DNA of 63,346 nucleotides, the filler included, from Octopus bimaculoides (taxonomy: Eukaryota): assembly GCF_001194135.2 (NCBI RefSeq). It is 7 parts of 7 records of this genome, joined end to end, with 100 filler letters (N's around TTAATTAATTAA, not from the genome) between each part and the next. Parts side by side here need not be neighbours in the genome. Positions count along the whole stretch, not along the records: positions 45,363 to 51,745 come from NC_069000.1; 6 more parts are not named here. One strand, 5' to 3'. Shown here one piece after another: positions 1-63,346 of this stretch (position 1 is the first letter of the stretch; each line of letters opens with the position of its first letter). The translations under genes were made by a program, and so were the position numbers. Under the pieces are notes generated by a model. That model was not told where the DNA came from and did no database searches. It saw only the letters and a program-made list of their open reading frames with translations.

Positions 1-287
1 GTTGACTTTCCTGCTAATGGACTGATTATATCCACCAAGAAGCGGCTCAGTGGATGACATGCTGAACCCCTACAGCTCACTATAGGTCTTAGTGGAATAC
101 CTTCCTTGTGAATCTTAGGGAGACCGTACATGTGTGGTAGTTTACTGTAGTGTTGAGTCAGCTGTCTATACTTCATTGGTGTGAAGTGATCCTTGTTCTT
201 GATCAAGATCTGTGACAACTTCCTCTCTGTTTTCAGAGTTGGGTCTTTCTTTACTCTACTGTAGCTACCATCACTTATAAGACTGGC

Positions 288-345
288 CAAATGTAGATAA
301 TGTAAATAATGTAAATAATTCCTCATCTCTTAAATATAGAACTGA
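288..345 (+). repeat. 3' tail fragment of the hammerhead-bearing repeat family (other copies at 36513-36765 and 46478-46697)
   Basis: CAAATGTAGATAATGTAAATAATGTAAATAATTCCTCATCTCTTAAATATAGAAC matches the reverse complement of the ends of both longer copies. Confidence 0.55.
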
Positions 346-363
346 AATATAAAGAATGTTTGG

Positions 364-1290
364 ATGCTGGAGAAGAGAGAGGTGTTGGATCATCTGTTTG
401 AGGAGAGTGGTATGCAGATAGCTGTAATCCAAGAAAAGAGGATCTTACACGATGAACCCATGAAGAGAGAGATGATTGGAAAGAGGAGCCAGCTGATCAG
501 GAGTGAGGGACATGGCTGGTGCTGCAGGACGAGGAGTGGGTTTTGTGTACAGTGCTGCAAAAGCCAATCTGTTAGTGAAGGAATTAATACCTGTCTGTTG
601 AGGGTGACCTTCAATGGAAACCCAAGGCTTACAGTCATCTCAGACTATAGTCCAACTGAGGGGGGGGGACATTGATGCGAGTGCAGAGGAGTTCCATGGG
701 GAACTGTGTAGAACTGTTGACCCTACACCAGCTCATAACATCCTGCTTGTTCTGGGTGACATCAAAGCTCATCTGAGTAAGAAGTGCAGTGAAGATCCTT
801 GTTGGTACTTCCATAACAACACCAACCGAAATGGGAGACTACTGAGGGAGACCCTGCAGGAAGTGAACTTGATGGCAACCGACCCAAGGTTTAGGAAGAA
901 TCCGGGGAAAATGTGGACCTACATTCCTGATATGCGTCTGTCCAAGTCCCAGATGGATTTCATTCAGGTGAGGAAGAAGTGGCGGAATACAACTATTTCG
1001 GTACACTGGGCAGTGACCACTGGCTTGTTATGAGTGAGGTCCAGGTGAGCTTAAGAAAGAGCAAAGCTCAACCCTGGAGAGCAATCAGCTTTCAAGGTAG
1101 ATGATGAAGTACCCTAGATGTACCCACTAGAAGTGAGGAACAAGTTCAGTGCTGTGTGTGGAGAGGTAGAGGAGGAGAGAAAGGTTGGAGGGACTGAGAA
1201 GAGTGTGACGATGAGGTCTGGGTACTTCACCAAAGCAGTGGCAGAAGCAAGTGAGGTCCTGGGGCCGAGGAGAGAGAAGAGGAGGAGGAG
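364..1290 (+). mobile_element. Degenerate RTE-clade LINE, AP-endonuclease region
   Basis: Frameshifted APE motifs: IAVIQE, TVISDYSPTEG, LLVLGDIKAHL (GDFNAH), NRNGRLL, RFRK..MWTY, SQMDFI. Confidence 0.85.
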
Positions 1291-1394
1291 GAATGTGAGC
1301 TCTGCAGACCCAAAAGTGTGTCCCTTGTTCCCTTATCTGGTGGTCATTATGGTAACTAGGGATAGATGAATGGTTGGTGAGAGCTGTACAAACC

Positions 1395-2095
1395 ATGTAC
1401 AGGGATGATGTCAGTAAGATGAGGGTCGGTAATGAGTATAGTGAAGAATTCCGGGTAGATGTAGGGGTTCACCCTCAGCCCCCTCTTGTTCATCATAGTC
1501 CTCAAAGCAATAACAGAGAAATTTAAGAGTTTGCCCCTGGGAGCTCGTCTATGCTGGTGACCTTGCTCTAATAGCTGAGTCACTGCCAGAACTAGAGAAG
1601 TTTCAAGTGTAAAAGCAAGGTCTAAAATCGAAGGGCCTTAGAGTCAATCTAGCAAAAACCAAAGTCTTAGTATATGGGAAGGCAGACAAACCACAAATTC
1701 CTCCAGGTAGATGGCCCTACTCGATCTGTAGGAAAGGCATACGTAGAAACTCCATATGATGTACCTGGTGTGAGCTATGGACACATAAGAGGTGCAGCAA
1801 TATCAAAGGAAGGTTAATTGGGAAGATAAATTTTGTGTGTGACAGATGCACAGAGACAATAAAAAATGAAGATGTACAGAAAACAGATTCCATCACATGC
1901 CAGGGAGAAAAACTGGAAGTAGTTGATAGCTTCCATTACATAGGTGACCAAGTCAGTAGCAGTGGGTGGGGATGCTCTGAGAGCATAGCTGCTAGAATAA
2001 GAATAACTTGGGAAAAGTTCAGAGAACTCCTACCTCTACTGGTAACAAAGGGTGTCTCACTCAGAGTGAAAGGTAGACTGTATGACACATTTAGG
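1395..2095 (+). mobile_element. Degenerate RTE LINE, reverse transcriptase C-terminal part
   Basis: KMRVGNEYSEEFRVDVGVH..LSPLLFIIVL; GLRVNLAKTKVL; GEKLEVVDSFHYIGDQVSS..CSESIAARIRITWEKFRELLPLL..LRVKGRLYD. Confidence 0.85.
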
Positions 2096-2411
2096 TGGCA
2101 AATATACTTCATGATATATATATATATATATTTAGAAACACACACACAAAGAGAAGATATATACATTTATATATATATTTTATTGGGTGGGCTGTAGGTT
2201 GACTTCATTGACCCCACTGTCTGACTGGTACTTTCTTTATCGACCCTGACAGAATGAAAAGCAACGTCGATTTTGGTGGAATGTAAACTGAGAGTGCAAA
2301 GATGGATGGAATGTCGCTAAGCATCTTGTCCGATTTGCTCCTGACTCTCCTAGCTTGCCACGGCAGAGCTGCTAGCACACTGGGAGAAATGATCAGCAGT
2401 ATTTCGTTCGC

Positions 2412-2633
2412 TGGCACAAACGTTAGCACGCCGGGCGAAATGCTTAGCGGTATTTCGTCTGCCACTGCATTCTGAGTTCAAATTCCGCCGAGGTCGACTT
2501 TGCCTTTCATCCTTTCGGGGTCGATAAATTAAGTACCAGTTACGCACTGGGGTCGATAAAAATCGACTTAATCCGTTTGTCTGTCCTTGTTTGTCCCCTC
2601 TGTGTGTAGCCCCTTGTGGGCAGTAAAGAAATA
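2412..2633 (+). mobile_element. Young, slightly 5'-truncated tRNA-derived SINE (family 1, octopus OK/OR-like) nested in an older copy of the same family
   Basis: Core GTCGACTTTGCCTTTCATCCTTTCGGGGTCGATAAATTAAGTACCAG; 14-bp TSD AGTATTTCGTTCGC at 2398-2411 and 2634-2647. Confidence 0.9.
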
Positions 2634-3506
2634 AGTATTTCGTTCGCCTTCATATTCTGAGTTCAAATTCTGTCTACCAAATCCACTCACAAGGCTTTGG
2701 TCGGCCCGAGGCTATAGTACAAGACACTTGCCCAAGGTGCCATGCAATGGGATTGAACCCAGAACCATGCAGTTGGGAAGCAAGCTATACAGATATACAC
2801 ACATATTCTTTTATTCTTTTACTTGTTTCAGTAATTTGACTGCGGCTATGCTGGGGCTTCACCTTGAAGTGTTTTTGTCAAACAATTCGACCCCTCCCCC
2901 TATGTAGTTATTCTATCAGTCGCTTTGCCGAACCGCTGGGTTATGGAGACATCAATACACCAACACCTGTTCTCAAACGCTGATGAGGGGACAGACAGGC
3001 ACATACACACATGTTTATATTTGTTTGTGTGTCTGCTGTGTTTGTCCTCTGACCATCGCTTGATAGCCGATGTTGGTTTGTTTACATCTCCATAACTTAG
3101 AGGCTCTGCCTGTAAACATTCAGTGGCGCTCAACCTGTGCTACCACTATATGAATGGTAGCAGAAATTCTGATAGCCAAGTTCATTGGAGGACCTCCTGG
3201 CCAAGGCCAAAAGATCTCCTGCACAAGATAAGGCATCCCGTTGAGCCAAGAATTGTCTGGTTGTTCACAGTTGTAAAAAAATCCATGTGATGTGCTGTGT
3301 ATCATGAAAAACAAAGTTCCCCAAAACAGTGACTGTCTTAGAGTGTATCTTGAGTGAGGGTGACATCATGCTACCCCTCAGGGCTTTTGGGTCAATTCAG
3401 ACGGTTATGTGGAGACTCTGTTGAAACCCTGGCAGGAGAAATTTCTGCTGGAATGCCATGTGTGGCACACACACACACACAAACAAGCAAGCGCGCCTGC
3501 ATGTGT

Positions 3507-4149
3507 ATTATTCAGATTAATTTGTGTCCTATTTTCCAATATTATTTCAATTCTCCTCAAAATATATTTATCACAGATTTTTACGAGTATTTGGTATCTC
3601 TATTTTTCTCCTCAATTTATGTTTGTCATTTTGAGAGTTCAATAAATTTTACCATTTTTCAGGAAAATGAGGTTGGAGTGTCAAAGAAGATCGATAGAAG
3701 GATTGCATCCATGAAGATTCATGCCAGTTCATTAGGGAATTGAACCAGCAAATGGGAGATTCTCATCATATCGTCACCAATCACCTATACGCTATGGGTC
3801 AGGTTCAGAATCTTATTGCATGGATGCCATACGGTCTGAACAAAAGAGACAAACTCCAGGCTGCCCATGGAGACAGGCCGAGATTTCTTTACCTCATTGT
3901 CGCTCTCCAACAGTCTGCAAGGCGTTTCGTTCAACTACGATACGAAGTTGAAAACATGGCTCGATGAATTCTTCGATTGCAAGACCAGGAAATTTCTACC
4001 ATCAGGGCATTGAGAAGCTAATAAAATATTGGTAAGGAGTTGTGATCAACGAAGGAGAATACTTTATTCACTGATTTGATAGAAATTATGGATGGAAAAC
4101 TATGGATTAAAATAAACGGGGATAAAAATGAACGAATTTATCTGATAAT
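3507..4149 (+). mobile_element. Internally deleted mariner element
   Basis: Remnants HLYAMGQVQNLIAWMPYGLNKRDK and KTWLDEFFDCK...FYHQGIEKL..EGEYFI; imperfect TIRs ATTATTCAGATTAATTTG / GAATTTATCTGATAAT. Confidence 0.75.
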
Positions 4150-4510
4150 GCGATGTGTGTGTCTATTATACACGTTGTCTAATCTCTTCAGCTAGCGATC
4201 TAAATGTATTTGAATATAAGTATGTGTGTATGTGTAAACATCAATGTTAATGTCGAAGATATAGGGAAACACAAACGCACACATACCTGTGTTGGCGTAA
4301 TGATATTGACCAGGGAAGGCGGTGAGCTGGCAGAAACGTTAGCACGCCGGGCGAAATGCTTAGTGGTATTTCGTCTGTCTTTCAAATTCCGCCGAGGCCG
4401 ACTTTTCCTTTCGTTTTTTCGGGGTCGATAAAAATCTCAGGCCTTGTACCTAGGGTAGAAAGGAATATTGGCCAAGGGAGATAATTCCCCATATATATAT
4501 ATATATATAT

Positions 4511-5063
4511 ATTATTTAAAATTATAATACAGGGTATCAAGAGATACCACCACGCTGAAAAAATAGCAGTCAAATCCTGACTCTAAAACCACAATAAATG
4601 TCCGCATGGCACGACTAGCGAAGACGAAGACCAAATGAACCAGTAAAAATAAGATAATTCCAAATCCTGGATTTCTGGCTTTGCATAAATAATAATGCTC
4701 TGCCTTCATCAGTAGAATATACTCCAGTACATAAATACAAATACATGTATATAAACAGTATACTTACATATACGGACGTATACATACTTATATATGCACG
4801 TATGCACACGACTAGCTTAAATAGCCCGCCTAAATAACCTTTCATGCGATCCGGACAGAATATCAGCGCAGTAAATACACTGATAAAATTAATTTATATA
4901 AATAAGGACAAGATCGATATTTAAAATATTGATCTTATCAAGTGGTCAGCATAGAAATAAAAACCATCAAAGGTAATAATTATTTAAAATTATAATTGTG
5001 GTTTTAGAGTCAGGATTTGACTGCTATTTTTTCAGCGTGGTGGTATCTCTTGATACCCTGTAT
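4511..5063 (-). mobile_element. Penelope-like or retrozyme-like element with a hammerhead motif and a perfect 69-bp inverted repeat
   Basis: 4527-4595 is the exact reverse complement of 4995-5063; 18-bp direct repeat ATTATTTAAAATTATAAT at 4511-4528 and 4979-4996; hammerhead core at 4657-4718. Confidence 0.6.
4657..4718 (-). ncRNA. Type I hammerhead ribozyme motif (variant)
   Basis: Minus strand: ATTCTA-CTGATGA-A-GGC aga GCAT tattattt ATGC aaa GCC-A-GAAA-TCC a GGA-TT-TGGAAT. Stems I, II and III can all pair, but an A.A apposition closes stem II. Confidence 0.6.
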
Positions 5064-6699
5064 CTCGAATTATGTTGATATCTCTTAAATCCAGATAAAT
5101 GTGATGGAAACCAAGCCAACCGTGACTGCCACATCATTTCCAGTACATATAATCATTAGTAATACTTATATTTTCTCCAACTACACAACTTTCCATCATC
5201 ACTTATATTCGGTCAATACAGATAATGGTGTATTTATGTCTTCAACTTTTATTTCTAATGATTATTCTGCAGTTTAAATGTTGATCTTAATTGTAAAATA
5301 AACAATCTGTCTTAATATCAGTTTTTTATGCTTGTGAATATATTTTGTAGATTTAAGCTTAATTAATCAGTATTGCTGTGATTATCTTTTTCAGTTTCTA
5401 ACAAACATTACTATATATTGTGACACACACATACTATAACACCTCATAGTATACAACACATAGTGAGATGTTGAATGAAATACAGAAGATGTTTGTGAAA
5501 TTATTACCAAAATATGTTTCTAAGTGAGTGTGTCAATGGTTTGTCTATGAATGAATGTGAGAGTTTGTGACTGAGTTATGTTACACCTAGAAATAAAAGA
5601 CCGTCCACTTGGTATCAGAACACACTCTAGTCCCTCATCACTGTTTGCCACCAGCCAATGTTTATATCTTGTCTATATTCCTATATATAATATATTAGAC
5701 CTGAAGGCATANNNNNNNNNNNNNNNNNNNNNNNNNNNNNNNNNNNNNNNNNNNNNNNNNNNNNNNNNNNNNNNNNNNNNNNNNNNNNNNNNNNNNNNNN
5801 NNNNNNNNNNNNNNNNNNNNNNNNNNNNNNNNNNNNNNNNNNNNNNNNNNNNNNNNNNNNNNNNNNNNNNNNNNNNNNNNNNNNNNNNNNNNNNNNNNNN
5901 NNNNNNNNNNNNNNNNNNNNNNNNNNNNNNNNNNNNNNNNNNNNNNNNNNNNNNNCCCAACACTTGACTTTATTTTACCAACCACACCAAAGGGATGAAA
6001 TGCAAAGTTGACCTCAACAGAATTTGAACTCACAGCACACAAAATAGTTTAACAATTTCTTACACAGTTTCCAATAATATCTAATTATAAAAATATAACC
6101 AGATTTTTGAAACATTGAATGGCTCTGAAGATTCACCCAAGAAAAATAGGAATTAAAAGAGTCCACAGGTACAAAATGGTTGAGGACCACTTGTTTAGTG
6201 CAACAAGTGCCACTAATCCCGTAATTATTAGGATGGAGGGTAGTATAGAGTTACCTTCATCTGGATGTGCAGCTAAAGAGCTGAAAGGCTTCATCTGTCC
6301 TGGGTCCGTTGGGGATGTCTCGGATGTATCTAGTATGTGAATAGGAATTGTTAACAATAAGAGCACCTGTGATATGAATTCCATTAAATGCTTGGAATGT
6401 ACCCTAGAAAATAATTGACAATTTCAGTTACCAAGGTAACCTAATCAGTAATAGAAGTGGATGCTTTGAAAGTATAGTAACTAGAGTGAGAATGGGATGA
6501 GAAAAATTCAGGGTCCTGTTTCTTTTGTTGGAAACAAAGAGGTTCTCTCTGTTCATAAAGGGTGGATTGTGATGTTGCTTGGTAGAAAATATGGAAATTG
6601 ACTAAGGAAGATGGGTGAAAATTGGAATAAATGTGGTGGACATTCTTCACTGGATCTGTGATCTTAATGGACATGAACAACCGAGCACAAATGAGCATT

Positions 6700-6930
6700 A
6701 GAGGAACCACATGTTGTGTACAAGAGAGAGGGGACTGAATCAGTTTGGACATTTGATTGAACATGTGGCAGGTGACAGAGCCAAGTGTTCCAAGTGGAAA
6801 GACATGGGAAGAAGTGGTTAAAATTGATCTCAGGAGATTTCTCTAACAAAAGCAAATGATAAATGACTGCAACAATAGTGTGACTCTGTGCTAGAGAATC
6901 TCATCTGACCTAGACAAGTATGTAAAATGA
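6700..6930 (+). mobile_element. RTE LINE 3'-end remnant
   Basis: Resembles the RTE C-terminus (FGHL..; GKTWEEVVKIDLR). Confidence 0.55.
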
Positions 6931-6942
6931 TTAACTCACCTC

Positions 6943-7028
<86 letters not shown>

Positions 7029-7254
7029 CTGGTAGAGGGGACAGGAACTGACTGAAGAAGAGACATGAGATCCCAAATTAGAAGGAGGCAGCGGAATTGG
7101 GAAATCAAGGAGAGAATGGAAAGATGTGATAAGAAGCTGATGTTGACATATCAAAGTTGATGATGGAAATGAGATGCAGAGACACAGTGGGCTGGACGAA
7201 ATGAATCCAATACATGGACATATAAAACAACACACGAAAAAAAAAAATCAATGA

Positions 7255-7440
7255 TATACGAGGGGGGAGTTTGCTGAAAAGTACCTGGCTTTAAGGGCAT
7301 CACAAGAGGCCTGATTGGAGGTCCAACCTTCCAAGTTCTTTTACATGGCTTTGAGAACCTGAAGGACCACTGCAATAAGTGTGTGAATCTGAGACGGAAA
7401 TATATTCAATAGAATCACAATTAACTGATCCTTCTGTAGT
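7255..7440. mobile_element. Mariner-derived non-autonomous fragment
   Basis: TACGAGGGG..GCTGAAAAGTACCTGGCTTT is a mariner-type terminus; remnant KDHCNKCVNLR..YIQ resembles the transposase C-terminus. Confidence 0.55.
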
Positions 7441-8097
7441 TTCTTTCAAAGCCAGAAACTTCTCAGCAGCCCCTTGTACAAACACATATTCACAAAGTCA
7501 CATGTGTATACATGTGTATACATGTATGTGGATATATATATATGTGGATACACACACACATATACACATACAAAGTGTGTGTTTAAGAACAGTTTGATTC
7601 AGCTCCACATGACGGAATTTGATGGGCATGAAAGAGACATCCACCTCATCAGACACTAAGCTCAGATGAGATGAAACATGCCTGACATACTCACAAATCT
7701 ATAAGTCTTGTGGAAACGAACCAAACTGTTCTTAAAAATACGTGTAACTTCAACCAAATAAGCTGAATGCTACTTTCTTTTGTTTCTTCACTCACTGGCA
7801 ACTGTGTACATATACAAATATATCAAGAAAAGGAGGCAGTCAGAATTTTGGATGGTTTTTATTCATTTCAATAATTATTTATTTTGGATACTTATTTATT
7901 GAAATAAATATCCAGAATTCCAACAGCCCCCTTTATCTTAATATAAATATTTAATGTATACCACATCAAACAACCTATCTATCTATCTATCTATATACAT
8001 ACATACATACATACATACATACACATATATATATATATATTTCTGAATTCTCAGTATGTTGGAGAAGCAGGATACTGCTAATCCCTATATATTTATG

Positions 8098-8140
<43 letters not shown>

Positions 8141-8406
8141 CACACATACACACACCTGTTGGATTTCTTTCAGTTTCTATTATCAAATTCGCTCACAAGG
8201 CATCGAGGCTATAGTAGAAGACACTTGTTGAACGTGCTACACAATGGTATTGAACCCAGAACCATGTGGTTGGGAAGAAAACTTCTTAAACACCCAGCCA
8301 TCCAAGCTCTTACATGCATGCACACATTACATATATATCATCATCATCATCATCATCATCGTTTAACGTCCGCTTTCCATGCTAGCATGGGTTGGACGAT
8401 TTGACT

Positions 8407-8456
<50 letters not shown>

Positions 8457-8744
8457 AACACACATGTATGCACACATAAATATATATCTACACATCTTGT
8501 CAAACAGTGATGGGGGTGGGAACAAACACAGACACAGCACACACACACACATATATTTTCGACAGGCTTCTTTCAGTTTCCATCTAGCATATCCACTCAC
8601 AATGCTTTGGTCAGCCTGAAGCCATTGTTGAAAACAGCTGCCCAAGGTGCCACGTTGTGGGACTGAACCCAGAACCATGTCGTTGGGAAGCAAGCATCTA
8701 NNNNNNNNNNNNNNNNNNNNNNNNNNNNNNNNNNNNNNNNNNNN

Positions 8745-8756
8745 TTAATTAATTAA
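8745..8756. other. Artificial scaffold linker TTAATTAATTAA (also 29875-29886, 34420-34431, 45307-45318, 51790-51801, 53673-53684)
   Basis: Identical 12-mer centred in 44N+12+44N = 100-nt gaps; gives stop codons in all six frames. Confidence 0.95.
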
Positions 8757-8867
8757 NNNNNNNNNNNNNNNNNNNNNNNNNNNNNNNNNNNNNNNNNNNN
8801 ACGCACACACACACACACATACATACAATCATACATATATTTATACGTAAATGCAGAACGTTGAGCA

Positions 8868-8904
<37 letters not shown>

Positions 8905-9797
8905 GAAGAAAATGTGAGCAAAGAGGAATTTTTTAAAGCCAAATATTTGGTACCATTCGAGAGAACTAAAGAACTCTAAAGAGCGTCATATAAACAACCT
9001 ACATCCTTCACCCCACATATGGATTCTCTTTGAAAGTTGATGCAAAAGGATAAAAAAATTAAAAAACCGATTGCCAGTACAGGTCATTGAGTACATTTCG
9101 GTGACTAAGAGTTATGGGAGTGTCTTTCCAGTGCAGGGTATGTTTATGGAAGAAAAACGAAAAAGAAATGAAAAAATCCTATTAAAAAAGCAACATCAAC
9201 AACATCGACAACAACATTAATTGAAGTTTGGTCAACAACAAAGTGGACCAATTTAATCTTTATATTATTTGGGAGGGTTGGGTAGGATAAATGAGGAAAG
9301 GAGCGCAGTTTCCTTCTACGATAGGTAAGATTAGTCTAAGTTTCAGATTTTTTTTGATTTTTTTCGAATTTAGGGTGGAGTATATACAGCATCTATTACA
9401 CACCCGATTCTTAACTGACCCTCAAATGACTCTTTTACTTACTTTTATAGAACAAACATACATTTATTGTGTTACAGACACACACCTATAAGTATCTTAT
9501 GTGCTTACACATTTAAAAACAAAACGTATTTCTGTACATGTACTCTTACGTATACGTTTAAACATATTCTTATAGGTGCACTCGCTTATACAGACTCATA
9601 ATCATATAAATGCATTCTTATATATACGTGCGCATGTAAACATAATTGTGAAGACATTTTTATCTTATTTTGTGACCTAAATTTCTGGAGAAGTCGTGGG
9701 GGCGACATCGTGACATACGGGTAGAAAAAAAAGAGAAGAATGGAGAATCTTGGCGTCTAAAATTGAGTCTCACTCTCTGTAGTTAGTCTCATCTAGA

Positions 9798-9860
9798 GAA
9801 GAAGAAGAAGAAGAAGAAGAAGAAGAAGAAGAAGAAGAAGAAGAAGAAGAAGAAGAAGAA
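9798..9860. repeat. (GAA)n microsatellite; further (GAA)n at about 32196-32213 and 33540-33585
   Basis: Direct reading. Confidence 0.95.
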
Positions 9861-11634
9861 ACGACTCCGATACTGGTGTCCCGAAGTGATGAAAGGCAAA
9901 TTTGACACCTCGGTGGGATTTGAACTCAGAGAGCCGGAACGAATACCGCAGTTAGTCTATCTAACGCTCTGGCGACTCTACCAATTGGTCGCCTTAAACT
10001 GATTGGGTTAAATCCAGATCCGAGGAAACTGGCGAAGGTCTGCAACGGCAACATTTAATTAGATAAAGAGGAAGCTTGAATGGAATATCGGTCAAATTCA
10101 ATTCCCGTGAGCAGTAGGACGTCTACATCAGTGGAACCGATTCAGCATTGCACGAACTCTTCTTTCTACATATGTTCAACCACAAACATATACTCATATA
10201 TACATAGATGTACATACACGTGAGTATATTTTGTGTATTGTCGTCGTCACTGCCAGCAACAACAACAACAACAACCAGCCAGCCATCATCATAACCACTA
10301 TCACCATTAGCCATCATCATGACCATCATCAGTAGCTGCAGCCAACTCTTAGTGAGAGTTCGGGAGAATCCATCGAACGATATGGAGATTTTTAAATTGC
10401 CAGTAGGATCTCCTATTCTTTACGATGTCGTTGGCACTGTCAGTGGTGCCTACGATCCTATCACAACGCAGCGTAACCGATTTAGAGAGAGGGAGAGAGA
10501 GAAAAGGAGAGAGGGAGAGAGGGAGAGAGAGAAAAGGAGAGAGGGAGAGGATGAGATAGAGAAAGGGAGAGAGGAAGGGGGTGTGAGAGAGAGGGGGAAG
10601 AAAGAGAAAGGGGAGAGAGAGTGGGAAATGTTATATGGGTATTGGGCACAAAGTAAAAAGCTAGTGGTTAGAGTATTGTGACCGTGATCGTTAGATCATG
10701 GTTTCGATTCCCGGATAGGGCAATGCGTTGTGCTTTTGAGCAAAATACTACATATTACGTTGCGCTAATTTCCTCAGCTGTAAATGAGAAATCCTGCGAT
10801 CGACTGGCTTCCCGTTCTGGGTGAATGTTGTGATTTCGGTCACTAATATTCCATGGAAACCGAGTAACTGGCCTTATGAGTCCCAGGGCTCAAGACTGAA
10901 CTAAGTAAGGACTGGGTACGAAGGGAGCTGAAGGACGGAGAGACGGATGCATCCGTACATTTTTTGTCTTTATTTTCCATTTAAATATTTACTTAAGAAA
11001 AATTAATGTAATATCAGGATAAACTGCTTGTTTGCTTCAATCACATCAACAACGACAATAACAATAATCACAACAGCATCAACAGTAATAGACATCGATA
11101 TCTGAATGAGTAAATGAACAAAACCGAATACATACAACTTAGGCTTGTAGGATTCACTTTTAGTAAGCTTGTGCCGTGATAATGAGTCCACTGAGTCAAA
11201 CTATTACCCGGAACTAAAATACTCCGGGATATTACATGTATAAGCGTTAAAATGGAGTGGAGTGTTATTGAATAGTAGCAAAGAGGCGTTGAAAAGGTGA
11301 CAGTAAAAGAAAAAGGGCGATTGTCAAAAAAGTTTGAGAAACACTGGTTCCAAAAAATATAGATAATAAAAAATGTAGCTTCAAATTCTACAAATTGTTG
11401 GCTGGGAGTATAGCCAATTAATATCAATCCCAGGACCTACGTTGCGTTTATTTAATGACCACAGAAGGATGAAAAACAAAGGGATGTATTTATAGAGCCT
11501 TTTTGAGCCTTTTAGTTCAATACTCTATGATTTCTGACTAGAGAGACGCCACGAAATAGTAATAATAGTCAACCTTTCCGCAAATCACGCTCTACCTGCT
11601 TACAACAGGGAAGACACATTCAAAGTGTATATAT

Positions 11635-12487
11635 GTATTACATGGAAAAATGTAAGAGAAATAATATTCTTAAGATTATAAACCTGGAAAAGTAGAGGAC
11701 AAATTATTACAGTTGGAAAAGTTCAGGCAAGTTATTACATCTGGTAAAGTACAGAACAAGAAAACTTTTACTTAAAATATTGCAGCTAAGGATAAAATTT
11801 CAAATAAAATATTTAGATTTAGAAAATATTAGCTTTTATTAAAACTAAAAATTTTATTACAAGTTATTACTTCTATTTGTTATGATTTGTTACTTCTATT
11901 AATAGAAATAACTCAATTAAAATATTTTATGCACTTTACAAAAATTCATATTTTTAATTATTAATTAATAATTAGAAATTTGAAAATAGATTATAAAAAA
12001 TGATAGTAGTACATGATTAGTTAGTACAATAAATAGAATAATACAAAAATGAGTTATATATTACAGTAAAGTCAACCTATAACAACAAATTCACAGTAAA
12101 ATTTGTTGGAGTTATTGCCGCGTCTTCACATTTTTAGTCTTGAACAATGCCTATTTTTTTACATAATGAATTTGCCTACCATATATACTATTCTACTTTG
12201 CATAAAACTTTAGCTATATTGGTACTTCTGGCTCTCATTTTTTAAGTATTCTAGTGTGTCAATATTGTAACAAAATGATGGTATCTTTTTTAATTATAAT
12301 GTTACTTTGTAAATTAAAATCAAATAATTTTTGATATTCAAATTTTATCCTTAGCTGCAATATTTTAAGTAAAAATTTTCTTGTTCTGTACTTTACCGGA
12401 TGTAATAACTTGTCCTGTACTTTTCCAGATTTTATAATCTTAAGAATATTATTTCTCTTGCTCGCATTTTTCCATGTAATCCATGTT
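11635..12487. mobile_element. Foldback/MITE-like DNA element with long (about 180 bp) terminal inverted repeats
   Basis: About 11635-11815 is the reverse complement of about 12310-12487 (e.g. TTAAAATATTGCAGCTAAGGATAAAATTT); the GGAAAAGTAxAGGACAAxTTATTACA subunit is repeated inside the left arm; no TSD found. Confidence 0.75.
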
Positions 12488-13028
12488 TTTTCCAGGCTAT
12501 GCTATTATGCTAATTAATAATGTGTCGATTGATAATTTAAGATTTTACCTTATCGAAAATTGAATAATAAATTTGATAAATTTCTAAATAATATTTTGAT
12601 TTTTTTCATTTTTGTGATTGAATCATTCTCATTATTGAATTAAAGTAAAAAGTTTTAATCTAAAAAAATAAAAATAAGATTAGTATTTGAAGAGCACTTT
12701 ATTTACATTGACTCATTATGAAATTAAAAATTGGAAATAATGCTTTTAAAATTAAAAAAAGTTATTTAGATCTAAACTTGATTGGAGGCGTTACGTACAG
12801 GGACCAGTCCTTTTCAAAAATGTTAACAGATTTCAATTTGGTTAAGAACTGAATTAGCGACAAAACTCTGAAAGATACTGCTTGTGAGTAAATTGCGGCC
12901 TTAAGAATATTATTACACTACATACATACATATATTTTACACACACACACACACACATTTATATTTACATACATATATACATGCATGCACACGTAAGTGT
13001 ATATGCATGTATGTAAATACACACATAG

Positions 13029-13202
13029 AAATACAAGATGGCCGTAACTGGTACGCTTTTGATGACAGGTTTGCTTGGTTTAACGCTGAATTGAGCCTGA
13101 AAAACAAAATTAACGACCCAGCCAATGAAGGAGCCTCAAAACCAATATTTTTCAGCGTCAAAGTCGCACTGGACTCCAGAGGCAGTTCATCATTTTTTAC
13201 AG
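13029..13202 (+). CDS. Candidate exon of an unidentified gene (frame uncertain)
   Basis: GC-enriched island in very AT-rich flanks; open frame EIQDGRNWYAFDDRFAWFNAELSLKNKINDPANEGASKPIFFSVKVALDSRGSSSFFT; strong donor CAG|GTATGT; weak acceptor. Confidence 0.35.
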
Positions 13203-14249
13203 GTATGTCGTGATGCAAATTTCAGATATTTATCTTTGATGAAAGTACAAAATATTTTCGAGTAATGATGCTGTTAATTATGACTACTTTTACTTCCGTT
13301 TGGGCTATAAATGTATTTGATAATCACTAAAAATATATTTACTGTTTAGATTTTTTAATCAAGAAGTTTGACTAGGAAATCGTAATTAAAAATTCATGAA
13401 ACTACGAACAATTATGAATAAAAAATGTAAGTGCGACGTTTTTTTGTTTATTGTTTTTAAGTGTTGAAATTATAATGTATGCATTATCTTTGTTATTTAT
13501 TCTTTACATGAAAGTAAAAGCCATTTTTAAAATTTAGATATTTACACGATGAAGACGGTGATAAATAATGAAAATGATTTTTATTGGAAAAGAAGTAGCT
13601 TTGGAGTAGAGACGGTGTGTCATCGATGAGGTGGCGAATGGCGAAGAAGAGATTTTGACAAATCAAGATGATTGATCGATTCACTAAACGATTAATCAAA
13701 TTAATTAAACAATCGATTAGTTAATTGGTTAAATGGCTAACCACTTGGCTAATAAAATTAAAGAAGTAAAATAGTCCTAGTGCATGTGTATCCCACTGTG
13801 AAGACAATATAGCAACCCTACTACGGTGCCCTTATCAATCCCAGAGTCGAAATTTGAATATTTGACAAAGAGAACTACTTCAAATTGCCTCATTGTAAAA
13901 ATAGTTTTTACTTTATATTTTATTTATGCTGGTTAATTATTCTGCACTAATTGTTTTACTCCATAACGTCAAAACATGAATACGAATGGGTTTTACATAT
14001 TACTATCGTATTACTATCATGTAAAGGTCAAACCACAGTATGTGATTGGTTGTCAAATATTAAATATCGAATCGTTTGAACAAAAGCTAAAACGGTATTT
14101 GAAGACGAAAAATAAAAAAATTATAGGAAAAAAAGTTTGCATTTGAAAAAAGAAATAAAAAGCAAAAAGTAAAACAATATCCATTGGGTGGTTTGAACAG
14201 TAGTAATATATTTCATTGGCTAAAAAGAAAAACAAACTAAAAGCTTACA

Positions 14250-15480
14250 TTTGTATTATACTATTCTTCTTAGTAGATAGAAAAATCAAAGAGTTTAATG
14301 CAGCAAGAGAAGACCAAGAACTTTTAATTTGGTTTATATTACATTTAGAGATGATTTTACTAAGAAGCTGCAATATAGTCTGTTGTTGTATTGCTGATAT
14401 TTCGAGAAATCTTAAAAAGCAACAGATTTCTGTAATAAAAGCAAGTGGAGTATTTAGTATTCAGCAAGATTAGTCGATTGTTCTGCATGAAGAGGTTCAA
14501 CTGATAGTTTATGTGTGAAACATGATGAAAAAGAAAAAAAAATGAAAGAGTGAGAGAGAGATATTATGCTAGATTGTTTCATTGTATGTAGGCACTGCTG
14601 GTGCACCTGAAATGCTCGTCAAGAGTCATGCAGAGAAGTGAATGAAATTGAGTTTCATATTAAAGTTTTCCACTTTTTTTTTACATAGAGAAAATCCCGC
14701 TTCAATAAGTTTATCTTTGCAACTGTGTGCTGATAATGAATGGCATCGTTCAGATTATAAACTTTTATAAAGTCAAAAATCTTTCAATATCAGAAATATG
14801 AACATTTACTACATTGCTCAGACATCAGTTGGTTTTCTTACGGAAAAGTTTTGTTGTGAGTTATATCGCTCGAAGTGAAGTAGAAATGTTTCTTTTTATC
14901 TGAAAGAAAAAAATATTTCTCTTGAATATGTTCTGATACCAAGTGGATAGTTCGGTTACCATGTCATTCTAGTATTTTTTCTTGAATTAGATGATTTAAA
15001 TATCCCTCTACAAAGCCGCGATCAAACAGTTATTGGTTTAATAGGGAACGTAAATGCTCTTCTTAAAGAAAAGCTGAAGCTGAAGTACTGTCTCTATATT
15101 TCAACAGAAAATGCCAGGAAATACAACCGTGTGCTACTGCCATTTTGTCAAGATATTAACGATTTGCATGGGGATTCTTCTAACATTAATGAATTTCAAG
15201 AACAGTTTATTGAAGTTCAAAATGATGCGACAGTTATAATTTCAATAAAAAATCCTCTAATTCATCTATGCATTCTATTAGAGTGTAGAAAAAAAAAACC
15301 TCATTTGGTGGAAATGAAGCATTGAAGAAGCATTCTTCCCTTTAACCTATCAGTGAGAATCGGGGTTTTCAACACTAACAAATTAAATCCTAGCTGAGGG
15401 ATAGATTGCAACCCGAGAATGAAATCAAGCCTGGATAAACCTTCTAAGCTTGTCAAAAGTCATCATTCTCATTAAACTGT
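14250..15480 (+). mobile_element. Highly decayed hAT (Charlie/Buster-like) transposase
   Basis: CIADISRNLKKQQISVIKASGVFSIQQD* (cf. FSIQLDESTD); EHLLHCSDISWFSYGKVF (cf. HTEVRWLSRGKVL); ESGFSTL dimerisation-domain remnant. Confidence 0.75.
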
Positions 15481-16487
15481 ATAAATGTGCATATAGTTTC
15501 ATTATAAAGAAAGTAAAGAGTTTTGGAACTTATATGGCGGGAGTGTACAGAGCATGAGTAGTAAACGTAACTTTCTAAGTTATGAACACGGCTATTTACT
15601 AATTAGATTTCGTCGTAAGACTATCATTGTAAAACGTTTTAAAATTTCGCCGTGTCTTCGCAATGGTGAACATAATTTTAAAGCAAAAATTGAAGCTATT
15701 AAATGGTGCAGTGATAGGCCATACAACTATTATTGAAGTACACAAGACTTCAATAATTTTTGTGACGTTAATCAACATCTATTTTCATAAAATAAATAGT
15801 CTCGAAAAATAAATTTAGGAAATCACCATAATTGTAAAATTAATTAACTATTCTCAGTTGCAGATTCAGTTTTGATGCAATAAAATTCATTTTCAATGTT
15901 TGATAAGGTTACGGAGAAAATCGGGCGAAATTATTCGCCATTTTCCTATTTTATAGTACGAAATCAGCATTTCATTGTTAATTAAATATTAAATCACTTC
16001 ACTTTATTTACTTTTATATTAAATATACTAGAAAAAGAAAAAAACACGGTGAATAGAATGAATTCAATTCATTAGTTTTATCATGAAATGAGTTTTGGCT
16101 GCCATCTTAAAATCATAACCTACTTTCAGCCATTATTCGAAACGGTTAAGAATTTCTGCTCCACACAGGAAATAGCAACCAAGCTTCTCTCAGATTATGC
16201 CTTACTCTATTGAAAAAGAAAGGTCATTGAATAATTATAGTCCAAGGTACATTGTATATGAAATAAAAAGACGGAACGGCCACGGCTGTAATATAACCTG
16301 AAATGATAGCTCTGCTTCAGTAGGGTTGTCTAAACTACAACACTAATTGACAGATAAGTCTGCTCAAACAGAGCTGACATAAGGGATTCAATGTAAACAT
16401 AACGATGTATACAATTATGATCTTTCAGACCAATAGTCTTAAGTTTAGATGTGAATGTTTTTTTGTTTTTTTTCATGTTTATATCTA

Positions 16488-16970
16488 CACTAAGGCGGCG
16501 ACTTACCCGCTTCCCCGAAATTGCTGGCCCTGCGACAAAATTTGAAACCAATTTTTATATTTATACTAAGGCGGCGAGCCAGCTGAACCGTTAGCACACC
16601 GGGAAAGATGCTTAGCAGTATTTTATCTGTTGTTACTTTCTGAGTTTAAATTCAGTCAAGGTTGAGTTTACCTTTCATCGTTTCGGAGTAGAAAAAATAA
16701 GTACCAGTTGAGCACTGGGGGTCGATGTAATCGACTTACCCCTTCCCCTAAATTTCTGGTCTTGAGCCGAAATTTAGATCCACTAATGTGGCAAGCAGGT
16801 GGAATCGTTAGCGCGGGGCACAAATGCTTAGCATTTAGTCTGTCTTTATGTTCTGAGTTCAAATTCCGCTGAGATTGAGTTTGCCTTTTATTATCCATCC
16901 GAGATCGATAAATATGAACCCTTTCTCTTAAAATTTCTGGCCTCGTGCCAAAATTTGAAAGCAATGTTTA
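16488..16970 (+). mobile_element. Three tandem co-oriented family-1 SINEs; the first is a roughly 70-nt head-tail fusion
   Basis: AAGGCGGCGA joined directly to CTTACCCGCTTCCCCGAAATT...TTTGAAACCAAT, followed by two fuller copies. Confidence 0.8.
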
Positions 16971-17298
16971 TCTACTCTACGCTTCGATTGGTTTTAGCTT
17001 CCGATAGTCATCTTTATTCCTAGAAGTGCTTACGGAGATCAAACTGATCTAAACGTATATATTAAACCATTCTCACTTCTAAAGATGAAGCTGATAGTCT
17101 GAAAACTTATTAACGGGAATAAATCTCAGATATTTTGATATTTAATCATAATATTGTATGTTATGATTTAGTATCAGAAATATACAATGTGTTTCTTTTT
17201 AACTAGTCACAAAGAACTGCTTTTATCGTTTTTGCTTAATTCTAAGTGAGCCCTAGCAGCCCCATTTTTTCAAAGTATGTGTCCTTTCCTTATATTAG

Positions 17299-17375
17299 AC
17301 GGCAGAAGCTTGGAATATGGAAGCAGCAACGGACAATATGGAAGTTGTAGAGATAGTTGCGGAGACTACAGATAA
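17299..17375 (+). CDS. Candidate terminal exon (phase 1 reading D-GRSLEYGSSNGQYGSCRDSCGDYR*)
   Basis: Acceptor CCTTTCCTTATATTAG; AATAAA at 17412-17417; phase-compatible with 13029-13202; frame 0 is also open. Confidence 0.25.
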
Positions 17376-18289
17376 TACGACGACAGTACATTAAATAACA
17401 AAAAATATATAAATAAAAGACGTTATAAATCAAAGGGATTTACCAACAGAGAATAACAAAAGGATTTCTTTTTATGCTTGTGTAAAATTATAAGTTTCTA
17501 TGCCGTTGAGAGAAGAAAGTTCTGGCATTTCTGGTGAAAACTTTTGTTGGAGAAGGAAAAATTGTGTCTTTCGACTTGCCGAAGTAGTCTTTCACTTGTT
17601 TCAGTCGTTGGACATGCTGGAGCATCGTGGTGAAGGATGTAGTTGATCAACTTGACCTGAGTACTTATTGTTTATTTTAAGTCTGTTACTTATTGTATCG
17701 GGCTTTTTTGCCGAAGTGCTAAGTTACGGGGACGTAAAAAAACCGAAAATCAGTTGTCATGCGATAGAGGAACAAAGACTCGTACACACACATATACATA
17801 CACTACGGGCTTCCACATAGTTTCCTTCTACCAAATTTGCTTAGAGGCATTGGTCGGTCCCCAGATATAGTAGAAGACATTTACCTAAGGTGCCGCGCAG
17901 TGGAATTAAATTCGAAATCACGTGGTAGTGAACTGAACTTCTCAGTCACACAGCCATGCTTGCACCTGGACACAATTCTCTTCCCTTCGACAAACGAGCT
18001 GATCCGAAATTTCAGAATTTTCATCTCTCAACCGCATACCAACTTAGAAATTATTTCACAAACAAAAAATATGTGTCTGCTAGTGCAAACCACCACTGTT
18101 TTCTTTGGATTGTTTTATTCTTTTTGTTTCCTTTCTTCTCACATTCTTTTCTACTCAGCAAGCAGGCTCAGAATTGGGGTGAATTTCGAAAATCCGAAAT
18201 ACTTAACAGTTCTGGTTTAGAAGCCAAATCAAAAGGATTTGCAACCATTGAAACAAAAGCAAAGTTTACCTAAATGACACTATCAATAA

Positions 18290-18795
18290 ATATTGATTTC
18301 AAATTTTGGCACACGACCAGCAATTTCGGGGGAGGGAGATGAGTCAATTACGTCGACCCCAGTAAACAACTGGTACTTATTTTATAGAACCCGAAATGGA
18401 TGGAANNNNNNNNNNGCAACTGGTACTTAATTTATCAACCCCCAAAAAGGTGAAAGGCAAAATCGACCTCGGCGGCACTTGAACTCAGAACGTAAAGACA
18501 GAGAAATGCTGCAAAGCATTTTGCCCGGCGTGCTAATGATTCTGCCAACTCACCGCCTTACTATCAATAAAATATTCTTTTCTAATCTAGGCACAAGGCC
18601 CGAAATTTGGGTGGGGGGAGGGGGCTAGTCGATTAGATCGACTCCAGTACGCAACTGGTACTTAATTTATCAACCCCCAAAAAGGTGAAAGGCAAAATCG
18701 ACCTCGGCGGCACTTGAACTCAGAACGTAAAGACAGAGAAATGCTGCAAAGCATTTTGCCCGGCGTGCTAATGATTCTGCTAGCTCGCCGCTTTA
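18290..18795 (-). mobile_element. Tandem family-1 SINE copies around a 10-N gap
   Basis: SINE consensus; 18416-18545 is identical to 18650-18780. Confidence 0.8.
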
Positions 18796-19465
18796 CTATC
18801 AATAAAATATTGCTACTCAAATGAGAACTGGTTATGTACAGTGTGTACTGAGAAATAATTGACGTTTATATGGAAAGCCATCCAGTTTGGCCAAGTCAGA
18901 ATACGTGCACAAACAAGTACAACCGTTTTTATATCTACTGAACAGTAGATGAATATTGGTTTCAAGTTTTGGCAGAAGGGTAAATCAATTTAATCCACCT
19001 CAGTGCTCAACTGATACCTAATTTATCGACCCCGAATGGATGAAAGGCAAAGCCAACCTTGGCGGAATTTGAACTCAGAACGTAAAGGGGGATGAAATGC
19101 TGCTAAGCATTTTGTCGGCGTGCCAACGAGTCTGCCTGCTGGTCGCCTTTCAGTAGGTAAATATTGCCAAACTAATATAGGTAACAAACAAGTTAGGACG
19201 ATCCAGTGAGGTGATGAAGCTTTTCGTGCTTTCTACATCTACTGGAAATAGCAACAAAATAAATCTACTTTAAATCACACTCTATTTTATCTATTTTTTT
19301 TGTGTCTGCTATTCTTTAAACTGTGGTCATGCTGGAACACTGCCTTAAAGGGTTTAGTTGAGAAAAAGCTTTTTTAAAGTCTTGTACTAATTCTATTTTT
19401 CTCTTTTGCCGAACCGCTAAATACGGGGGCATAAACAAATCAACACTTATTATCAAGCAGTGGCC

Positions 19466-19508
<43 letters not shown>

Positions 19509-19815
19509 TTGTGTGGGTGGGGAGTGACACCAAATATGAGAGGGCTAAATATCGATTTAAGATCTGATCTGGTCGTACATATCTACATTTTCAACTGTCC
19601 ACCTCTACGGGCTTAGGCGCAACTGTATGACGGATGAGTTCACCCCGTGGACGGCTAACGGAAGCGCCCTTACTGCAAGTCAGAATTTCCTTTGAGCATA
19701 AGTCTGATTCATCAGGTCTAACCATCAAGCAACAATAAATTCGAACGGACAACAAACAGCATGATCATTCACGGAAAACTGCCCCTGAAACTAATCAAGT
19801 CATAAAAATGTAAAC

Positions 19816-20050
19816 CAGTGGTCCTCAACTGGGGTCTATATAACTCTTAGGGATCCATATAAGATTTTGTTGTTAAAGTTTATGAGCAATACGGAAAATA
19901 TTTTAACAAAATATTTTAACAATTTCTATACAATCCCAAATAATATCTCATTATACAAACAGAATAAAATTATTTTCAACATGGCGGTCCGTCAGAATAA
20001 AATTAGAATCAAAGGAGTCCATAGGGGAAAAAAATGGTTGAGAACCACTG
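19816..20050 (+). mobile_element. hAT MITE
   Basis: TIRs CAGTGGTCCTCAAC / GTTGAGAACCACTG; degenerate 8-bp TSD ATGTAAAC / CTTTAAAC. Confidence 0.8.
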
Positions 20051-20604
20051 CTTTAAACAAACTAACAGGGAAATTGATACAAACCACCAGATCATTACCG
20101 TTTTTAGACATTACTTGGGAAAATATTCTTCTCTACTCTAGGCACAAGGTTTCTGCTAGCTCGCTGCCTTTTATTATATTAATCTTTCCTACTCTACGCA
20201 CAAGGCCCAAAATTTTTGGGGAGAGGGCCAATCAAATAGATCGATCTCAGTACGCAACTGGTACTTAATTTAACGACCTCGAAAAGATGAAAGGCAAAGT
20301 CGACCTCGGCGGAATTTGAACTCAGAAAATAAAGAAAGACGAAATTCCGCTAAGCATTTCACCCGGCGTGCTAACGTTTCTGTCACCTCGTCGCCTTATT
20401 TCTTGGGAAAACATTGAGAAATAATGAAAATACAAATACTTTGAAACAAAAGTAAAAGTTTATGCGAAGGCTGATGGTAGCAATTAATCTCTTAATAAGC
20501 GAAGCTTTAGGAATGAAAGAAACTAGAAAAGATTTTTAGTTACTGAACGTTGGTAGAACCATGAATTAACCAGTCCCTTAAAATTTAATCATCTTCATCT
20601 ACAC

Positions 20605-20917
20605 CAGAGGTTCTCAACTATTCTTTACCTATGGATCCCTGTGATTACTATTTTATTCTGGTGGACTCCCACAGCCATTCGATGTTTAAAAACTAGTTTT
20701 ACAAATTGCTATTTTGTTTTTCACACATTGACTTGTGTAGGTTGAACTATGCAAAATGTTAGAGAAAGAAAGCAAGAAGTTTCTTACATACCAATAAATA
20801 CATCTAAAGCAAAAAAAATTTTAGGATCTCTTAGAATATCGTGGGTCTCCAATTTACTGTTTTGTTGTGTGAACCCCTCTCCTAAAATCTTATATGGACC
20901 CCTGTTGATAGCCACTG
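20605..20917 (-). mobile_element. hAT MITE related to 19816-20050, inverted orientation
   Basis: Ends CAGAGGTTCTCAAC / GTTGATAGCCACTG; perfect 8-bp TSD ATCTACAC on both sides. Confidence 0.85.
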
Positions 20918-21033
20918 ATCTACACAATGAACACCACCATTAAGGAAACAAGAAGAATAACCAATTTTACTCCTTTTCTAGTTTTTTTTTNNNNNNNNNN
21001 NNNNNNNNNNNNNNNNNNNNNNNNNNNNNNNNN

Positions 21034-21066
<33 letters not shown>

Positions 21067-21290
21067 ATGTATCTCTTCGCTTGGGCGACTGCTGCCTAGT
21101 TATTTATTTACCCGGATATGTGTATATCTACTTGTCTATCTATATGCCTGTCTACCGATTTAATTGTTTGCCCGGATGTAGCTGTATCTTTTCATGTATT
21201 TCCGCGAAAGTGTACTTATTTCTACGTTTTTCCTGCACGTATATCTGCACATGTTTATCTCCAAGTACACGTACATACACGCACTCATAA

Positions 21291-22190
21291 TAGCAGGGGT
21301 ACCCCGCATCGCTTGGGTACCGATTATTTAGAAACTTTTATTTTTGTTAAACCTTTATAACTTAGAGTAAGTTTTTATGTAGTGGCTTTTATACATAATT
21401 ATTGTTGAAAGTATTTTTACTTTAATGCAGATACATGTCTAAAGTTTCCGATTTCTTTATTGCCCACAAGGGGCTACACACAGAGGGGACAAACAAGGAC
21501 AGACAAAGGGACTAAGTCGATTACATAGACCCCAGTTCGTAACTGGTACTTAATTTATCGACCCCGAAAGGATGAAAGGCAAAGTCGACCTCGGCGGAAT
21601 TTGAACTCAGAACGTAACGGCAGACGAAATACCATTAAGCGTTTCGCCCGGCGTGCTAACGGTTCTGCCAGCTCGCCGCCTTACATGTCTAAAGTTTCCG
21701 ATTTTCTATACTTGCAGTTTTAAAGGCTGTGTTTATCGGTTGTTTTAATTTTGTGACTTGAGAAAAAGACGCTATCTGTATTTGTTATTCTAAATTCATT
21801 GCAGCATTTGAAACAGAAATGTTTTATTTAGCAAGAGCTCTGGAGTAGACAACGTTTCTTATTCTGTGGTTTAGTGCTCTGGGGAAAAGTGGCCTGGTTG
21901 AACAAACATATAAGCATGATTTATACAACTGACCATGAGAGTAACATAGAACTGTTTGTTCAACTCTGGCAATCTTAGAGACTGTCTTTGCGGCATGTTG
22001 ATGGCTGTAGAAGTAAAAGGGAATGGAAACTGAAGACGCTTTACTTGGAAAAAATATCGGATGTGATGCAGAAATATGTAAAATGAAAACAGCTTTTCCT
22101 TTGGCACAACTAATCATAATGGTGGCTTCAACCGCTGAGGTATAAGAATTTTAATTGTTACTTTTGTAAATGGTGGTCATATTGCTCCAG
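21291..22190 (-). mobile_element. Helitron 3' end with decayed PIF1-helicase C-terminus
   Basis: VEATIMISCAKGKAVFI..VKRLQFP..INMPQRQSL..CYSHGQLY..RNVVYSRAL*; terminal hairpin GGTACCC..GGGTACC followed by CCTGCTA(T), a CTAG variant, at 21291-21321. Confidence 0.8.
21453..21683 (-). mobile_element. Full-length young family-1 SINE inserted in the Helitron 3' region
   Basis: Complete head AAGGCGGCGAGCTGGCAGAA to tail; TSD of about 23 bp TACATGTCTAAAGTTTCCGATTT. Confidence 0.92.
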
Positions 22191-22825
22191 TTGTTACATA
22201 TCAAAGTTGGTTGCCTTAGGAATCTCTTGACTGAGAGATAGAGCTTTAGTAAATGTTAGTACTGGCAATCGACTCTGTTCAAGATCTTTATCAGCCACGG
22301 ACTGTACAATATTTTCAATGGGGGACAGTTCTTGGTTGTACAATCATGGTATTGATGTTTTTTCACATGTACTTAATTCTGTCAAGCTGTTCTTGTTGAT
22401 TATGCCAGAATTACTGAGGGCTGGACGGCGAACAGGCTCATAAAATGATAGCAAAGTGGTTCTTCATCTTACTTAGAATATGCTGGACTGCAACTACTTC
22501 TAAGGTATTGCTCATTATTTTCTAAAAGAACTCTTCTGTGGAAAGTTTTGCGGGATGTTACACAAAGAATCAAACAACTGTCTTGAGGTTGATCCAATGA
22601 AGTTGGACCATGAATATTGTGCGAGAGTTTTAAATATTTTATTAACATTCCTCGTTTAAAAAGCAGTTTCAAATGCCATAAAAGATTTAAAGTAATTTAT
22701 TCTTTGATTGTTTCACATTTAAATACAAATATATTAACATGTATATATTGATATCTAAGTGCTCTATCATTATTTATAACAATATCGGAAGACAATTAGA
22801 TTTCCTACAAAATATATAAAGAATG

Positions 22826-23040
22826 TAGCGAGCTGGCAGAATCGTCAGCACGCCAGGCAAAATGCTTAGCGACATTTCATCTGCCGTTATGTTCTGAGTT
22901 CAAATTCCGCCGAGGTCGACTTTGCCTTTCATCTTTTCGGGGTCGATAAAATAAGTATCAGTTGAACACTGGGGTCGATGTATTCGACTTACCCGCTCCC
23001 CTGAAAGTGTTGGCCTTGTGCCAAAAATTTGAAACCAATA
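22826..23040 (+). mobile_element. Family-1 SINE (further copies at about 4316-4470, 9860-9997, 18955-19150, 20180-20397, 38640-38790, 41309-41525, 52245-52416, 55555-55728)
   Basis: Consensus head, B-box-like GAGTTCAAATTCC and core. Confidence 0.85.
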
Positions 23041-24013
23041 TGTAAAGACAACGTACGCTGAAAGCTGTTGTTATTAGAATTCTTCATTAAAAAAAAAATC
23101 ATACTTTCAGTAGGCTAGCGGTTTCAAATATCGTGGAAGCTGCAGCAATTTTTCCTTTCACTTGTTTCATGTTTAGATATGTCTACAGGTCTAAAATATT
23201 CAGATATTATGCTTGTGCTCCGTGAATCGGCTCCTTAATTGTTATAAATGTNNNNNNNNNNNNNNNNNNNNNNNNNNNNNNNNNNNNNNNNNNNNNNNNN
23301 NNNNNNNNNNNNNNNNNNNNNNNNNNNNNNNNNNNNNNNNNNNNNNNNNNNNNNNNNNNNNNNNNNNNNNNNNNNNNNNNNNNNNNNNNNNNNNNNNNNN
23401 NNNNNNNNNNNNNNNNNNNNNNNNNNNNNNNNNNNNNNNNNNNNNNNNNNNNNNNNNNNNNNNNNNNNNNNNNNNNNNNNNNNNNNNNNNNNNNNNNNNN
23501 NNNNNNNNNNNNNNNNNNNNNNNTATATATATGTGTGTGAGAGAGAGATTAACGAGAGACTGAAGGAAAAAGAAAACTAGAGTTCGACTCGACCATGTGA
23601 CGATATTTCTGTACCTACACTAACATTCCGACACCATTACAACTCTCAGTTTCTCAACATTCATTTCTTTGACACATTCTTGTTTTATTCCCAAAGGAGA
23701 CCTCGAATATGGGGAATTACTATTCGTGCATTATTCTGAGTTGCTTCTGAATCTTCTAGCAAAACTTGACGCAAATTTGTTATTTCAACACAAAAAGACA
23801 AACATCGACGCGTTCGGATATAAATGAATGCTGACCTGGATTAATACCAATTTACCAGTCTCGTATGTATATCTATATAATTGTTTAGCTGTCTGTGTGT
23901 CTCTTTCTGTATTTGTTTATTCACGTCTGTTTATTAATATGTCTCTTTAAATGCATATGATATATATATGTTTGTATATGTGTGTGTTCATCTGCACCGC
24001 GTATTTAAATATA

Positions 24014-24567
24014 CAGGGGTTGGACAAAATAATGGAAACACTTTAAAATTTCAAACAAATTTATTTTAATATGGGGTAGGACTGCCTTTGGCAGTAATTA
24101 CAGCTTGAATTCTACGAGGTATGAACTCGTACAAAGTTTGAATTGTTTCCAAAGGAATTTTTGTCCATTCTTCAGCTAAAACAGTCTCCAGTTCTTGTAA
24201 TGATAATGGTGGAAGATATCGACTCCTAACTTGTTTTTCTAAAATGCACCATAAATGTTCAGTAATATTGATATCTGGGGACTGTGGTGGCCAGATAAGA
24301 TGTTCAACTTCACTAGAATGTTCCTCGTGCCATTCAGTAACAACTTTAGCTGTGTGAATTGGTGCATTATTATCCTGAAAGATTGCGTTTCCCTCCGGAA
24401 ACAGTTCCGCAACCATAGGATGAATTTGATCAGATAAAATGCTTAAATAGACTTGACTTAATTCTGCCATGAAGGGAAACCATTGGGCCGGCGGATTTCC
24501 AAGATATAGGCCCCCACCCCCAGATCATCATAGGTCCTCCCCCATGTTTAACAGTTGGAGGAAGGCA
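24014..24567 (-). mobile_element. Tc1-family (DD34E) transposon, right part; runs into a gap
   Basis: TA + TIR CAGGGGTTGGACAAAATAATGGAAACAC; transposase IFQDNNAPIH (catalytic D to N)...WPPQSPDINITEHLW; upstream TVKHGGG frameshifted. Confidence 0.92.
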
Positions 24568-25028
24568 NNNNNNNNNNNNNNNNNNNNNNNNNNNNNNNNN
24601 NNNNNNNNNNNNNNNNNNNNNNNNNNNNNNNNNNNNNNNNNNNNNNNNNNNNNNNNNNNNNNNNNNNNNNNNNNNNNNNNNNNNNNNNNNNNNNNNNNNN
24701 NNNNNNNNNNNNNNNNNNNNNNNNNNNNNNNNNNNNNNNNNNNNNNNNNNNNNNNNNNNNNNNNNNNNNNNNNNNNNNNNNNNNNNNNNNNNNNNNNNNN
24801 NNNNNNNNNNNNNNNNNNNNNNNNNNNNNNNNNNNNNNNNNNNNNNNNNNNNNNNNNNNNNNNNNNNNNNNNNNNNNNNNNNNNNNNNNNNNNNNNNNNN
24901 NNNNNNNNNNNNNNNNNNNNNNNNNNNNNNNNNNNNNNNNNNNNNNNNNNNNNNNNNNNNNNNNNNNNNNNNNNNNNNNNNNNNNNNNNNNNNNNNNNNN
25001 NNNNNNAGTTTTTAATATTTATTTAAAG

Positions 25029-25182
25029 CCAAAACAATGCAAGTTATAAGAAATTGAAATTACAGGTGGATGGATTGACTGGTATTTCAATGTTAGGATC
25101 CCTTCTTCAGAAAATTTACATAGAAAAAGTGTCAATAGTTGATTTCTCTGCAATACCAACTTTTCTTCGTAAATTTCCTGAG
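25029..25182 (+). CDS. Candidate internal exon, unidentified protein
   Basis: T-rich acceptor TTATTTAAAG and donor GAG|GTGGGT; 51 open codons QNNASYKKLKLQVDGLTGISMLGSLLQKIYIEKVSIVDFSAIPTFLRKFPE; an alternative acceptor at 25066 is in the same frame. Confidence 0.35.
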
Positions 25183-25740
25183 GTGGGTTTCAACCCTTAA
25201 ATATTGAATACTAGCTAATAATACAAACTACCGACATGTATTATTAATATTTATAACTTGCATTGTTTTGGTTAAAAAGAAAAATATTTAAAACATCCAC
25301 ATAAATCATGAAAACAATAAAATATATATATTATTACACGCGCGAGCGCTAGGCTACCGGCTTGTGTGAATATCTGTAGATCAGTTTACCTGCATTTGTG
25401 ACTATTTAAATATCTATTTATCTGCTTCTGCATCTGTTTAAATATCTTTTTACCTGTATATGCCTATATCTTTGTCTGCTTATCTGAATAGGTATCCACC
25501 TATTTTTTTCTCATTATCTGAATCAAGCTATTTATCTGTTTTCCTGGATGTGTACATATCTATATTTTTCATTTACTTAGATGTGATATCTATATATCCG
25601 TTTATCTCGATAGATTCACTTGCATGTGTATTTATCCGTTTATACGTTGACTTGGATGTGTATTTGTCTAAATCTTTGTTTACCTGGATGCATATCCTAT
25701 ATGTTTACCTACTTTGATATCTTTGCATGTCTGTTGAATA

Positions 25741-25786
<46 letters not shown>

Positions 25787-38642: not shown

Positions 38643-39129
38643 GGCATTGAGCTGACAGAATTGTCAAGCATGTCAGGCAAAATGCTTAGCGACATTTTGT
38701 CTGTCTTTATGTTCTGGGTTCAAATTCTGCCAAGGTCAACTTTACCTTTCAAAATTTTGGGGTTGATAAATCAAGCACCAGTGAAACACTAAGGTTGAAC
38801 TGTTTTAGCTATTTATGAAGGTACCCCACCAAAAACGTGTATCTCGGGAATCTGTGGTCCGATTTTTGCAAAACTTGTTTTATTCCATTTGTATTCACAT
38901 TTCTGGGGTAAATTACTTTCAGAGTATTTTCCCATTATGTGCCAGTTTGGCTGTATTAAATTACAGACAAGCATGCACATAAGCAAGCATGCAAACATGC
39001 ATGCAAACAATCACAGAGTTATAGTAGTATATAGATGCTTATTCTACATAACCAGGAATCTTATTGGTGACTAAATATTTGAACAAAAATTGACAAGTCA
39101 TATTCCTTCTGCATCTTTTTCTTTTCCAG

Positions 39130-39222
39130 AACAATGTATATCTTACATCTGTAGGGTATAGCGACTACCAGTATTTTGCACTGATTGATAACAATAAACA
39201 ATACATAATTAAAGAAAGCCAG
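39130..39222 (+). CDS. Orphan secreted-protein gene, exon 2
   Basis: Strong acceptor TTTTTCTTTTCCAG; 93 nt, phase 0-0; NNVYLTSVGYSDYQYFALIDNNKQYIIKESQ; donor CAG|GTTGGT. Confidence 0.65.
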
Positions 39223-39283
39223 GTTGGTTTCTTTAAATATTTTCCCTTTGTCTTAACGTTTGTGATTCAACCTTTTCAATAAA

Positions 39284-39673
39284 CAGTGATACCTCACAGT
39301 ACAAGTTTAATTCGGTCCATGACTGAGCTCATCTTATGATTTACTTGTTTTACAAATCAATTTCCCCCCACTGAAATTAACTAAAATATAATTAATCCGT
39401 TCCAGCCCCCTCCCACAAACAACTCAAAAATAATTTTTTAGGGGTTTTAAAACAGAAAAGGTGTAGTTACAAGTAAAATGACAATTATAAAAAAGAGAAT
39501 GCAAAAGAAATATGTAAACTGGTTTTATTAAGTGAATTACCTTAAAGATGGGATGATCTGCGTGCTCGTACTGTGGATTTCCATGTCTACTTCAAGACAA
39601 AAATTCGCACAAGTCTTGGCTTGTACAGCAAATTACTCGTATAATGGTGCACTCGTACTGCGAGGTTCTACTG
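39284..39673. mobile_element. pogo/Tigger-like MITE
   Basis: TIRs CAGTGATACCTCACAGTACAAG / CTCGTACTGCGAGGTTCTACTG followed by TA. Confidence 0.7.
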
Positions 39674-40294
39674 TAAGTGAAAATGAAAAAATGACTTGAT
39701 ATATAATACCTATACTTGTTACTGATTTGATGAGGGAAGTGGGGAGTGGGAAGAAGAATTACCTTGGGATGCTATCTGAATGGAAAACTAATAGTTAAGT
39801 GACTTCTAATATACTGAATGTAGTGAGTTTATGATAATTTTTGAATTTATTAAAATTACTTTCATAATGCGGAAGGGACATAAAGCATCAGCCAAGAGAC
39901 TGAATGGAAATGACATGAAGCCAAAACCAAGGGGAGACAACTCCAGTTTTCTAATTAACTAAAACTTGAATTATGGATGTGAACAAAAAAAAAAAAGTAT
40001 TAACATTAACACACACACACTGAGAAAGAAAGATTGAATAAGGCAGACAACACGGAGGGAAGGGAATGAATGATGGAGTAGTTATGGAAGGTCTTCAGCA
40101 AATGAAAAATTTGTTTAATTTAATTTTATTTTAAAATAATATTTTTTCTTTTGAAAATAAATATTCATTCCATAAATTTGTATGATTCCTAAGAACTTTG
40201 ATGAAATTTAAACTGTAATTATTGCATGTATTGCCATATTTCTTAATATTACTCCTATGGCAGTTGAAGGTCACTTCTTCTGTACTGTGCAATA

Positions 40295-40300
40295 CTCTAC

Positions 40301-40356
<56 letters not shown>

Positions 40357-40497
40357 CAATATATATATCTGTCTATATATGTGTGTGTGTGTATATATAT
40401 ATATGCATATATATATGTATATATATTTATATATGTGTATATATATATCTATATACATACATATATATGTATATATATATATCTATATACATACATA

Positions 40498-40549
<52 letters not shown>

Positions 40550-40643
40550 AATACATATATATATGTGTATATATATATATCTATATCGAAATACATATAT
40601 ATGTGTATATATATATATCTATATACATACATATATAAGTGCG

Positions 40644-40689
<46 letters not shown>

Positions 40690-40785
40690 TATATTCATGT
40701 ATGTATATGTGCATATATACATGTAGGTAAATATATATATGTAGATGGTGTTCATAAATTACCTTTATAATTTGAATACCATGGA

Positions 40786-40821
<36 letters not shown>

Positions 40822-40980
40822 CATATACACACATGCACATATATAATCTATGTCTCTGACTCTCTCCCTATCTCTCTCTGTCAATATACATATATACATA
40901 TATACATACATACGTACATACATGCAAACATACAGACACACACACGCATACATTTACATGTACACCTACACACACTTACC
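40295..40980. repeat. Compound (TG)n/(TA)n/(CA)n cryptic microsatellite field
   Basis: Direct reading; source of the spurious poly-IY/CV ORFs. Confidence 0.95.
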
Positions 40981-41052
40981 ATTATTTGATGGATAGCACT
41001 GTAGTTCTCAATAAAATCAAATCTGATTCTTTGATTGGTTTCTGTTGGAAAG

Positions 41053-41157
41053 GGCACTGATGAATATTGGCAGTTAATTAATGTTGGAACACAGAATAAG
41101 GAATACCTGCAGATTGGTCAATTAGGCAGCACTGTGGTCTTGATGAACAATACACAT
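41053..41157 (+). CDS. Possible exon 3 of the orphan secreted-protein gene
   Basis: Donor CAT|GTAAGT; phase 0-0; GTDEYWQLINVGTQNKEYLQIGQLGSTVVLMNNTH; acceptor uncertain (AAG at 41050-41052, or downstream in-frame CAGs). Confidence 0.4.
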
Positions 41158-41649
41158 GTAAGTATACTGAAGGAACTCCAGAATGATTAATTAATTTCTA
41201 ATTAATTGTTATTAACATTTTTGCAGATTGAAACAGTCTAGTCTGTTCGAAATTAGGCATCATCATCATCATTATCATCATCATTGTTGTTGTTGTTGTT
41301 GTTATTATTAAGGCAGTGAGCTGGCAGAATCATTAGCATGCCGGACACAATGCTTAGTGGTATTTTGCCTGTTGCTATGTTCCGAGTTCAAATTCTGCCA
41401 AGGTCAACTTTGCCTTTCATCCTTTTGGGGTCGATAAATTAAGTACCAGTTTAGTATTGGGGTTGAAGTTATCGACTATCCCCGTCCCCCAAATTTCAGG
41501 CCTTGTGCTTATAATAGAAAAGATTATTATTGTTATTTTTATTATTATTATTACTATTATTATTATTATTATTATTACTATTATTATTATTATTATTACT
41601 ATGCCAAGTTAAAACATGTTTTTATATAAAATCTTTAATGCTGCACCGT

Positions 41650-42435
41650 TTCTTTGTCATGTCTCTTCCAGCTGTATGAACTTGGCGACCCTTTGAAAGA
41701 CATTTGTATAGAACAGAGGTGAGATTCATGCTTAACATTTAGTATTGACTTTAATTACTGTTTTAAGGGGTATGTTTTCTGCTGGGAAAAACGGTACAGC
41801 CAAAAGAGTTGTCATACCTGAAACAGCTTACAAGGGCGCTGCCATGAGCAAAACATAAGTTTAGAAGTGGTTTTCATGCTTTAGGAATGGCCATTTGTTG
41901 CTTGAAAACCAACCTCGTTTAGAGTGACTGTCATCCTCATGAATGAATGAAAACATCATGAAAATTCATGAACTGATCTTGGAGGACTGTCGCCGAACAA
42001 TTGATGAACTTGCTGATGTGACTGGTGTGTCCTGGAGCTCCTGCCAACGAATTTTGAGTGAGGAATTGCGAATGAAAAGAGTTGCAGCAAAATTTGTGCG
42101 TTATTTGCTCACAGAAGATTGAAAGCAGTTACGACTGAATACGTGCCGTGAACTGAAGGAACAATTGGAAGTTGGTCCAGACCTTATTCCAAAGGTCATC
42201 ACTGGTGATGAAAATTGGTGCTATGGCTACGACCCGGAAACGAAGCAACAATCAAGTCAATGAAAGCAGTTGATGTCACAAGAGTTCCAGGACTGCTTTG
42301 AATAGTGGAAAACGTGTCTGGACCAATGCATTGTTTCAAGTGGAGAATATTTTGAAGGCGGTAAAAGTGTAAACATGTAAAACTAAGTGAATAAAATAAT
42401 ATAGCAAAATTTCAGTTTCTATTGGGTACCTCCTA
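41650..42435 (+). mobile_element. Decayed, internally deleted mariner
   Basis: LKTAYKGAAMSK; LEDCRRTIDELADVTGVSWSSCQRILSEELRMKRVAAKFV; KVITGDENWCYGYDPETKQQSSQ*; SSGEYFEG. Confidence 0.88.
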
Positions 42436-45000
42436 TTTGATGGGTTTCTTTCATTTTCCATCTATCAAATCCACTCACATTGTGTTGGACAGTCTGAGGC
42501 TAGAGTAGAAAACACTTGCCCAAGGTACCATGTGGTGGAACTGAACCAAGTGGTTAGGAAGCAAGCTTCTTACCGCACAATCACATATGTTTTGCTTCTG
42601 GTAATTTACCATTAAAAGAGAAAGAATCTCTTCCTGGTAAAATGAAGTGAAGTTGAACATGCATACTTAATTTTTAATTTTAGATTTTAATTTTTAATTT
42701 TAGATTTTTTAACATAAAATAAAGTTCTTAAAAGTTTTAAATGTATATAGCATTTTTAACCATTCTGCTATTTTCCGTAATTCTTTATTTTTCTTTGCTA
42801 AGCCTGAAAGAAGGGGCAGAGCCAAAAACCCTTGCAGGTCCCCGCCTGGTGCAGTTGGTGTTGTTAATGTCCCATTAAACCCTTTGGCACTCAATTTACT
42901 CCTCTGTCAAATGTTATGCTTATTCATTTACATACCTCTTCCTATCCTTTTTGCACTATTTTAGTTTATTTTAATGCTTCTGTTAACCCACACAGCAACT
43001 TGTTGGTTGAAATATTTAATTAATGAGTAATCATTTATTATAATTTTATCATTTCTAGGCATTCAAACTGCTTATGCTCAAGATCTGCACTGGTGAGTAA
43101 CATAAAACACACATCGAGCCTCATGAAATTAACTCAAAATGTTTTAGCTCAACCTTATTTTTTCTATTGCTTTGCCATTGAGAAAGCCAGTCCCTAAAAT
43201 CCTTTTCAGATACTCCTAAAACCTTTTTTACTCTGTTTAACACAATGCTTATTTATCAACAGCGTTTTGAATTACTTATGCGTTATCGTGTATCGATTTT
43301 GATGAAGTGATTGTTTATCGTTGGAATGACATTGTAGGGTAAGTGTGAAAGGCTGGATCCGAATGATTTGAACATAAAGCAGGGAGAGTATTTTGACTGG
43401 AAGTAGAAGGTTTAAATGCTAAGGGATTTACTACCGCACTCCATTGGTTACGACGACGAGGGTTCCAGTTGATCTGATCAACGGAACAGGCTACTCGAGA
43501 AATTAACGTGCAAGTGGCTGAGCACTCCACAGACACGGGTACCCTTAATGTAGTTCTCGAGGAGATTCAGCGTGACACAGAGTGTGACAAGGCTGGCTCT
43601 TTTGAAATACAGATACAACAGAAACAGGAAGAAAGAGAGAAAGTTGTGGTGAAAGATTACAGCAGGGTTCACTACCACCTCCTGCCGGAGCCTCATGGAG
43701 CTTTTAAGTGTTTTTGCTCAATAAACACTCACAACGCCCAGTCTGGGAATCACTAAGGGAATAAGAAATGGAGGAAGCTATCCTCTCATCTTAGACCTGA
43801 TCCAAATATTAAAGGTCTTCAAGAATTATGGCTGCATTTGGTTTTTGTCTGCCCATTGACTTACAGTCTTCAGATCAGACTGGTGATGACATTGTCTATC
43901 AGATGCCAGAGTTTGGATCGAGGATGCATCTATGTGGTCTTGAAGTGAGTTGAAAGATGAAACAGAGTATTTGTGATGAATAAATTGTTCCATGCTTAGA
44001 CCTAGTAGCAGATGTCCATTGGTGTTACAATTCCCAACGCCTTCTTTACCGATGACATTTTCTCATAGGCGATATAGGGAGTGGTAAGTGTTAAAATAGG
44101 TAACGGTTTAAATCTACCAGTTATCTTTGCTTGAAAATGTTATGGATGTTTGATCCTGAAATTTTTATCTCTGGACTCACTTGCCAGCCACACATATTTT
44201 CTTCAACTCTGGCAATGTTTCTTAGTACACTTTCATACTTTGTGAGGCTCGTCGATGTCTATCATCATCATCATCATTTACCATCTGCTTTCCATGCTAG
44301 CTTGGGCTGGACAGTTCGACTGAGGAGTGGCAAGGCAGGTGGCTGCACCAGACTCCAATCTGATCTGGCAAGGTTTCTATAGCTGGATGCTTTTCCTAAC
44401 ACCAACCACTCAGAGAGTACAGTGGATGCTTTTTAAATGTTACTGGCACAGAAGCCCATTAGGTAGCACTGGCATCGACCACGTTCGGATGGTGCTTATT
44501 GTCTTTGAAAATGTTTTCTGTGCAAATTCTGAACTCTTACCCCAGTAATTCCCTTCCCTCCAACTTCTGCTCTTTCATTCTCATCCTTCCCCACACCAGT
44601 TTTTCTTTTTCCTTGTTTCCTTGGTGAGGTTGTTGTTGCTGTTTTCCCTTGATAACTTGATCTTTTATACTTTTAATATATTTTTTCTTTGTTTTTGGTA
44701 AGAACAAGAGCTAAATTAAAAAAGAAAAGAAAAAGAGAGACAGTAAGAGAGACATGGGAGGACCTTTTTGAAACTCTCTTCTAAACTGTCTTCTTTGTCC
44801 TTCAAATATTTTTTTCCATTTGCTCTTTAGAATGAATTTCTTTTGCTCAAATCTTTCTCCTCTACCACCTCCACCTCCACCAGCACCACCAACACCGCTT
44901 CTTCCTCCTCCTCCTCTTTATTGTCATCAACCACCATCGCTATTATTCTAATTGCTTGTTGTTTCACAATATTTGATAGTCTGTATTTGTCCTTTAACAG

Positions 45001-45137
45001 CAAGGAACAGTTGATCCCAAAACCTTCATCTGTGAAGGCCAAAAGTATATTGAAACCAGAATAAATCTCACAGACTCCAGAGTCTTTATGTTTTCTGATA
45101 AGAAGTGCAGTGAACAATGTGAAATCAAAAATATCAC
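45001..45137 (+). CDS. Orphan secreted-protein gene, downstream exon
   Basis: Acceptor TTGTCCTTTAACAG; phase 0 start; QGTVDPKTFICEGQKYIETRINLTDSRVFMFSDKKCSEQCEIKNI(T); donor AC|GTAAGT, phase 2. Confidence 0.65.
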
Positions 45138-45824
45138 GTAAGTTTGTCACAAATTATGTTCAATATATGACTTTCGTTAAGGCAGCAAGCTGGCAGAATC
45201 GTTAGCACACCGGGTGAAATGTTTAGTGGGATTTGATTTGTCTTTACATTCTGTGTTCAAATNNNNNNNNNNNNNNNNNNNNNNNNNNNNNNNNNNNNNN
45301 NNNNNNTTAATTAATTAANNNNNNNNNNNNNNNNNNNNNNNNNNNNNNNNNNNNNNNNNNNNATATACACATATATATATATATTTATAGAGAGAGAAAG
45401 AGAGAGAGAGAGAGAGAGTTAAAGGTTTAGATCGCCTTCGGTCATGAATGACCATGGGATTGCTCCTAGAAAGTTGCCCTCCCTGGTTCAAGTCCGGGCA
45501 AGGCTTATTTATGGAAGACCAGCAGTCGCCCATGCATACTGGCCTCCCCTCTCCCCACCACTGATGTTATCCAAGGGAAAGGCAAAGGGGCCGATACAGA
45601 TTGGCACCTGTGACGTTGCAACTCATTTCTGCATCTGAGTGAATTGGAGCAACGTGAAATAAAGTGTCTTGCTCAAGAACACTACACGCAGCCCGGTACG
45701 GGAATCGAACTCACTACCTCATGGTTGTGAGACCAACGGTCTAATCACTGAGCTATATGCCTTCATACATACATACAATCATACATACATACACACACGG
45801 ATATGTATGTGTGCGCGCGCGTGC

Positions 45825-46310
45825 AGGTCTGCTGAAAAGTTCATCGTCTGGCTAAGATACTCTTATGGAATGTGACCAAATGAGGTTTTATTTTTCACCA
45901 TAGTCCTCCTTGCGGCCCACACACTTCTTCAATCGGTGTTGCAGTTCCTGGATCCCATTAGTGAAGAGGTCTTCATCCTGCTGGTCAAAGAAGTCCTCCA
46001 CTGCGGATATGACGTCATCACCACTGCGATACTACTTCCTAGCCAAGTGTTCTTTTTTTTTTTTAACATTGTGGAACAGATGGTGGACAGATGGTTCAAC
46101 ACCAGGAAAATAGGCAGGATGATTAAGCGGTTCAATGCCACAGTCACGCAATGTCACAGTCACGCAATGCCACAATCGGCCATTGAAACCAAGGACTTGT
46201 ACGCTGGAGAATTGTCCTAATGAAACAAGATCCCTTTCGTCAGTTTTCCAAGGCATTTGGTCTTGATGGCTTTCGTAACTGTCTCAGTAAGTTGGCATAG
46301 TACTATAGGA
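45825..46310 (-). mobile_element. Mariner transposase C-terminal remnant
   Basis: HPAYFPGVEPSVHHLF (cf. HPPYSPDLAPSD); DDVISAVEDFFDQQDEDLFTNGIQELQHRLKKCV. Confidence 0.78.
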
Positions 46311-46477
46311 AAGTGGTTATACACCATTAGGTGTACACCTGCTTTCCTATATTAAATTCGGAATAAACGGAACGCAGAACTCCGAACTAACAACACAACA
46401 ATATTTACTTAAGGAGGTAAATAGGCATCTTTAATCTTGGTTGCTGTCTCCTTGCTTTTGGAGAATTATTTCTTGCA

Positions 46478-46649
46478 ATTCTGTATTTAAGAGACGAGGA
46501 ATTATGAACATTATTTACATTTGACGGATATTTGTCCTCATCTTGTTTGTTGTTAACACAACGTTTCGGCTGATATACCCTCCAGCCTTCATCAGGTGTC
46601 TTGGGGGAAATTTCGAACCTGGGTTCTTATTCCTAAGGTATTTTTTCGA

Positions 46650-46697
<48 letters not shown>
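46478..46697 (-). mobile_element. Hammerhead-bearing Penelope-associated repeat, head missing
   Basis: Near-identical body to 36513-36765, ending in (ATT)n on the + strand. Confidence 0.75.
46555..46600 (-). ncRNA. Minimal type I hammerhead ribozyme (dimer-type)
   Basis: GACAC-CTGATGA-A-GGCTG gagggtatat CAGCC-GAAA-CG-TT-GTGTT: 5-bp stem I, 5-bp stem II, palindromic AACGTT in place of stem III, GUU cleavage triplet. Confidence 0.75.
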
Positions 46698-46700
<3 letters not shown>

Positions 46701-47230
46701 CGTTTCTGTAGCTCTGTCACACTGAATTATTTCCATAGACGCTTTGCAGTCACGTGGTTTCGGGTTCAGTAACACTGCGCAGTACCTTGGGCAGCTATTG
46801 TCTGTGTTTGTCCCCCCAAACATCACTTGACAACTGATGCTGGTGTGTTTACGTCCCCGTAACTTAGCGGTTCGGCAAAAGAGACCGATAGAATAAGTAC
46901 TAGGCTCACAAAGAATAAGTCCTGGGGTCGATTTGCTCGACTAAAAGGCGGTGCTCCAGCATGGCCGCAGTCAAATGGCTGAAACAAATAAAAGAGTCAA
47001 AGAGTAATCTGGTCTTTTTAAGACAATAGTGTATGATATGGAGTGAGATTTAACTGCTGTTTCTAGCAGGTCGAACAAACACGTAGACGCACTTTCGTTG
47101 GCTGAGAGGTAGAAGGGGTCGTGTCGATGGTGATGATACTTGTAGTGGTTACGGTAGTGGTGATTAAACATAATAAAAGTAACAATTAAAACCGAAACTG
47201 AAGGTATTTCCTTGTTCTTTTAATAACCAT

Positions 47231-47311
47231 CCAATCGGCTACCGCCACGTCATCATTCGGCTCCCACCCATCCTTATATTATACCGCACGGACTTCCCTT
47301 CCAATCACAAG
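47231..47311 (+). promoter_or_regulatory. GMDS proximal promoter
   Basis: CCAAT boxes at 47231 and 47301; CCACGTCA (ATF/CREB-like) at 47245-47252; YY1-like CAAGATGGC overlapping the ATG; local GC enrichment. Confidence 0.55.
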
Positions 47312-47377
47312 ATGGCTGCCACCGGTGCTGATACATCAAACCGTAAGGTTGCTCTAATAACTGGTATTACAGGACAG
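47312..47377 (+). CDS. GMDS: GDP-mannose 4,6-dehydratase, exon 1
   Basis: MAATGADTSNRKVALITGITGQ|GTAAAT; diagnostic N-terminal Rossmann motif VALITGITGQ; the expected continuation (DGSYLAE) was not found in the window. Confidence 0.88.
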
Positions 47378-49814
47378 GTAAATCAGATCGTGGCTTTTGT
47401 TTATATTTTTTCTCATACTTTCTAATTTCCCCTCATGTTACTTTAGTTTCTATTCGTGTTCATTTACAAATGCATATTAAGTGCAATTTTACTATTTTGC
47501 CTATCCGTATCTTATTCAACCGGTGTACCTCGGAGCGGCGTGTGTACACATATACATCAATCATTATATATATATATATATAGTAAGTTTTAAATATATA
47601 TATATATATATATATATGGCGATCTTTCGCGTATATATATATAAAGAGCATCATATATGTTTATATGCGTGTTAATATTTGAGTGTATTTAACTATGTGT
47701 GTGACAAGCACTTTGATTCGGACCCATGTCACTGACTGGTGGAGTTTAATTGTTATCTTATAATATCGTGACGTTAACCTCTTACGAAAATAATCGCACT
47801 TGCTTGTGTATACGGTGTGTGTACGCGTGCGCTTATATGTGTGTATATCTGTCGTGTTTTGTGTACGTACGTTGGTGTATGTTTCACATACATGTATGAA
47901 CACGCGTAGACACGCCTGCATTTAGGTAAATTTTCTACGTTGAAGCAATTCAATAGCCACGTTGCATGTTTGTACAGTTGTTTAAATGTTTAACTCCTTC
48001 ACCCCTCAACTTGTCGGCTTCTCTTTAATACTACCGTCACCACAGAGAGAAGGACTCCTTGACAAAGAAAATGAAAACGGGGAAAGGCTGCGTGATCGTG
48101 GTTGGTACACCTTTCAACATAGCTCTGCTTGATCAAGGCTTATTCGGGGTATAAACAGCAACATAATTATTGCCATCATCATTATCGATGTACTGCGTAT
48201 ATTTTATACAAATACCTATATTCTGTTTTATTTCACGTAACATTTCTTCACATTTCACAAAGACAATAATGAAGCAGTTGTTGTTTCGCCCCAGGTCAGT
48301 CCTAATCGAGGAAGACTGTTTCCAACTACGACCATTCATTCCGTCTTTTCCTTAAAGATTATCGCCTAATGCTCAGAAGGCAGCGTGTGATTTGGCTACT
48401 ATTTCCAGCAGATACTGTTGACTAATAACCAGTTTGAGTTGAAACCTTGTGAATGTATTTTATATACTACAACACTGAGATCTGTCGATAAAATTTATAC
48501 CAGTTTTATACAAGGACAGAATTAATTTCTATCTTTACAAAAATTTGCTGTATGTATGTATGTATGTATGTATGTATGTCAGCCGCTTTCTGTTTGTGAT
48601 CCTGTGTTAATTTTTCAGCGATATGATCTTACGAATTCCAGTTTCGATACTTGGTGGGGGACACTTGATGAAAGCATGAATGTCACAACCTCCCGTAGTT
48701 CTGCCCTATAAATTAGAAATTTCGTTCATGAGTTGTCCATACCTCACCTACACTCTCGAAATGTCTAAACGCGTTACATCTGGAACAACAACAACAAAAA
48801 AAAAGTTGAATGGATCTATGATGGAATGTATTCCAGAAGTTACCTCATCCATTTCATTCAAACATATCAAATGTTTTTTTGTTTTTTTTAAAGACTGTAT
48901 GTTGTGATTTGAGTGAGATTTGGTTGCTATTTCTAGTCAGACAAGCAACGTGTTGTTGCCCTTATGTTAGGAGTTGTGATACTTGTTACTTTCAATCAAG
49001 TATCCCAAAGTAATTCGAGGAACTTTTTCAGTGTTATTTTCTTCATTACTTCATTTTTACCGCTTTTCCGCCCCCGTTGTGTGTTTAGTATGCGCAAAAC
49101 GCATGTATCTTCATGAAAGGAAACATCTACACACAGCAATAAAAACAGTGTCCCCACTCCCCCCGAGTTAGCCCCTAATCTAGCCGACCTATGGTTAAAA
49201 GCATTCCAACCTCGACCGTTGTCCAATTTGTTAAAGACTCTAGGGTGTTACTCCACGGAGATTTGGCTGCTATTTCTAACACTTTGAGACTTCATCATTG
49301 GTTGCAAGTAATTCAGGAAAAAGAGGTTAACAAAAAATCATCTGTAACGTTGTCGATGTTCGTGGCGATATTGTTTCAGCCATCTCATCTAATTTTTTCG
49401 TTTGTTTATATAGACTTAAATGTATCTAGGACCTCATTACATTATCCAGCATATCTTCCATTATTTAAGACGATATCTGATTGTTATCTCTTGCGGAGCA
49501 AATGAACTCGTGGTGGTGGTGTCATCGTTGCAATCGAGTAAAATGGGTTTGCTTTGTGACGACGTGTTTATTTTAACCTTTGTTTAGTTTTGTCTGACGT
49601 GGACATAATGGGCATTCGTATTGGGTGTGTATGTCTAACAACCTACTTCTCTTTCTACCTTTTATACCCACCTAAAATAACTACCAGCTCAAGAGACACA
49701 CCTAATTGGCAGTCCTGTAGACTTGTGTATGACCTGAGTGTCACTAGTTATAGACATACAAATACCTGTATACATACACGTATAAGTATATAACGTATAT
49801 ATCCTCCTCCTCTT

Positions 49815-50057
49815 CCTCATCATCATCGTTTAACGTCCGTTTTCCATGCTGGCATGGGTTGAACGGTTCGACTGGGTTCTGGGAAAGCCAGGAGGCTGCA
49901 CCAGGCTCCAATCTGATCTGGCAGTGTTTCTACAGATGGACGCCCTTCCTAACGCCAACCACTCCGAGAGTGTAGTGGGTGCTTTTTACGTGCCACCGGC
50001 ACGGAAGCCAGTTAAGGTGGCGCTAGCATCGGCCACGTTCGGATGGTGCTTTTTACC

Positions 50058-50060
<3 letters not shown>
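49815..50060 (-). mobile_element. SINE with RTE-type (GAT)n tail (others at about 8335-8400, 35320-35520, 44262-44500, 51000-51440, 63235-63290)
   Basis: CATCATCATCGTTTAACGTCCGTTTTCCATGCTGGCATGGGTTG on the + strand. Confidence 0.8.
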
Positions 50061-50102
<42 letters not shown>

Positions 50103-50260
50103 NNNNNNNNNNNNNNNNNNNNNNNNNNNNNNNNNNNNNNNNNNNNNNNNNNNNNNNNNNNNNNNNNNNNNNNNNNNNNNNNNNNNNNNNNNNNNNNNNN
50201 NNNNNNNNNNNNNNNNNNNNNNNNNNNNNNNNNNNNNNNNNNNNNNNNNNNNNNNNNNNN

Positions 50261-50294
<34 letters not shown>

Positions 50295-50341
50295 TCTATA
50301 CACGCTCGTGTCTAAGAATATATTGTGGTGACACAGAAAAG

Positions 50342-50458
50342 GTGCCGGTGACGTCTGAAGGGCACCCGTGCTGGTGACGCGTGAAGGGCACTCGTGCCGG
50401 TGACGCGTGAAGGTCACCCGTGCCAGTGACGCGTGAAGGGCACCCGTGCCAGTGACAC
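50342..50458. repeat. 26-bp GC-rich minisatellite, about 4.5 units
   Basis: GTGCC(G/A)GTGACGCGTGAAGGGCACCC repeated; the unit resembles an internal segment of the RTE-tailed SINE. Confidence 0.85.
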
Positions 50459-51437
50459 TTCAGAGACATGCAGTACACTCTCTAGAGGTTAGGATGTTAG
50501 GCTCACGATAGTAAGGTCACAAGTTCGATTTCCGGTGGTGTGTTGTATCCACGAGAAAGACACTGTATTTCACATAGTTACAGGTTACTCAATTAGTGAG
50601 AATGTATTGTATCTGCAATTTAAAGGGCCAACCTTGTCACATTCTCTGTCATGCATCTAGCAGCTCACCTGCAACAGACTGCCATCTTGTTCTGGCAGGG
50701 TACCTATATGCCTATGAAACCGGGAAACCGGCCCTGATAAACCAGGCATGGCTTGAGAAGGAACGAACAACAACAACAACAGCAACAACATTGTTGAGAT
50801 GAATTAAATTGTTACACTGCATAAAGACAAGACCTTTGCACTGAACCAGAAAATGCAGAAAGAAAGAGATTTAGTGTGGAACAAGCTGTAGCTGTATGGT
50901 TAAGAAGCTTCTTTTCCAGCCTTGTGGTTTTAGTTTTACTGTGCAGTGCCTTGGGCAAGTGTCTTCTGTAGTTGCCTCAGGCTGACCAATGTCTTGTGAG
51001 TGAAATTGGTCAAGTGGTGCTGGTGTCACATAAAACGTACCCAGTACACTCTGTAAAGTGGTTGGTGATGGTGTTAGGAAGAGCATCTGGCTGTAAAAAC
51101 CAGGCCAAAGCAGACAGCGGAGGTTGGTGTGGTCCTTAGGCTTACTGGCTCCTGTCAAACTGTTCAATGGAAGACGGATGTTAAATGATGAAGATGATGT
51201 TAAGACAGATGTTAAATGATGTGAAAGCCTTGTGTGGGTGTGTGTGGAGAGTGAGAGAGAGAGAGAGAGAGAAGCACCGAGTACACCCTGTCAAGTAGTT
51301 GGTGTTAGGGAGGGCATCCAGCCATAGAAACCATGTCAAAGCTGACATTGGAGTTTGATGTAACCTTGTGGTTCACTGCATCCTGTCAAACTATTCAACT
51401 AATACCAGCATGGAAAGCAGAAGTTAAATGATGATGA

Positions 51438-51470
<33 letters not shown>

Positions 51471-51712
51471 TGTTGCTATTATGTTAAACTGTCGTGTGTC
51501 CAAATTTGGCCAAATGCATTTTTTCAGTACTTATTTTTGCTTGCAATAGCCAGTTCTTTTGGTCAAACTGTCGTGCTCCAGCTGCTTCAGATACCAAAAT
51601 ATCAAAAATAATCAAAGTGTAGTACAACAGTTTTGCTATGGAATGGTGGAACTATCTTTCGTTTTGTGAAAAAGCAATGTTTTTGACTTATGACACTTTT
51701 GCATAATAGCAA

Positions 51713-51745
<33 letters not shown>

Positions 51746-52030
51746 NNNNNNNNNNNNNNNNNNNNNNNNNNNNNNNNNNNNNNNNNNNNTTAATTAATTA
51801 ANNNNNNNNNNNNNNNNNNNNNNNNNNNNNNNNNNNNNNNNNNNNTGTATGTGTATGTGTGCGTGTGCACGCTCGCGTTCGTGTTTGTGCATGTTTGCGT
51901 ACTATCTTGAAGGTAGAATAACATTTTCTATTTATCTATTGCTGTGTTATTATCATTTGATATTCATATTGAATATCTAAGTCTTTTGCATTACACTGTC
52001 AACCTAGTCACTAATATCTTTATCAAAAGT

Positions 52031-52215
52031 TATTTGGTTAGTGCATAATTATTGCGGCTTTTTTTCAATAAATTTTATTCAACAAAAACAATAACAACAT
52101 TTAAGAAAAACATATTTAAATGTTTATTCCAGAGCATATTCACCATCTACTTCAATTACTGTTGAATAAAATTTATTGAAAAAAAAAGCCGCAATAATTA
52201 TGCACCAAACTAATA
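52031..52215. mobile_element. MADE-like mariner MITE
   Basis: Inverted arms of about 50 bp: GTGCATAATTATTGCGGCTTTTTTTCAATAAATTTTATTCAACA / TGTTGAATAAAATTTATTGAAAAAAAAAGCCGCAATAATTATGCAC. Confidence 0.85.
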
Positions 52216-53344
52216 GTTAAAAAGGAAGTAATATTCATTGCTGCTCTAGGCACAAAGCTCGAAATTTTGGTGGGTGGGAGGGTAGTCGACTTGATCGACT
52301 CCAGAACGCAACTGGTACTTAATTTATCAATCCGGAATTTCGGCGGAATTTGAACTCAGAATGTAAAAGCAAACGAAACAGCGCTAAGCATTTCGTCCGG
52401 CGTGCTCGCCGCCTTAAAAAGGAGGTAATATTGTTAAATATAGACTCAGTCAATAGCAAGTTTTTAAATACACCACGAAAGGCTCTGATGTGCAATGATT
52501 CTGGGACAACAATTAATGTAGAATAATTCAATATAACAGTATCTATATATTGCAAAGGGTGGTGATGCGCCTGATTTAGTTTCACAAGATGATCTAAGAA
52601 TCAATCACAAGGAAATCAGAAGGAAATAAAAATGGATGTCTACACATTTTATCTATCAACCTACACATATACGTTATATATGAGTGTGTATACACACACA
52701 CACACACATGCATACACACACGCATACACACACGCATACACACAGACACACACATATATATATGTATGTATGTGTGTGTATGTTTGTGTATAAATGCATA
52801 CATAAATATATGTATATATACACACACACATAGGTACACGCACATGTATATATAAACTATATACATAAATACAAATGTATTTAAATATATTTTAAAATAT
52901 ATCATATATTTATATATATATATGTATATATACACACACACATAGGTACACGCACATGTATATATAAACTATATACATAAATACAAATGTATTTAAATAT
53001 ATTTTAANNNNNNNNNNNNNNNNNNNNNNNNNNNNNNNNNNNNNNNNNNNNNNNNNNNNNNNNNNNNNNNNNNNNNNNNNNNNNNNNNNNNNNNNNNNNN
53101 NNNNNNNNNNNNNNNNNNNNNNNNNNNNNNNNNNNNNNNNNNNNNNNNNNNNNNNNNNNNNNNNNNNNNNNNNNNNNNNNNNNNNNNNNNNNNNNNNNNN
53201 NNNNNNNNNNNNNNNNNNNNNNNNNNNNNNNNNNNNNNNNNNNNNNNNNNNNNNNNNNNNNNNNNNNNNNNNNNNNNNNNNNNNNNNNNNNNNNNNNNNN
53301 NNNNNNNNNNNNNNNNNNNNNNNNNNNNNNNNNNNNNNNNNNNN

Positions 53345-53380
<36 letters not shown>

Positions 53381-53947
53381 ATAGATATATACGTGTGTGC
53401 GCGTGGTGTCCACACATGTAAACAGACTCGCACAAAGATGCTTATACAGCTGTATCAGTGTATATTTATGCATTAATATTCAAACATACTTACACAAACA
53501 GTTGCGCGATCGCATACACACACGTACACATGTACAAATGTCTATATGTGTATGTAAGCATGTACATACGTGCATATACTTCATAGAGTATACATCTTAT
53601 ATCTATCTATACATAGACACAAGAATAANNNNNNNNNNNNNNNNNNNNNNNNNNNNNNNNNNNNNNNNNNNNTTAATTAATTAANNNNNNNNNNNNNNNN
53701 NNNNNNNNNNNNNNNNNNNNNNNNNNNNCAGAAGCAAAATCTTTTTTACAGGTTTCAGAAGACTGAAATTTTGGAATATGCGCATAAAGATCAATAGTAT
53801 GGGATACATGTCTCATGATTAGAATTTTTTTAGGGTGTGTAAAGAGGGAAAGAACCCTCATGTGCAATTTTGATGAAATTCGAATCATATGTATTCCAGT
53901 TCCTTACAGAAAATATAACAGAAATATAACGCCGGGTATCTCTGCTA

Positions 53948-53984
<37 letters not shown>

Positions 53985-54535
53985 TACACATACACATGCA
54001 CATAAACATATGTATGTGTGCACACACATACACACATATGTAAATGCATACATGCATATATGTATGTGTGTGTGTGTATGTACCCATGTTCATATCTGTC
54101 CTGTAGTTGAGTGATTTCAACAAACAAAAATCTATAAAATAATTATCAGACCAAAATATATTTGAATATACGTACTGAGTTTATGCAAGTTGTGCTCCAA
54201 CATGGCCTCAGTAAAAGTCTAAAGATTATATTTCAAAATATTTGAACATTGATTTTACTGGCAGAGATCATTCTCTTGTTTAGCAGCTTCTGAAGACATG
54301 TTGCTGCTTACCACACTTTTACAAATATCTGGCCTCTGATGGTGATCACATTTGAAGTGTTGTGGTAAGAAGCTTGCTTTCCAACCACATAGTTCCAAGT
54401 TCAGTCCCACTGCATGGCACCTTGGGCAAGTGTCTTCTGCTATAAGCCTTGCACTGGCCAAAACCATGAGAGTGGATTTAGTTTGACGAAAACTGAAAGA
54501 TGCTCATCATATATATCTTTATCTCTCTCTCTCTC

Positions 54536-54571
<36 letters not shown>

Positions 54572-55120
54572 NNNNNNNNNNNNNNNNNNNNNNNNNNNNN
54601 NNNNNNNNNNNNNNNNNNNNNNNNNNNNNNNNNNNNNNNNNNNNNNNNNNNNNNNNNNNNNNNNNNNNNNNNNNNNNNNNNNNNNNNNNNNNNNNNNNNN
54701 NNNNNNNNNNNNNNNNNNNNNNNNNNNNNNNNNNNNNNNNNNNNNNNNNNNNNNNNNNNNNNNNNNNNNNNNNNNNNNNNNNNNNNNNNNNNNNNNNNNN
54801 NNNNATATATATATATATACATATATATGAGTGTGTGTCTGTGTTTATTCCCCACCACTGCTTGACAACTGGTGTTGGTTTGTTTACATCCTTGTAACTT
54901 AGCTGTTCGGCAAAAAACAAGTGATAGAATAAGTACTAGGCTTAAAAAAATATAAGTACTGTGGTCGATTCATTCAATTAAACATTCTTCAAAGAGGTGC
55001 CCTGGCATGGCCGCAGTTTAATGACTGAAACAAGTAAAAGGTAAAAGATTAAAGAATCCCTGATTAATTGAAATACCATGACATCATAGAGCAAGTTTAG
55101 TAAAATATTTGTTGGCTTAC

Positions 55121-55331
55121 CAGGTGGCTCTTTTGATCGAACCAATGCAACAGCAAGAGCAATAATCACAACCAAGAAAAGCACCAGTATTACTGCAAGA
55201 AATTTTTCCAGGGCACTGCGGTTTCTGACACATTGGGGATTGAAGATGGTAACATCATAGTCTTCCATGAGGTCATCATCATCTGAGTCTGTAGTTCGTG
55301 ACTCTGACCTGCTGAATGGACGTTCTGACAT
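55121..55331 (-). CDS. Exon for a cytoplasmic tail plus type II signal-anchor; probably M13 (neprilysin/ECE-like) metallopeptidase N-terminus
   Basis: TTGCAG|ATG; MSERPFSRSESRTTDSDDDDLMEDYDVTIFNPQCVRNRSALEKFLAVILVLFLVVIIALAVALVRSKEPP; donor G|GTAAGC, phase 1. RSxLEKxL before the TM helix is typical of M13, but the family call is inference. Confidence 0.7.
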
Positions 55332-55794
55332 CTGCAATGCAAACATAAGACTGTGAGGAGTAGGTACTATTGCAATTTCATGTACATTTTATTATCAACA
55401 CACACACACAATGAACTAGTTGCAATTTAGACAAAAAGCCAACAGTTTCTAGTGGGATGAAGTCAGTTAATTACATTTACTTTATCAAACCTGGAAGGAT
55501 GAAAGGTAAATCTGACCTCAACATGATTTGAAATAAAGAGTTAGAACATATATTCTTTTCTACTCTAGGCACAAGGCCTGAAATTTTAGGGAGGGGTCCA
55601 GTTGATTAGATTGACTAGATGAAAGGCAAAGTCGATCTCGGCGGAATTTGAACTCAGAATGTATAGACACGAAATACCAGTAAGCATTTTGCCTGGTGTG
55701 CTAACGTTTTTACCACCTCACTGCCTCAGCTAGAACATATATTGTAATGCATTTCTTCTGACTCTAATAATTTTGCCAACCCATCAATCTTCAG

Positions 55795-55879
<85 letters not shown>

Positions 55880-56157
55880 TAATATTAAGAGAAATTTTTC
55901 ATAAAAATTGGTATATATCTCTGAAAAAAAATCTTGCAAATGGTTTTATCCACAACTCTACTGTTTGTGTTATATCTGTTGCTTATGTATCTGTAATTAT
56001 ATTAATTACAAGAATGGGGTAGATATGGCTGTGTAGTTCACCTTCCAAACACATGGTTCCAGTTCAATCACATTCCATGACACTTGAGCAAGTGACCATA
56101 GCTCTAGGCAGAGCAATGATTTGTGAGACAAATCTGGTAGGTAAAAAATGGGCAAAG

Positions 56158-56191
<34 letters not shown>

Positions 56192-56693
56192 ACGCACGTG
56201 TGTCTGCCTGTCTGCCTACTTGTCTGTCTGTCTGTCTGTCTGTCTGTATTATGTTTATTACATTGAAAAGGTTAAGATGTTTCATGCAGGTAAATTTATG
56301 TTAAAAACAAATGGAGAAAATGTTTTGAGAACTTTTTCATGAAAAAAAGGAAGAAAATATTTCCATTTTTTTCGTAGTATTGAAAGAGAGGAACAAACCA
56401 TTCTCATTATATCCACAGCCTTCCAATTTCCTTCATTATTGTAGTGGTAGAAATAGTGATGGGTGTGGATGTACTAGAATAAAAATGTGAATATTTTCTT
56501 CCTTTTGTTCTCAAAGCATTTTCTTTTGTTTTGATTAGCCATCCATCTGTCCATCTGTCTGTCTGTCTGTCCATTCATCTGGCAGTCTGTCTGTCCGTTT
56601 GTCTGCCCATCCATCCATATATATACACATGTGTCCCCCACCTCTCTCTCTCTCTGTATATATTATATATGTACACTCACATATATATATATA

Positions 56694-57566
56694 CAGGGTG
56701 CAGTGAATATTTTGTTTTTTAAATTACGCAAAAATGAAAATAATACTGACATCTCATTTTAACATCTCATTTACCAAAATTACATAAAAATATCTTGAAA
56801 TACCAAGAAGTAAATTTATTCAATAAAATCAGCATTGGCTTCAACCACGGCCTCCAGATGACTTTGGAATCTCCTGCAACTCTTCTGGACAGTCTCCTTG
56901 TTTATGTTGGTGAATGCTGCCATAACCCTTGCCTTTAGTTCATCTTTGGTGTTACAAGGAGTTTTGTTAGTCTCTTGCTCAACCCACACATAATAATGAA
57001 GGGAGTTGCAGTTTGGGGAGTTAGGTGGCCAGATGTTAGGGGTGATGTAGTCACAGAAATTGTCTGACAGTCATGACTGAGTTCTCCTGCTTGTGTGGCA
57101 TGGTGAAGAGAGATGTTGCCAGACATAGGGTCTTCCAGCAGCCACCCACTTGACTCAGGGCAGCACTACCTCCTCCAGACACTTGATATAGGCCTTCATG
57201 TTGAGTCTGAGGCTGTGTGGGGAGATGAGTGGAGGCATAACGTCACCACCACTAGTGATCACTCCAGACACCATGATGTTGACTGGATGTTTGATTTTTA
57301 TCACTCTCTGGACATGTTCGTATTGGTACATGGCAAGCCAATGGCTGCTCTGTGTTCACCATATGTTTGTGTTGGAGCTTCCAGCACCAATGCCAAGCAG
57401 TCGTCTCCAAATTTCTGGCAGAGTGTATTGCATCATGGTGTTGTTTTTCTCACACATGTGCTCAACTGCCCCTACTATACTGTGTAGCTGACAAAATCAA
57501 AAACAAACAATGCACATGCACGAAATGAAAAGTATAAAATGTGGACAATTTACCCATTGCACCCTG
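56694..57566 (-). mobile_element. Internally deleted maT (DD37D) Tc1/mariner transposon
   Basis: TA-flanked TIRs CAGGGTGCA; KHPVNIMVSGVITSGGDVMPP; AGRPYVWQ; IWPPNSPNCN; NTKDELKARVMAAFTNINKETVQKSCRRFQSHLEAVVEANADFIE. Confidence 0.9.
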
Positions 57567-59034
57567 TATATACCTTAAAGCTTAACTCAATAAACAAATA
57601 GATAAACTGTGTTTGAAGAAAGATATCTTGTGATACTTGTTTTGCCTGTGTTGCACAGACACTCCCTCACAACTCTTACTGCTTTAAATGCAGAAAATCA
57701 GTGACTGACTTCCTAGAAACCTGTAAGCAGTGATGTATAAATATGATATATGTGTGACTAATATAAAGTGGGTTGTATAAGAGTAGACAGGAACACATAA
57801 AACAGAACTAAATTCATAAAGAATCTTAAGACAAATATAACTGGGAATTTCAATTGAATTTGTTATACTTAAAATATTAGTGACATTATTCGATAAAATA
57901 TTTTGGCTAAATCATATAGTTGATGCTAACTGATAAATTTAGTTGATATAAATTTAAATGACAATTCAAATTAGCATAAATGAATAAAACAGATTTGACT
58001 TAATAAAATGGTAAATCTATAAGCTTTTAAAAATTTGGATCATCTGGAAGACTGGACTTAAATGTTTTAAAACTTGAATGAAGCAAAAAAAAAAAAAAAA
58101 AAGAACAGGGAAAAAAACGAAGAAAAAATCTCAGAAAAATTAATAGAAAATTGAAATTTGAAGTTTAATTGATAAAGCTATTGATTGTACTTTGCTTTTT
58201 CCCAATAGCCTTTTGAATGACTATTTTTTCTTCTGAGAGAGTTTCACGCTACACTTGTGTTATTTCCACTTCATCAAAAAATCATCCCACTATCTTTCAT
58301 CTCTATCTTTTAATAGACAATCCTAAAACTATATTATCATACCATTAGGAAACAAAACCTAATGGAAACTTTTTGTTGTGTTAACTTCACATTTTCTGTA
58401 AAACAAAAGTTCATCAACTAGTGTGTGTGTATGTAATGGTATTCAGGAAGAATCAATGATGGATACTGAACCTGATTAGTCAATCTATAAGAAATAGCTT
58501 CAAAATCTCTCTCAAAGCACATCCTCTGGAATGGTTACAGTTGAATACTTTTTCATCATAGGTCTTCTTGATCAACAACAAAAATAATGACTAGTGCTCA
58601 TTGTGATACTAAACTAAGGATATGTTCATATATCAAGGTTCTTAGTCACTGGGTTCTGTTCAAATTTACATCAAGAAAGACATCATCACACATCCACATT
58701 ACACTAAAACTATCTACTGCTAATAATACTGCTTATAAACAATAGGTATATCACCTGAGGAAATTATTCCTAAAACATAAATACTCATCAAAATATCTGG
58801 CATATGTTTCCAGTCAGAAGAGATAAATATGGACTGCATATTAGTGTACCTCTATTTTATTGCAATAGTATGATTGAACAGATTCAAGGCAGCTCATGAA
58901 AATTACACCTACATAAGAAAGGGAAAAACTTAACATCTGCAAGTATAAAATCTCAAGCACTAATCTTCTAAAGACAATAAAAGAATGATACTTAAATATT
59001 ACAATTATTGAATATCAAAAACAAATGTTTAACC

Positions 59035-59547
59035 CTGGGGTCAGCAAACTACAGCTTGCAGGCCAGATTTGGCCTGTTGCTGCACTATATTTTTTGTATA
59101 AGTACCTACAATGAGAGTTTATTTGTCTCTGGTATGACATCAGTGTTTGGAGCAACTTATGTCTGTGAGCAAGCGTTTTCAAAACTGAAGTATGTAAAGT
59201 CAGCACATTGAACGCGGCTGACTGATGAACATTTGAAAGCCATTCTCTTGGTTGGATGCAGCAATTCCAAAACAAATACTGATGATATCTTAAAAGCTAG
59301 AAATCAGTTTCACAAATCTCACCAACCTTTCTTGTTACTTAGTTTGTGAGATTTGGCTATGAATGCACTGGGTGTGGTATAACTATCTTATTGCTAACAT
59401 CACGTTCATTGGTAACTTTTTGGTAAATAAATATGTTGGTCGTCTTTATTTTTGTGTATTGACTGTATTGTATCGAACAAAATGGTTATGTGGCCTGTGC
59501 TCATCTCAGTTATCTGTCCTGCCATGACAAAAGTTTGGTGAACCCTA
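59035..59547 (+). mobile_element. Non-autonomous hAT (SPIN/GTF2IRD2-like) with transposase C-terminus
   Basis: SVFGATYVCEQAFSKLKYVKSAH*TRLTDEHLKAIL; TIRs CTGGGGTCAGCAAACT / AGTTTGGTGAACCCTA (12/16); TSD GTTTAACC / GTTCAACC. Confidence 0.88.
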
Positions 59548-59776
59548 GTTCAACCTGAAGAGAAACAATAATTCATAAATGGCAGATTATGAATGGTGTA
59601 CAAAAGGGAAGAAAAGTCAATTAGTAAACCTTGTGGTGAGCTGAGGCCAATATGGTCGTAACTGGAGACAATCAGTTTAGATATCACTTAAATGGACAAC
59701 TATTTGTGGTACTTGTCTTCCAAACATAAGTACATAAGAGAATTAGAATTGTAGAATAAGAGTTCATGAGAGCATG

Positions 59777-59818
<42 letters not shown>

Positions 59819-60153
59819 TACATATACATGTATGCCACTTGATGAAAGAAAAAATTAATGTACTCAAATTTTCCCATTAGTACTAATAAATCATCTAACA
59901 AAAGAAAAAAAAACTAAACAAGCAGACAAATAGCAATAAAATGTGAGCAAACAAGTCATACAATGCATGAGTTTAAAGCTAATCATTCCTCATTTATTTC
60001 AAAATAATTGACAATCACATTAAAGGAGAATTATAAAACAAGGAGTTGTCAAGAAAGATTTAAGAATAAGGATGAAAGTAGATATCCCTTATTTGCAGCC
60101 ACCATAAACTTCAAAGAAATCTAAGACATTTATTAATTTGAAACAGCTTTCAG

Positions 60154-60247
60154 AATTTTGAGAGATATTAATCAAAATTCCTTTAAAATGAAAGTGTTGG
60201 CGGTATATAACAATACTACAAAGGAACAAGAATGCCTTTCATCACAG
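60154..60247 (+). CDS. Candidate further exon of the orphan secreted-protein gene
   Basis: Acceptor CAGCTTTCAG; phase 2 start completes ACA (Thr) from 45137; ILRDINQNSFKMKVLAVYNNTTKEQECLSSQ; donor CAG|GTTTGC; N-glycosylation sequons and Cys as in the other exons. Confidence 0.4.
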
Positions 60248-61779
60248 GTTTGCTCAACCAAGGTTGACAAAGATGTTTATGTACATATTTTAAACTATTC
60301 AATGTTTTCTGGTTTGTATTTTTGGCATAAAAATGTTGTATGCAGTTTGAATTGACATTAAAAATTGTAACTAAATTGTCCTTTGTAAATGCGGTTTGGT
60401 CTTCAATATGCATTTATGAATATTGTGATCAAACAAAAGTATAATGAACAACAAATATAAATATGAAAATTTGGTTCTTCACTCACAGAAAGAAGACAAC
60501 AAAAAGTGAAGAATTCATAAAAAAATCGAACAAACTTATAAAAACTATCTTTCAAAGCTCAGTGTAAAAGTAAATATTTAACATAGTTGATAGTTATCAA
60601 AAAGAATGCATAATAACCCTAAAATATCAGTAACTATTTTTAAAGAGTTGTCAGATGCTTTTCCCTTCTAACTATATTTACTTTAAAAAGAATGAGCCAA
60701 TGAAGAAAGTCCAAAGTGTCGTCTATCTTGCTAGAAATAGCCACCAAACTGAAGAATTAATATATTAAAGGGATGTAGATGTGGCAAAACAGGAAAAAAT
60801 AACAGAAATTAAAACGGTCATATCTTGAAATTTTAATGCAAAATGCAAAAGTTGAATTGAACTATTTCAGCTGTTATTTCCTGATTATTATTTATCAAAT
60901 TGCTTGATTTTGATTATATGATCTGCAGTCAGTATTTCAAACGTTTTGTTATTATCTAAAATAAAATCTGGCCGATTAAACTTTCATCAACTTTCAATAT
61001 TAGCATATTACAAATTTATAGATTAACAAAGATTTATGATTTTAAACATAAGGCAATATCAAAAACACCTTTGCTATTGGCGATATCAAATATGGCTTTT
61101 AATCAAGTGCCTTTATTGATGGTTATGCTAAATTAGGTAAAAAATATTGAAATTATTCAAATATCTATGAACATATAATTTCATAGCCAATACACAATTG
61201 CCATAAATTTAGTATTGAAGCCATAAACATTTATTAAAAAGAAATAAAATTATGCATAAATATGGGTGAAACAAACATTGAAATACTTTCCTAGACAGAG
61301 TAACTGATGTGCCCCACAATCACTGTTTACACAACACACAAACTTCTGAAAATGTCCTGCAAACTAGCTATTAATAAAAAAATGTCCCATAATTTATTTG
61401 TTTTTCAACTATTTTATAGCAAAAATAATTTCAAAGAGAATTTCAGAAACTGAATATTTAGATACTGTTATATCGTTATTATTTATGGCAATCTATATTA
61501 GATATGGGTGTGGAAATTAAAGTTAGAATCTCATGAGAAGAGGAAGAGTTTTTAAAAGAACACTGTGCTCACATTAGGAACACAAATGTGTTGCTCCAAG
61601 GTATGTATATTTTACACGAAGTAAAATCTTAGGGAGGCACACACACACACGCACGCACACACACATGTACATACATACATACATACATAAGTACTGTGAA
61701 TAAAGATAGTGACTTAGAAAAATATGGCAACTGGAACTCTCCTCCTACAATAAGACAATATCTTACAATGTATTTGCAG

Positions 61780-62745
61780 TACCAGGGCATTTGGGATATA
61801 TGATTGGTTTGGAGAGGAAATCCTCTCCATAGACATTAGAACCTGCAAGGTACTGGCACCAGTTGGAAATCTCTACAGGAATAGTGATATTGCAGTTTCT
61901 ACCTAAGAAGAAATAAAGGAGGTAGAGGCTTTTGACCAGTGTAGACAGCCTTTGAATGTCATATAGTCTCTGTCAGATAGCACTTGCTAAATAATAGCAG
62001 CAAAAATGAATACATTAACTTAGCACTGAAAAGTGAAGAGAACAACATCTTACAGCGGGCAATAAGAAACTCAGGAAATATTCTCTTCCTTATGACCTTT
62101 CATACAACTTCAAAGCAACCAGACTAACATACCTCTAAGAAGACCTGGATGTGAAACGTTTAGCATCCCTAAAACAGACTATGCATGGATATGTTTCCTG
62201 AAGACTTGAAGAAGACAGTAATATCGACATGAAGTACAGCCTATCTTGAACTTGTAACTGCTACATTACATCATACTTTGAAGGCTATACATTTGCAATC
62301 AAAGAACAGGCAATTGCTACGAAATACCTGACGAACAAAAGAGACAGTGAAGCTCTTGGAGTTCCAGGATGCAACTGCAAATGTATTTCCGTGGAAACCA
62401 TCACACATGTGATTAACAGCTGCCCGAAAATATGACACAATGCTAAACTATATACAATGCCATTCAGAAAAAAAAAATTCCTGGAATAAAGATAGAGAAT
62501 CTCCTTGTTATTGAATACAGGCACAAAGATCAACACAAGGAATACTGGTGGGACGTTCCCATCAAAACTTCTGTCAAGTGTAAACATAACAAGCCGGATA
62601 TTGTCGTCTGGGACAGACAAGAAAAAATATGTACCATCATAGAGGTCAGCTGTCCTGCTGATGTGAATATCTCTTTAAAAATCAAAGAGAAAGAGGATAA
62701 TTATGGACAACTACTTTGAAACCTCCAGTTTCTATATTCATGACA
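61780..62745 (+). mobile_element. Older R4/Dong-like LINE 3' fragment, second family
   Basis: FYLRRNKGGRGF; FEGYTFAIKEQAIATKY; VETITHVINSCP; EYWWDVPI..KHNKPDIVVWDRQEKICTIIEVSCP..EKEDNY. Confidence 0.85.
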
Positions 62746-63148
62746 TTTATATTTATACCACTAATAATTGGAATACGAATAATTGGAATACTTGTTCACT
62801 ATATTTTTCCTCTGACATTGTGTATTTTGGGGGAAGATTTTTTTCTTGCCATAGCTGCAAAGATTTTTATCGATACTAGCTCACCAGTGCTAATGGGACC
62901 AGGATTAGATACCTCCTATATTTCTCTGTTTATGGATCTATTAGTGTCTACATTCGGCTATGCTCTTCAGTTTTACTGTTGTTTTGTCTACTGTTTATTA
63001 TTTCAGGTTCAGACACATTAGCTATTGTACCGGTTACATCCCTTCCACTGCTCACCTCCTTACTAGGTGCTTCCTACTACTCGAAGGGGTTAACCATAAC
63101 TTGGATTATAATCGAGTGTTTAAATGGTACCTGCCTGGATATATTATC

Positions 63149-63199
<51 letters not shown>

Positions 63200-63346
63200 G
63201 TCTGTCTGCCTGCCTGTCTATCTATCTATCTATCATCATCATCATCATCAGCTTTTAACGTCCATTTCCCATGCTGGCATGGGTTGGACCTATATACATA
63301 CATACATTTACAAATATATATATATATATAGTTGTGGCTGTGTAGT

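What the first reader, a model, noticed from the sequence alone, without database searches (positions are those of the whole stretch)
46555..46600. Intact minimal hammerhead ribozyme about 700 bp upstream of the GMDS start codon
All core nucleotides are present (CUGAUGA, GAAA, GUU), with perfect stems I and II. Stem III is replaced by the palindrome AACGUU. Established: minimal PLE-associated type I hammerheads of this kind cleave as dimers. It lies on the strand of any divergent upstream transcript from the GMDS promoter, so it could end or process such RNAs (inference).
Basis: partly seen in the sequence, partly recalled or inferred. Interest (0 to 1): 0.7.

Follow-up and report, generated by a model that had tools for sequence, protein, structure and literature searches.

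The report
Lone Penelope-type minimal hammerhead ribozyme motif
A complete hammerhead ribozyme motif without a stem III lies 712 bp upstream of a GMDS-like first exon; it is the usual footprint of Penelope-like retrotransposons in invertebrate genomes, here a single copy among other transposon debris, and nothing found here suggests it serves the gene.

Summary
On the minus strand, 46600..46555 reads 5'-GACAC|CUGAUGA|A|GGCUGG-AGGGUAUA-UCAGCC|GAAA|CG|UU^GUGUU. Every hammerhead core nucleotide is present. Helix I has 4 Watson-Crick pairs plus a G-U. Helix II has 5 plus a G-U. There is no stem III, only the palindrome ACGU.

A 22-nt pattern taken from the motif found at least 120 metagenome contigs, but none in 596 Gb of prokaryotic genomes or in viral contigs. 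Those hits fall into families with covarying helices. Thirty carry PLE reverse transcriptase/GIY-YIG coding sequence, usually ending about 50 nt upstream on the same strand. A covariance model built from them scores the window motif 47.6 bits, inside the family range.

The window holds no second copy, no PLE coding remnant and no tandem repeat. The neighbours are a mariner remnant, SINE-like sequence and a microsatellite.

Verdict: a solo PLE-derived minimal hammerhead. Published tests found such motifs inactive as monomers. The proposed role in processing divergent GMDS transcripts has no support. This is a known kind and of low interest.

The parts
46596..46600 (-). Helix I, 5' strand (GACAC, positions 2.5-2.1)
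   Evidence: Pairs with GUGUU at 46559-46555: 4 Watson-Crick pairs + 1 G-U. The covariance model alignment shows no non-standard pair.
46589..46595 (-). Core box C3-A9 (CUGAUGA)
   Evidence: The only CTGATGA on either strand of the piece.
46588..46588 (-). Unpaired A between A9 and G10.1
   Evidence: Read from the sequence. A hallmark of PLE minimal hammerheads (PMC4209133).
46568..46587 (-). Helix II hairpin (GGCUGG / UCAGCC, 8-nt loop AGGGUAUA), starting with G10.1-C11.1
   Evidence: 5 Watson-Crick pairs + 1 G-U. Within the family range of 3-8 pairs and 3-13 nt loops.
46564..46567 (-). Core box G12 A13 A14 A15.1 (GAAA)
46561..46564 (-). Palindrome ACGU (A15.1 C15.2 G16.2 U16.1), standing in for helix III. 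It can pair only with the same tetramer of a second copy.
   Evidence: Read from the sequence. The double-hammerhead fold evaluates to -24.3 kcal/mol.
46559..46560 (-). Predicted cleavage site: after U17 (46560), before G1.1 (46559). The triplet is GUU.
   Evidence: Standard hammerhead numbering applied to the sequence. Cleavage itself was not tested.
46555..46559 (-). Helix I, 3' strand (GUGUU, positions 1.1-1.5)
46303..46651 (-). AT-rich non-coding segment that carries the motif. It lies between the mariner remnant and the (TTA)n microsatellite. The retroelement fragment is somewhere inside it; its ends are not defined.
   Evidence: No similarity to anything else in the piece or to the metagenome families beyond the ribozyme. 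No protein-family match. In other families the element ends about 50-80 nt 3' of the ribozyme.

Best explanation
The motif is the ribozyme of a Penelope-like retroelement (PLE). It was left here by the insertion of a 5'-truncated PLE copy or of a PLE-dependent non-coding derivative.

In PLE RNAs this minimal type I hammerhead lies in the 3' untranslated region and pseudo-LTR. It has no stem III of its own. Two copies pair through the palindrome ACGU, and each 5' strand of helix I pairs with the 3' strand of the other copy. This forms a double hammerhead that cuts after U17.

At this locus there is one copy only. An RNA made from the minus strand could be cut only by pairing in trans with a transcript of a same-family copy. 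Most likely the motif is inert here and has no role for the GMDS-like gene.

Shown: the motif, its class hallmarks, the existence of the class elsewhere and its link to PLEs, and the absence of a partner in the piece. Inferred: the insertion history, the dimer mechanism at this locus, and the lack of host function.
For: 1. All core nucleotides and both helices are present.

2. Four hallmarks published for PLE minimal hammerheads are present: helix I of 4-5 bp, an unpaired nucleotide between 9 and 10.1, G10.1-C11.1, and palindromic 15.2/16.2 (PMC4209133). The first three are not needed for a bare core match.

It found 0 in 596 Gb of prokaryotic genomes and 0 in viral contigs.

4. The hits form many families whose helices covary. 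In an alignment limited to variants with at least 3 helix I pairs, 85% of cells were paired against 63% in shuffles (0 of 500 shuffles as high), and 8 of 11 pairs changed on both sides. Among all 71 variants, helix I had at least 3 pairs in 68%, against 18% when flanks were re-paired.

5. Thirty of the 120 loci carry PLE protein similarity. In 21 an ORF lies upstream on the same strand and ends 46-311 nt before the ribozyme, about 50 nt in most. The L014 ORF has RVT_1 (7e-10) and GIY-YIG (3.5e-6), though there the ORF ends 1,484 nt upstream.

6. A covariance model built from 34 of these sequences scores the window motif 47.6 bits over its full length. The family range is about 30-64 bits.

7. 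Families end sharply about 50-80 nt 3' of the ribozyme and have variable 5' extents, as 5'-truncated retroelement copies do. About 80% of loci show a single copy. The literature likewise says most motifs are solo remnants.

8. The double-hammerhead fold is feasible. It evaluates to -24.3 kcal/mol, against -27.2 for two monomers at their minimum free energy (MFE). The gap to the MFE is smaller than the family median.
Against: - No PLE coding remnant adjoins the motif in the window.
- The flanks resemble none of the metagenome families.
- I could not show that the motif belongs to a multi-copy family in its own genome, because that genome could not be reached.
- The 22 fixed bases of the search pattern were taken from the motif itself, so the model score and E-value are partly circular. 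Only helix I and the distal part of helix II are independent tests.
- Rfam's hammerhead models do not match the motif. They also miss seven other loci of the class, at least four of which carry PLE coding similarity.
- Catalysis was not tested. The GUU triplet and a 4-bp intermolecular helix III suggest at best weak activity.
Confidence: 0.8

Rival explanations
1. Exapted ribozyme. The motif cuts or terminates upstream antisense transcripts that start at the GMDS promoter, and so shapes divergent transcription.
For: The strand and distance fit: minus strand, 712 bp upstream of the ATG. The core is fully intact while the neighbouring mariner is badly decayed. There is precedent: a few hammerheads conserved in amniotes are thought to act in mRNA biogenesis (PMC7229834).
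Against: The class is inactive as a monomer and weak even as a dimer in vitro (PMC4209133). No partner copy lies within the piece. In the double hammerhead, helix I forms between the two molecules, so a trans partner must share ACAC/GUGU. An intact core is equally explained by a recent insertion. No transcription or conservation data could be obtained.
Confidence: 0.04
2. Chance match. An AT-rich intergenic sequence happens to satisfy a short descriptor.
For: A relaxed descriptor is expected about 23 times in an assumed 2.7-Gb genome. The monomer fold is no more stable than shuffled sequence (z = -0.59). No Rfam hit.
Against: Expected 5e-5 times in this piece even with the relaxed descriptor. 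A descriptor as strict as the motif gave 0 of 400,000 simulated contexts. The motif also carries the bulged nucleotide, G10.1-C11.1 and a palindromic 15.2/16.2, and it equals in 22 fixed positions a family abundant in animal-derived contigs and absent from 596 Gb of prokaryotic DNA. The Rfam and fold-stability negatives apply to other members of the class too.
Confidence: 0.03
3. Unit of an active non-LTR retrozyme: a tandem repeat with type I hammerheads that makes small circular RNAs.
For: Animal retrozymes carry type I hammerheads with short palindromic helix III. They are proposed to derive from PLE pseudo-LTRs (10.64898/2026.07.22.740005; PMC7229834).
Against: No tandem repeat with a 150-400 bp period lies around the motif. 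There is no second hammerhead. Helix I is open, with no loop 1 to make the loop 1-loop 2 contacts of canonical retrozyme ribozymes. A solo, dead monomer of such an element cannot be told apart from a truncated PLE here, and is included in the best explanation.
Confidence: 0.05

Closest known systems
Minimal type I hammerheads of Penelope-like elements (Cervera & de la Pena 2014, PMC4209133; Lunse, Weinberg & Breaker 2017, not readable here)
   Same: Same core. Helix I of 4-5 bp. An unpaired nucleotide between A9 and G10.1. G10.1-C11.1. Helix II longer than the canonical 4 bp. No loop 3 and palindromic 15.2/16.2. Solo occurrence, like most genomic copies.
   Different: No PLE ORF or pseudo-LTR is recognisable at this locus, and membership of a same-genome family was not shown. 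Helix II (6 pairs) is at the short end of the 7-8 bp described for Schistosoma families.
PLE-linked hammerheads recovered here from metagenome contigs (L001-L120; for example L011 and L043, with PLE reverse transcriptase/GIY-YIG-like ORFs just upstream)
   Same: Identical in 22 positions (CUGAUGA-A-GGC ... GCC-GAAACGUU). Same architecture. The model score lies within their range.
   Different: Helix I, the distal part of helix II, the loop and all flanking sequence differ. About 20% of those loci have a second, mostly inverted, copy within 700 bp. This one has none.
Canonical type I hammerheads of animal satellite and retrozyme repeats (newt satellite 2, Schistosoma Sm-alpha, coral, mussel and axolotl retrozymes; Rfam Hammerhead_1)
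   Same: Type I topology, short palindromic helix III, and dimer-dependent cleavage in several cases.
   Different: Those have a closed helix I with loop 1-loop 2 tertiary contacts, a 4-bp helix II and tandem genomic arrays. None of these is present here.
CChMVd (+) hammerhead with an extra A between A9 and G10.1 (De la Pena & Flores 2001, cited in PMC4209133)
   Same: The extra unpaired nucleotide at the same core position, known to be compatible with catalysis.
   Different: That is a viroid type III ribozyme with a stable helix III. It is not a genomic retroelement motif.
Conserved intronic hammerheads of amniotes (HH9/HH10)
   Same: A precedent for a retroelement-type hammerhead taken over by a host gene.
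   Different: Those are canonical, active as monomers and deeply conserved. None of this has been shown here.

Membership tests
Hammerhead ribozyme (general) | Conserved core: C3 U4 G5 A6 N7 G8 A9, G12 A13 A14, A15.1-U16.1, and H17 at the cleavage site | tested here: met
   CUGAUGA at 46595-46589, GAAA at 46567-46564, U16.1 at 46561, U17 at 46560.
Hammerhead ribozyme (general) | Three helices around the core within one molecule | tested here: not met
   Helices I and II are present. Helix III would be A15.1-U16.1 closing a 2-nt CG loop, which cannot form in a monomer.
Hammerhead ribozyme (general) | Site-specific self-cleavage | not testable with these tools
   Needs in vitro transcription of monomer and dimer constructs.
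Rfam hammerhead families (Hammerhead_1, _3, _II, HH9, HH10) | Match to a curated covariance model | tested here: not met
   No hammerhead hit at E <= 10 in the piece or in a 121-nt stretch. Control: seven loci of the same class, at least four with PLE coding similarity, also give no hammerhead hit. The models do not cover this class.
PLE minimal type I hammerhead | Short open helix I (4-5 bp) | tested here: met
   GACAC/GUGUU, 4 Watson-Crick pairs + 1 G-U.
PLE minimal type I hammerhead | [quoted passage not shown] | tested here: met
   A at 46588 (criterion from PMC4209133).
PLE minimal type I hammerhead | G10.1-C11.1 pair and a helix II longer than the canonical 4 bp | tested here: met
   G at 46587 with C at 46568. 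Six pairs in all.
PLE minimal type I hammerhead | Palindromic 15.2/16.2 with no or minimal loop 3, allowing a double hammerhead | tested here: met
   ACGU at 46564-46561. The double-hammerhead structure is nested and evaluates to -24.3 kcal/mol.
PLE minimal type I hammerhead | Scores as a member against a model built from PLE-linked copies | tested here: met
   47.6 bits, full length, E about 1e-12 in the piece. Family range about 30-64 bits. Caveat: the 22 fixed model positions came from a pattern taken from this motif.
PLE minimal type I hammerhead | Lies in the pseudo-LTR or 3' UTR of a PLE, next to a reverse transcriptase plus GIY-YIG ORF | tested here: not met
   No PLE coding similarity in the piece (tblastn E > 0.1; Pfam). 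This is also true of 90 of the 120 related loci and of most published copies, so it does not exclude a truncated copy.
PLE minimal type I hammerhead | Belongs to a multi-copy consensus family within its own genome | not testable with these tools
Three protein searches and two exact look-ups gave nothing from it.
Non-LTR retrozyme | Tandem repeats of about 150-400 bp, each with a type I hammerhead | tested here: not met
   Tandem Repeats Finder shows only microsatellites and a 26-bp minisatellite elsewhere. The piece has a single hammerhead.

The most novel reading that the evidence does not exclude
A solo PLE-derived minimal hammerhead has been taken over as a cis element of a bidirectional promoter. 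Minus-strand upstream transcripts of the GMDS-like gene are cut at 46560|46559 after pairing in trans with abundant same-family PLE transcripts. This would tie promoter-upstream RNA turnover to retroelement expression.
Probability: 0.03. Interest if true: 0.6.

Novelty: new member of a known kind. Interest (0 to 1): 0.15.

Why it matters
It matters little on its own. Minimal hammerheads of Penelope-like elements occur by the thousand in many invertebrate genomes, and most are solo remnants, so one more copy near a housekeeping gene is expected.

Two points are of practical use:
- Rfam's hammerhead models miss this whole class, so standard non-coding RNA annotation under-reports it.
- A simple 22-nt pattern separates animal-derived contigs (at least 120 hits) from 596 Gb of prokaryotic DNA (0 hits). 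It could flag host contamination or PLE content in metagenomes.

Only if the motif proved conserved and cleaved at this promoter would it become an interesting case of ribozyme exaptation.

Tried and rejected
1. Rfam scans of the piece and of a 121-nt stretch gave no hammerhead. A control on related loci of the same class gave the same blank, so this result says nothing either way.

2. The monomer fold is no more stable than shuffled sequence. This is expected for a dimer-dependent motif.

3. I looked for other genomic copies by searching a chimeric three-frame translation of 46330-46650 against the protein collection. No hit.

4. I tried to reach the orthologous locus with the exon 1 peptide extended by conserved GMDS residues. 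The result was only short GMDS fragments from unrelated organisms. This search was poorly designed, because short hits outrank full-length proteins.

5. I tried to reach the source genome through the mariner remnant. Only fish SETMAR-like and anonymous proteins came back.

6. Exact look-ups of two window ORFs found nothing on record.

7. Pfam on the three minus-strand frames around the motif found nothing relevant (one search failed on stop codons).

8. BLAST of the motif's flanks against the 120 related loci matched only the microsatellite and the ribozyme itself.

9. A tRNA scan followed up a B-box-like GGTTCGAAA just 5' of the motif. It found no tRNA, so the idea of a SINE-type promoter was not pursued.

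10. The paper by Lunse et al. on dimer cleavage and the supplements of the 2014 paper are not held.

11. My first dimer evaluation used a non-nested topology and returned a meaningless energy. It was corrected.

Full report
**What is in the sequence.** The piece (45363-51745) is eukaryotic in character. It is AT-rich and full of microsatellites, and it has one assembly gap. On the minus strand, 46601..46554 reads A-GACAC-CUGAUGA-A-GGCUGG-AGGGUAUA-UCAGCC-GAAA-CG-U-U-GUGUU-A. In hammerhead numbering:

| Element | Window position |
|---|---|
| C3-A9 | 46595-46589 |
| Extra unpaired A | 46588 |
| G10.1 / C11.1 | 46587 / 46568 |
| G12-A15.1 | 46567-46564 |
| C15.2 / G16.2 | 46563 / 46562 |
| U16.1 / U17 | 46561 / 46560 |
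| G1.1 | 46559 |

Helix I (GACAC/GUGUU) has 4 Watson-Crick pairs and a G-U. Helix II has 5 Watson-Crick pairs and a G-U around an 8-nt loop. There is no stem III. A15.1-U16.1 would close a 2-nt loop, which is impossible in a monomer. The tetramer ACGU is self-complementary. The finding's coordinates (46555-46600) are exactly the two ends of helix I. The ATG of a GMDS-like first exon (MAATGADTSNRKVALITGITGQ, followed by a GT donor) is at 47312, 712 bp away on the plus strand. Only this exon is in the piece, so the gene's identity is plausible rather than proven.

**Is it more than chance?** It is the only CTGATGA on either strand of the piece. I simulated contexts with the piece's dinucleotide statistics. 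A relaxed minimal-hammerhead descriptor (helices of at least 4 pairs with G-U allowed, an optional inserted base, a palindrome of 0-6 nt) is expected 5e-5 times in the piece and about 23 times in an assumed 2.7-Gb genome. A descriptor as strict as the observed motif gave no hit in 400,000 simulated contexts. Chance is very unlikely for this piece, but the motif alone would not be decisive on a genome scale. I therefore looked for independent evidence.

**The hallmarks of a known class.** Cervera and de la Pena (PMC4209133) described minimal hammerheads in the pseudo-LTRs of Penelope-like elements (PLEs). They listed features that emerged without being part of their search descriptor:
- a conserved G10.1-C11.1 pair;
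- palindromic 15.2-16.2.

They also described a short helix I (4-5 bp) and a longer helix II. The window motif has all of these. They report that most genomic copies are single elements, probably from truncated PLEs. A single motif showed no detectable cleavage, and dimers and trimers cleaved only weakly. A later review says the same (PMC6765202).

**Relatives elsewhere.** The source genome could not be reached. I therefore scanned public contigs for CTGATGAAGGC-N(8-18)-GCCGAAACGTT, 22 fixed bases taken from the motif.
- 596 Gb of bacterial and archaeal genomes gave none, where my own estimate of the chance expectation for 22 fixed bases is about one.
- Viral contigs gave none.

The hits fall into many sequence families in which both helices covary. 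Helix I appears as UCCC/GGGA, UACCA/UGGUA, GCAC/GUGC and UACG/CGUA, among others. Among 71 distinct variants, helix I has at least 3 consecutive pairs in 68%, against 18% when 5' and 3' flanks are re-paired at random. I then aligned 34 variants, chosen for having at least 3 helix I pairs, so those three pairs are complete by construction. In that alignment 85% of cells pair, against 63% in shuffles (0 of 500 as high), and 8 of 11 pairs change on both sides. Sliding the partners by one column drops pairing to about 40%.

**The link to PLEs.** Thirty of the 120 loci show protein similarity to PLE ORFs. In 21 an ORF lies upstream of the ribozyme on the same strand and ends 46-311 nt before it, about 50 nt in most. 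The 477-aa ORF of L014 has RVT_1 (E 7e-10) followed by GIY-YIG (3.5e-6), which is the canonical PLE architecture, although in L014 it ends 1,484 nt upstream of the ribozyme. The L011 ORF, 53 nt upstream of its ribozyme, has a sub-threshold GIY-YIG match.

Within the three largest families, similarity ends sharply about 50-80 nt 3' of the ribozyme, while the 5' extent varies. That is the pattern of 5'-truncated retroelement copies. One family shows an optional extension of about 35 nt, like the 'tail' described for PLEs (PMC8557442). About one locus in five has a second, mostly inverted, copy within 700 bp, as the literature also describes.

**Scoring the window motif.** A covariance model built from the 34 sequences scores the window motif 47.6 bits over its full length, with no non-standard pair (E about 1e-12). 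The next best match in the piece scores 6.9 bits. Family members score roughly 30-64 bits. The fixed positions make this score partly circular. The independent parts are helix I and the distal three pairs of helix II, both formed in the window motif, and the fact that the class exists at all.

Rfam's hammerhead models do not match the motif. They also miss seven other loci of the class, at least four of which carry PLE coding similarity. That negative therefore carries no weight.

**How it would work.** In the double hammerhead, the ACGU of two copies forms a 4-bp helix III, and the 5' strand of helix I in each copy pairs with the 3' strand of the other. For two copies of the window RNA this structure evaluates to -24.3 kcal/mol. 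Two monomers at their minimum free energy give -27.2, and the dimer minimum is -31.2. The gaps (2.9 and 6.9 kcal/mol) are smaller than the family medians of 4.5 and 12.1. The motif is thus as competent as its relatives. The active fold is not the favoured one, which fits the weak in vitro activity reported for the class.

**The local context.** In order along the plus strand:
- a tRNA-like SINE head (about 45693-45762, minus strand, recognised by eye);
- a decayed, 5'-truncated mariner transposase remnant, with protein homology from about 45895 to 46302 on the minus strand;
- the roughly 350-bp segment with the ribozyme;
- (TTA)15 at 46652-46697;
- SINE-like sequence;
- the GMDS-like exon.

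The piece has no PLE coding remnant, no second core even with relaxed rules, and no tandem repeat of retrozyme size.

**Verdict.** The functional inference is not. A lone copy of a dimer-dependent, weakly active ribozyme sitting in transposon debris is most simply a relic. A trans partner would have to share its helix I. I could not test transcription or conservation, so exaptation is not excluded; I give it about 3-4%. The thing is a further member of a well-described kind, and interest is low.

Noticed in passing
window 45826-46302 (minus strand): Decayed mariner-type transposase remnant, C-terminal half only, with stops and frameshifts. Protein homology runs from about 45895 to 46302; the left end at about 45826, a possible terminal inverted repeat, was judged by eye only. 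A conceptual translation is 61% identical to a fish SETMAR-like protein, and homology to a fuller mariner protein (P0127) starts abruptly at YYANLLRQLRK (46302).
   Followed up: partly
window 45693-45762 (minus strand): tRNA-like SINE head. By eye, the reverse complement reads GGCATATAGCTCAGTGATTAGA...GAGTTCGATTCCCGTACC, with A-box and B-box-like sequences. ARAGORN and Rfam do not call it a tRNA.
   Followed up: partly
window 46652-46697: A perfect (TTA)15 microsatellite lies 51 nt from the 5' side of the ribozyme (in minus-strand orientation). PLEs are reported to favour microsatellite targets (PMC8557442), but I could not test whether this one was the insertion target.
   Followed up: no
window 46603-46620 (minus strand): A B-box-like GGTTCGAAA lies just 5' of the ribozyme. 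This recalls SINE-like hammerhead elements with Pol III promoters (Schistosoma Sm-alpha), but no tRNA-like fold was detected.
   Followed up: partly
window 51069-51167, 51300-51398; 49818-49885 with 51372-51439: Two direct copies (75% identical) and one inverted pair (78% complementary) of an interspersed repeat inside the first intron of the GMDS-like gene. Probably SINEs.
   Followed up: no
window 50342-50456: A GC-rich 26-bp minisatellite (GTGCCGGTGACGCGTGAAGGGCACCC, 4.4 copies, 89% matches) in an otherwise AT-rich intron.
   Followed up: no
window 50103-50260: An assembly gap of 158 N sits between two (AT)n runs. The long 'inverted repeats' reported there are an artefact of (AT)n and the N run.
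   Followed up: yes
L029, L012, L082, L034, L058, L050, L056, L071 and others: Head-to-head inverted pairs of minimal hammerheads 40-700 bp apart in metagenome-derived PLE copies. This matches the inverted 5'-truncated copies described for PLE insertions.
   Followed up: partly
L016, L024, L028, L029, L043, L052 (about 70-105 nt after the ribozyme): In one PLE family, some copies carry an extra segment of about 35 nt (aatcaaccacctggttacaggaccatttttaaaa) after the common 3' end. This resembles the 30-40 bp 'tail' reported for PLEs.
   Followed up: partly
L037 (14.8 kb held of a 42-kb contig, GC-rich, densely coding): The one pattern hit in a bacterial-looking contig matches only the core part of the model (24.7 bits, positions 7-39) and has no helix I. 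It is probably a chance match.
   Followed up: partly
L002, L003, L022, L025 and others (family AGUC/GAUA): An abundant family of 17 loci, of which only L071 shows PLE coding similarity, and that on the opposite strand. About 85 nt of conserved sequence lies upstream, including what by eye is the reverse complement of a tRNA D-arm-like sequence (gctaccagttgagccac). It may be a non-autonomous, PLE-dependent element.
   Followed up: no
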